44,613 bases of DNA from a virus (taxonomy: Duplodnaviria > Caudoviricetes). The notes under the pieces were generated by a model. That model searched no databases and was not told the origin of the DNA. It saw only the letters and a list, made by a program, of their open reading frames with translations. Below are positions 1-44,613 of this stretch, piece after piece. The stretch is from the IMG/VR virus record IMGVR_UViG_3300048893_000087, positions 1 to 44,613 of that record, one strand, 5' to 3'. The translations under genes and the position numbers were made by a program. Each line of letters opens with the position of its first letter. Position 1 is the first letter of the stretch.

Positions 1-27
1 CGGGCCTTTTGCAACGCCTAGCGTTGG
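1..27 (+). repeat. Terminal direct repeat (circular assembly overlap), copy 1
   Basis: cgggccttttgcaacgcctagcgttgg is identical to 44587-44613. Confidence 0.95.
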
Positions 28-828
28 ATCGAAGGAGGGGTTGTAATGCCCAGGAAGAGGAGGGTTACCTGACGGGGGCGCGCCACCGGGAGGAGTCCCG
101 CCGCCAGATGGTGGCGCGCTCGGTGGAGTAGCTGCGGGCGGCTGGCTCCCAGGCGGTGTAACGCTCGTCGAAAGGCCGTATTTCTGCTGTGTCGCAGGGT
201 CGCGCGGATCATCGCCATTCTTGATCGCGAGGAGGTTGCGATAGTGCTTGTCGATCGTATCCAGCGATTTCAGCAGCGCTTCCTGGCTCTGGCCTTGGTC
301 AAGGCTGGCACCGGAAATGCTGTCGCGAAGAAGCGCGCCCTCGCTATCGGACAACGCGCCCATGCCGGACGCGCCATTCGGCGACGCTGCCTTTAGATCG
401 GCGAGTTTGCTGAGCGTGATGTTTGCCGCGATCGATCGCAGCTGCCCGGAGAGATCGCGCGCATTCGTGCCCGGGATATGCGCCATTGGCTCGCCCGGGA
501 AACCGGTCGTGAAGCTCTTGGATGCAAGAGCGCGCGCCTGACGAATGGCCGCCAGAATATCGTCGCTTTCCAGCTGGTCCTGAATAGCCTTGGTTTTCGG
601 GTCGGAACGCGCCTCACCTTTGGCCTGCGCCGTCTCTGCCTCAGCTTTCGCCTTTGCGGCTTCCGCAACGGCCTTGTCGCGCTGGGCGGCAACGACGGCC
701 GGATCAAGCTCGTTCTGCAGCTTGCGCGTCTCGAGCGCCTGCTTCGGGTCTGCGCGCTTGGTGATGATAGGCTGACCGGGCGTTATCGCCTTATCGCTCT
801 TCCACCAGTCGTCTTGTGGATCAGCCAT
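1..828 (-). CDS. Large DNA ejection/transfer protein, N-terminal part (continues across the junction into 44586..42778; about 878 aa in total)
   Basis: ATG at 828 overlaps the upstream stop (MADPQDDWWKSDK...); open to base 1 and in frame with 42778..44505; contains GMGALSDSEG, reminiscent of P22 gp20-like transfer proteins. Confidence 0.8.
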   Translation of the reverse strand, partial: MADPQDDWWKSDKAITPGQPIITKRADPKQALETRKLQNELDPAVVAAQRDKAVAEAAKAKAEAETAQAKGEARSDPKTKAIQDQLESDDILAAIRQARALASKSFTTGFPGEPMAHIPGTNARDLSGQLRSIAANITLSKLADLKAASPNGASGMGALSDSEGALLRDSISGASLDQGQSQEALLKSLDTIDKHYRNLLAIKNGDDPRDPATQQKYGLSTSVTPPGSQPPAATPPSAPPSGGGTPPGGAPPSGNPPLPGHYNPSFDPTLGVAKGP

Positions 829-2318
829 CAGCTTTTCACCCTGTGGCTGCCGTCAGGCGCGATATAAGGGGCGCCAGAGGGCAGCGCTTTATATTCTGCC
901 TCGTTCTTGGGCCGCGCGACCTGCGGCGCTCCCTTGGCCCCGTTCTTCCCGAAATAGGGTATGCCAGTATAGCCCGGCAAAGTGACGTGGACATGGTTCG
1001 CGTCGTCAATGAACGCCTTGGCGGTCGGGCCGAAATACTCCTGAGCGGCCGCGAGCAAATCATGAAGATCCTCGCCGGCCTTCGGCACGAAATCAGCCCC
1101 ACCGCCCGTCAGGTGGCTCGAATTACGAACACCGCCAACAGACGCATTGCCCTGCGGCGTGCGCTTGCCGCTCGTCATAACGCCGCCCTTGAATCCCATT
1201 GGGTCAGGGCCTTCGTAGGTGGGGGCGTATTTGGCACCTTGGCGCTTGTGCAATTGCTCTGCGTAGGCGTCAGCAGCGGCTGGGCTGGCAAACGTCCCGA
1301 GGTTTTCCCCGGTCTGCTGGTAGTGGGCAATCGCGTCAGCTTGCGAAAGGACTTTGCCGCCCACGACACGCGGAATAAGGACTTCCCCCTTATCAGTGCC
1401 GATCGAGAAAGACTGCTCAGTCGAATAACTGCCGTCCGCATTGTGCGTAACAGCCCTATGGTCGAGATCTATATTGCCCGGGGCAATCAAGCCCGGTGCG
1501 CTAGCTGGCCCGTAATTTGGTTTTGACGGCGCGGTAGGAGCGCTCGCCCCCGCCCCGCCCGCGCTCGGACGCATGAACGTCAGCGTCTCATTGCCGTCTG
1601 CGTCGACACCTTTGACCGGCACCAGCGGCGTGGCCTTGTTCGTCAGATAGGTGAGCCCAAGGCCTGGCTGGCGCGAATCCATGTACTGCGCATCGCGCTG
1701 CAGCTCGGTTGGTGGACTGAACGATGCGGCCATGGCTTGGTCGCGCACCAGCATGTGGTCGCTCAAGTCGACCGATGCGAGCTCCTGTGGTGAAAACATC
1801 GTCTGGAGCTGTGGCAGTGCATCGTGGAAGGCCTGCGTGCGCTCCGGCCCTTCCGGGAAGTGGGAGAAATACGACGCCCACTGACCTTTCTGTTGAAGGT
1901 GCTCAGTCACCTGCTTGACTTGGTCAGCGTTGGCGGATTTCGCGAAGTTCTGGACGGCAATCGCGGATTGCGGATCGACCTTGGCGAGATCATGAAGCGC
2001 TTCGGCATTGAGCTGCAGGCCGGTTTGCGCGGGTGGAGCGCCCGGCGTTGCTGCCCCAGCAGGCGCAGCCGGATCACCGCCGCTCATCGCCTTGGCCGTC
2101 AGTTCGCGAATCTGCTTTTGGCGCGCGAGCTCCTGAAGCTTGTAACCCTGCTCCGGGTCGATCTGCATAACCGCGTGGGCGCCCGCATCCGGGTCGCTGG
2201 CGTAAAGTTGTAGTGCCGCGTCCATGCGCTTCTGCTGGCCGATCTGGCGCCCTGCCTGATAGCCGCCGAGTGCGGCCTGCGCGAAATTCGGGGTCTGGAT
2301 GAGCGAAAAATCAGCCAT
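828..2318 (-). CDS. DNA ejection protein with C-terminal peptidase M15-like (Zn, LAS-type) muralytic domain
   Basis: TSGKRTPQGNASVGGVRNSSHLTGGGADF...HVHV motif; position among ejection genes. Confidence 0.75.
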   Translation of the reverse strand: MADFSLIQTPNFAQAALGGYQAGRQIGQQKRMDAALQLYASDPDAGAHAVMQIDPEQGYKLQELARQKQIRELTAKAMSGGDPAAPAGAATPGAPPAQTGLQLNAEALHDLAKVDPQSAIAVQNFAKSANADQVKQVTEHLQQKGQWASYFSHFPEGPERTQAFHDALPQLQTMFSPQELASVDLSDHMLVRDQAMAASFSPPTELQRDAQYMDSRQPGLGLTYLTNKATPLVPVKGVDADGNETLTFMRPSAGGAGASAPTAPSKPNYGPASAPGLIAPGNIDLDHRAVTHNADGSYSTEQSFSIGTDKGEVLIPRVVGGKVLSQADAIAHYQQTGENLGTFASPAAADAYAEQLHKRQGAKYAPTYEGPDPMGFKGGVMTSGKRTPQGNASVGGVRNSSHLTGGGADFVPKAGEDLHDLLAAAQEYFGPTAKAFIDDANHVHVTLPGYTGIPYFGKNGAKGAPQVARPKNEAEYKALPSGAPYIAPDGSHRVKS

Positions 2319-3013
2319 TAATAAACACCCGATAGGCCGCCATAGCCTGCGACGGAATCAGCACTCGACGCGCCTTTGCCGTAGCTCGACTGCATACCCT
2401 GCGAGAGGCCGTAAGCGGAAAGAGCGCCGCTGATTGTGTTGTTGATCGCGCCGCCGGTCGCAAGCGCCGCATTCGACGCGACGTTCGAAGCATTGTTGTT
2501 GTTCTGGGAAACCGAGTTGGCATAACCCTGCCCAACGCCAGCCTGAGCGGATGCCGCAGTCAGCCCAACCTGCTGCTGGTTGCTGAGATAGCCGAGATAC
2601 TTGCCGAACTCGTTCGACGCAAAATCCTGGCCATATTTCAGGAGAGATTTTTGCGCCGAGCCGCTTTCCAGCATGCCCCGACTGCCAAGCGCGGCTGTCA
2701 CACTGTCCTGCCCCTGTTTGAGGCGAGAAGTATAGCCGGTTGAGTCGTAATAGTTCTTGAGCGCAGCTTCGGACTGGCCTTTATCGGGATTGAGGCCGAG
2801 CAGCGAATTGATCGCGCCCGTTGCTCGGCCGCCGTCCTGATACGGGGCGAGAGCGGCCTTGTTCTGATTATAGATATCGGTTTGGAGCGCGTTGTTCTTG
2901 TCGGCGTTTTTGGCGGCCGTGCTGGACGCGCTATGAGACGACGCGACCGTGGCCGCGCCCCCGACTACCGCTGCTCCGATGATGGCCACGGCGACCATCA
3001 GTCTGCCAGCCAT
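2318..3013 (-). CDS. DNA transfer/pilot protein (P22 gp7-like)
   Basis: Hydrophobic Ala/Gly N-terminus, LAPYQDGG, GYTSRLKQG...AALGSRGMLESG...LLKYGQDFASNEF pattern. Confidence 0.75.
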   Translation of the reverse strand: MAGRLMVAVAIIGAAVVGGAATVASSHSASSTAAKNADKNNALQTDIYNQNKAALAPYQDGGRATGAINSLLGLNPDKGQSEAALKNYYDSTGYTSRLKQGQDSVTAALGSRGMLESGSAQKSLLKYGQDFASNEFGKYLGYLSNQQQVGLTAASAQAGVGQGYANSVSQNNNNASNVASNAALATGGAINNTISGALSAYGLSQGMQSSYGKGASSADSVAGYGGLSGVY

Positions 3014-3453
3014 GCGGAATAATGCGTCTCAACCTTCGTATAGCCGAGACGATCGAACAGCCACGATGCATCGAGATGCGTTTTCGAGCCGACGAACATG
3101 CGCTGCACTCCGCGCCGCTTGGCCTCAGCTTCCACGGCCTGAAACAGGATCATGCCGCCGTTCTTGCCCCTGTGATCTGGACGCAACCAGAAGATGTCGA
3201 GTTGCAGCGTAAGGCATGTCGAATAGTGCAGTCCGGGTGTCACGAATCCGACGAAATAGCCCACCAACTCGCCGGCCTCGCGCATGGCGATCGTCAGCAC
3301 CTCGCCGCGCGAATCCCGATCGAGATAGACGCCGTATTGCGGCGAAAGCGGCACCTTGTCCTGATCAAGCGCAAGCTCCGCATAATGCTCGGGCAGGAGC
3401 GGTTTTACTTCCTCAAGGAACGCAGGAAAAGGTTCTGGGCATGCAGTCAGCAT
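2998..3453 (-). CDS. GNAT family N-acetyltransferase
   Basis: FWLRPDHRGKNGG acetyl-CoA motif A; LFDRLGY C-terminal motif. Confidence 0.8.
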   Translation of the reverse strand: MLTACPEPFPAFLEEVKPLLPEHYAELALDQDKVPLSPQYGVYLDRDSRGEVLTIAMREAGELVGYFVGFVTPGLHYSTCLTLQLDIFWLRPDHRGKNGGMILFQAVEAEAKRRGVQRMFVGSKTHLDASWLFDRLGYTKVETHYSAWLAD

Positions 3454-3983
3454 CAGATCACCCGGATATCGATGATGACGGCGATGCGATCGTCAGCGCC
3501 GTTATTGATGACTTCGTGCTCAGCGCGGTTGTCAAACCACCACACCTCACCCGCCGCCGCCTGGATCACCTCCCCTCCGCTTCGTGTGACGCAGCCCGGT
3601 CCGGACTGCAAAACGAGATGGTAGCGCTGATAGAATTCGGCCGGCGCCCCTTGATCTGCATGAGGCGCGATGCTCAACCCCGGGGCGAGACGAGAGATAA
3701 TCACGCGACCGAGCTGCGTTCCGCCCACGCGCCGCATCAGGTTCAGCACAAGATCCTTGATCGGCAATTCGCGCCACGCGGGATAGGGATGCGTCTGCAG
3801 GCTGTTGACGACGTCGCCGTTCGGATCATCGAACATGACCCAGATATCATCTACGTCAGCATGAGGGCTGCCGGGATAAGTCGTGCGCAGATCGTTCGCG
3901 TTCCATAGATCAGGACGCGCCGCAAGTGCCGCCAGCATGGGCAGCACATCGACTGAATCGGCTATACGAAGGAAGTGTCGCAA
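3453..3983 (-). CDS. Aspartyl/asparaginyl beta-hydroxylase-like 2OG-Fe(II) oxygenase
   Basis: LAPGLSIAPHAD (HxD), GEVWWFDNRAEHEVIN, DRIAVIID. Confidence 0.85.
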   Translation of the reverse strand: MRHFLRIADSVDVLPMLAALAARPDLWNANDLRTTYPGSPHADVDDIWVMFDDPNGDVVNSLQTHPYPAWRELPIKDLVLNLMRRVGGTQLGRVIISRLAPGLSIAPHADQGAPAEFYQRYHLVLQSGPGCVTRSGGEVIQAAAGEVWWFDNRAEHEVINNGADDRIAVIIDIRVI

Positions 3984-4058
3984 AATCAGTCCGCTTGGCT
4001 ATCCCAACTGCGGGACTGATCTGAAACCGGTGTGCCTGATAAACAGGCAATCGTCAAG

Positions 4059-4658
4059 CTATGGCTCGACCACCCCGGGGGCAAGCCTCACATTTCCATC
4101 CTTTGGCGGTGAGGCCGCCGCAGGAGTCGTCACGGCGCCGATCGCGTGGACGTCGCCTGACTGGATCATATCGGCCTGGTTGGTCGAATAATGATAGGCA
4201 ACGACGCCGCCAGTGTGGAACGGGTCATTGTAAAAGAAGTAATAAGCCGTCGAATAGGCGAGGCCGGTTATAGATCCGCCCGTCACCGCAACGCTCGTCC
4301 CGTCTGCATAAACGCGGGTGTGGGACGAGATCGCTACCGTCACGGAGGCGCCTACATCAGTCGCCGTGAGAGTGAGTCCAACCGCGCCGCTGTTCGCGAT
4401 CGCGTTGTCGGATGACGCCGTGTCCGCTGCGTCCTGCGCGGTTGATGCGGCAGTATTGGCAGCGTCAGCCGCCGTCGACGCCGCGTCGGCCGCCGCGTTT
4501 GCTGCCGCTGCAGCGTCAAGCGCGGCCTGGATGCCATTGACTGAGATTTCGATCTGCTGAGCGAATGACTGCCACCACGACGAGAACTCAATCGTCGCGG
4601 TGCCGTCAGGGTTAACGATCTTCTTGTTGCCGGGAAGGCGCGGGAGCTTAAGGGCCAT
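4059..4658 (-). CDS. Tail-associated structural protein
   Basis: Follows the gp10-like gene; Ala-rich coiled segment then beta-rich domain. Confidence 0.55.
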   Translation of the reverse strand: MALKLPRLPGNKKIVNPDGTATIEFSSWWQSFAQQIEISVNGIQAALDAAAAANAAADAASTAADAANTAASTAQDAADTASSDNAIANSGAVGLTLTATDVGASVTVAISSHTRVYADGTSVAVTGGSITGLAYSTAYYFFYNDPFHTGGVVAYHYSTNQADMIQSGDVHAIGAVTTPAAASPPKDGNVRLAPGVVEP

Positions 4659-6025
4659 CAGCGAGACCTCCCGCCAAGGGGTTCGTTGACCCTCACATAT
4701 GATATGCGCGACGGCCTGGGATCGGTGACCCGAAACTGGATCGTCATATTATCCTGATCGACAACGCCAAGGCGCCGGAAAGCCACGCGCTGGCGGTAAT
4801 GTCCCTCTTCGCCAAGCGACACGCCGCGAAACTCGGTGAACGTCTGCCCGCCGTCGCGCGAGGTGCGCATTTCAATAAGACCCGCGCCTGTTGTCGGGCT
4901 TCCCGTATCACCCACTGAGCAGCTGAGCGCGATATTGTCGATAAAGCCAGCTTGCTTGATCAGCACCGTAAACCAGCGCTGAATCTCAGTGCCGTCGTCG
5001 GTCATCAGGTCGTTGTCGAGGCGCCAAAGCTGGCCTGTTTCGTCATCCCCGGCGATGACATATCGGTTGAAAAGCACGCCGAGAAGCGCGCGCCATTTCG
5101 GGCGATTGAGACTGGAAAGCGCGTGCCACTGCTGCGTGGCCGCATCATAGGAGAATGTGCCGTCAGTCGTGTTGAGCACATAGAAGGTATGCCCGAACCA
5201 CGGGAAAGCCCATGCGTTCAAATCGGCGAGATCCGACGCAGCAATGCGCTCCTCTATGCCGTGGTCGGAGACGCGAAGCGGTGTACTATCGCCGCGGTAA
5301 ACGATGCTGTCATGTCCGATCCAAAACACGGTGTTATCGAGCTTGGCGATGCTGTCGCGGGCAAGCGTGCCTTTATCCAGAAGCCGCCCTTCAACGCGCT
5401 GGAGAGGCGCGTCCGGGTCACCAGTCGTCACGAAAATCTCGGTTACCTGCTCGCAGAACACCCAAACCTGATCGCTGATGATCGCCATGCCGACGATATC
5501 GCCAGTCGATTGCTCGGCCGAGAGGTAGTCGAGTCCGTCCCAGGTGAAGGGATCAAGCGTATAATAGATGCGCCTGGAGTCCGCGCGGCTCGCGATGGCA
5601 TAGCCGCCGATGAAGCCAACAGCCGTAACACCCGCATCGTCCGGGAACGCGATCGACGTTACCGTGGCACCGTCCGTAGCATAAAGCGCATCCCCCGTTG
5701 CCACCAGAAGGGCGTTGAGCGTCGCCGCCATGCTGACGCGGCCTGTGCCAGCGATAGTCCCGATCGACAGCGCGCCGTTGTAGAGGGCATTGCCAGAGAC
5801 AGTGAACAACGAGTCCTCGATCGCGCCCGGTTGCTGGAACATGCCTCGGATCGGCCCGCTGCCAAGCTCGTCATAGGCAGCCAATGCAGGGCGGGGGAGT
5901 AGCACAAGTCCGCCCGGCTCGGCTGGCGTCTTCTCGACAAACAGGTTCTCCAACCGGATGCGAGGTATATCGGCGCGCTTGTACGATTGGATGCCGTATG
6001 GGATTTGCACGACTACGCCGCCCAT
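4658..6025 (-). CDS. Tail hub / packaged DNA stabilization protein (P22 gp10-like)
   Basis: 455 aa beta-propeller-like sequence (GPIRGM, SAEQSTGDIVG, RVSDHGIE, SRDGGQTF...GEEGHYRQRV); synteny. Confidence 0.8.
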   Translation of the reverse strand: MGGVVVQIPYGIQSYKRADIPRIRLENLFVEKTPAEPGGLVLLPRPALAAYDELGSGPIRGMFQQPGAIEDSLFTVSGNALYNGALSIGTIAGTGRVSMAATLNALLVATGDALYATDGATVTSIAFPDDAGVTAVGFIGGYAIASRADSRRIYYTLDPFTWDGLDYLSAEQSTGDIVGMAIISDQVWVFCEQVTEIFVTTGDPDAPLQRVEGRLLDKGTLARDSIAKLDNTVFWIGHDSIVYRGDSTPLRVSDHGIEERIAASDLADLNAWAFPWFGHTFYVLNTTDGTFSYDAATQQWHALSSLNRPKWRALLGVLFNRYVIAGDDETGQLWRLDNDLMTDDGTEIQRWFTVLIKQAGFIDNIALSCSVGDTGSPTTGAGLIEMRTSRDGGQTFTEFRGVSLGEEGHYRQRVAFRRLGVVDQDNMTIQFRVTDPRPSRISYVRVNEPLGGRSR

Positions 6026-6050
6026 CTTTCTCGGGATGAAAAGTCAGCCA

Positions 6051-7757
6051 TCACCACCACCCCAGCGCATGACACAGGCTGTAGATCTTCGCCGCAAAGC
6101 CAGTCGTTGCCGTGGTGCTCGGGTGCAGGCCATCTGTGACGAGAAGGCGGGGCATAATGCCCGCATCGATATCAGACTGGTTGTTCGCGTCCGGGGTCAG
6201 CCCTTGATCAACCCAGAAGCCCCCTGCCCCCGTATTCAGCGCGTAGGCGAAATAGTCGAAGAACCGTGAGCCGTATTGCGTTGCCAATGAGGCGCACAGC
6301 GCGCGGCTGGCAATGTACGCCGCCGATCCGGGCAAGGTCGTTTGCGCCATTGTCGGACCAACAATGAGGAAGTCGGAGCCTTGCGCCGCAATGGCTTGAA
6401 TATCCGTAATTGCCCTAGCATCGGTCGGGTTATTCGTCGCAGTGTTGATGATCCGCTTGACGCTGGTGCGGCGATGACGCTGGACCGTCAGCACGGCGCC
6501 GGAGGAGACGGCGAGCGCGGTCGCCCCCGCAACGTCGCGGGTGAAGTTATAGACGCCCGAGCCCGTCGCCCAAAGCACGCCGGGGACCTGCGTACCGTTA
6601 TCCGTCGTGAGAACCGCTGAAACGCCCCCACTCGATACCAGCGCCAACGGCCCCGACAGGCCTGCTGAACCGCCGTCAGGTTGAACGATCGTCGCTGTGA
6701 CGGCGCCGATCGCAGCAGGCAGCGAATTGCCCGAAAGCGCGATATTCGTGACGATCGCGCCCACCTTTGAGGCGGCATTGTAGGTCCGCGACGAGGAGAC
6801 GTTTTCGTTATAGAGCGCGAGATTCGTGATCCCATTCGTCACCCACAGCTGACGCAGCTTTTCCGGAATCGCGGTAGCAAAAGCTGGCATGTTGAAAATG
6901 GAGTCGCCGCAGGTGAAGATCGTCTCCACAAGATCGGCTGGGCGGTGCGACTCGTTCCATGCCTGGATTTGACGCTTCTCGGTCGTTGTCAGCAGGCGTC
7001 CAATCTGGATGCCACCGAAGAAATCCAGCTTGGCGAGCTGGTCCGCCGTGCCTGAGAAGCCCGCACGGCCGGCGATGGTGATGCCGTTCGGGGCAGCGGT
7101 TCCGGGGCTGCGCGCAGTGACTGGCCAGTCATCATCGACCGCACCCGAAGCCGTGTTGTTGAAGTCGAGAAACGCCGTCTCGGCAACGCCAATCGGGATG
7201 TGGGCGAGGTCTGTGTTCACCAACGTGCCGGCACCCATCAGGAACGTGTGGGACGTGTTCGTGACTGGCGTGGTGGAGTTAAGGCGTTGCAACTGCGCCT
7301 GCGTGTTCACCGTGCCCGATGGTGCCGAATAATAGCCGTCGCAGATCATCTGCGTCGCGGTCGAGGTCGAGGGCAGGCGGAAATGCAGCGCGCGGGATAG
7401 CGGCTGGGCCATCGTGAACGACGCGCCCATGTAGTGGGAGACGCCGTCGAAGGCGAGGTAATAGCGACCATCGGCCGATTGCCTCAGGATCGGGCGCTTT
7501 GCCGATGTGGCCTGGAGGAGCGTGTTGCCATTGCCTGACTTGTCGCGCACCGCGGCCACCGCTCCATTGAGCGTGGCCGGCGTCGTCATGGCTGTGTCGG
7601 CAAATAGCGTCGAGGTGTCGGACACGTCCCACCAGCCGCCGGTTGAACCATCGCTAAATAGGAACGCCAGACTCCCTGAGCTATGAGCGCCATTCAGCCT
7701 TGCGAGCGCTTGAGGCTGGCCCATTGCTTGTTGCATCTGCGCCCCACCAAGGCGCAT
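6051..7757 (-). CDS. Tail spike/appendage with LamG-like N-domain and SGNH/GDSL esterase domain
   Basis: VAAVRDKSGNGNTLLQATSAKRP N-terminal motif; CGDS and DGLHP catalytic blocks. Confidence 0.7.
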   Translation of the reverse strand: MRLGGAQMQQAMGQPQALARLNGAHSSGSLAFLFSDGSTGGWWDVSDTSTLFADTAMTTPATLNGAVAAVRDKSGNGNTLLQATSAKRPILRQSADGRYYLAFDGVSHYMGASFTMAQPLSRALHFRLPSTSTATQMICDGYYSAPSGTVNTQAQLQRLNSTTPVTNTSHTFLMGAGTLVNTDLAHIPIGVAETAFLDFNNTASGAVDDDWPVTARSPGTAAPNGITIAGRAGFSGTADQLAKLDFFGGIQIGRLLTTTEKRQIQAWNESHRPADLVETIFTCGDSIFNMPAFATAIPEKLRQLWVTNGITNLALYNENVSSSRTYNAASKVGAIVTNIALSGNSLPAAIGAVTATIVQPDGGSAGLSGPLALVSSGGVSAVLTTDNGTQVPGVLWATGSGVYNFTRDVAGATALAVSSGAVLTVQRHRRTSVKRIINTATNNPTDARAITDIQAIAAQGSDFLIVGPTMAQTTLPGSAAYIASRALCASLATQYGSRFFDYFAYALNTGAGGFWVDQGLTPDANNQSDIDAGIMPRLLVTDGLHPSTTATTGFAAKIYSLCHALGWW

Positions 7758-7758
7758 C

Positions 7759-8163
7759 TTACCTGACCTTCATGGGGGTGCAGCGAACCGTTGCCGTGCC
7801 GCCAGATGACAGCGCCTTTACCGCTGTGGCAGCGACCACCGGAATGATCTCAGGCTGGTTGGCTACGACCCTGATGCTGGTGCCGTCGTCTACTGCTGCG
7901 CTCCCGGCCGTATTCACGAAAATATCAACGTCGGTCGAAATGCGCAGGAACTTGCAGGCAGCAGGCGGGGTGATAATCGTTGCCGATGTCGTCACGCTGG
8001 TTTTCGTGCCGTTTGCGTGATCGAAGATCGGATCTTGATCAGTGCTCGGGCTGGATGAAACGGGATTGGTTGAGCTGCCCAGCCCCCCCGTTCCTGCGGC
8101 GAGCTGCACAAGATCGGCAGAGCGCGTCTGCCCATTATATGTAACTGGGACTTGATCTGCCAT
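7759..8163 (-). CDS. Hypothetical virion protein
   Basis: Beta-rich 134 aa ORF in the structural operon. Confidence 0.55.
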   Translation of the reverse strand: MADQVPVTYNGQTRSADLVQLAAGTGGLGSSTNPVSSSPSTDQDPIFDHANGTKTSVTTSATIITPPAACKFLRISTDVDIFVNTAGSAAVDDGTSIRVVANQPEIIPVVAATAVKALSSGGTATVRCTPMKVR

Positions 8164-8852
8164 TAGAAATTCCTCCCCATTACGGAGCCCATGAACACCG
8201 ACGCAGGCCGATCCTGATCAAGCATGGATTGCTCGAGAGCAGCGGCGCGTTGGGCGATAATCTGTGCGGTCGTCGGATCGGCCCGATTGACGCCGAAGGT
8301 CTGGACAAGCCGGGCCGCCAGCGCGACGTAGACGAGTTCAGTCCACTCCTGCGGCGCATCCACGGTTTCGGCGCCGTCCGTCACGTCTTCGGGCACGCGC
8401 GAATAGGTGAAGCGGATGGTCGCGTCAGCCACCGGCACCGGCCACAATGTGAGTGAAAGCGTGCCGGTCTGCTTGTCCGGATAGAACGCGACGGGATAGC
8501 CGGGTTGCGCCTTGTTCGGGAGTTGACGATACTGGCCGCTCTCCCACCTCGCCAAAGGACGCTCGAATGTGGTCGATTGAACGAACCGCGCTTCGACCAC
8601 GTCGAGGCAGAACGGGTCCATCGCCACCGTCGCGGTCGCGGCCGGAAACACAACTTCTCCCTGCGTCTCGCGCCAGAGGTTGAGCCCGCGCGCCGGCCAA
8701 CTCTTGAACATCCAGTTCAGTACGCGAATGCCGTCCTGCGTCTCTTCAGCAGTCGGGGATTCGCCCGGCGAGAGTAGCCCAAGCTCCACCATCGCGGCCT
8801 GGATGATCTCGCTGACAAGAAGCTGCGAAGAAATCGTGCCCGACGTTGCCAT
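8163..8852 (-). CDS. Head-tail adaptor (P22 gp4 / tail tubular protein A-like)
   Basis: ELGLLSPGESPTAEE...LNWMFKSW...GLNLW; PQEWTELVYVALAARL. Confidence 0.75.
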   Translation of the reverse strand: MATSGTISSQLLVSEIIQAAMVELGLLSPGESPTAEETQDGIRVLNWMFKSWPARGLNLWRETQGEVVFPAATATVAMDPFCLDVVEARFVQSTTFERPLARWESGQYRQLPNKAQPGYPVAFYPDKQTGTLSLTLWPVPVADATIRFTYSRVPEDVTDGAETVDAPQEWTELVYVALAARLVQTFGVNRADPTTAQIIAQRAAALEQSMLDQDRPASVFMGSVMGRNF

Positions 8853-9100
8853 TATAGGTCGCTCGCCGAAACGGCGCCGACAAACACGTCTGGCGGCTCA
8901 GGGGCCGCGTCAGGCCTTGGCAGGCCCTCAGGAAAGACATTGGGCGGCGTCAATTGCGGTGGCCTTTCATCCCAATCCTCAGGGCAAACACGTAGCCCGG
9001 TCCATTCCAACCGCAGGTCGTTCAGCCGGTATTTGAAGCCACAGCGCTGGCAGATCCCGTAAGCGCCCCCTGGCTTGTAGACTTGCGGAACGATGCGCAC
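8852..9100 (-). CDS. Small Cys-containing (putative Zn-binding) phage protein
   Basis: ICQRCGFKY...EWTGLRVCPEDW; located after the capsid gene. Confidence 0.65.
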   Translation of the reverse strand: MRIVPQVYKPGGAYGICQRCGFKYRLNDLRLEWTGLRVCPEDWDERPPQLTPPNVFPEGLPRPDAAPEPPDVFVGAVSASDL

Positions 9101-9154
9101 GGTTTCATCCCTTCGAGCTGCGGGACCATCCGAAGACAGCCCCGCAGATCACGA

Positions 9155-10060
9155 TCACGCGCCCGTGTTGCCCAGGACCGCGCGCCAGTCGGCAGTGCCG
9201 GCGATGAAGCGCATGGTTGCCTTGGCCTTGGCGTTCTCGGTGTCGAAATCATTGTCTTTCGACAGGGTGACTTCGCGGCGCCAGAACGACACCAGTCCGT
9301 TGGGAACGTCCGTCTGGACATACCAGCTGTCGGTGTCAGTCAGGTACTTCGAGACCACGACGTCGGGAACGATGCCCATCGCGTTGAGCGCGTTGATATC
9401 GTTGTTGTTGGTCCCGGAGCGCAGCACCGAATTCAACACCCGGGTAACCGTGAAGGCGTCCTCGGGGTTGATGATGATGCGCTTGACGCCGCCGTTGATC
9501 GGGAAGCCCCGACTGTTCTGGAGCCGCCAGACAGCCTTGGTCGCGTCCTCCATCGCCGTTTCGGAGAAATCCGCAGCGGTGAGGAGGTTGGACTGAGTGC
9601 CGGTCATCGTCGGGTGTGATGCCGAGAAGAGCGGCTGCCCATCGCCGATCGGATAGTTGGAGTCGAAGCCGCGGTTGAAGACGTTCGCGTGAACAAACTC
9701 AGCCGTGGTGCGCATCGACCATGCGAGGTTGGCCGCGCGGGATTGCGAGACCTCCTCGTACTGGTTGTCCTCGAGCTCTTCTTCCGTGACGATGTACCCA
9801 AGCCCGTAAACGACGTGCTGGAAGATCGCCACATAGCCTTCAGCATCCGAATCGTACTGGATCGGCGCTGCCTCGGTCTTCGTCGGCGCAAGGCCGAACG
9901 TGGTCGCCTCTGGCATGCGCTCCTGGTACTTGGTGGAGCCCATCTTCTCGAAGTACTTCGACCATGTGGCCGGCTCCTTCTCGTAGTTGAGGCCGAACCA
10001 CTTCTTGACACCGGGCCAGAGAGCGTCGGGGTGCGCTGAGCGCGTGATAATGCCAACCAT
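9155..10060 (-). CDS. Major capsid protein
   Basis: 301 aa; LWPGVKKWFG, GDGQPLFSASHP, YLTDTDSWY, DFDTENAKAKATMRF typical of this capsid family; good SD. Confidence 0.85.
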   Translation of the reverse strand: MVGIITRSAHPDALWPGVKKWFGLNYEKEPATWSKYFEKMGSTKYQERMPEATTFGLAPTKTEAAPIQYDSDAEGYVAIFQHVVYGLGYIVTEEELEDNQYEEVSQSRAANLAWSMRTTAEFVHANVFNRGFDSNYPIGDGQPLFSASHPTMTGTQSNLLTAADFSETAMEDATKAVWRLQNSRGFPINGGVKRIIINPEDAFTVTRVLNSVLRSGTNNNDINALNAMGIVPDVVVSKYLTDTDSWYVQTDVPNGLVSFWRREVTLSKDNDFDTENAKAKATMRFIAGTADWRAVLGNTGA

Positions 10061-10074
10061 TTCTCAGATCCCCC

Positions 10075-10662
10075 TTAAACGCCGAGCGAGCCGGCAGCGC
10101 CGGTTTCGGTCGGAAGGTTGTTGGCAACGAGCCATTTGGCCGTGGTGCCGATGACGTTGTCGGGGCGCTGCACCAGTCCGATGATGCGCATCTGCAACGT
10201 GTTCGTGGTGGCGGCAGTCGAGCTGTCGATCATCCAGCCGGAAAGGCCGGTGTAGCTGTTGCCGTTGCCCGCAATCAGGCTGATGTTCTGCCCGATGTTG
10301 GTGGCGGCGAGCGAACCGCCCACGCCGTCTTCCTGCGCCTCAAAGAGCAAATCCGGCTCATCGGCGACGAGGATGTATTCGGCCGTTGAGGCGGCACGAT
10401 ACTTGGGTGGAATGAGCGTGTTGTTGCCGCCCGGGCGGATGCCGACCATGACGCCAGTGATGCGACCGGAAGCCGCAGTGGCGAGGGTGACAGTCGGATT
10501 GCCCGCTGCATCGCCGTCGCCTGCGATAATCACCGGATCACCGGGATAGATCGCAGTCGCGTCCGTTGCCGGGACATAATAGGTTCGGGCTGCCCCCATA
10601 TAGGGAGAGCCGTTGCGGTAGCGGCGGGGAACAAGCCCCATCGGCGCATTCGAGTTTGCCAT
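10075..10662 (-). CDS. Capsid decoration/cement protein
   Basis: MANSNAPMGLVP...AIYPGDPV; directly upstream of the capsid gene. Confidence 0.65.
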   Translation of the reverse strand: MANSNAPMGLVPRRYRNGSPYMGAARTYYVPATDATAIYPGDPVIIAGDGDAAGNPTVTLATAASGRITGVMVGIRPGGNNTLIPPKYRAASTAEYILVADEPDLLFEAQEDGVGGSLAATNIGQNISLIAGNGNSYTGLSGWMIDSSTAATTNTLQMRIIGLVQRPDNVIGTTAKWLVANNLPTETGAAGSLGV

Positions 10663-10687
10663 CGTTCAACCCCTTGAGGGGCTGAAA

Positions 10688-11194
10688 TCAGAGCCCCCGT
10701 TCGCGTGAGATTTTGTTGCCTTCGGGCACGTAGGATGTGCCTGGCTGGCGGCGATCATCGGGGTCGGTTTTCGCGCCGCGTTCGATTGCCTTGTCTCGAT
10801 CATCGAGCATGTTAGCCTTCGCGCGCTGGTCGTCGTCGTACCAATCCCGGTACTTCTCCATCAGGACGAGCTTGCCTTCGGAATCGCGCGCCTCGGGAAC
10901 GGGATCGACGCCGGGAGTTACGTCCCAATCGTCGGATTGCATGGCCTGCTGGCGGCCTGCTGCATCCCGGACCCAACGATAGGTTTTACCCTCGCGGTCC
11001 AAACGCTCTTTGACTTCTGGAGGTATCGACAGGGCCATCCGCCCCATCCGGTCTAGGTCGCCATCATCGCGACGGCGGCGCTCTCTGCGCGTCTCTTCAG
11101 CGTGTGCCGAGAGAGCCTGAGGGGCCGGGGTTGCTTCCACCGGCTGTCCGGGCGCCTGTGCGGCCGGCTTGCGAGTATATTGGCCTCTCGGCAT
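10688..11194 (-). CDS. Conserved hypothetical head-region protein
   Basis: GKTYRWVRD...LVLMEKYRDWYDDDQ; start chosen at MPRGQY. Confidence 0.6.
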   Translation of the reverse strand: MPRGQYTRKPAAQAPGQPVEATPAPQALSAHAEETRRERRRRDDGDLDRMGRMALSIPPEVKERLDREGKTYRWVRDAAGRQQAMQSDDWDVTPGVDPVPEARDSEGKLVLMEKYRDWYDDDQRAKANMLDDRDKAIERGAKTDPDDRRQPGTSYVPEGNKISRERGL

Positions 11195-11244
11195 TCGCGT
11201 GATCCTTCTATTCCTGTTCGGTGCGATCGTCAACTGCCTAAAAA

Positions 11245-12051
11245 TCAGGCATTGGCGTTGGCGAAATAGTCCTTGGCGTAGTCGGCGAGCGAGTCTTCCA
11301 CCTTGGCGCCGAACCGCTGCTTGTAGAGGTCCGCGTATCGCTGGGCGGCCTGTTTCGCCTCTGCCGGCAAGTCAGCAAACGTCTTGGCCGCAGGTCTGCC
11401 CACAGCGCGCGAGGAAGGTGCGTTCACGCCCGGTTGGGGCTTCGGTGCCGGTCGGTCCTCGAATAGCTCGGGGAAGCGCTTCCTGACGCCTGCGCTCGCC
11501 GCCTCAAGCTGAGCCTGTACCGATGCGCCCTTGGCTGCCTCGCGCTGTGAAATAGCGACAGCGTAGGCGGTTGCGTCTTCGTCCTTGCCGTACCACGGAT
11601 TGTCGCGAGCGAAATCTGCATCAGCACCCTTGGATGGCGCCTGCGTCTCGCGCTCAAGCTCGCGCATCTCCTTGGCGGCTTCTGCAGCCGTCTTCGCGTC
11701 GCCGGCCTTCACGGCGTCGGTAAAGCGCCCGTTGATTTCCTCGGCTTGTCGTCTCAGCGCCCGTTCGGTCTGCTTGCTGCTCGTTTCCGCGAGGCGTTCG
11801 ATCTTGTCATTGAGGTTGCGGATGGTGGACTTCATCGTCCGCGCAAACTCGCGCTCGGCAAGAACATAGTCCTTGGCTGGCTTCCAACGCTCAGGCGCGC
11901 CAGTGTATTCCTTTGCCGGCTTCCAGCCCATCTCCTGGGCGAGCTGTTCGACCTCGGATAGCTGGGCGGCCTCGCCTGCGTCGTTTGCGGGCGGCGTGAC
12001 TACGCCATCGTCTTGCGCGCCGTCATCAGCGGCGATTGCTGCGGTTGCCAT
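11245..12051 (-). CDS. Capsid scaffolding protein (putative)
   Basis: AQEMGWKP motif, coiled coil, NPWY; located between portal and capsid genes. Confidence 0.65.
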   Translation of the reverse strand: MATAAIAADDGAQDDGVVTPPANDAGEAAQLSEVEQLAQEMGWKPAKEYTGAPERWKPAKDYVLAEREFARTMKSTIRNLNDKIERLAETSSKQTERALRRQAEEINGRFTDAVKAGDAKTAAEAAKEMRELERETQAPSKGADADFARDNPWYGKDEDATAYAVAISQREAAKGASVQAQLEAASAGVRKRFPELFEDRPAPKPQPGVNAPSSRAVGRPAAKTFADLPAEAKQAAQRYADLYKQRFGAKVEDSLADYAKDYFANANA

Positions 12052-12389
12052 TATGCGGCCTCCTCATCGAGAATGACCGCAACATCGCGGTCCTGGATCA
12101 CCCGGGCCATCTTCCCGTCCGCAAGCTGGATCTTGAAGCCGGCGAGCTTGGCGAAAATCACGGCGTCGCCCGCAACTGGCTCTTCACCGGCATAATCCGC
12201 GGCGGTGAATGCGGCGGGCCCAATGGACACGACGCGACCGCGCTGCTGCACGATCTCCTCTTTGTCCTTCACGCTGTCGGGGATGAAGATCGCGCCCTTT
12301 TTCTCTTCGGCAGGCTCGGGAACTACGATCAGGTTCCACCCCGTTGCCCGCATACCAAGGCGGCACTCTTCCAGTTTCGGTATCGCCAT
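12051..12389 (-). CDS. GroES-like co-chaperonin
   Basis: EEKKGAIFIPDSVKDK, GRVVSIGP, GDAVIFAKLAG, IQDRDVAVIL match the Cpn10 pattern. Confidence 0.85.
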   Translation of the reverse strand: MAIPKLEECRLGMRATGWNLIVVPEPAEEKKGAIFIPDSVKDKEEIVQQRGRVVSIGPAAFTAADYAGEEPVAGDAVIFAKLAGFKIQLADGKMARVIQDRDVAVILDEEAA

Positions 12390-12399
12390 CTATCGGCTC

Positions 12400-12648
12400 C
12401 TATTCGGCTAAGGGCTGCTCGCCCAAAACCTCGCAAAATCGTTCGTATCCAGTCTCAGACAGGGCTTGGTACGCCGCTTCCTGGGTCCGGAGCTCCAGCA
12501 GCAATTCCGGGCTGCTCACCCCCCGGCCCCATGACGCCTCCAGCCAAGCCGTCTTCTGCGCCTCCGCTGTCAGGCTGAGCGCCCGGAAGACCCATTTGGT
12601 CACCGGATGCTCCCGCCATGTCTGGAAGTCCTCCTTCGATACCGGCAT
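12400..12648 (-). CDS. Hypothetical protein overlapping the portal 3' end
   Basis: SKEDFQTWREHPVTKWVF; SD (GGAGG) upstream. Confidence 0.65.
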   Translation of the reverse strand: MPVSKEDFQTWREHPVTKWVFRALSLTAEAQKTAWLEASWGRGVSSPELLLELRTQEAAYQALSETGYERFCEVLGEQPLAE

Positions 12649-14638
12649 CTGCGCCGCCTCCTTCTGATTCGCCGAGCTGGTGGCCTACTTCGGCACCCTT
12701 CGCGGCGGTTTGGGCTTTGTAATAATCGGCTTGGGCGAGGTTCTTTGCCGTTTCCGATTGCGTTTTCTGGAGCTCGGCGACTGCGGCCGGAGGTGGTGGC
12801 GCCCCGGGATCGGGGAAATATTTGTCGATATCCTCGACGTCCAACGCCTCAAGCGCCGTGCGATCGATTTCCATGTCGTTGAGGCCCTGCCCACGGAACC
12901 CGAGCAGTGCTTGAGCCTTCGCGACACGCTGCATCTTCGTGACGCTCGACGGGTCGGCGAATGGCTTCACGTCCATGTCGGCTTCGGAGAAGTCCTTGGC
13001 GAAATCCGCGTCTGGATCGTCCAGAACCTTGTCGTAATCCGCCGCGACCGTCTCGCCGCCGTATTTGCCCAAATTCTCGTAGACTAGGCCAAACTCTTCG
13101 CCGAGAGAGCGGTAAACGCGCTTGTAGATCGCGGTGAAGACCGTCAGGCCCTGCTCAATCAGAGCTAGCGTTGTGCCCACCTGTCCGTTGTTGCTGCCCT
13201 CGCCGGTAATGATATCCTTGACCGACGAAATGTCCTTTGCGGCACCCAAAATGAGCTCCAGCAGCTGAAACATGATAGGTGAGGCACCCGGGAAGGTGCG
13301 CTCGTAGATGCCGTCCCTGAGCGCTTGGCCGCTGACGTTGACCGTCTTGTATTCACCGGGCTGCCACCGCAGCGTGTTGTTCTGTCCATTGCCCTGCAGC
13401 CGCACACCAGAGCCAAGGAAACCACCGCCCGCGATCTGCGCATGGCCGGCATCGAACATCTGGTTGATGGTCGTGTCGATCACATCGCCAAGCTGGTTCA
13501 ACAGATGGCCGAAACCGATATCGTAGAAATGCCCCTTCGGATTGGGCAGGAAGCCATACTTGATATAGAACCTGCCACGCTTGATCTCGGTCGGCGTGCC
13601 CTGCTCATCCACCTTCACGTCATCGGGCGAGAAATTCGCCTCGATCTTCATGACCGTTGACGTCTCGTGATCGACGGTGACGATATACGGCTCGTCCAGC
13701 CCGTCCTTGTCGAGGTCGATCAAGCGGTGTTGCTCGAGGAACAACCGCGGCGCCTCTTCATCCTCGCCAACCTGCGGGAGTTCTACCGTGCGGTATTCCT
13801 TCGAGGCCATGCGCTGGCGGATCTGATACGGATAGACGTCCGCCATGCGCTCAGTGATGCGCGGGGTCGTCTTCAGGCTCTTGGCTGCGATCGGAACGAC
13901 AAGGTCCAGCGCCGGCACATAGGCCGCGCACTGTTTGCCGTTCGCCCACCAGAGCTTGCGGAAGCCACAGCCGACGATCGCCATCTGATACAGCATGACG
14001 TCGGTGTCTTCTTCCCAATCGTCCATACGGTATTCGACATAGATGTTGAGATAGTCGGACACGCGATCGGCGCGCTTGGTCTTGGCGCCAGGCTCGATCT
14101 CCCACACCGGGACCATGGGCGGGCCGCCATTGTGGCCGATGGGCGGCGTACCGTTCATGCCTGGCTGCGTTGGCGCTGGCATAGCTGCGGCGGGCTGTGC
14201 ATTCGGGTCCGGCTGCATCATGGGCTTGCCGTCAGGCCCCTTCTGCGCTCTGCCCTTGTCCTTGCCGATGACGCGAACCCGCACGATCGCACCAGACTTG
14301 CAAATCGCTGGATAAGCGCGGGCGTTGAACTGCTGTGCCGCAACGGTCAGGATGGGGAAGTTGACGTGGCTCAGGCGATAGGCCGGCACGCCGTCTTCGA
14401 GCTGTCGCTTGCCTTGCGCCGCATCTTCGAGCGCCTTGGTAACGACGACTTCCCACTCGCCACGGTCGGACAGGTCGCGGTCATAGTCGCGCACGACGTC
14501 CGCACCGAGCTTGGTCAGTTCATCCTCTTCCAATAGGTCGCTGATATCGCCGTGACGCAGCGCTACGGCCTCCAGGAACGACTGCGGCGCGTCTGGCTGC
14601 GGCTGGGGATCTTCGGGGATGATGGGCTGGCTGGCCAT
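12455..14638 (-). CDS. Portal protein
   Basis: 727 aa; PILTVAAQQFNARAYP, GCGFRKLWW, TTLALIEQGLTVFTAIYKRVYRSL. Confidence 0.85.
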   Translation of the reverse strand: MASQPIIPEDPQPQPDAPQSFLEAVALRHGDISDLLEEDELTKLGADVVRDYDRDLSDRGEWEVVVTKALEDAAQGKRQLEDGVPAYRLSHVNFPILTVAAQQFNARAYPAICKSGAIVRVRVIGKDKGRAQKGPDGKPMMQPDPNAQPAAAMPAPTQPGMNGTPPIGHNGGPPMVPVWEIEPGAKTKRADRVSDYLNIYVEYRMDDWEEDTDVMLYQMAIVGCGFRKLWWANGKQCAAYVPALDLVVPIAAKSLKTTPRITERMADVYPYQIRQRMASKEYRTVELPQVGEDEEAPRLFLEQHRLIDLDKDGLDEPYIVTVDHETSTVMKIEANFSPDDVKVDEQGTPTEIKRGRFYIKYGFLPNPKGHFYDIGFGHLLNQLGDVIDTTINQMFDAGHAQIAGGGFLGSGVRLQGNGQNNTLRWQPGEYKTVNVSGQALRDGIYERTFPGASPIMFQLLELILGAAKDISSVKDIITGEGSNNGQVGTTLALIEQGLTVFTAIYKRVYRSLGEEFGLVYENLGKYGGETVAADYDKVLDDPDADFAKDFSEADMDVKPFADPSSVTKMQRVAKAQALLGFRGQGLNDMEIDRTALEALDVEDIDKYFPDPGAPPPPAAVAELQKTQSETAKNLAQADYYKAQTAAKGAEVGHQLGESEGGGADAGIEGGLPDMAGASGDQMGLPGAQPDSGGAEDGLAGGVMGPGGEQPGIAAGAPDPGSGVPSPV

Positions 14639-14934
14639 CAGTCTTCGAACCCGTTGGCGCGGTTGACGATGGAACGGGCTGCGTCGTTGGTGATGAGGAC
14701 TTCGCGGATGACCTCCTTGACCATCCCGACGAACGCGTAGCGGTTGAACGGGCAGTCATCGCCCACAGTCGCCGCAGACGATGTGCGGCCGTTCTTGTGC
14801 GTCGCCACGATTGCGTAAGCGACGATATCGCTGTCATCGTCTACGGCAAAGCGCGCGCCATCTAGCAGCTGCATACCAAGCCCGCCCGCGACACGTGCCG
14901 GCTCGATGCTGCGAAGAGGCGCGCGCTCCCCCAT
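14638..14934 (-). CDS. Hypothetical protein
   Basis: Translationally coupled to neighbouring genes. Confidence 0.6.
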   Translation of the reverse strand: MGERAPLRSIEPARVAGGLGMQLLDGARFAVDDDSDIVAYAIVATHKNGRTSSAATVGDDCPFNRYAFVGMVKEVIREVLITNDAARSIVNRANGFED

Positions 14935-15221
14935 CAGATACCGGCCGCGCCACCCTGGCCGTGGAAATAGCCGCGCTCGGGATCATCCTTGCTCTTGGCG
15001 TCGTCGCGGTTCTGCTCGAGCGTTTCAGCCGCATCGACGTTTGCGGTCTGCTCAGGGTCGGTCGGGTCGCTGTGCTTGCCAGCGATTTCGTTGATCTTGG
15101 CATCGGTCAGCTTGGCGGGGTTCGGCACCTGCGCCAGCTTCGTGCCTTCACCGTCTGCGGGCTTGTCGGGTGCGGCCTTCGTGGTGGCCGGCGTGTTGGT
15201 CTTATTCGTCTTGTTCGTCAT
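14934..15221 (-). CDS. Hypothetical disordered protein
   Basis: SD GGAG; coupled to the next gene. Confidence 0.6.
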   Translation of the reverse strand: MTNKTNKTNTPATTKAAPDKPADGEGTKLAQVPNPAKLTDAKINEIAGKHSDPTDPEQTANVDAAETLEQNRDDAKSKDDPERGYFHGQGGAAGI

Positions 15222-15253
15222 GGCTTGTCTCCGAGCTTCCCCGCTCGGTGACT

Positions 15254-15287
15254 TATCTAGCCATGAAAACCGCTCCCGTAAGTTAGC
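15254..15287 (-). promoter_or_regulatory. Putative late promoter (GCTAACT-N21-TAGATA)
   Basis: Same architecture as 17941-17975. Confidence 0.35.
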
Positions 15288-15296
15288 TTAAATCGG

Positions 15297-15452
15297 TTAC
15301 CGTGGAATGACCGCAACCGTTGTCCTGCAGTGTGGGCAAACAAGGGCCGTAGCGACATAGAACACACGACCGAGATCGCCCACCTCCACCTCTTCTTCGT
15401 AGAGGCGGGGGATAGGTTTCGCGCAGCTTGGGCATTTACCCGTTTTGATCAT
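15297..15452 (-). CDS. Small zinc-ribbon protein (51 aa)
   Basis: MIKTGKCPSCAKP...LVCPHCRTTVAVIPR; two CxxC motifs; below the ORF track cutoff. Confidence 0.6.
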   Translation of the reverse strand: MIKTGKCPSCAKPIPRLYEEEVEVGDLGRVFYVATALVCPHCRTTVAVIPR

Positions 15453-15564
15453 TGGTCTTCTCCAGCTCAGCAATCCGCGCCTCGATCTCGCGGACGTTCT
15501 CCTTGTAGCCCTCCTTGCCCTTGCGAGCAGCGAGCTTGGCTTTCAGCATTTCGAGTTCGGTCAT
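15436..15564 (-). CDS. Small coiled-coil protein (42 aa)
   Basis: MTELEMLKAKLAARKGKEGYKENVREIEARIAELEK; SD GGAGG. Confidence 0.6.
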   Translation of the reverse strand: MTELEMLKAKLAARKGKEGYKENVREIEARIAELEKTNDQNG

Positions 15565-15740
15565 CTCGGATTCCTCCATCGGCGGGGGACAACAAACCCG
15601 CGCTTGGAATTCTTCATAAGGCGGCTTTCAGTGCCGTCTGCTAACCGCACTATCAGCGCCGTTTCGCTAATCTGCTCAATACCAGAAACCAGTTGCGGAA
15701 ATCTGGCTATTTCCGCCAACCCAGGGGCGCGATAGGTCAC
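15561..15740 (-). CDS. Hypothetical protein (59 aa)
   Basis: GTG start overlaps the upstream stop; its stop overlaps the next ATG. Confidence 0.45.
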   Translation of the reverse strand: MTYRAPGLAEIARFPQLVSGIEQISETALIVRLADGTESRLMKNSKRGFVVPRRWRNPR

Positions 15741-16015
15741 TGCACCGTCTCCACGAGCGAAGCGATCTTGCCCTCCGCAACCTTCCGCTCCAGCACGGAC
15801 ATGCCGTAATCCAGGCTCACCACGCGGTCGAGCAGATCCTTGTTTGACTTGCCATCCCAGCGAAAGCCCAGACCATGCGTGCGTCCGCCGATGCGCATCC
15901 GGGCAACGACTTTCAACTCAGTCCCATCCTGCGTCGGCTCCAGCCAGTGCTTGATCGCATAGCCGCGGCTCTTCGCATTCTTCTTCGCGAGGGCGTAGAT
16001 TTCGTCTGTCTTCAT
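15737..16015 (-). CDS. Hypothetical protein
   Basis: ORF immediately after the terminase large subunit. Confidence 0.6.
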   Translation of the reverse strand: MKTDEIYALAKKNAKSRGYAIKHWLEPTQDGTELKVVARMRIGGRTHGLGFRWDGKSNKDLLDRVVSLDYGMSVLERKVAEGKIASLVETVQ

Positions 16016-16018
16016 GGT

Positions 16019-17542
16019 TCAATATCCCGTCGCTGTCTTGTTGCGCGTCGCCGGCCGCTCGTCCTCGACAAACTCCATCGGCCAATCGGCAGGCATCTCG
16101 TCATCGAGGATGCGCGCCAGAGCGTCGAGCATATCATCATGACCACCCACAGGGAACGGCTTGTATTCCTCTTCAACGAACGCCTTTGTCAGATCGACAC
16201 TGCGGCCCTCGTAGTTCGTCTTCTCGAAGCGCTGCGGCATGTAGATGCGCCCACGCTCAAACCACGGGATGAGCCTGCGGATGCGATCATTCTTCGGCAT
16301 CACGCCGCCTAGCTCGATAATCGGAAAACGGTAATTCTCCTGTGACTGGCGGTCGAGGATATGCTCGATATCCGCCATCATACCATAGCGCTCATAGCCC
16401 GTTGCCAGCGGTCGCCAGCGCCTGTGCCAGCCCATCACCAGATCGGCGCGCTGCGTCAGGTTGAGCCGATCGCGAACCATGTCGAGCACGTACATGTTGC
16501 GATCTGAGCCGAGCCCGATCACCCATCCCGACGTGTAGTCGCTATCCTTTTTCTTCGAGCTGGCAGGATCGAACACCATGTAGATGTTGAGGCCCGCGCC
16601 ATTGGGTTGAGCCCAGCGCAACCACTCCTCCTTGAAACCCTGCGCCTCGTCTGCGGTCGGATCTTGCAACATCTGCGCTCCAAATACGAAAGGCCCCATG
16701 TCCCGGCGCTTTTCGGCCAATGCCTGCGGCGTGTGGAACACCGGCTTGCCGTCCACCTTGCCATTATCGGTTGCTGGATAGACACGCGGGGTCACCGTGC
16801 CGCGGTCGATGATCGTCCGGTAGCTGTCGTTGTAGTGATAGCGGGTGCCGATGAACCTGCGCCGGCCACCATGCGCGCCCAGGTTGTAGCTCAGTGCCAG
16901 CGCGTCCGTGGTCTTCGCCATCATCTCGGGCGTGGAAACAGATTCCCGGGTTACGATATCGTCATAGACCAGCAGGTTGTAGTGCTTGGACGTAGGTTGG
17001 CCATCCACCACGCCCCACGCCTCGATTGTCGCCTCTTTCGGGTTGCTCTTGCGCCTGACAACGATCCCGTCATCCTCGGACCACTTGGGCGCTTCCTTGC
17101 GCGGATTCTCCCACAGGATATCTGGAAACCAGCCCTTTAGCGGCGCGTTACCTTCGAACTCGCGCATAATCTGGCGCAGGAAAGCTTTCGCGATCGGTCT
17201 AGTGTGCGATGCCAGCCCTATCGTTATCTCGGGGTTTTTCAGGATATCCTGAACCGTCATCGCGAAAGTGATGATCGTGGATTTGTACCCCTCGCGAAAC
17301 CACAGGTCCAAGTGGTTGTCTGGCGACTGCTGTACCTCGCGGCACCGATCGAACACCCAGTCATTTTCGCAGTCAGGCCGATTGAGCGCGTACCGCAGCA
17401 GAAAAAACAGGTCGTTGCGGCACAGCCAGCGAAACGCCTCAGTGGGTGGTTGCTGCTCTTTCTTCGAGCGCTCCGCTAATCCATGCAAGAGCGTCCGATA
17501 CTGCTCTCGCCTGGTGGGTAACAGTGTGCTCGCCTGTGACAT
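16019..17542 (-). CDS. terL: Terminase large subunit
   Basis: FREGYKST Walker A-like, LLVYDD Walker B, IGTRYH, FDPAS..DSDYT, HDDMLDAL nuclease motifs. Confidence 0.9.
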   Translation of the reverse strand: MSQASTLLPTRREQYRTLLHGLAERSKKEQQPPTEAFRWLCRNDLFFLLRYALNRPDCENDWVFDRCREVQQSPDNHLDLWFREGYKSTIITFAMTVQDILKNPEITIGLASHTRPIAKAFLRQIMREFEGNAPLKGWFPDILWENPRKEAPKWSEDDGIVVRRKSNPKEATIEAWGVVDGQPTSKHYNLLVYDDIVTRESVSTPEMMAKTTDALALSYNLGAHGGRRRFIGTRYHYNDSYRTIIDRGTVTPRVYPATDNGKVDGKPVFHTPQALAEKRRDMGPFVFGAQMLQDPTADEAQGFKEEWLRWAQPNGAGLNIYMVFDPASSKKKDSDYTSGWVIGLGSDRNMYVLDMVRDRLNLTQRADLVMGWHRRWRPLATGYERYGMMADIEHILDRQSQENYRFPIIELGGVMPKNDRIRRLIPWFERGRIYMPQRFEKTNYEGRSVDLTKAFVEEEYKPFPVGGHDDMLDALARILDDEMPADWPMEFVEDERPATRNKTATGY

Positions 17543-17765
17543 CTGCCTCGACTTGTAGCGGGATAATTTTCGGCCAGATCGTTGCGTAGAAAACCTTCAT
17601 GTTGTCCGGGTCGGTCTTCGCCCACTTCACCAGCGCGTCCTTGCCGCCGAGCTCTTCGAACGCCTCGGCAATGGCCTGCTTTGCTAGCTTGGTCGTCTTG
17701 TTGACCGCGCCCTTCGGCCTCCCCTTGCCCGCCTGCTGGCGGAATGCCTCGCTTTTCGCATCCAT
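17439..17765 (-). CDS. terS: Terminase small subunit
   Basis: GKGRPKGAVNKTT motif; upstream of terL. Confidence 0.75.
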   Translation of the reverse strand: MDAKSEAFRQQAGKGRPKGAVNKTTKLAKQAIAEAFEELGGKDALVKWAKTDPDNMKVFYATIWPKIIPLQVEADVTGEHTVTHQARAVSDALAWISGALEERAATTH

Positions 17766-17780
17766 GTCGTATTTTGCGGC

Positions 17781-17918
17781 TCAACCAACCCGAACGGTCG
17801 AAACGGGCTTAGGCCCCTTCGCCATAGCGGTGGTTTTGGGCAGGCCGCGCGCAATCGCGTTCTTGATGCTCGGCGGCATCGGCTTGGTGGTCTGTCCGTT
17901 GATCTTCGCATCGGGCAT
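17781..17918 (-). CDS. Small basic hypothetical protein (45 aa)
   Basis: MPDAKINGQTTKPMPPSIKNAIARG...; strong SD AAAGGAG. Confidence 0.5.
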   Translation of the reverse strand: MPDAKINGQTTKPMPPSIKNAIARGLPKTTAMAKGPKPVSTVRVG

Positions 17919-17940
17919 GGTCTGGGCTCCTTTGGCAGGC

Positions 17941-17975
17941 AATGTAACGGGCGGCCTCACCGGTTTATAGTTAGC
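17941..17975 (-). promoter_or_regulatory. Putative late promoter (GCTAACT-N22-TACATT)
   Basis: AT-rich gap ahead of the packaging genes; motif shared with 15254-15287. Confidence 0.4.
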
Positions 17976-17980
17976 ATAAT

Positions 17981-18181
17981 TCAGGCGGCGAGCTCGTAGC
18001 CTATCGTGAACTTCTGGCCGTTCGCTGCCAGCCCGACCAACTTGATCTGCGCCACTGGCGGGTAGCGCTCGAAATCCATTTCCCGAATTTCGGAAACAGA
18101 GACGATTGACGTACCGGCGTTCTCAGCAGCGCGACGCAATGACCAGCGCGCATTGGCGTCCAACGTGCTCGACTTGGTCAC
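17981..18181 (-). CDS. Hypothetical protein
   Basis: Coupled ORF. Confidence 0.55.
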   Translation of the reverse strand: MTKSSTLDANARWSLRRAAENAGTSIVSVSEIREMDFERYPPVAQIKLVGLAANGQKFTIGYELAA

Positions 18182-18405
18182 AGCCCATGGACCCGGATGC
18201 GCCGCACCTTGCCCTTGCCTACCCGGGATAACTCCCCTTCCCGCTCAAGCCTCGCTACGATGCGCGAAACCTCCTGCCGGGTACGGATGCCCAACCGCTC
18301 GCAGATCATACCGTAGGACGGTGCTACGCCATCCTTGCGCAGGGCTTCCCGTGTGTAGCTCAACACCTGCTTGCTGCGGAACGCCGGCCTGCCTCGGTTA
18401 TTCAT
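18178..18405 (-). CDS. LexA-type winged-helix DNA-binding protein (candidate late regulator)
   Basis: GVAPSYGMICERLGI...VSRIVARLEREGELSR...RRIRV resembles the LexA DNA-binding domain; no peptidase domain. Confidence 0.7.
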   Translation of the reverse strand: MNNRGRPAFRSKQVLSYTREALRKDGVAPSYGMICERLGIRTRQEVSRIVARLEREGELSRVGKGKVRRIRVHGL

Positions 18406-18593
18406 GGGTTAACCTCCCGATATGCGACGATATCTTTGCCGCGTTTGCCGGTTGTGCTCCAATCGAGGAACTGGGCTACGGCTGGCCTCTTGCGCTCCCG
18501 TCCGCTGCGATAACGGGTGATGACCCCTGCGGTCAGGGAGAGACCTTGCGGAAAGACGCTTTCGCCGTTCCAGGGTGTCCAGTCACTCATCAC
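18402..18593 (-). CDS. Hypothetical protein
   Basis: SDWTPWNG...DW...DIVAYR phage motif. Confidence 0.6.
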   Translation of the reverse strand: MMSDWTPWNGESVFPQGLSLTAGVITRYRSGRERKRPAVAQFLDWSTTGKRGKDIVAYREVNP

Positions 18594-18633
18594 GCTGCCT
18601 CGCTCTCGCCTTCACGGCGTGGATTGGGGGTGC

Positions 18634-19218
18634 TCATTTCCGCGCGCCCTTGCCGTAATTGCAGGGAGAGCAGAGGGCCTGGAGATTGTCGAAGATCGTC
18701 AGACCGCCATCACTGATCGGCTTGACGTGGTCGATGTGAAGGTGCGCACCAGTCTCAGGGCTCGCCCCGCACGCTCGGCAACGGAAATTGTCCCGCACCA
18801 GCACGTCGTATCTAAGCTTTGGTGTCAGCTTTGAGCGCTCTTCCGCATCAGAGGTTGTGCGGACACTAAGCGCCGGCTCCTGTGGTGCCCTTTTCAGAGC
18901 GCCATACATTTCCCATCCGAAATGGCCGGCAAGCGCCTCTATCAGCGATACGACGCGCTCTTGGGTTGTTTGGTCCCAATCCTTGCTTAGCACGTGATGA
19001 ACCAGCCACAGAAGCTTGTCGGGCTCGGCGATCGAGATCAACGGCACGGAATACTCGTATCCTCCCCACCATAGGCACAGGCATGCCTCTTCGTGCAGGA
19101 TGACGAACATGTCAGGGTTGCGCGGATCTTGCGGCGCGTACCTGAAATGGTCCTGAGTTTTTCGCTTCGTCTCGATTTCGACCAGCGAGTAAACGGGAAA
19201 GGTATCGTCAGATTTCAT
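18634..19218 (-). CDS. HNH endonuclease
   Basis: LRYDVLVRDNFRCRACG...LHIDHVKP...NLQALCSPCNYGK. Confidence 0.85.
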   Translation of the reverse strand: MKSDDTFPVYSLVEIETKRKTQDHFRYAPQDPRNPDMFVILHEEACLCLWWGGYEYSVPLISIAEPDKLLWLVHHVLSKDWDQTTQERVVSLIEALAGHFGWEMYGALKRAPQEPALSVRTTSDAEERSKLTPKLRYDVLVRDNFRCRACGASPETGAHLHIDHVKPISDGGLTIFDNLQALCSPCNYGKGARK

Positions 19219-19616
19219 GCTGCGTTCCTCGTTGGTTCGGTCCACGTCACATCGTGCTCGGCGCCGAATGCGTAAATCAGTTCGATAAGGTCGCTCATCT
19301 GAGACTTGCTCAGCGCTGACGATTTGAACCCGGTCGGGAAAGGCTGGCCGTTAAGTCCCATTTCGAATTGAACGGCGTGGCCGCAGGCGTGCATGAACAG
19401 CGCCTTCCACACTTCGGGAGTGGCGACGCGACCTTGGGGCTTTGCGCGGGATACATCCGAGAGCATCGCCCACATCTTTGAATTTTGATCGGCGGTGCGG
19501 GTTGCCTCGCGAATGTTGAGCACGGCCCCAGCGGGCGCGATATCGATCAAGCGCTTGGCCTTGGCGCGGGCGAAGTCGTTGCCCAGGATGATCGTTTGAC
19601 CCTGTCCACTAGCCAT
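19215..19616 (-). CDS. ninB: NinB family recombination protein
   Basis: RTADQNSKMWAMLSDVS, PEVWKALF, SSALSKSQMSDLIELIYAFGAEHDVTW. Confidence 0.85.
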   Translation of the reverse strand: MASGQGQTIILGNDFARAKAKRLIDIAPAGAVLNIREATRTADQNSKMWAMLSDVSRAKPQGRVATPEVWKALFMHACGHAVQFEMGLNGQPFPTGFKSSALSKSQMSDLIELIYAFGAEHDVTWTEPTRNAA

Positions 19617-19995
19617 TGTTCGCGGTCCACTTCTTTCCTTGCGGGGTGCGGAGCCATCCGTCCCAATATCCAGAGGCGAGATCTTCGCCGCGGTTGGGGA
19701 GGAAGCGCTTTTCAAAGCCGGGCCAGCCCATATTGTGCTGGAGCCGATGGCAGCTATCCGACAGCGGGATGCACCAGCGATCAGCTACCTTGGAGCCCAT
19801 GCCCTTCGCATCGGGTGTGCCCTTTGCGGCGTAATCGACATGAGCCGAACGGATAGGACCGTCGCAATCGGGGTTGCGTCCGCCACAGGCACAGGGACGG
19901 CCCCGGAGCCATTGACGGAACGCATCGGCTACCTTCCATTCCGGACGCGGGGCGTTGCGGAATTTGGAGCGCAGGGCTGAGGGGCCGAGCAACAT
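19609..19995 (-). CDS. DUF968/Ref-like Zn-binding putative nuclease
   Basis: WLRGRPCACG...AHV...GMGSKVADRWCIPLSDSCHRLQH. Confidence 0.7.
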   Translation of the reverse strand: MLLGPSALRSKFRNAPRPEWKVADAFRQWLRGRPCACGGRNPDCDGPIRSAHVDYAAKGTPDAKGMGSKVADRWCIPLSDSCHRLQHNMGWPGFEKRFLPNRGEDLASGYWDGWLRTPQGKKWTANNG

Positions 19996-20441
19996 CAGAA
20001 CTCGGCCGTATCGCGGTCGTCATCGAAGCCGGGGATATATCCCTCGTCACCCTTGGTAGGGCGCCGGCTCGTTTGCGATTCACCTTGGCCGGCTGGCGCG
20101 TCCAGCATCGTCAGGACGCTGTTGAAGCCCTGCAACACAATCTCGGTGCTGTACTTGTCCGCCCCGTTAGCATCCTGCCACTTCCGGGTCTGGAGCGAGC
20201 CTTCGATGTAGACCTTGGAACCCTTGCGAAGATACCGCTCGGCAACGTTGGCAATGCCTTCATTGAAGATGGCGACGGTGTGCCACTCGGTTTTCTCTTT
20301 GCGCTCGCCCGTGCTCTTGTCTTTCCAGGTTTCGGAGGTGGCGATGCGGAGATTGACCACCTTTCCCCCGTTCTGGAATGAGCGGGATTCAGGGTCGCGG
20401 CCGAGATTGCCGACGATGATCACTTTGTTGACAGAGCCCAT
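19995..20441 (-). CDS. ssb: Single-stranded DNA-binding protein
   Basis: [16 protein letters not shown]...[19 protein letters not shown]; acidic tail. Confidence 0.95.
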
Positions 20442-20878
20442 TATGCTGCCTTCCTATTTTTCCAGATTGTGCGTGGTGACCGATCGCCGGTACGCCCGTG
20501 AAAATAGGCGACGGCTTCGGGCATATTCAGGTTCTCTTTTTGCGTACCCCAGCGCAGATTGCCCGGCCGATTATTCGACGGGTTCTCATCCAGATGGAGC
20601 GCCAGCGGCTTGTCGACAGGCTGCGGCCCGTGGAATGCCTCGCAGACCAGCCGGGCAACATTGAAAGTCTTTTTCAGGCCGACAATGTAGATGATCCGGC
20701 GCTTTGGAATGCCTTCACGGCCCGGCGCAGACTTCTGCTCGGTACCCCAGCGCGGCTTGGGGTTGGCATAGTGCCGGCCTGCCCTCGTGGTATAGGGCTT
20801 GAGCCGCACGCGGCCAAAGCTCGAAGCTTCCATTTGCGGCACGCTGGGAATGTCGCGCCACACTTCTTCGTCAGCCAT
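20441..20878 (-). CDS. NUMOD4-HNH homing endonuclease-like protein
   Basis: EVWRDIP...EASSFGRVR; [11 protein letters not shown]...[22 protein letters not shown]. Confidence 0.85.
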
Positions 20879-21574
20879 CTAAAAAGCTTCCTTTTTGGTT
20901 TCGACCTTCACGCCATCGATCGGGCGCGCTTTGAAATTGCGGCGCACGTAGTCTTCGATGAACGCGGTGACAGAGTCGCGATCGTTGCGGACGATCCAGT
21001 TCAGCGCCTCTTTGTGGCTCTCGATCTCGTAGACCTGCACAGTGCGCATGCCCTTGACCGTGTCCTTCGCCGCGCGAGCAGCGGCGCGCTGGGCGTCTTC
21101 GGCCTCGCGGAGAAGATCGTCAGCCGCGCGCTGGTCACTCAGGCTGGATGCGTTGGCCAACAGATGCGCCTGACGTGCCGCTTCAGCCTTCGCCGCAGCT
21201 TCGGCTTCCGCTGCCAGGCGGGCTTCCTCCTTGGCCGCTGCCAGCTTCGTTTTGTACGGCGCCTGTGCGGCAATCAGGCATTTCACCTGACGGTCGAGAT
21301 CATCCTGTGTCGGCTTCCAGCGCGCGACTTCAGTTTTCCACGCCTCATGCAATGGCTTCGTGAACTCGTCGCGCGCCTCATCCACGGCCTTTCTGGCCGC
21401 CTTCAGCTCCTTCAGCAGAGCGTCGGTCGCCTTGAGCTGCCCGTCGTTTTCGACTTCCGCGCCGTCGAGCCAGTTCGCGACTTCCTCCAGCACTGAACCA
21501 AAGGGCTCAAGCGCAAGGTCGATCGGGTCAGGGGGATTATTGCCGCCGATGACGGCACGTGCGTTGGCGGCCAT
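20879..21574 (-). CDS. Coiled-coil recombination-module protein (hypothetical)
   Basis: Helical sequence; coupled between the annealase and ssb region. Confidence 0.6.
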   Translation of the reverse strand: MAANARAVIGGNNPPDPIDLALEPFGSVLEEVANWLDGAEVENDGQLKATDALLKELKAARKAVDEARDEFTKPLHEAWKTEVARWKPTQDDLDRQVKCLIAAQAPYKTKLAAAKEEARLAAEAEAAAKAEAARQAHLLANASSLSDQRAADDLLREAEDAQRAAARAAKDTVKGMRTVQVYEIESHKEALNWIVRNDRDSVTAFIEDYVRRNFKARPIDGVKVETKKEAF

Positions 21575-22323
21575 CAGTAGGGTACCTCGTCTTCAAGGAT
21601 ATCGCTGGCGTGCTTGGGCTTCTCGGTCAGGCGGCCGATGCGATCCTCAAGCGCCTTCCTCGCACGGGGAAATTGGGCGACGGCCAGTTCAGGCAGCGTC
21701 CCGCACTTGAGCCATTCGACAAAGGCTTCCTCGCTGGAATCAGCCTGCTTGAGCAGTGTGCGGAGCTCGGCACATTGCGAAGCGCTGATACCGGTGCTGG
21801 CCGGGGCGGCGTCTTCATCATCAGCGTGAAGGTCGCCCTTGTGCCAAAGGTCGAGAGCCGCGCCGAACCTCATGGCCGCATTGCGCAGCGCGTCGCCGAT
21901 TACCTCTTTCTCGCGTGCGCCGGGATCTACCCCAGGCTTGGCAGCGGCATGGCCGTAACCGAGCCGCGAGACACCGCAGACGGTCAGCTTGATCCACAGG
22001 CCGCCCGACTGATCGAACGCCGGCAGGCCGTCGCGCAGGGCCAATGGCTCCCATGACCATTCGGGGTCAGTGTCCAACAGGCGATCGGTCAGCGCGGCAT
22101 GCCCGACATAATCGAGATGGATCACCTCGGGATGGTGCCAGCTTCCGCAATCCTTGCAGCGGATGCCCTTTTTGAAATCAGCCTTGACCGCTTCGGTCTG
22201 TGCCTTCGTGGGCTTCGGCAATTTGCTGATCTGGTTCGGCGGAAAAGGCGCGCGCAACAGGTCGAGGCCTTCCGGCTTAGGGCTGGTAGGCGTCTTGTCT
22301 GAAATCCTTGCTACTGAAGCCAT
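21574..22323 (-). CDS. Rad52/Sak-like single-strand annealing protein
   Basis: LRAPFP...LDYVGHAALTDRLLDTDPEWSW...KEVIGDALRNAAMRFG.ALDLW. Confidence 0.75.
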   Translation of the reverse strand: MASVARISDKTPTSPKPEGLDLLRAPFPPNQISKLPKPTKAQTEAVKADFKKGIRCKDCGSWHHPEVIHLDYVGHAALTDRLLDTDPEWSWEPLALRDGLPAFDQSGGLWIKLTVCGVSRLGYGHAAAKPGVDPGAREKEVIGDALRNAAMRFGAALDLWHKGDLHADDEDAAPASTGISASQCAELRTLLKQADSSEEAFVEWLKCGTLPELAVAQFPRARKALEDRIGRLTEKPKHASDILEDEVPY

Positions 22324-22340
22324 CTGTTTTACTCCTTATT

Positions 22341-23069
22341 TCAATGAGTTCCAGTTAGGTGAATGAGATCGCCGATCGCGCGGGGCGGCCCGGTGTTGCC
22401 GGTGCGAGGCGGAACAGCCGGCGCTTGCCGGCTCGCTGAAAACATCGGGTTGTCGTTGAGCTTCACCAGATAGGCCGCGCGATCGGCATCGGTCATTGGC
22501 TTGGCGGGTTGGCGCTGTGCGCTGTCGCCGCTCGTCATTTCGAGCGCTTTCAGGAAGTTCTTGGCTTCCAGGAACCAGCCGAGATTGGCTCGCCAGCCTC
22601 GGTCATTCTCACCGCAGTGGAATTTGCTGGCGCCGAGATTGGCCATCGCCGCGAACAGCTCAGCCTCGCCGTGATCCCGCAGCCTCGCTTTCAGCAGGGC
22701 TTTCCGGCTGGCATCGAGCTTCGTTGCCCTCCGAGCCCCATTCGCTGCCGGTCCAGCATTCCATTCCGAAACCACCTTTTCGAGCAAAGGGGGCTGTGAA
22801 GCGTTAGCTTCACAAGGTTCCGGGGGGTTAGATATATACTCATTGGGGGGGGGTGATGATCCGACGGATTCCACCGGTTCCACCGGAATTCCACCGGAAA
22901 TACGCTTGACCTTCCGCTTGCGATCGCGGTCATAAGCGCGGCGCTTTTCAGCTACACGGTCAATACTGGCCGGCTGCGCCGCCTCCATCTCCGCAACAGC
23001 GCGCACGAGATCGTCGCCGGAAACACCGGCCGCTATCAGGTGCTTCAAGGCGGTCGCTATGATGCTCAT
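22341..23069 (-). CDS. Replication initiator protein (putative)
   Basis: RRAYDRDRKR basic segment; C-terminal GENDRGWRANLGWFL motif; internal iteron-like repeats. Confidence 0.7.
   Translation of the reverse strand: MSIIATALKHLIAAGVSGDDLVRAVAEMEAAQPASIDRVAEKRRAYDRDRKRKVKRISGGIPVEPVESVGSSPPPNEYISNPPEPCEANASQPPLLEKVVSEWNAGPAANGARRATKLDASRKALLKARLRDHGEAELFAAMANLGASKFHCGENDRGWRANLGWFLEAKNFLKALEMTSGDSAQRQPAKPMTDADRAAYLVKLNDNPMFSASRQAPAVPPRTGNTGPPRAIGDLIHLTGTH
22795..22899. repeat. Putative replication origin inside the initiator gene
   Basis: Three TTCCACCGG copies (22869, 22878, 22889), adjacent AT-rich TTAGATATATACTCATT, and palindrome TGTGAAGC-GTTA-GCTTCACA. Confidence 0.55.
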
Positions 23070-23395
23070 GCCGGCATCCCCGCCATGATGGCGCGCCGAT
23101 CGCGGGCAATGGTGTCTAGGGTGATTTGCCGGGCCTCGGCAGCGCTCACCTTGCGAGCTGTCTGGAGATAGTCCTTGCGATACTCCAGCGGGCACCACGC
23201 GAGGCGCGCACGGGATACCGCGGCCATTTTAGGGCTGATGTTCCACATGGCGCGGCGCGTGGCGCTGATGGCCGCCCTGCGACGCTCACAGGCGCCGATC
23301 GACCGACCAAAGCATGATTTGCATAGCCCGCTGGTGTTCCTGCGGCCAAGTGGCTTAGAGCAATCGCGGCAAGGGGTTTTGAATAGAGCGCCCAT
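23066..23395 (-). CDS. Hypothetical Zn-finger protein
   Basis: CRDC...CKSC. Confidence 0.55.
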   Translation of the reverse strand: MGALFKTPCRDCSKPLGRRNTSGLCKSCFGRSIGACERRRAAISATRRAMWNISPKMAAVSRARLAWCPLEYRKDYLQTARKVSAAEARQITLDTIARDRRAIMAGMPA

Positions 23396-23403
23396 CGACT
23401 AGT

Positions 23404-23811
23404 CTATGCTTTCCCGATCCGAGGATTTACAAGAGCCGCCGCAAAATTGTTTTGAGGTGCAATTGCGCATCCTTCGATCGTCACGACAGCGCCAGTTACG
23501 GACTGGTCGCGCTCGATCATCAGGAAGTCGATGTACCGATCATCCGGCATGTCGATGTTGGCGACGAGCAGATCAGTGATCGCCTTTTCGCGGTTGGCGA
23601 TGTCGGACTGGTAGTTGATGCCCAGCTTGATATGCAGGCGAACGGGTTTGTGGACCGAAGGCGAGCCGTAGGCAGCATATTGGGCACCCAGGGCGTCGCC
23701 AGCTTCGCGCTTCCACGCTGTATAGGCTTTGGAGGCAAACCGACGCTTAGTCTTGAAGTCGGTCGCGAACATGCCGTTGAGGCTCGGAGGCATTGGCAGA
23801 TCGAAGGTCAC
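23404..23811 (-). CDS. rusA: RusA-like Holliday junction resolvase
   Basis: LPMPPSLN...DIANREKAITDLL...DDRYID. Confidence 0.8.
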   Translation of the reverse strand: MTFDLPMPPSLNGMFATDFKTKRRFASKAYTAWKREAGDALGAQYAAYGSPSVHKPVRLHIKLGINYQSDIANREKAITDLLVANIDMPDDRYIDFLMIERDQSVTGAVVTIEGCAIAPQNNFAAALVNPRIGKA

Positions 23812-23960
23812 GCCCCGGCCCTCCGCTTTGCCCATCCGGCCTTTGCAGCGGCCCTGCGGATGCGGTAATCAGTGGTGGCGTAGCTCTTGGCTCGCTCCTC
23901 GGTGATGCGCTGGAGACGGCGCTTGGCGAGGTATTGGTTGATCGCGCGGGCTAAGATCAT
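23808..23960 (-). CDS. Small basic hypothetical protein
   Basis: Coupled ORF MILARAINQYL... Confidence 0.5.
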   Translation of the reverse strand: MILARAINQYLAKRRLQRITEERAKSYATTDYRIRRAAAKAGWAKRRAGA

Positions 23961-24295
23961 GATGCCTGCGCCCCAAGTCCGGCGCGGATTGTCTCCCACA
24001 TGTATTGGACGCTGCGATAACCGAGTCCGGTGCTATCGGCGAAGCTCTTGAGCGTCCCGCTTTCCGCCATGTGCTCAGCCAGCGCATCACGCCGTTCAGC
24101 CGCAGTCTGCCGCTGGGGGCTGAGCTTGACGATGTGATAAGCGCGGCGCTCGTTGTAGCCGTTTGCGCGCGCCAGGCGGCGAATGGTGGACACGTTGAAT
24201 CCGTGGCGCAGCCCGATCGCGCGGAAAGACTGGTTGCCCGCGATTTCCGCCACGATGGCATCGCGGATTTCGACGGTCATCGGGCGGCCGGTCAT
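23957..24295 (-). CDS. Tandem HTH protein
   Basis: SFRAIGLRHGFNVSTIRRLA and TLKSFADSTGLGYRSVQYMW. Confidence 0.6.
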   Translation of the reverse strand: MTGRPMTVEIRDAIVAEIAGNQSFRAIGLRHGFNVSTIRRLARANGYNERRAYHIVKLSPQRQTAAERRDALAEHMAESGTLKSFADSTGLGYRSVQYMWETIRAGLGAQAS

Positions 24296-24513
24296 GCGAT
24301 TTCCCCATACATGGCATCGAACCGCGCCTTGTTCGCCTCGCGCCAGCGACGTGGTTCTGTCAGGATGGCGCGAGGATAAACGGCTACCCCCGGTGTTTCG
24401 GCGCCGTAGAGCGCATCGAAGTGCGGCTTGTTGCGGATACGCCAGGCGCGCGCCCATGCGATGCGAGCGGCGAAAGGGATGTTGCGCCCCTCTGCTGTCA
24501 GGGTGGGGGTCAT
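24292..24513 (-). CDS. Hypothetical protein
   Basis: Coupled ORF with internal repeat NKPHFDALYG/NKARFDAMYG. Confidence 0.55.
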   Translation of the reverse strand: MTPTLTAEGRNIPFAARIAWARAWRIRNKPHFDALYGAETPGVAVYPRAILTEPRRWREANKARFDAMYGEIA

Positions 24514-24731
24514 GCTGCCGTTTCCTCGGGGAAAGGTCCGAAAATGTCTGATTCAAACGCGGCATGCCATGCGCCGGAGCGAGTGTTCCACCGGAAGCCG
24601 GGTTCGAGGATTTCAACGCCGAGCTGATTGCGCGCTATCCATCCTTCATATTCTTCATACTCGACGCGACGAACGCCACGAATCCGCTTGAGCCTGTAGG
24701 GCGGCGAAATGGGAAGTGTTGGACCCGCCAT
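24510..24731 (-). CDS. Hypothetical protein
   Basis: Coupled ORF. Confidence 0.5.
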   Translation of the reverse strand: MAGPTLPISPPYRLKRIRGVRRVEYEEYEGWIARNQLGVEILEPGFRWNTRSGAWHAAFESDIFGPFPEETAA

Positions 24732-25351
24732 CACGCCGCACTCCGATGGCCACGAATGACCGCGCATTGCTCAACCCAGGCGCCGGATGCCTTGTGGATC
24801 TGGCGCGGTTTTCCGTGGTTCGGATGATAGCCGTTTTCGGCCTCGAACCTCTCTCGGCAGGCGATGGCGTCTTCAAGCCGATCAAAGTGGCCAAGATTTG
24901 TACACTTGCCCGCAGCGCGCCCCGACGCGCGCCATTTCTCGTCACGAGCAAACCACGTGACGCCGACCTTGCCGCTGACGTTAGACAGGCGCAAAGTTTG
25001 GTTTAACGCGTTGTCGCGCTTCGTTACATCACGAAGGTTTTCAAGGCGGTTGTCGTCTCGGACGCCGTTCAGATGATCGACACAGTCCGGCCAGTATCCG
25101 TGCGCAATAGCCCATGCGACGCGGTGCGCCCGGTACAACCTGCCGAAGATCGCGCCGTGCAAATAGCCATTGCTGTAAGCTGTAAACGCGGGCTTCCCCG
25201 AGAACCGCGAATTGAATGTTTTCGCATACTTCGCCGGGTCGGGGGTGTGTGAAAACCATTCGGCATCGCGCGAAAGCCAGAACAGCTCGCCAGTCTCAGC
25301 TTCATAGCTGAGCAGCCGCGCAACAGTTTGGGGCTGGAGTATCTCGCTCAT
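24731..25351 (-). CDS. HNH homing endonuclease with AP2-like C-terminal domain
   Basis: YRAHRVAW...DHLNGVRDDNRLENLR...N; SGKVGVTW...KWRA...LGHFD...A. Confidence 0.85.
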   Translation of the reverse strand: MSEILQPQTVARLLSYEAETGELFWLSRDAEWFSHTPDPAKYAKTFNSRFSGKPAFTAYSNGYLHGAIFGRLYRAHRVAWAIAHGYWPDCVDHLNGVRDDNRLENLRDVTKRDNALNQTLRLSNVSGKVGVTWFARDEKWRASGRAAGKCTNLGHFDRLEDAIACRERFEAENGYHPNHGKPRQIHKASGAWVEQCAVIRGHRSAA

Positions 25352-25758
25352 GCTGCCACCGCCCGCGCTGCCGGTACCAGCCGACGCGCCATGCTCGCGA
25401 TCCGCGCGCGCTCTTGAGGCGTCACGATCTTGTCGCGCTTGGCCTTCGCGATTTCGTGAACGATGCCGGAAGCCTCAACCTCGAGCTCGTCAATGTCGCC
25501 GTCGTCAGTCTCGTTCGTGCCGACGTGCTTTCCCCAAGGATCTAGCAGCATAGAAGACAAATCATCCGGAAGCCGCAGGTCACCGATCGCCCAAAGCGGC
25601 ATCGCAGACCCATCGCGCCATCCCTTGATCGTGCTGGGGGCAATGTCGCGCGTCCGTGCCAGAACGGCGATCGATAGGCCATGTTCATGCTCTGCCAGCC
25701 GAAAAACTTCTCGCTGCAGTGCAACGGAATTTCGCGCATTTCGGGAAAGGTCAGCCAT
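25348..25758 (-). CDS. CII-like phage regulatory protein (putative)
   Basis: HTH-like SIAVLARTRDIAPSTIKGW; C-terminal DKIVTPQER; downstream of cro. Confidence 0.55.
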   Translation of the reverse strand: MADLSRNARNSVALQREVFRLAEHEHGLSIAVLARTRDIAPSTIKGWRDGSAMPLWAIGDLRLPDDLSSMLLDPWGKHVGTNETDDGDIDELEVEASGIVHEIAKAKRDKIVTPQERARIASMARRLVPAARAVAA

Positions 25759-25976
25759 TATTCCGCTCCCGGGTTGTTGTAATTGCTCCGGTCATGAACA
25801 CGACCGACCAAGCCCCCGACTTCGCCGTCGTTCTTCTCAGAGCGTTCGTTCGACTGTTTGCGGCTACCGATCCCGATGAGCGCCCAGACGACCATGAAGA
25901 CGATCGAACCGCCGAAAGCTATGGCGACCCAGAAGCCGAGTTCGGCGATGAAGTTGAGGATAGCGGGCCAGTTCAT
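25758..25976 (-). CDS. Small membrane protein
   Basis: LGFWVAIAFGGSIVFMVVWALIGIG hydrophobic segment. Confidence 0.55.
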   Translation of the reverse strand: MNWPAILNFIAELGFWVAIAFGGSIVFMVVWALIGIGSRKQSNERSEKNDGEVGGLVGRVHDRSNYNNPGAE

Positions 25977-26248
25977 GTCGCGGGTCCGATCGGCTTGCGA
26001 GGGCAGAGCGGACCGGCGCAGGTGAGTTCGGCTCCGGCCGGGCAGATGCATCCGGTGTGCGATTGCACGGGCGCAGTCGGCCAATGATAAGTCGGAACCA
26101 CATCGCCAACGACGCGCTCCGGCTGAATCCACTTGCCGTCGCGCTGGACGAGCCCGCGCATCTGGCAGGGGCATCGTGGTTGGCCGGCTTGTGGGCCGAT
26201 GCAGTTGCAGGCAAAAGCTCGACCTGGTTTGGCGACGAGTCCGCTCAT
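25973..26248 (-). CDS. Cys-rich hypothetical protein
   Basis: CNC...CPC...CIC...C...C; SD GGAGG. Confidence 0.55.
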   Translation of the reverse strand: MSGLVAKPGRAFACNCIGPQAGQPRCPCQMRGLVQRDGKWIQPERVVGDVVPTYHWPTAPVQSHTGCICPAGAELTCAGPLCPRKPIGPAT

Positions 26249-26886
26249 ACCTCCTCCGATGCAGGCGTGGTGCTGTGAGAAAGGAAATCCCCCCACTGCT
26301 TGGCCATTGCCGCGGCGATTCCGGGGAAAAACCTCGAGCGTTCGCGCCAGCGATCGGGCCCGGGAGGCATCCGATGCACGCGCTGTTCGCGGCCGGCGAC
26401 AATGTCAGTTGGCACCAACTTGGGCAGGTTGCGCAGCCAGAGACAGGTGCGCTTGGTTTCCGGGTGGCCGTATTCCCACGGCTGAACCGACTGGGCGAAA
26501 TCCTGGTATCCGACGATGCGCTCTTTCGCGTGCCGGTGCATGACGGGGTTCTCGACTGCGACATGCGGGACGGGTGCGTTCCAGAGCGTGGAGAACAGCG
26601 CGGCGCCTTCGTCCAGCTCCAGCCACATTTCCTCGCGCGTCCGTCCGGGAGGAGCTTTCGTCAGCCAGCGAACGCCGCTATTGCAGAGACGCGTGCAAGG
26701 TGGGTGCGCCACGATCAGCATATCCCAGCCGTCGCCGAGCACCCCGCGAACGTCGCCAGTGATATGGCGGTTGCTGCGCTTCTCGTCGGGCAGCAGATCG
26801 CACGACCATGCGTCGAACCCGCGCGCCAGAAAGGCATCGCGCACGGTCCCGCTGAACTCGCACGCGACAAGCACGCGCCCGCTCAC
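26245..26886 (-). CDS. DNA cytosine methyltransferase-like protein
   Basis: VLVACEFSG (motif I-like), AHPPC (catalytic PC), VENP. Confidence 0.75.
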   Translation of the reverse strand: MSGRVLVACEFSGTVRDAFLARGFDAWSCDLLPDEKRSNRHITGDVRGVLGDGWDMLIVAHPPCTRLCNSGVRWLTKAPPGRTREEMWLELDEGAALFSTLWNAPVPHVAVENPVMHRHAKERIVGYQDFAQSVQPWEYGHPETKRTCLWLRNLPKLVPTDIVAGREQRVHRMPPGPDRWRERSRFFPGIAAAMAKQWGDFLSHSTTPASEEV

Positions 26887-26932
26887 TTCCCCACCCCGCG
26901 CAGAACAACAACCGGTTTGGTGTACAGGGGGA

Positions 26933-27133
26933 TCATGCTGCGGCGCTCTGCACCACGAGATCAGCTTCAGTGACGGCGCCGCCAGTGAACTCGGAAATCT
27001 TCACAGCGAGGGGCAACGATGGCTGCCTTTGACCGTAAACAATCTTCCGGATGGTGGATTCCGCCTCGCCTGTGCGCTTGGCGAAGTCCGCGACGGTTTC
27101 GCCGCGCTCTTTGAGATGATCGATCAGCTTCAT
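26933..27133 (-). CDS. cro: Cro-like HTH regulator
   Basis: TVADFAKRTGEAESTIRKIVYGQRQPS...TGGAVTEADL; divergent from the repressor. Confidence 0.85.
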   Translation of the reverse strand: MKLIDHLKERGETVADFAKRTGEAESTIRKIVYGQRQPSLPLAVKISEFTGGAVTEADLVVQSAAA

Positions 27134-27142
27134 TCGGGCAAT

Positions 27143-27194
27143 ATGCCCCCACCGGGTACATTCTGCAAGCGGGAAATGTACCCACGTGGTGTTC
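27143..27194. promoter_or_regulatory. Right operator/promoter region: ATGCCCCC-ACC-GGGTACAT (27143-27161) plus half-site ATGTACCC (27176)
   Basis: Imperfect palindrome repeated exactly at 27902; lies between TTGCAG-N17-CATATT facing cro. Confidence 0.75.
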
Positions 27195-27229
27195 TAGGCT
27201 TTTGCGCCCCCTTTGGGCACGAAGCGGCC

Positions 27230-27598
27230 ATGCTGCCGAACAACATCGCCGCCCTCCGCAAGGCCAAGGGAATGTCTCAGACTGAGCTGGCGGAAGCTAT
27301 CGGGACGAAGCTGACGCACATGGGTAAGCTGGAGCGCGGCGAGCGCCCGCTAAGCGGCGACTGGATTGAGCGAATCGCCGTCGCCCTAGACATAGAGCCA
27401 TTTCAGATTATCGCGCCTGCCCGGCTGTTCCCTACTGAAGAACAGCTAGCTGATATGTTGCGGCTCGCGCAGCAGAAGCTGCCAGCGGGTCTGCCCTATT
27501 CCGAGTGGCCGCGATCTGTAGCCTCAAGTCTGCACACGCGGCTTCTGATGCTTGCAAGTGATCGCGCCAGTGGTGATGGCGGGGCTGTCCAGGCTTAA
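27230..27598 (+). CDS. cI: CI-like repressor (XRE HTH) lacking an S24 peptidase domain
   Basis: IAALRKAKGMSQTELAEAIG...GKLERGER...IAVAL; only 122 aa. Confidence 0.85.
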   Translation: MLPNNIAALRKAKGMSQTELAEAIGTKLTHMGKLERGERPLSGDWIERIAVALDIEPFQIIAPARLFPTEEQLADMLRLAQQKLPAGLPYSEWPRSVASSLHTRLLMLASDRASGDGGAVQA

Positions 27599-27746
27599 CG
27601 CGTTCCCGCCTCAGGCGCTCGACTTCGCGCTCCCACCATAACAGGCGGTCGGGCAATATAGCGCACTCAAGGAAGCATTGGCGACAGCCCACGTCGCATC
27701 GCGGCTCCATGAGCATGACTGGGCGACTCGGATCGCTGTTTCTCAT
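27432..27746 (-). CDS. LexA-boxed ORF antisense to the cI 3' end (candidate antirepressor)
   Basis: ATG directly follows GAAC-N7-GAAC; Cys cluster CDVGCRQCFLEC. Confidence 0.5.
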   Translation of the reverse strand: MRNSDPSRPVMLMEPRCDVGCRQCFLECAILPDRLLWWEREVERLRRERVKPGQPRHHHWRDHLQASEAACADLRLQIAATRNRADPLAASAARAATYQLAVLQ

Positions 27747-27761
27747 GTTCCCTTTGTGTTC
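27747..27761 (-). promoter_or_regulatory. Alphaproteobacterial SOS (LexA) box
   Basis: GTTC-cctttgt-GTTC, exact GTTC-N7-GTTC consensus. Confidence 0.75.
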
Positions 27762-27813
27762 TGCAATCTCCAACATGTCTAGGGTTCCTGCTACTCGCCG
27801 GATTAGCAACAAA

Positions 27814-27920
27814 ATGCACCCGACCGGGCTGCATAGCAGGATGTAGCGTCTGTTGCCTGAACGAGAAATGTACCCGCTAGGGGCATTTTAGGTATTTACA
27901 TATGCCCCCACCGGGTACAT
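27814..27920. promoter_or_regulatory. Left operator region: three operator-like palindromes (27814-27834, 27868-27886, 27902-27920)
   Basis: Consensus ATGTACCC-N3-GGGTACAT; the last site lies within TTTACA-N17-CATAAG. Confidence 0.75.
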
Positions 27921-27958
27921 AAGGCCTCCACACCGCACCGAGCGGCAGGAGATCGAAG

Positions 27959-28351
27959 ATGAACCTCAAGTCAGTTAAGACCACCGCCGATCTGCCCTTC
28001 AAGGGGATCGAGCTTGTCCGCGTGGACAAAAATATCACGGAAGTGATCATCGGCGGCAAGCTGCGCATCCGCTGCGGCCCGAGCTATTCGAGCGCGCTGG
28101 AAGTGCTGGTCGAGCGCGCATACGAAACCGCTCAACGCTTCCGCCTCACCGCGACGATCGACGGCTTCGCGCCGGCCGTGACCTATTTCGATAGCCAGTA
28201 TGATGCCGATACTGCTGCTGCCAAGCTGCCTGCCGGAGCTACCAGCGCCATCGATACCGTTGAGGCCCAGATCGATGAAGACGGCAAGGTCGTCGGCATC
28301 GAGGACAGGGCCGCGCCCACCCCCGCCAACACGGACGATCTCCCTTTCTGA
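27959..28351 (+). CDS. Hypothetical early protein
   Basis: SD AGGAG; C-terminal DDLPF tail. Confidence 0.7.
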   Translation: MNLKSVKTTADLPFKGIELVRVDKNITEVIIGGKLRIRCGPSYSSALEVLVERAYETAQRFRLTATIDGFAPAVTYFDSQYDADTAAAKLPAGATSAIDTVEAQIDEDGKVVGIEDRAAPTPANTDDLPF

Positions 28352-28428
28352 ACTCCCCAGACTGCGGGCGCTCATCCCCGGCGCCCGCAGCGAGGATGAT
28401 TTCAGACGCAACAAAAGGCTCTGGCACG

Positions 28429-28692
28429 ATGAACGCCCCAACCCTCCCCCAATCATTCCCAAATCCCGTGAAGGTGGAGGAAGTGCGCACGCGCGCTGAT
28501 TACCTCGCAGAAGCGCGGGTACGTCAGGCAGGCGCAGGGTTTTCGAGCCCCTTCCTGACCGTGAGCGATGAAGAGCTGGCGCGGGCGGATGTCATGATTG
28601 GCTACCGGCTCGATAAGCACGCGCAGGCTCGCGACAGGGCTGCTTTCCAAGCGAAATGGGCGGCGATTGCTGCCGAGGAGAAGATGGCATGA
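28429..28692 (+). CDS. Hypothetical protein
   Basis: ORF coupled to the next gene. Confidence 0.55.
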   Translation: MNAPTLPQSFPNPVKVEEVRTRADYLAEARVRQAGAGFSSPFLTVSDEELARADVMIGYRLDKHAQARDRAAFQAKWAAIAAEEKMA

Positions 28693-29030
28693 GTGAGCTA
28701 TCCGTAGCCGAGGTTCTGAACATGGCGGCTGACAAGATAGCCGAGCCCGACGCTTGGACGCAGTACGCTTTCGCGAGGGACGCCAAGGGATACCCTACTG
28801 GCACGAAATCCCCTGCAGCCGTTTGCTTCTGCATAGCCGGCGCCATCTACGCCGTTTCGCCGACGTTAGGGTTCGGTAGCGATATCATCGAGCGCCTGCC
28901 GAAACCTCGTGGCTATCCCAACATTGCTCGCTGGAACGATGCGAGCACGCGCACCCAGGCTCAAGCGGTCGCCAAGCTGCGCAAACTCGCCGCGCGCTTA
29001 TCCACCCCTCCCCGCGTGGGAGAGGGTTGA
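28689..29030 (+). CDS. DUF6197-like phage protein
   Basis: AADKI...WTQ...CFCIAGAI...WND..RTQAQAV. Confidence 0.6.
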   Translation: MSELSVAEVLNMAADKIAEPDAWTQYAFARDAKGYPTGTKSPAAVCFCIAGAIYAVSPTLGFGSDIIERLPKPRGYPNIARWNDASTRTQAQAVAKLRKLAARLSTPPRVGEG

Positions 29031-29299
29031 TGGAAGGCGAGGGCATGTTCCTCTTACCGCCAGCAGCGGACAAGTGCCAGGATTGCGGCCGGAAGCACGC
29101 TGCCGAGCAGCCCCACGATGCGCTGACCTTGTTCTATCAAGTGAAGTTCAAAATGGAAAACGACCGCGCGCCGACTTGGGTCGATGCGATGGCTCATTGC
29201 TCCGATGCGGTTCGTGAGCACTGGACAGCCGCACTGCGCCAGCACGGCGTTGATGTGGCCAGCGGCCAACTTCGCCCAGCCAGAGCTGCCGGCAAGTGA
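29027..29299 (+). CDS. Hypothetical protein
   Basis: CQDCGRKH...PH...PTWVDAMAHC. Confidence 0.65.
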   Translation: MMEGEGMFLLPPAADKCQDCGRKHAAEQPHDALTLFYQVKFKMENDRAPTWVDAMAHCSDAVREHWTAALRQHGVDVASGQLRPARAAGK

Positions 29300-29381
29300 A
29301 CACCCTCCCCACCCCTAGCGCCCGCCAACATATCCGCAACCAGCAGGCGGCTGTCCGAGTGCTTTCGAGAAGGACCAACGC

Positions 29382-29540
29382 ATGAGCGCAGGCAATTGGA
29401 TCGAGCGCAACGCTCCTAACCACCACCCCATCCGCGATCAGCAAACGATAGTCCGCCTCAACCGCGAGGCCGCCCAGGCCAAGGGACGCGCTTCGGTCGC
29501 TGCCTGGATGAAGGGCGAACAATTGAAGGGATTTATGTGA
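29382..29540 (+). CDS. Hypothetical protein (52 aa)
   Basis: SD AAGGA; stop overlaps the next start. Confidence 0.45.
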   Translation: MSAGNWIERNAPNHHPIRDQQTIVRLNREAAQAKGRASVAAWMKGEQLKGFM

Positions 29541-29857
29541 TGGCGGAGATTAGCCAGGAATTGGTGGAGCGGATGGCGAAAGCTTTGCGCGAGCGAGTCC
29601 ATGCCTACAGGCATTGGGACATAGACGCCCCGGCCTATGTTGAGGAAATCCGCGCCATCGTCGCTGAGCTTACCGAGCCGGTCGATCCGGATTTGCTGAT
29701 CGCTCGCGAGATCGTCAAGGCAACTTTCAGCCCGAACAGCCCTACAGTCGGCGAGACGCGAGAGGAAGTTGATTCCGGCGCATGGGACACCGCCCAGTGC
29801 GTGCAGACGGCCCTCGCCGGCATCAAGCGCGGTCGCGAACTGGCGGCTCGGCCATGA
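29537..29857 (+). CDS. Hypothetical protein
   Basis: VDPDLLIAREIV...ALAGIKRGRELA. Confidence 0.65.
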   Translation: MMAEISQELVERMAKALRERVHAYRHWDIDAPAYVEEIRAIVAELTEPVDPDLLIAREIVKATFSPNSPTVGETREEVDSGAWDTAQCVQTALAGIKRGRELAARP

Positions 29858-30021
29858 CCACCACCCAACCCCTCCCCAATCCTCCCCCTGCACGCCCTCT
29901 AGACGCCATTGCAGCAGACCTGGGGAATCTGGTGGCTGACGTGGTGTTTGCACCTGTGGATCGGCTGAGCGCGGATCACAGGCGGTTTCGGGAACGGTTC
30001 CAGATCGGAGAACGGAAATGA
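29854..30021 (+). CDS. Hypothetical protein
   Basis: ATGA overlaps at both ends. Confidence 0.5.
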   Translation: MTTTQPLPNPPPARPLDAIAADLGNLVADVVFAPVDRLSADHRRFRERFQIGERK

Positions 30022-30278
30022 GCGAGACGCAGCCCCCACGCACTGCTCGGTGCACCTATTGCCAGACCGAAAGCCCATCCAGCAAGGCGCTGCCATTTTT
30101 CGAATTTCGCGGCGAAGGTTCGCGCGAGGCGACGGAGCATTGCAAGTGCGGCTATACGCTCGCCTGCCATGATGCAGCTCATCCGCATGTCTTGAAGCAA
30201 TGCCCTGAGCCGGCGCCGACTGCGCGCGGGCCGCAGAAGTTCGACCGTTTTTATTGCGGCTGTCGGGGGTGGGAGTGA
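30018..30278 (+). CDS. Cys/His-rich hypothetical protein
   Basis: CTYC...CKCG...FYCGCRGWE. Confidence 0.6.
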   Translation: MSETQPPRTARCTYCQTESPSSKALPFFEFRGEGSREATEHCKCGYTLACHDAAHPHVLKQCPEPAPTARGPQKFDRFYCGCRGWE

Positions 30279-30517
30279 TGATCCGCGTCGATTGGGCATC
30301 GTTCGGCGCCAATATCCGCGCGCAGGCCATCGTTAATGCGAAAGGCCTAACGACGGTCCAGCAAGAACTTGGCTTGTCGCATGCGCGCATGATCAACGCC
30401 GCCCAAGGCAAGCCAGTGGGGACTGAGATATTCCTAACGCTGTGCGACTGGATGCAGATCGACCCGATGTTTTTCGCCACCCCCACTCTCCCAGAGCGGG
30501 AAGGAGAGAAGCTGTGA
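30275..30517 (+). CDS. XRE-like HTH protein
   Basis: LTTVQQELGLSHARMINAAQGK...FLTLCDWM. Confidence 0.55.
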   Translation: MMIRVDWASFGANIRAQAIVNAKGLTTVQQELGLSHARMINAAQGKPVGTEIFLTLCDWMQIDPMFFATPTLPEREGEKL

Positions 30518-30627
30518 GCCCGCCCAACCCCCGCGCCACAGAACAGCCCCAGCCCCTCGGTCGCTGGCTCCTGTTCGGCATCGTCCTGGGGATGGTGATC
30601 AGCTTTTTGATGGGAGTACGGACGTAA
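30514..30627 (+). CDS. Small membrane peptide
   Basis: WLLFGIVLGMVISFLMG; GTGA overlap. Confidence 0.45.
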   Translation: MSPPNPRATEQPQPLGRWLLFGIVLGMVISFLMGVRT

Positions 30628-30848
30628 TGCATTGGCACACATTCGCAATCGCCGCGATCCCGTTCTGGGTATGGGCAGTTCTTTCGATCGCCAAGCAGTC
30701 ATGGCTGTTGGCCGAAGATAATGATGACATGTGGTGGGGCGGCTTTCCGCTCGCGATGACGACTGTCCTCATGGCCTGCGTGACTGCGTTCGCTGGCTGC
30801 ATTGCCATCGGTTTCTACGCGGCGACTGGCCTTTCACCGTTCGCCTGA
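30627..30848 (+). CDS. Small two-TM membrane protein
   Basis: Two hydrophobic segments. Confidence 0.55.
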   Translation: MHWHTFAIAAIPFWVWAVLSIAKQSWLLAEDNDDMWWGGFPLAMTTVLMACVTAFAGCIAIGFYAATGLSPFA

Positions 30849-30882
30849 CACCCCCACAAGCGCCGCGACAGTCGCGCGCGCA

Positions 30883-30916
30883 GGACCGGACCCGTTTTCA
30901 ATCGCGGGTCCGGTCC
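30883..30916 (+). other. Perfect 12-bp intergenic hairpin
   Basis: GGACCGGACCCG-N10-CGGGTCCGGTCC. Confidence 0.6.
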
Positions 30917-30933
30917 AATAGAGGAGATGAGAG

Positions 30934-31185
30934 ATGAAAATCAGGATCGAATTGGAAGTTGAAGTTTCGCCCTATACGCGCGAACAGCTTCTCGACAGCG
31001 GCTTTGAAGGCGAAGATGCTGAGCCTGATACCGACGTGGACGCCCCCAGCATCGCGCGCTGTGTCGCGAATATGTTCGGCGACGACAGCGAGGCTGTACA
31101 GGAAGTCTTTGCCGGAAGCGAACTCTTCGTCAACATCGGCGAGGCGACCGTGATCCGCGCTGAAACTGTCGGCGACCCCTCATGA
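30934..31185 (+). CDS. Acidic hypothetical protein
   Basis: SD GAGGAG; D/E-rich. Confidence 0.6.
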   Translation: MKIRIELEVEVSPYTREQLLDSGFEGEDAEPDTDVDAPSIARCVANMFGDDSEAVQEVFAGSELFVNIGEATVIRAETVGDPS

Positions 31186-31349
31186 ACGGCGTAATCTTCT
31201 TCCGTGCTGACCACGAACTTGTCGGACGCGTGCTCGCCGAAAAGCTCCGCCGTCGCAACGACCGCAGCAGCCTGGATGATTCTATCAGCATCACCGAGGA
31301 TGTCGAAACGCTCAACCGTAGGCGGGTTGCTAGTGGGAGGGTGGGGTGA
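31182..31349 (+). CDS. Hypothetical protein (55 aa)
   Basis: ATGA/GTGA overlaps on both sides. Confidence 0.45.
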   Translation: MNGVIFFRADHELVGRVLAEKLRRRNDRSSLDDSISITEDVETLNRRRVASGRVG

Positions 31350-31879
31350 TGGCGAGGCAATCTGGGCGTGTTGCTGCGCAAACGGGCTCTCGTGAACAGA
31401 GCCCTGACGGTCTCGGCCCTACGGGCTTCGATCCCTCACGCGTGAAGGTCCTGACGGCTCGCGATGCTATCAAGGACGCTCTCCAGCAGTTCAACCGAGC
31501 TTATGGCGGGACACCTCACGGCGAGGCTCATTGGAAGCCGGGATACACGCGAGGCATGATAAGCGACGCCTTGGCTAAACTAGACCCGGAGACATGCACA
31601 GCCAGTGAAATCCGGGACATTATCGGTGTCAGCAGCTGGGCGACGCTGGATTGCGATGTCTGTGGCCGCGATGTGCCGATGCTCGCCAGAATTGGCGATG
31701 ATCCGGATTACGAAATGCGCTGGCAGGATATTTGCCTTGAGTGCATCGCTGCCATTGCGCAAACGATCGAAACGCGAAGCGCCAAGACCAAAGGGCTTGG
31801 TCCGAAGGATGAGAGCGTGGTTCGCGACAGCGAATGCGCCCATGATTCACAGCCCCACCACGGCTCTGGAGGGAAGTAG
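31346..31879 (+). CDS. Hypothetical Zn-finger protein
   Basis: CDVCG...ICLEC. Confidence 0.6.
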   Translation: MMARQSGRVAAQTGSREQSPDGLGPTGFDPSRVKVLTARDAIKDALQQFNRAYGGTPHGEAHWKPGYTRGMISDALAKLDPETCTASEIRDIIGVSSWATLDCDVCGRDVPMLARIGDDPDYEMRWQDICLECIAAIAQTIETRSAKTKGLGPKDESVVRDSECAHDSQPHHGSGGK

Positions 31880-32180
31880 GGCTGTGGAACCGGAGCGCTG
31901 CACTGTGAACGAGGCCCACTTGATAACCGGCCTCTCCAAGCGCACGCTGCAGGATCTGGCGGCTGCGTCCAAGATTCCCGGCGCGGCAAAGCCGGCCGGC
32001 CGATGGACATTCGACATTAAACGCCTGCGTATGTGGGCACAATCGACAACGCGGGACCGCACATGTCAGAGAACCTCTATCAGCGAAACGGCATCTGGTG
32101 GGCGCGTTTCAAGGTCGCGGGCGTCGAATATCGACGCAGCCTACGAACGCGTGTTCGGTCTGCCACCGCGAAGCGCCTGA
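31842..32180 (+). CDS. xis: Excisionase-like HTH protein (alternative GTG start at 31884)
   Basis: TVNEAHLITGLSKRTLQDLAAASKIPGAAKPAGRWTFD; overlaps the int 5' end. Confidence 0.75.
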   Translation: MIHSPTTALEGSRAVEPERCTVNEAHLITGLSKRTLQDLAAASKIPGAAKPAGRWTFDIKRLRMWAQSTTRDRTCQRTSISETASGGRVSRSRASNIDAAYERVFGLPPRSA

Positions 32181-33142
32181 AGGCCGTTCGGAAGCAGATC
32201 GAGGATGAAGCGCATTTCGGCATCCTGGCTCCCATGTCGTGGCCGGCCGCAGTCGTAGGCTGGAATGAGAACGGCACCAGCACGCTCGGCGCCGCGACGG
32301 TCAAGCGCTACAAGGTGAGCCTGAAGCAAATGCGCCCCTTCCTTGATCACATGATGGTCCACGAGATCGACGGCACGGTGCTGAAGGATATCGTCAAGGC
32401 GAGGCGCGCGCAATTCGTCAGCATCGCCACGATTCGACGGGATTTGACCGCGGTTTCCAGCGTGCTCGACAATGCCGCCGACGAAGAATGGATAGATGAA
32501 AACCCGGTCCTGCCGTTCCTGCACAGGCGCCGCAAAAAGAACAGCCTACGTGAGAAGCATGAGCCGATCGTGCTGCCCGACGAACCATCGATCGCGATGA
32601 TGCTCGAGGTGTCTCCGACCCGCTTTGCCGACGCGCAGGAGTTCGCGCGCGAAACCGGGATGCGGCAAGAGGAGATATTCAGCCTGGGGCACAACATGCT
32701 CAATGCCCGTGACGGGATAATCACGATGGTCGGCAAGGGGCGCAAGCTGCGCGTCATACCGTACACCGCCAAAGCGCAGGCGATCGTTGCCCGGCAACCG
32801 CAGTTCATCGGCTCCAATTTCGTGTTCTGGCACGATGAAGGAAAGCGCTGGAGGTCACCGGGCTCGCGCTTCACCGACATTCGCCGCCGCGTGCTGCGCA
32901 AGGCACAAAAGGCGGCACATTTTACGCCATATCGTTTCCACGATCTGCGCCACCTTTTTGCGGTAGAATATCTGCGCAGCCAAAAGGGCAGCATCTACGA
33001 TCTGAAGGAGCTACTTGGTCACGCATCGATCAAGACGACCGAGCGCTACCTTGAATATCTGACCCCGGAAGAGAAGAAATTCGCGATGCATGGGGCGGCA
33101 CAAAATGGGGCACAGAAGCAACGGTCTGGAGGATCGAAATGA
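32063..33142 (+). CDS. int: Tyrosine integrase
   Basis: TGMRQEE, GKGRKLR, RFHDLRH, LLGHASIKTTERY. Confidence 0.95.
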   Translation: MSENLYQRNGIWWARFKVAGVEYRRSLRTRVRSATAKRLKAVRKQIEDEAHFGILAPMSWPAAVVGWNENGTSTLGAATVKRYKVSLKQMRPFLDHMMVHEIDGTVLKDIVKARRAQFVSIATIRRDLTAVSSVLDNAADEEWIDENPVLPFLHRRRKKNSLREKHEPIVLPDEPSIAMMLEVSPTRFADAQEFARETGMRQEEIFSLGHNMLNARDGIITMVGKGRKLRVIPYTAKAQAIVARQPQFIGSNFVFWHDEGKRWRSPGSRFTDIRRRVLRKAQKAAHFTPYRFHDLRHLFAVEYLRSQKGSIYDLKELLGHASIKTTERYLEYLTPEEKKFAMHGAAQNGAQKQRSGGSK

Positions 33143-33201
33143 TCAAAAACCCTAGCATTTCTGCGGGTTTCAGCGTATTCTGTGTTACCATGGAAAACGA
33201 C

Positions 33202-33240
33202 TTAGGAAACCGTCGCTCTATCCGGCTGAGCTACGGGGGC
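33202..33240 (-). other. 5' half of tRNA-Arg(CCU) = attP identity block
   Basis: GCCCCCG-TA-GCTC-AGCCGGATA-GAGC-G-ACGGT-TTCCTAA; no T-arm or 3' acceptor strand follows. Confidence 0.85.
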
Positions 33241-33250
33241 ATTGGCAGAA

Positions 33251-33279
33251 TCCCTAGAGTTCTGCGGGTTTGCGGTCAA
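33251..33279 (-). promoter_or_regulatory. Putative sigma70 promoter for the reconstituted tRNA
   Basis: TTGACC-N17-TAGGGA ending 10 nt before tRNA position 1. Confidence 0.55.
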
Positions 33280-33395
33280 TGCGGTACGCGCGGAACCCGC
33301 GACGGAACACGGTTCCTGTCGGCACAAACGACGGCACAGTCTGTTCGCGGGACGTTCGCGCGAGGCGCCCATATCACCATTCAGGAGTCCATCTG

Positions 33396-33809
33396 ATGCG
33401 CGGCAAGCCCGGCGAACTTCATCAACGGTATATCGGGGAAATCTTGGCTGAGTTCCCCGACGCTGCGACGACCGGCTTCCCCGCCGCGATGCGCGCGCTG
33501 CGTGAGGAAGTCGATGCGGAACCATGCGAGCTTGATTCGTGCATCCGGCCTGACGCCTTTCGCCTCGATCGCGACGGGGAATGGATCGAGATTTACGAGG
33601 TCGAGGTTTATTCGATGCTGTCCGAGCGCAAAATTACTGAGCTCGGAGAATGGTGGTTCGACTGGGATAGCGAGGACGGGAGCGAATGGCTCCCCGTTCT
33701 CATCCTCATTGATCGTTATGGCCACCGCAACCGTGTCGATCTGAGGCACGCCTATTCCCGCACCGGCCCGTTCACGCCCGTCCGCCTTAACGAGCAGGTG
33801 CCAGCGTGA
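33396..33809 (+). CDS. Putative PD-(D/E)XK-fold nuclease-like protein
   Basis: H...IRPDAF...IEIYEVEV; SD AGGAG. Confidence 0.5.
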   Translation: MRGKPGELHQRYIGEILAEFPDAATTGFPAAMRALREEVDAEPCELDSCIRPDAFRLDRDGEWIEIYEVEVYSMLSERKITELGEWWFDWDSEDGSEWLPVLILIDRYGHRNRVDLRHAYSRTGPFTPVRLNEQVPA

Positions 33810-34225
33810 CGCGCGTTCTTGTCTGTGGCGGGCGCATGTACGGCAGGGTGGGAGATGACTGCCCTCCCGAGATGCTCGAAGCTGAGAATGCGCGGGCCAG
33901 AAACGAAAGGATGCGCCTCTACGGCGTGCTAGCGATCCATGGCCCGACACTCATTATCCATGGGTGCGCGAACGGCGCCGATGAGTGGGCGGATTATTGG
34001 GCTGACGTGAACAATGTGCCGCACCGCGCCTTCCCTGCCGATTGGAACAAGCACGGCAAAGCGGCCGGCCCTATTCGCAACCAGCGCATGTTGGACGAAG
34101 GAAAGCCCGATATGGTGATCGCGTTTCCGGGCGGTCGTGGCACCGCCGACATGGTTCGGCGCGCTCGTACCGCTGGCGTCGAGGTGCGGGAAATTGCCCG
34201 CCTTCCCACCATAGAGGAGTCGTAG
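33806..34225 (+). CDS. SLOG (YspA/DUF2493-like) protein
   Basis: RVLVCGGR...IIHGCANGAD...AAGPIRNQRML...AFPGGRGTADMV. Confidence 0.85.
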   Translation: MTRVLVCGGRMYGRVGDDCPPEMLEAENARARNERMRLYGVLAIHGPTLIIHGCANGADEWADYWADVNNVPHRAFPADWNKHGKAAGPIRNQRMLDEGKPDMVIAFPGGRGTADMVRRARTAGVEVREIARLPTIEES

Positions 34226-34228
34226 GCC

Positions 34229-34525
34229 ATGGGGAATGAACTGCGGGATCGCGGCGAGCGCTATTTGGTGCAACGCTTCGGCGACAACAGAGTGATGGCT
34301 CGGACTGACGATCTCGGGTCCGTCGTGCCGGAGGGGTGCCGCTTGGTCGATCGCATCGGCGCCGATGGCCTGCCTCATAATCCGCCGCGCGCTGTCGCCG
34401 CAAGGCTGTGGCGCGAGCATCCTGAACTACGCGACGAATATCATAGGCTTTGGCCTAGCCGGGTCTCATCGCTTGCGAACATCGATGTGATGCTGACCCG
34501 CGCCATCACCCACCCAAAGGACTAG
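34229..34525 (+). CDS. Hypothetical protein
   Basis: SD GAGGAG; starts MGNEL like the next gene. Confidence 0.55.
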   Translation: MGNELRDRGERYLVQRFGDNRVMARTDDLGSVVPEGCRLVDRIGADGLPHNPPRAVAARLWREHPELRDEYHRLWPSRVSSLANIDVMLTRAITHPKD

Positions 34526-34528
34526 CCC

Positions 34529-34993
34529 ATGGGGAATGAACTGGAAGCGTTGGCCGTGCGGTGCGAGGCATTAGCTGGGCCGGATCGGGAGGTGGATTTC
34601 CTGGTAGCGGTCGCTGTTAATGCCGGGTCGTTGGAAGGCGCGTGGAAGGAAATGTCCGATGATGATGCGGTAACAAAAGCGGGCTACGTGCGGCATCATT
34701 TTAACGGCGCGAGGTCGTTGCAAGAGGCAAGGCGCTACACTTCCGACCTGAATGCGGCAATGTCACTCGTCACCGGATGCGCAACGCTGATCAGCCTTTC
34801 CGAGATCGGCGCAGATGGCTTGCCACTAGCGCGGGTTGGGCGACCCGATCTGGACGACGTGCCTATTTTCGAAGGCGTCGCCGCTGGCGTCAGGATGGAC
34901 ACACCCCTGACCGCGCAACTCGCGATCGCATTGACGGCCGCCTGTCTCAAAGCCCGCGCCCTTACACCCTGCGACCAGGGAGAGATGAAATGA
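34529..34993 (+). CDS. Hypothetical protein
   Basis: GPDREVD...YTSDLNAAMSLV...IALTAACLKARA phage motif. Confidence 0.65.
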   Translation: MGNELEALAVRCEALAGPDREVDFLVAVAVNAGSLEGAWKEMSDDDAVTKAGYVRHHFNGARSLQEARRYTSDLNAAMSLVTGCATLISLSEIGADGLPLARVGRPDLDDVPIFEGVAAGVRMDTPLTAQLAIALTAACLKARALTPCDQGEMK

Positions 34994-35262
34994 GGCGTTG
35001 GTTCAGAGAACTTCGCAATCCGAGAGAGAAATGCGCCCGCATAGGACACGATCTGTATACGGTTCGCCGCCGCTTTTATCTCTACCCGTCAACGTCGTGG
35101 CGCAGAGGTGTCGCGGACACCGCGTGGATCTGTGTCGAACGCTGCCGGCGATGCGGGTGCGATGGTCCCGAGACGATAGAGGATCGATCTGCACTAGATG
35201 GCCTTACGATGGAGGCTGATCGCTGGGACAAGCTACGCGCAGACGGCAGGCTGCTCTCATGA
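34990..35262 (+). CDS. Hypothetical Cys-containing protein
   Basis: CARIGHD...CRRCG; ATGA overlaps. Confidence 0.55.
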   Translation: MRRWFRELRNPREKCARIGHDLYTVRRRFYLYPSTSWRRGVADTAWICVERCRRCGCDGPETIEDRSALDGLTMEADRWDKLRADGRLLS

Positions 35263-35630
35263 CCCTGCCCCTAACCCCCGAACAGCTGGAAGGGTTAAGA
35301 ACCTTGCTGGCAAAGGGCGCGCGTGAATCCGACAGCGGCTGGTACATCGACGGCTACACCGACGATGGCCTGTCGGTCATCTCGGATGGCCTGCATTGCG
35401 GCATCTATCGGATCGCTGCCGAGAAGCCACAAGCTGAACTGATCGTCGCGCTTGTGAACGCAGCCCCCTCGCTGTTGGCCCGTATCCGAGAGCTGGAAAT
35501 AGAGCTCGGCATCAACGCGGAGCATAATGCCAAAATAGCGGAACAGCGTGGCGCATCGATCTCCGTTCTAGAGGCATCTGCTCGCGCTACGCCCCGATCC
35601 GCCCTAAACCGGAGTACTGATAATGGATGA
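35259..35630 (+). CDS. Ead/Ea22-like protein
   Basis: AELIVALVNAAPSLLARIRELE. Confidence 0.55.
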   Translation: MTLPLTPEQLEGLRTLLAKGARESDSGWYIDGYTDDGLSVISDGLHCGIYRIAAEKPQAELIVALVNAAPSLLARIRELEIELGINAEHNAKIAEQRGASISVLEASARATPRSALNRSTDNG

Positions 35631-36306
35631 GGAAACGAGAGCGCGGGAGTGCATGAAGCGCTATGGCCTACATCGAAAGCCAGCGCAGGATCAACAACAG
35701 ATCCTTGCCGCCATGCTCGCATTCAACGCCCCTCCCGATGGGGAGCCCCAACCCGTTCCAATGATCCTGTACTGCCCGCAATGCCATTTGCAGCATGTGG
35801 ACGAGCCTGACGAGCGCACGCCGGAGTGGGATAACCCGCCGCATCGCTCGCACCTATGCCACGGTTGCGGATGCATCTGGCGGCCGGCTGACGTTGCTAC
35901 CGAGGGCGTTCGGTCGATCAAGACGGCTGGCAAGGCTGATACGTGGGGGTGGGATGGTGCGTCACTCGCCCTCTCTCCCCACCAGGGTGACCGCGAGGCG
36001 ATTGCGCGGGAGGCGTTGGAACTCGCGCTTCCGATCTTGGAGGCCGAGTACGAGCAGGCCAAGGATGCCGGCGATTCGGATTGGGAGGGGCAATCATTCA
36101 CGGCTTTCGACGCGGTTAAACGAGCCCTCCTACAAGCCCCTCCCCCGACCGATGAGGGGGTTGCTGGGGCGACGCCCGAATGCCCTAACTCGCCCAATTT
36201 CCGGCACCAAGTCGATACCAGCATGGAAAGCGGGCCGAACAACTGCTTCTATTGCGAAAAGTCGATGGCCCCAACTCCTTCCGAGAAAGGAGAGAAGCTG
36301 CCATGA
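35623..36306 (+). CDS. Mosaic multi-module hypothetical protein
   Basis: CPQCHLQHVD..HRSHLCHGCG module, helical module and CPNSP..H..CFYC module joined by Pro-rich linkers. Confidence 0.6.
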   Translation: MDEETRARECMKRYGLHRKPAQDQQQILAAMLAFNAPPDGEPQPVPMILYCPQCHLQHVDEPDERTPEWDNPPHRSHLCHGCGCIWRPADVATEGVRSIKTAGKADTWGWDGASLALSPHQGDREAIAREALELALPILEAEYEQAKDAGDSDWEGQSFTAFDAVKRALLQAPPPTDEGVAGATPECPNSPNFRHQVDTSMESGPNNCFYCEKSMAPTPSEKGEKLP

Positions 36307-36551
36307 CCGAAATGATCGAGCGAGTTGCCAGAAGGCTCACGGCCACACTCAGGCATCATGGCGTCGAAATGCACCCTGACGATATTCGCGGGCTGGCATA
36401 TGATGCGCTGGCTGAAATGCGATCGCATACGCTGGTCTATCGGCAGGACGGCGAGATGGTTCACGAGATGCGCGGTGAGCCGGATGCCATCTGGAAGACG
36501 CTTCTCGCCGCAGCCACCCCAACCCCCTCCGAGAAAGGAGAGAAGCTGTGA
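36303..36551 (+). CDS. Hypothetical protein
   Basis: MTEMIERVARR; flanked by 32-nt direct repeats. Confidence 0.6.
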   Translation: MTEMIERVARRLTATLRHHGVEMHPDDIRGLAYDALAEMRSHTLVYRQDGEMVHEMRGEPDAIWKTLLAAATPTPSEKGEKL

Positions 36552-36706
36552 CCCGCCCCCTGTTCAACAATCGCTGCGGACATGACAAGTATGAGCGCTG
36601 CCACTGCGCCGTCTGCTATCCGAGGACAGCCTTCGTCGAAACGATGATGCGCGCGGCTTCCGAACGCAAATCCCTCCCCACCCCACAGATTGGACCGTCG
36701 GAATGA
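36548..36706 (+). CDS. Small Cys-rich hypothetical protein (52 aa)
   Basis: GTGA/ATGA overlaps; CGHD...CHCAVC. Confidence 0.45.
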   Translation: MTRPLFNNRCGHDKYERCHCAVCYPRTAFVETMMRAASERKSLPTPQIGPSE

Positions 36707-36981
36707 GCAATAGAAAGCGCGTAGTGGCAACCCGCGACCGTCATGAACGCTGCCGGTGGGTTCCGATCGCCGAAGTTCCGAACCAGACGCCGGTTCTTGT
36801 CTGCAACCAAGCCTATCTCGGCTGGCATGCGGTCGCGATACAGAACGCGCTCGGCGAATGGTATGAAAATGGCTCGCGATATGAAAGCCCCCTGAAGTAC
36901 GAGCCGACGCATTATCAGGAATTGCCTTCGATCCAGCCCCTACAGGCTATGTTCGCGCTTCGCCCGGCAGCCGTCCAATGA
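36703..36981 (+). CDS. DUF551-like hypothetical protein
   Basis: WVPIAEVP...VLV...PTHYQELP. Confidence 0.55.
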   Translation: MSNRKRVVATRDRHERCRWVPIAEVPNQTPVLVCNQAYLGWHAVAIQNALGEWYENGSRYESPLKYEPTHYQELPSIQPLQAMFALRPAAVQ

Positions 36982-37409
36982 CCCAGGATACAGAGGCGTT
37001 GAAGGCGGGGGAGGTCGTTGACGCTCTGTTCGCCGATCTGCGCGACCGCAAATTCCTGAAATATCTCTTCGCCGAAGACCCGAGCAATCACGGCGCATAT
37101 GGCTATATCGAGCGCCCATTTGATCTGGACGTTCAGCAAGAGATTGCCGACGCGTGGCGCAAGATCGTTACCTCAGCCTTTTCCCCCATCCCCGATGCGG
37201 GAGAGGTGCAAGCCGTGTCGGGGAGGGATCTGATCGAGAGCAGCGCCTTGACCTTCAGGGATGGCGTGGAGGCTGCTGCGCGGATAGCCGACGAGCGGGC
37301 AACTTGCCGCTTAGAGCTCTATGAAAAGAATGGCGGTCTCGGGAATGCAGCGAAAGCGATCGAAGCCGAACAGATTGCAGCTGCCATCAGGAGGTTGGCC
37401 TGCCCCTGA
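36978..37409 (+). CDS. Hypothetical protein
   Basis: DLRDRKFLK and DGVEAAARIA...IAAAIR modules. Confidence 0.6.
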   Translation: MTQDTEALKAGEVVDALFADLRDRKFLKYLFAEDPSNHGAYGYIERPFDLDVQQEIADAWRKIVTSAFSPIPDAGEVQAVSGRDLIESSALTFRDGVEAAARIADERATCRLELYEKNGGLGNAAKAIEAEQIAAAIRRLACP

Positions 37410-37449
37410 CCCTGCGGCTATTGTCGCTGCCCTGGTGGTGGAATAGGAG

Positions 37450-37611
37450 ATGATGATGGATAACGATTTACAACGGCTCAAAGAGCTCGCTCAGTCGGGG
37501 GGCACTGGCGTCGATCTGGCCGCCTTGTCCGACCAAGAGATCGTAGCGCGCCTTTTCAGGCATCGGGGCGAGAAGGTGGCGCCAGAGCCACTACGCTCTG
37601 GCGCCCGTTAA
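37450..37611 (+). CDS. Hypothetical protein (53 aa)
   Basis: SD AGGAG; ends in an 11-bp hairpin at 37578-37605. Confidence 0.45.
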   Translation: MMMDNDLQRLKELAQSGGTGVDLAALSDQEIVARLFRHRGEKVAPEPLRSGAR

Positions 37612-37730
37612 CCTAAGCGTGTCCCACTTACCTCGGGCAAGAGCCAAGCGACGTTTTCTCTACCTTCCTTCGCCCCCACCGTCAAGGAAATCGCTAGAGG
37701 AACAGTGGGTTTTGGAGTAGGAATGAGGGT

Positions 37731-37931
37731 ATGGAAGATTGGCCGAATTGCATCGTTCCGGGTTGCCCGCGCAAGTGCTGCTTGGCGCTCGATAGCCCGA
37801 AATGCTTCCCGCACACAAAGGGTAACGAGCATGTGAAGCGCTGGAAGATTGAGGCTCGAAATGCCGAATCCGTTGAGGGGCGGTTAGAGCTAAGCGTCGC
37901 CCTCTCCCCACCCGCCCAAGACCCGAGATAG
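37731..37931 (+). CDS. Cys-rich hypothetical protein
   Basis: CIVPGCPRKCC...CFPH. Confidence 0.5.
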   Translation: MEDWPNCIVPGCPRKCCLALDSPKCFPHTKGNEHVKRWKIEARNAESVEGRLELSVALSPPAQDPR

Positions 37932-37959
37932 GAAGATGATGCAAACGAGAAGCGACCCA

Positions 37960-38055
37960 ATGACCGTCACCGAGCTGTTCGGCGGGATTCTGTATTTCGG
38001 CTCCATCATCGGGGCATGCTGGCTGGTGCTTTGGCTAGTGGGCGCCCTGCACTAG
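37960..38055 (+). CDS. Small single-TM peptide (31 aa)
   Basis: MTVTELFGGILYFGSIIGACWLVLWLVGALH. Confidence 0.4.
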   Translation: MTVTELFGGILYFGSIIGACWLVLWLVGALH

Positions 38056-38077
38056 CGCCCGCTTCCGCCGTCGCCGG

Positions 38078-38350
38078 TCATTTCGCGCACCCGGTGAGCA
38101 TCGCCTTCATCTCCCTGCCCCACGAACGCAAACGTAGCGCGCTGGCAGACACCGTGTCCAGATCGCGCCGCGCATCACCAGTCAGCTTGCCCGCCACCTT
38201 CTCAGGTTCGGCTGGCAGATCGGCGAGCTTCACGCAGGGGACGGCGACCGGCTTCTCGACGGTCACGGTTCGAATTTCGACGGCTGGCGGGGGAAGTGAT
38301 CCGGCGCATGCGGTGAGCAGCAATGTCGTTGCGATTGTCAGGCGTTTCAT
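38078..38350 (-). CDS. o-spanin (Rz1-like lipoprotein)
   Basis: Lipobox LLLTAC, Pro-rich, PVAVPC; last gene of the lysis cassette. Confidence 0.75.
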   Translation of the reverse strand: MKRLTIATTLLLTACAGSLPPPAVEIRTVTVEKPVAVPCVKLADLPAEPEKVAGKLTGDARRDLDTVSASALRLRSWGREMKAMLTGCAK

Positions 38351-38369
38351 GGTAGAAAATCCCTGTTGA

Positions 38370-38462
38370 GCATAGGGAAAGCGGCGAGGTGCCGCAGCTG
38401 AGGTACGTGCACGGTAACCTCGGTCCTTTGTGGGGATGGTTCGAATCCAGACCTATGCACCA
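38370..38462 (+). ncRNA. Non-canonical tRNA-like element 1 (CCA end, extended anticodon arm, GCA at loop centre)
   Basis: GCATAGG/CCTATGC-A-CCA; GCGGC/GCCGC; GCTGAGG-TAC/GTA-A-CCTCGGT; TGG-TTCGAAT-CCA. Confidence 0.7.
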
Positions 38463-38879
38463 TCACAATTCGCCGCTATGCTTCAAGAACGTCTCCCCAG
38501 GCACGCAAGGACCGTCCTTGGAGCGCGCCACAGCAGCGGAGGCATCCAGCGCCCGCGCCGTGTCGTTCGATGCCCTGGCGGCCTCCTGAGCGGCAATACG
38601 GGCCTGATCTGCTGCCTTGGTCCGGGCGTCGCTGTCAGTGGCGAGCTTGGCGACTGCAGCGCTCTGGTCGTCCAGTGCTGCGGTGAGCTTGTCGATTGAG
38701 GCGACCTGCACCGCGTTCTTTGCGACCTCGCGCTGGTAGCTGGCCGTCGCTGCGTCTGCTGCCTTGTGCCAATGCCGCGCGTCTGCCTTGGCGAACATCA
38801 GCATCACGCCGAGCAGTCCGACAGCCAGGCCGCCGAGCAGCAATTTCCAATTGCTGAGAATGAATGGAATTGCCATCAT
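38463..38879 (-). CDS. i-spanin (Rz-like)
   Basis: N-terminal TM, Ala-rich coiled coil, C-terminal Cys. Confidence 0.75.
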   Translation of the reverse strand: MMAIPFILSNWKLLLGGLAVGLLGVMLMFAKADARHWHKAADAATASYQREVAKNAVQVASIDKLTAALDDQSAAVAKLATDSDARTKAADQARIAAQEAARASNDTARALDASAAVARSKDGPCVPGETFLKHSGEL

Positions 38880-38977
38880 AACCCCTTCTCCTGCCTCGCC
38901 AGCACACAAAGCAGCGCATAGCCGCAGAGTATGAGCGTCGCTGTGTTGATCGCGAATTGCTTGAGGGTGTGGATCAT
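38876..38977 (-). CDS. 33-aa membrane peptide in the lysis cassette
   Basis: MIHTLKQFAINTATLILCGYALLCVLARQEKGL; SD AGGGA; stop overlaps the Rz start. Confidence 0.5.
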   Translation of the reverse strand: MIHTLKQFAINTATLILCGYALLCVLARQEKGL

Positions 38978-38991
38978 GGTATTAGATCCCT

Positions 38992-39110
38992 GTTGATGTG
39001 GCGGCGTGGATGGACACGCACGATGGCTGGCCCGCCTAGGCCGAGAGTTAGGTAAAGGTTCGAATCCTCGAATATCTCGGAGCCGGTGTCGAACCCGGCG
39101 CACGTCAACG
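38992..39110 (+). ncRNA. Non-canonical tRNA-like element 2 with a nested second T-loop hairpin
   Basis: GTTGATGTG/CACGTCAAC; GCGTG/CACGC; CCGAGA/TCTCGG enclosing AGG-TTCGAAT-CCT; GCCGG-TGTCGAAC-CCGGC. Confidence 0.6.
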
Positions 39111-39113
39111 CTT

Positions 39114-39407
39114 TCACGATCCTTGCTCCGTTGCCGGTGTAGCGGTTCCGTCGCGCGTCAGGACCGCGGTCGCGACGCCGGTATCCTTCTGCTTGATCGC
39201 GAACCCACCAGCCGCGAGGACGGCCGAGAAGCCGCCGCCGAACCCGGTTCCATATTCGATCGGCGAGAACTGCTGGCCCTTTGCCCATAGAGCTATACCG
39301 GCGTAGGCGATGAACGAGACGACGAACGACGCTGAGCCGAATACCCAGATCACGCGGCCCGCCTCGAGCTCGCCGCCCACGCCTTTGAGGATGCTGGAAA
39401 TGCTCAT
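39114..39407 (-). CDS. Putative holin
   Basis: Two hydrophobic segments; directly after the endolysin. Confidence 0.6.
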   Translation of the reverse strand: MSISSILKGVGGELEAGRVIWVFGSASFVVSFIAYAGIALWAKGQQFSPIEYGTGFGGGFSAVLAAGGFAIKQKDTGVATAVLTRDGTATPATEQGS

Positions 39408-39958
39408 GACCAACCACCATCACGTAGAGCGCGCTCAAATGCCTGCGCGTAATCCTCGATCAGATCGGCCTTGTCGTGCCCGTTGATGATCGTCCGTGCG
39501 TTCATGTAATGCTCGCGATCGGCGACCCCTGACATGGGCAAGACAGCCGACAGCTTGACGCCAGTGAACCAGCCATCGTCCATGCCCTTGCGCATGATCT
39601 GCGCGGCAATCGCGGGCTCCATCGCACGGTCTGCATTGGCGATCAGCGAGCCGCCTAGCTCAAGCTCATCATCGGCGCGCTGGTAATTCTTCTCCCAGGT
39701 GAGCTGCACATAGCCGCGCCCGTACCATGGGTAATAGCGCAGATGCGTCTTGCGCCAGTCCTCGGTCAGCCAGAACGCCTCACGCACCGGCTGCATCGTC
39801 TTCGCCGTCTCATGCCAAGGCGTCGCCAGCATATAGGCCGCATGGGCCAGTGGGGCGCCTGCGCAGGCCGCCAGCACCGTTTCGAAGCCCTGCCGTTGCA
39901 TAACCGACAGGCGACCCAGCTTGGCGCTCACGGTCGCGTAGAAGGCGTCCTTGTTCAT
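39404..39958 (-). CDS. Endolysin, glycoside hydrolase family 19-like
   Basis: AYMLAT.WHETAKTMQPVRE, YGRGYVQLTWEKNY, ARTIING. Confidence 0.85.
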   Translation of the reverse strand: MNKDAFYATVSAKLGRLSVMQRQGFETVLAACAGAPLAHAAYMLATPWHETAKTMQPVREAFWLTEDWRKTHLRYYPWYGRGYVQLTWEKNYQRADDELELGGSLIANADRAMEPAIAAQIMRKGMDDGWFTGVKLSAVLPMSGVADREHYMNARTIINGHDKADLIEDYAQAFERALRDGGWS

Positions 39959-40404
39959 GACTTCGGCTCCTCGACATCGCGCTTGATATTCGCCGCGCTG
40001 ATGGTCCTCTGAACGTCGTTCCGCTGTTCGCCCTTCACCTCGACGGGGTCGGGCCTCATGCGCTTCAAGAAGGCTTTGGCGCGGCGCTGGGCGGCGAGTA
40101 GCTCTATCTCTCCTTCCGCGTGCAGCAGCGCGTGGATATGATCTAGAGCTTCATCGATGTGCGCAGCCTTGGCGGACAGCATCCGCTGATCGACCATCTC
40201 GCGGCGCAGCTCACCCATTTCGTCCCGAGCGGCCTTCAGCAAATCGAGCGTCAGGCCGTCGCGGTGCTCCTCGATCGCGGTATCAGCCTTGCGGTCGCTG
40301 GTGCGCTTGGCATCGCGGTCACGGCGCCATTGGATAAGATATGTGCCGACGCTGGTCGCACCGCCACCAGCTACCAGAGTTAGGGTCGTTTCGAGGATAG
40401 TCAC
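39955..40404 (-). CDS. Membrane-anchored coiled-coil protein upstream of the endolysin
   Basis: GTG start; N-terminal hydrophobic segment followed by a coiled coil. Confidence 0.55.
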   Translation of the reverse strand: MTILETTLTLVAGGGATSVGTYLIQWRRDRDAKRTSDRKADTAIEEHRDGLTLDLLKAARDEMGELRREMVDQRMLSAKAAHIDEALDHIHALLHAEGEIELLAAQRRAKAFLKRMRPDPVEVKGEQRNDVQRTISAANIKRDVEEPKS

Positions 40405-40622
40405 GCCCCACCCCCTGTTGCGCTGGTGGTGGGATTGGGGGTAGAGGTAGCGAATGCGCAGCTTTCTCGCCGTGATTGGCTCATCTCTCCGCGCGTGGCG
40501 CACCGCGGTGCATCGGCAGAACGCGCCGGTTGGGACGTGCCGGCTGTGCGGCAACTCAGCGCCGGGTTTCCGCGAGTGCGACGGCTGCTATGAGCCAGGT
40601 GCGCCGTAGAGACGATCATCAC
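40401..40622 (-). CDS. Hypothetical protein
   Basis: Fills the gap exactly with overlaps at both ends. Confidence 0.35.
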   Translation of the reverse strand: MMIVSTAHLAHSSRRTRGNPALSCRTAGTSQPARSADAPRCATRGEMSQSRRESCAFATSTPNPTTSATGGGA

Positions 40623-42370
40623 GGCAACGTGATGTGGCGAGCAAGGGTCGCCCCTACGAAGTCAATAGATCCCGACATGGCGACACCCGCCCGGTAGCCG
40701 ATCGCCAAGCCCGCGAGGATCGAAGTCTTGGCGGTATCATACAGGTTCCACGGCGCCGGCATGCCCAGATGATAATCGCCGTCGAGCTGCGGCAAGATAT
40801 CGCTCGCCGACGACAGCTGATTACCCCAATAGGCGCTCGCACCGGTCGCGTTTGGCTGATAGTACAACTGGAAGCATGACACGCCGTTGAGAGCGTTGCA
40901 GGTGATGTCCCATCGGTTGTCGAGCAGCAGCCCACCCGACGCATAGCCGCTGATATCAACCGGTGTCAGGTTATAGACGGCCATCGCACCAAAGCCCGAC
41001 CCTCCCGGCGTTCCGCTGAAGGTCATGCGCAACGCGTTGAAGTCGGTTCGGTTATATTTCGTGTTGAGATAGCTGCACGGCACAACGCTGAAATCGATCG
41101 TCAAGCCCGAGACAGAGCCGCCGAATACCCAACCAGCCGCCGCTACACCCGCATTGGTGACCGTCGAGCTCGGGAACGACACGAGCCCGCCCGAACCGCC
41201 GAAGCGGCCAATGGTGCCGTAGAGGTTCCCGCGCTTACCGTCAGCCGAATCATAAGCGTCGCTGCCGTGAATGATTGCCGGATCGCGAGGCGGGAACAGG
41301 CGGGCGAGAACCGGCCCCAGCGCGTACTGGCCTATGCCACAGCCGCCATAGACATTTTCATGCAGGCCGTCATAGGTCGTGTTGCCCAAGGCGCCGGTCG
41401 CCCCGCCCTTGGGGATGAACAACGCCGAACTGGTATCAACCATCCAGCCGTTTTCGTCGACGATCGAGATATCGGCGTTCAGTGCCGCAAATTGATGGAG
41501 TGCCCGGTTACGAGCGGCAGTGTATTTCGCCTGGAGTGCAGTTGGCGTGCCGCTGCCCACCGGGCCGATCACGAACAGGATGATCCGCTTAATGCCGGCC
41601 GTCCGCATCAGGCCGCACCAAGTGATGATATTCGCGACAGTCGAGCCGGCGCCCGTATCCGCAGCCAGTACATCGTTGACGCCGCACCGGTAGATTGCCG
41701 TATCGCAGCCTCGAGCAATCGCCGCATAGCAGCGCGCAAGGCGGGTCGGATGCAGCACCCCGAGCGGTACGGGCGTCACGCCGTAATAGTCGGTGCCGGC
41801 CGTCGCGGACGTGCCTGTGGTCGATCCGTTGACGCCGAGATTATCGACGGCTGGGTCATAGTAGACATCGACCGGGTATTTCGCGAGAGCCCAGTTGAGC
41901 GCAGAACTTGAGAGACTTCCACCAAGGATGACCGATTTGCTGTCACCCTCGACGAATATCCGATGTCCGGAGGTTCGGGCATAGGCATACTGCGCGATCG
42001 TGGTGGCAAACTCGGCCATGAGCGCCGGCCCCATGGTCTCGACAGCCGCGACAGATGCCGCGATGGCCTCCGAGACGATCGCGTCTGCGTCGATACCCCG
42101 TACGGGATCGGCCTCTGGGGCCAGCAACACCCCCGCCGCGCTCGTCAGCCGGACGCGATACGCAGTATCTGGGTCAAGAAAAATCGACGGGAACGACCCG
42201 AAAGCATCAGCGACCACCGGATTTGTAAGGGCGACCGTCCGGGCGTCATCGGCATAGATGTTAACGAGTGTCGAGGTGCCGGTAAGATAGAAGTAAAGCT
42301 TGGCCCCGGGCGCGATAAGCCCGGCCTTGGTTGTGGTGCGCACAAAGGGCGATAGGAATATTTGAGACAT
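40619..42370 (-). CDS. Tail spike / receptor-binding protein with SGNH esterase domain
   Basis: N-terminal head-binding-like GAKLYFYLTGTST...NPVVADAFG; EGDS, GVND and DGLH blocks. Confidence 0.75.
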   Translation of the reverse strand: MSQIFLSPFVRTTTKAGLIAPGAKLYFYLTGTSTLVNIYADDARTVALTNPVVADAFGSFPSIFLDPDTAYRVRLTSAAGVLLAPEADPVRGIDADAIVSEAIAASVAAVETMGPALMAEFATTIAQYAYARTSGHRIFVEGDSKSVILGGSLSSSALNWALAKYPVDVYYDPAVDNLGVNGSTTGTSATAGTDYYGVTPVPLGVLHPTRLARCYAAIARGCDTAIYRCGVNDVLAADTGAGSTVANIITWCGLMRTAGIKRIILFVIGPVGSGTPTALQAKYTAARNRALHQFAALNADISIVDENGWMVDTSSALFIPKGGATGALGNTTYDGLHENVYGGCGIGQYALGPVLARLFPPRDPAIIHGSDAYDSADGKRGNLYGTIGRFGGSGGLVSFPSSTVTNAGVAAAGWVFGGSVSGLTIDFSVVPCSYLNTKYNRTDFNALRMTFSGTPGGSGFGAMAVYNLTPVDISGYASGGLLLDNRWDITCNALNGVSCFQLYYQPNATGASAYWGNQLSSASDILPQLDGDYHLGMPAPWNLYDTAKTSILAGLAIGYRAGVAMSGSIDFVGATLARHITLP

Positions 42371-42472
42371 GGACGAACCCGCTTCATAGAGGCATGACCC
42401 ACCTGCGGGGTTCGTCTGGTCTCCCTATACGGGATGTTGCCCTGAACGGCAAGTTCCACTACACGTGGCCGG

Positions 42473-42697
42473 ATGCGAACAGCGCTCCTCGCGGCCCTCC
42501 TGCTGACGGCCTGCACTCCCGCCCTGACGGGCTCAAATTCCAGAGGCGGAATGATTCATATGGGGCTTGGCCCTGACAAGCGCGCCAAGGCATTCAATCT
42601 CGCCGAAGCCGAATGCGCAAAGGCGGGCCGGGTGGCAGTCGAGACCCATCATAGCGAATGGGATAATTCATTCAGTTATCAGTGCGTCGATAAATGA
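42473..42697 (+). CDS. Small lipoprotein moron (possible superinfection exclusion)
   Basis: Lipobox LLLTAC; two further Cys; opposite strand to the late operon. Confidence 0.65.
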   Translation: MRTALLAALLLTACTPALTGSNSRGGMIHMGLGPDKRAKAFNLAEAECAKAGRVAVETHHSEWDNSFSYQCVDK

Positions 42698-42810
42698 GCG
42701 ACACCGTGCGTCTGATCGCAGCAGTCATCGGATTCGGCCTTGGCGGTGAGCTTATGTACCGCTGGCGAACACGCAAATCACGGTTGGCTGCCAAGATAAT
42801 CGACCGCTAG
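42694..42810 (+). CDS. Small membrane peptide (38 aa)
   Basis: ATGA overlap; LIAAVIGFGLGG followed by a basic tail. Confidence 0.4.
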   Translation: MSDTVRLIAAVIGFGLGGELMYRWRTRKSRLAAKIIDR

Positions 42811-44613
42811 AGGTGCCCCCGCATAGCCGACTGAGGGTTGGATGCGGCTACGGATCACATCGGCGAGCGTATTCAGCTTGGGCGTGTCGCGCGGGGAAAG
42901 CGCAGCTCCGACGAGCTTGCGAATGCCCGGTGCATAAGGAAGCGTAGCGCCGAGAGCCGCCACTGGTAGGGCTGGATTGACATAGGCGGCGCCAGTCAGC
43001 GCACCCGTAGCAAGGCCGCGATCAATGCTGCCGCTATTCGGCAAAGTATCCTTCAGGCCCCGCCCCGCGTCGAGATAGTCGCTTAGATAGGTGTCACCCT
43101 CCAAATAGGCGTTCGTCTTGCCGAGTGCGCGGCGCTCGACAGACTGAAGCTCGCCTACGGTAAACCGCCCGGGATCGGAGCCCGCCATGCGTGCGGCATC
43201 TTTCAGCGGCTTGAACTGCGCATAGCCCTTGTCCGCTGCGTCCATGAGCGTGACAGCGGCAGGATCGGAATTACGGCGCGCACCAGCATCAAGGATGCTG
43301 AGATAGTCCTTCAGGGCCGTCTTGAGCTCTGGCTTGCTCGTGTTGGTGATCGTCTTGCGCAGATCGGACGCGGCTTTCTTGTACGCGTCGCCCGTCAGCT
43401 CGCCATTCCGCATGCGGCTGCCCACCTGATTTACGATCGTCTTCTCGAGCTGTTTCGTGGCCTCTCCGTCCAACGCATATGAGCCGTTGGTCACCGCTTG
43501 CTGAAACTGCCCGAAGTCCTGCCCGTATTGCTGATCGGGGACAAACTTCATGCCAGAGCGCGCTTTGTCGTAGATCTGATCGAACGCCTTGCGCGTATAG
43601 GCTATGGCGTCGCCGCCCGGGCCAACGCCAGCCGGCAGAGCCTCCTTCTCGGTAGCTGAAACAATGCCCGCATCATCGACTTTTGGGATTTCGCGAAGCG
43701 CGCGGCTATATCCAGCCGTCTCCCACTGATCGCGAGCTTCCTGCCTGGCACCCTTCACCATCTGGCCAAGGACGGGGATGCTTTGAAGCGCCTGTTCTGT
43801 CGTGTTGGCGGCGTCGCCTACCCAGCCCTCGCCTGCGAAGCGCTGACCGATTGTCGGGCGCACGCCATCCGGTGCCACAGTGGCGTAGCGGCCTCCCTTG
43901 GGGCCTACGAGGCCAGCCGCAGCGCCGAGGGCGCCACGCGCGGCTATACCTCCTCCCAGGCCGATCAAGGCGCCCGTTCCCACGTCGCCAAGCGTCGCAT
44001 CTTCGCCGTGAAGGCCGTAGTTCGCAGCGCCGCCGTAGATCGCGTCTGCGGCAAGCAACCGCGGCGCCAGTACGCCCGCACCAGCCGTAAGGCCAGCGCG
44101 CGCCAACCCCGCTTCTACCGTAGCCCCCGCCAACGCTCCGCCCACCAGCGTCCCGCCCAGCGCTGATTTCGGGTGCTCTGCCTCAACCTGAGCAATGCCG
44201 GCTCGCGTCAATTCCGGGTTCTTCGTCAGACGCGCCATGTTGAACGCCGATAGCGCGTCCGCTGCAGCGATCGTGCCCGCGCCCAAATCCGTATTCCCGC
44301 CGCTGTTCAGCACAGTGCGAATGGCCCCGGTCGGAACGAACTTGTCCTCGAGCTGGCGGACATCGTAATGCGACAATGGCACGCGCGGGTTCTTGGCGCG
44401 AAACTCGATTTGCTGCTGAGCGGTCGCGAAGGCCTGCGGATCAGTGATGCCGACCGACTTCAGATAACCGAGTATCTTGTCCGCAGGCTCGCCGCTACCG
44501 AGCATCTGAAGGTATTTCGCGCTGACGCCGGCCTTCAGCGGATCATGGACGCGCTCATACGAATCCTTGGGCAGTTCCGCGCCGTCCGGGCCTTTTGCAA
44601 CGCCTAGCGTTGG
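42778..44613 (-). CDS. Large DNA ejection protein, C-terminal part (begins at 828 across the junction)
   Basis: Open frame from the contig end to 42778; Gly/Ala-rich membrane-like segments; LPNSGS motif. Confidence 0.75.
   Translation of the reverse strand, partial: PTLGVAKGPDGAELPKDSYERVHDPLKAGVSAKYLQMLGSGEPADKILGYLKSVGITDPQAFATAQQQIEFRAKNPRVPLSHYDVRQLEDKFVPTGAIRTVLNSGGNTDLGAGTIAAADALSAFNMARLTKNPELTRAGIAQVEAEHPKSALGGTLVGGALAGATVEAGLARAGLTAGAGVLAPRLLAADAIYGGAANYGLHGEDATLGDVGTGALIGLGGGIAARGALGAAAGLVGPKGGRYATVAPDGVRPTIGQRFAGEGWVGDAANTTEQALQSIPVLGQMVKGARQEARDQWETAGYSRALREIPKVDDAGIVSATEKEALPAGVGPGGDAIAYTRKAFDQIYDKARSGMKFVPDQQYGQDFGQFQQAVTNGSYALDGEATKQLEKTIVNQVGSRMRNGELTGDAYKKAASDLRKTITNTSKPELKTALKDYLSILDAGARRNSDPAAVTLMDAADKGYAQFKPLKDAARMAGSDPGRFTVGELQSVERRALGKTNAYLEGDTYLSDYLDAGRGLKDTLPNSGSIDRGLATGALTGAAYVNPALPVAALGATLPYAPGIRKLVGAALSPRDTPKLNTLADVIRSRIQPSVGYAGAPLAVDYLGSQP
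44587..44613 (+). repeat. Terminal direct repeat, copy 2
   Basis: Identical to 1-27. Confidence 0.95.

Follow-up and report, generated by a model that had tools for sequence, protein, structure and literature searches.

What is the function of an RNA gene that has the shape of a tRNA, lacks an anticodon arm, and lies among the lysis genes of a phage? The question is raised by a locus in a phage record of 44.6 kb that is complete and has terminal repeats; all of its 44,613 nucleotides were analysed and are referred to here as the window. The genes of the window include those for an integrase, a repressor-like protein, the terminase, the portal and the head. The lysis cassette runs the other way from the element, which is read from the + strand and has a holin-like gene on one side and an Rz-like gene on the other. 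A sequence-only reading had described it as a 9-bp closing stem, a D-like hairpin and a T-like arm, with the anticodon arm replaced by an insert, and all of the pieces that it described are present at their places on the + strand. The features of the locus, in which the holin and spanin labels are putative and derive from translation and position, are as follows.

38957-38985, + strand: predicted sigma-70-type promoter (-35 TTGCTT at 38957-38962, 17-nt spacer, extended TG, -10 TATTAG at 38980-38985)
38974-38996, + strand: 23-base promoter/leader block, common to tRNA-like element 1 (38347-38369)
38992-39000 with 39101-39109, + strand: closing stem of 9 bp read from the sequence, one G-U pair included
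38992-38994, + strand: 3-base leader, which can pair with 39107-39109 and lengthen the closing stem
38995-39001, + strand: 5′ strand (7 nt) of the acceptor-like stem, placed by descriptor and covariance model; the junction pair is a G-G mismatch
39002-39003, + strand: CG linker, tRNA positions 8-9, placed by descriptor
39004-39019, + strand: D-like hairpin of 5 bp with loop GATGGA, type I (GAWGGA)
39020-39080, + strand: cargo insert of 61 nt, replacing the anticodon and variable arms, unique to the window copy
39041-39046 with 39075-39080 (span 39041-39080), + strand: cargo helix predicted by folding (z -1.23)
39056-39068, + strand: inner T-loop hairpin borne by the cargo helix, with a stem of just 3 bp
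39081-39099, + strand: invariant A and T-like arm (39082-39099; 5 bp, 8-base loop TGTCGAAC)
39100-39107, + strand: 3′ strand of the acceptor-like stem (39100-39106) and the discriminator-position A (39107), with no CCA after it
38463-38879, - strand: putative Rz-like spanin gene, between both tRNA-like elements, with an N-terminal membrane segment and a weak phrog_3774 match
39114-39413, - strand: putative holin-like membrane protein gene beside the endolysin gene, its stop codon 4 bases past the element; no library match
39404-39958: endolysin, adjoining the holin-like gene

A 113-base stretch of this locus is one copy of a widespread phage family of predicted RNA genes. The folding energy of the window element (z -1.75) was equalled by 10 of 200 shuffles, which makes it weak evidence by itself, and the fold of 38995-39107 has a z of -0.61. 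Since the folding energy is unremarkable, the case against chance rests on the homologues. The structure is conserved in homologues, and a covariance model, a tool that the sequence-only reading had proposed, built from 70 copies with the window copy left out, scores the window copy at 55.8 bits (E 2.8e-10). Six of the seven pairs of its acceptor-like stem are formed; the seventh, at the junction (39001/39100), brings G opposite G, a mismatch. Copies of the type to which it belongs (type I) mostly have G-C at this pair (204 of 231). With this mismatch, the window copy could be decaying.

The family was approached from both of its arms. The exact D-like hairpin is present in an estimated 280 or so IMG/VR stretches, and most of 120 loci with this hairpin carry the conserved T-like arm downstream together with a closing stem. 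In the reciprocal test, the T arm was the anchor (about 660 viral stretches) and the D stem was not searched for. A D hairpin of the GA...GGA type was found upstream in 96 of 121 viral loci, compared with 28 of 120 cellular-genome loci and nine of 795 random control positions, and the D stems of the T-arm-anchored loci vary in compensatory fashion. An early and looser frame parser, positive in 113 of 405 controls, was superseded by a structure descriptor, which identified 210 distinct copies (the window included), none in 1.03 Mb of Markov-shuffled loci and none in 20 shuffled windows. A metagenome scan gave an estimate of about 1500 stretches, with the full frame in 78 of the 118 distinct ones parsed. 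Overall, 370 distinct copies were parsed. Four of these come from a separate search of cultured phages (Caulobacter DMCA, with the element at about 25554-25687; Pseudanabaena Pan3; Komagataeibacter phiKX1; and Alcaligenes QDWS595). They score 62-75 bits, and the element is unannotated in the records of all four. The covariance model found none in 150 other genomes sampled from one bacterial class, in which about 23 candidates were scored per genome.

ARAGORN calls no gene at the element of the window, and Rfam, a check that had also been proposed, matches no family there. Across the window and 60 locus scans, Rfam 15 has no match over a frame; its matches fall on neighbouring RNAs. One such neighbour is Proteo-phage-1 RNA (RF03044) in L563 (200-280), which is followed about 210 bases downstream by a type II copy in the same orientation. 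A BLAST search of the window element against cultured phages returned three trivial matches and no T5-like record. Neither a description of the family nor its motif strings were found in the literature covered, subscription journals and older T5 papers lying outside that coverage. A survey of viral RNAs contains 10,006 candidates [Fremin 2023 (PMC10690425)]; there is no match to the family in its readable supplementary tables, and the family may be among the unnamed candidates in its alignments. The family is apparently uncatalogued.

From its 5′ side, the frame runs through a 7-bp acceptor-like stem and a CG linker to the D-like hairpin and the insert; next come an invariant A and a T-like arm, whose loop has 8 bases (consensus TATCAAGC in the family). 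Closing-stem statistics were taken from 231 type I copies chosen by their D and T motifs, with no criterion for the closing stem: the pairing frequency is 0.93-0.99 over 7 bp, 0.74 at 8 bp, 0.62 at 9 bp and about 0.5 beyond. The 9-bp closing stem that had been read from the sequence is present in the window copy, whereas only 7 bp are strongly selected in the family. A 7-bp acceptor with a 5-bp T stem is the 7/5 geometry of tRNA. In the closing stem, G-U combinations outnumber A-C combinations by 43 to 15; this excess fixes the strand and favours RNA. All three helices covary, with two-sided changes at 16 of 17 pairs, a count inflated by the choice of rows for their pairing. The linker is CG in 190 of 210 copies and CA in 17, the descriptor having demanded the C. 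The T loops are mostly of 8 bases, not the canonical 7. Just 3′ of the stem, G is depleted (0.12 vs 0.32). Among the 231 type I copies, neither the discriminator base nor the 1-72 pair is uniform; a G3-U70 pair is present in one of these and in none of 64 type II copies, and CCA is encoded in three and four, respectively. No synthetase identity is kept, because the discriminator and the 1-72 pair are mixed and G3-U70 and CCA are rare. The D arm resembles that of tRNA-Leu genes in the same loci, which suggests a possible origin for the arm. In some copies, the closing stem reaches about 14-24 bp with recurring CATCA/TGATG ends (L014, L041, L044, L053, L058, L077, L164, L334 and others), and several of these long-stem copies have a hairpin with a GAAAGA loop just upstream.

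There are two types of elbow in the family. Type II, with the D loop GAAAGCAGA and the T loop NNTAGCGN, is found in about 540 viral stretches; 104 of 119 stretches were parsed, and Rfam has no match over type II frames. When the D and T loops of the 370 copies are compared, type I is combined with type I in 286, type II with type II in 84, and there are no hybrids. A looser scan gave 234 and 68, respectively, again with no hybrids, and 18 copies in which one loop fits neither type. A contact between the D and T loops would predict such coupling; shared descent could be the alternative. Elbow mimicry, as proposed from the window alone, is retained in one respect, namely that the D and T loops change together, as the contact would need, but type II alters the elbow bases themselves, which weakens the case for a strict mimic of the elbow.

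Several observations were made on individual copies. Some phages have two copies, adjacent or a few kb apart (L033, L054, L153, L171, and L587 with L588), and in L054 a type I-like copy is paired with a type II-like copy. Five type I copies (L019, L023, L079, L110, L119) carry CC in the T loop, which might base-pair with the two Gs of the D loop. Just upstream of the type I copy of L018, at about 1450-1480, is a related T-like arm with a 9-base loop, which may represent a third type of frame.

Many copies of the family have their own predicted promoter in register with the stem. In the window, the predicted transcription start is at about 38992; a strict promoter scan called none at the site of the element. 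The 23-base promoter/leader block has two matches in the window and none in 100 shuffles, and the alignment agrees. Across the family, the -35 peak is 35 nt upstream of the stem (22 of 209 copies), the -10 ends 6-7 nt upstream of the stem (27 of 209 copies), and -10-like words 3-16 bases upstream are present in 55 of 209 copies, compared with 22 in a control interval. In a related phage locus (L498), the promoter is in the same register as in the window copy. The description of a conserved, tRNA-shaped element with its own promoter in register and without an anticodon arm is supported.

The block is shared with tRNA-like element 1 (38370-38462, + strand), which lies between the putative Rz-like and Rz1-like (lipobox) spanin genes; these do not overlap and together occupy 38078-38879 on the - strand. 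Element 1 has a 7-bp acceptor followed by two G-A pairs, a 3-bp T stem, a 12-base loop at the anticodon position and the 3′ end A-CCA. It has a weak match to tRNA-Sec (19.8 bits), its fold has a z of -2.59, it resembles a 9/3 allo-tRNA, and it is not scored by the covariance model of the element under study.

If the frame is constant, the insert is the opposite. Among the 210 type I copies, its length is 42-207 nt (median 84), and 306 of the 370 inserts, that of the window among them, have no BLAST partner. A search with the cargo of the window gave 10 loci, none within a frame, and no homologue of its inner stems was found, so that these stems are predicted from folding. Among four pairs of copies in which both 100-base flanks are at least 70% identical, one pair has an identical insert and three have unrelated inserts (identity 0.42, 0.28 and 0.24; the baseline for unrelated inserts is 0.42). 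Exchange of cargo between close relatives is shown at the level of sequence comparison, with a swap count that rests on three pairs. Conversely, related inserts occur in unrelated phages, and five clusters of cargos span both types of frame. Inserts of about 145-155 nt in two sets of loci (L231, L408, L579, L649; and L152, L655) have conserved blocks across both frame types; they have no Rfam match where scanned, and are candidates for new RNA motifs.

Some motifs are more frequent in the inserts than expected. GNRA hairpins are present in 66 of 210 inserts, compared with 35.9 in shuffled sequences, 16 on the reverse strand, and 35 of 207 flanks. T-loop hairpins are present in 10 of 210, compared with 0.3 in shuffled sequences (flanks, 15 of 207, tRNA genes included). 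The sequence-only reading took two T-loop hairpins to be the design of the element; the inner hairpin is instead one type of cargo, that of these 10 inserts. The bulged-G motif is modestly enriched (15 vs 7.2) and Shine-Dalgarno-like words are depleted (27 vs 52). The GNRA and T-loop hairpins, the depletion of Shine-Dalgarno-like words and the nested tRNA-like bodies of four loci (see below) were counted as pointing to selection on the cargo at the level of RNA. Enrichment was rejected for CTAG (53 vs 51.5), CsrA-type GGA loops (26 vs 21.5) and K-turn words (66 vs 60.9), and cargos as known ribozymes or riboswitches were rejected, there being no Rfam match. In four loci (L118, L162, L216, L238), the insert contains as its cargo an entire tRNA-like body with an odd anticodon arm, that of L162 being called tRNA-Ser by ARAGORN; another is at 2523-2632 of L365. 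Taken as a whole, the inserts fold no better than the flanking DNA (median z -0.35 vs -0.32). The 306 singletons and the flank-like folding also fit a relaxed drift of the inserts.

The family appears to be an accessory of phages. Only one of 46 loci anchored on the endolysin of the window carries the frame: in this locus (L498), the frame is antisense and downstream of the related endolysin, as in the window, and has a different insert. The endolysin of the window is 46-47% identical to Sinorhizobium and Rhizobium phage proteins, and has no match at E 1e-20 among 401 sampled genomes. Real copies were found in 17 loci from cellular genomes: five of these have lysis or head/packaging genes within 2.5 kb and three more have phage recombination or repressor genes, compared with one of 15 chance-match loci, a control that excludes L242, itself a real copy, and L261, whose status is uncertain. 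Neighbouring genes differ widely, and no constant neighbour indicates a partner. In three phages (L063, L146, L364), Caulobacter phage DMCA among them, a transposase gene adjoins the element. Of 138 long loci, 25 have a tRNA called by ARAGORN, in each case in the orientation of the element, and two copies are within tRNA clusters; these two observations, together with the depletion of G 3′ of the stem, were counted as pointing to treatment of the RNA like that of a tRNA.

What, then, would such an RNA do? The conserved tRNA-shaped frame is probably a stable carrier for exchangeable folded cargo. A more tentative proposal is that the cargo is bait, tying up a host RNA-binding or tRNA-attacking defence protein. 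This guess is made because the distribution is accessory and phage-bound, because the turnover of cargo is rapid and tRNA-like pieces are among the cargos, and because tRNA-cutting defences exist that are countered by phage tRNAs [PMC12445682, PMC13096335]. In the parts of these papers that bear on it, the counter-defence consists of tRNA replaced or supplemented, not of anticodon-less RNAs [PMC12445682, PMC13096335]. In the whole explanation, which is somewhat less likely than not, the RNA would be transcribed from the promoter at 38957-38985 with a start at about 38992, would fold into an L shape that resists nucleases, would have its 3′ trailer trimmed in the manner of a tRNA, and would be neither charged nor used in decoding. 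The cargo would be exchanged by recombination in the two conserved halves of the frame, and might act as a decoy for host defence or RNA-binding proteins, with host defence as the selective pressure.

The main rival, and the reading closest to the idea first put forward from the sequence, is that the frame itself is the effector: an anticodon-less mimic of the elbow and acceptor that binds one conserved factor, of host or phage, with an insert that is largely dispensable. The sequence of the frame is nearly fixed across hosts of several phyla, its loop bases are conserved beyond the needs of pairing, and most inserts are unique and fold like their flanks, all of which a mimic of this kind would explain. 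However, families of cargo persist across unrelated phages and both types of frame, RNA loop motifs are over-represented in the sense strand of the inserts, no insert is shorter than 42 nt in the 210 type I copies despite a scan minimum of 20, and type II frames alter the bases of the D and T loops. An effector frame is therefore considered somewhat unlikely, although it deserves to be taken seriously. A bolder extension of the carrier-and-bait explanation, and an unlikely one, is a modular platform of phages for the display of RNA: a tRNA-derived frame with at least two co-evolved types of elbow, loaded from a library of hundreds of different cargos that recombine, every one of which would inhibit, or serve as a decoy for, a protein of the host that acts in defence or binds RNA. 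If true, this would correspond, at the level of RNA, to the islands of anti-defence genes, and would account for the T5 “stable RNAs of unknown function”.

A sequence that is hypervariable within a constant frame, with a promoter of its own, also resembles a guide RNA, and the cargo could act as an antisense or guide that pairs with host or phage mRNAs from within a stabilising frame. This is improbable: the longest matches of inserts to their own loci (140 loci) are no longer than those of shuffled inserts, the longest match of the window insert to the rest of its own phage is 11 bases, as in shuffles, and E 0.17 was the limit of what any of three inserts reached in a search of its host genome, although pairing by a short seed would escape such tests. 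More doubtful still is an action in cis on the lysis cassette, either through an antisense RNA to holin and endolysin made from the promoter, or as a signal for processing or pausing. The element of the window points into the holin-like gene with no terminator called on the + strand, and several copies are near lysis or terminase genes (L018, L039, L041, L259, L268, L498), but the orientations relative to neighbours are about even (39, 37, 31 and 28 of 140), the neighbours are varied, some copies are in tRNA clusters, and 45 of the 46 related endolysin loci are without the element. An interrupted tRNA, or a relative of tmRNA or Y RNA, that splicing or charging would turn into a functional adaptor has in its favour the 7/5 geometry and the D arm like that of tRNA-Leu genes, but is already largely refuted and has the slightest chance of all, as the ends of the inserts form no anticodon-like stem (40 vs 52 shuffled) and have no conserved bases, the discriminator and 1-72 pair are mixed, G3-U70 (1/231) and CCA (3/231) are rare, the inserts have no excess of ORFs (80 vs 73.5), and the YrlA motif is found in 0 of 210 copies.

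Under the carrier-and-bait explanation, the cargos would constitute an untapped catalogue of RNA inhibitors, and the frame a natural tRNA scaffold for expression. In any event, a large family has been missed by ARAGORN and Rfam and is unannotated in four cultured phages; the two coupled types of elbow and the cargos that cross between them are new here. Because the constant frame is separable from the movable cargo, swap experiments can ask directly about function.

Comparison with known systems begins with tRNA itself, an identity that was rejected: the 7/5 geometry is present, but there is no anticodon stem with a 7-base loop and no canonical T loop. CCA is not encoded in the window copy and rarely so in the family, and might be added after transcription. 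Engineered tRNA scaffolds carry a foreign RNA in the anticodon arm of a tRNA for stability. The family differs from these in being natural, in having remodelled D and T loops, and in having neither a stub of the anticodon stem nor CCA. In tmRNA, the acceptor and T arm surround a large insert that replaces the anticodon arm. Unlike tmRNA, the family has a full D stem and lacks G3-U70, CCA and a tag frame (the inserts have no excess of ORFs and no sequence common to all), and neither ARAGORN nor Rfam calls one. The identities of tmRNA and Y RNA, offered as parallels by the sequence-only reading, were both rejected, since the defining features of each are lacking: the Ala identity pair and CCA for the former, the Ro60 motif for the latter.

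The YrlA group of bacterial and phage Y RNAs is non-decoding and keeps D-like and T-like arms [Chen et al. 2014, PMC4201824, in the part consulted]. The Ro60-binding motif given there, GNCGAAN0-1G, is found near the 5′ end in none of the 210 copies and nowhere in the window copy, and the acceptor of the family joins the ends of the RNA, unlike the YrlA Y RNA described there [PMC4201824]. The statement that the genome has no Ro60 gene held: there is no Ro60/TROVE match in the complete phage genome of the window, and the Ro60 neighbour of YrlA was not found beside the element. None of 273 neighbouring ORFs was named as Ro60 in a PHROGs scan, and TROVE has weak partial matches in two of five host genomes, far from the element. 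Allo-tRNAs, with 8/4 or 9/3 branches, occur in phages and mobile DNA, have a long D stem and a short D loop, and in some cases are not used in translation, according to the portion of Mukai et al. drawn on here [PMC5389517]. The allo-tRNAs described there retain two arms that the family lacks, the anticodon arm and a long variable one, and the family differs also in its 7/5 geometry [PMC5389517].

From its sequence and predicted arrangement, a nearer parallel than tmRNA or Y RNA is RNA2 of phage T5 (NC_005859, 32959-33083), annotated as a “tRNA-like stable RNA with unknown functions”. Phage stable RNAs of this tRNA-like kind carry no annotated function, which is part of the interest of the family. 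RNA2 has its parts in the order seen in the family: the acceptor-like stem and CG linker come first, the D-like hairpin (5 bp, GA...GGA loop) follows, and the insert precedes an A and the T arm. Its insert holds a second T-loop hairpin, and it is without CCA. T4 rnaC and rnaD and the other stable RNAs of T5 have no score with the family model. RNA2 itself scores 22 bits and two relatives score 21.8 and 27.2, compared with 55-75 for true members. RNA2 differs from the family in its T loop, which is the canonical one of 7 bases, and in its D loop, which is longer. The RNA2 insert is not visibly swapped but conserved among T5-like phages (coverage of the query is 80% or more in 417 records), and RNA2 sits in the tRNA cluster of a lytic phage.
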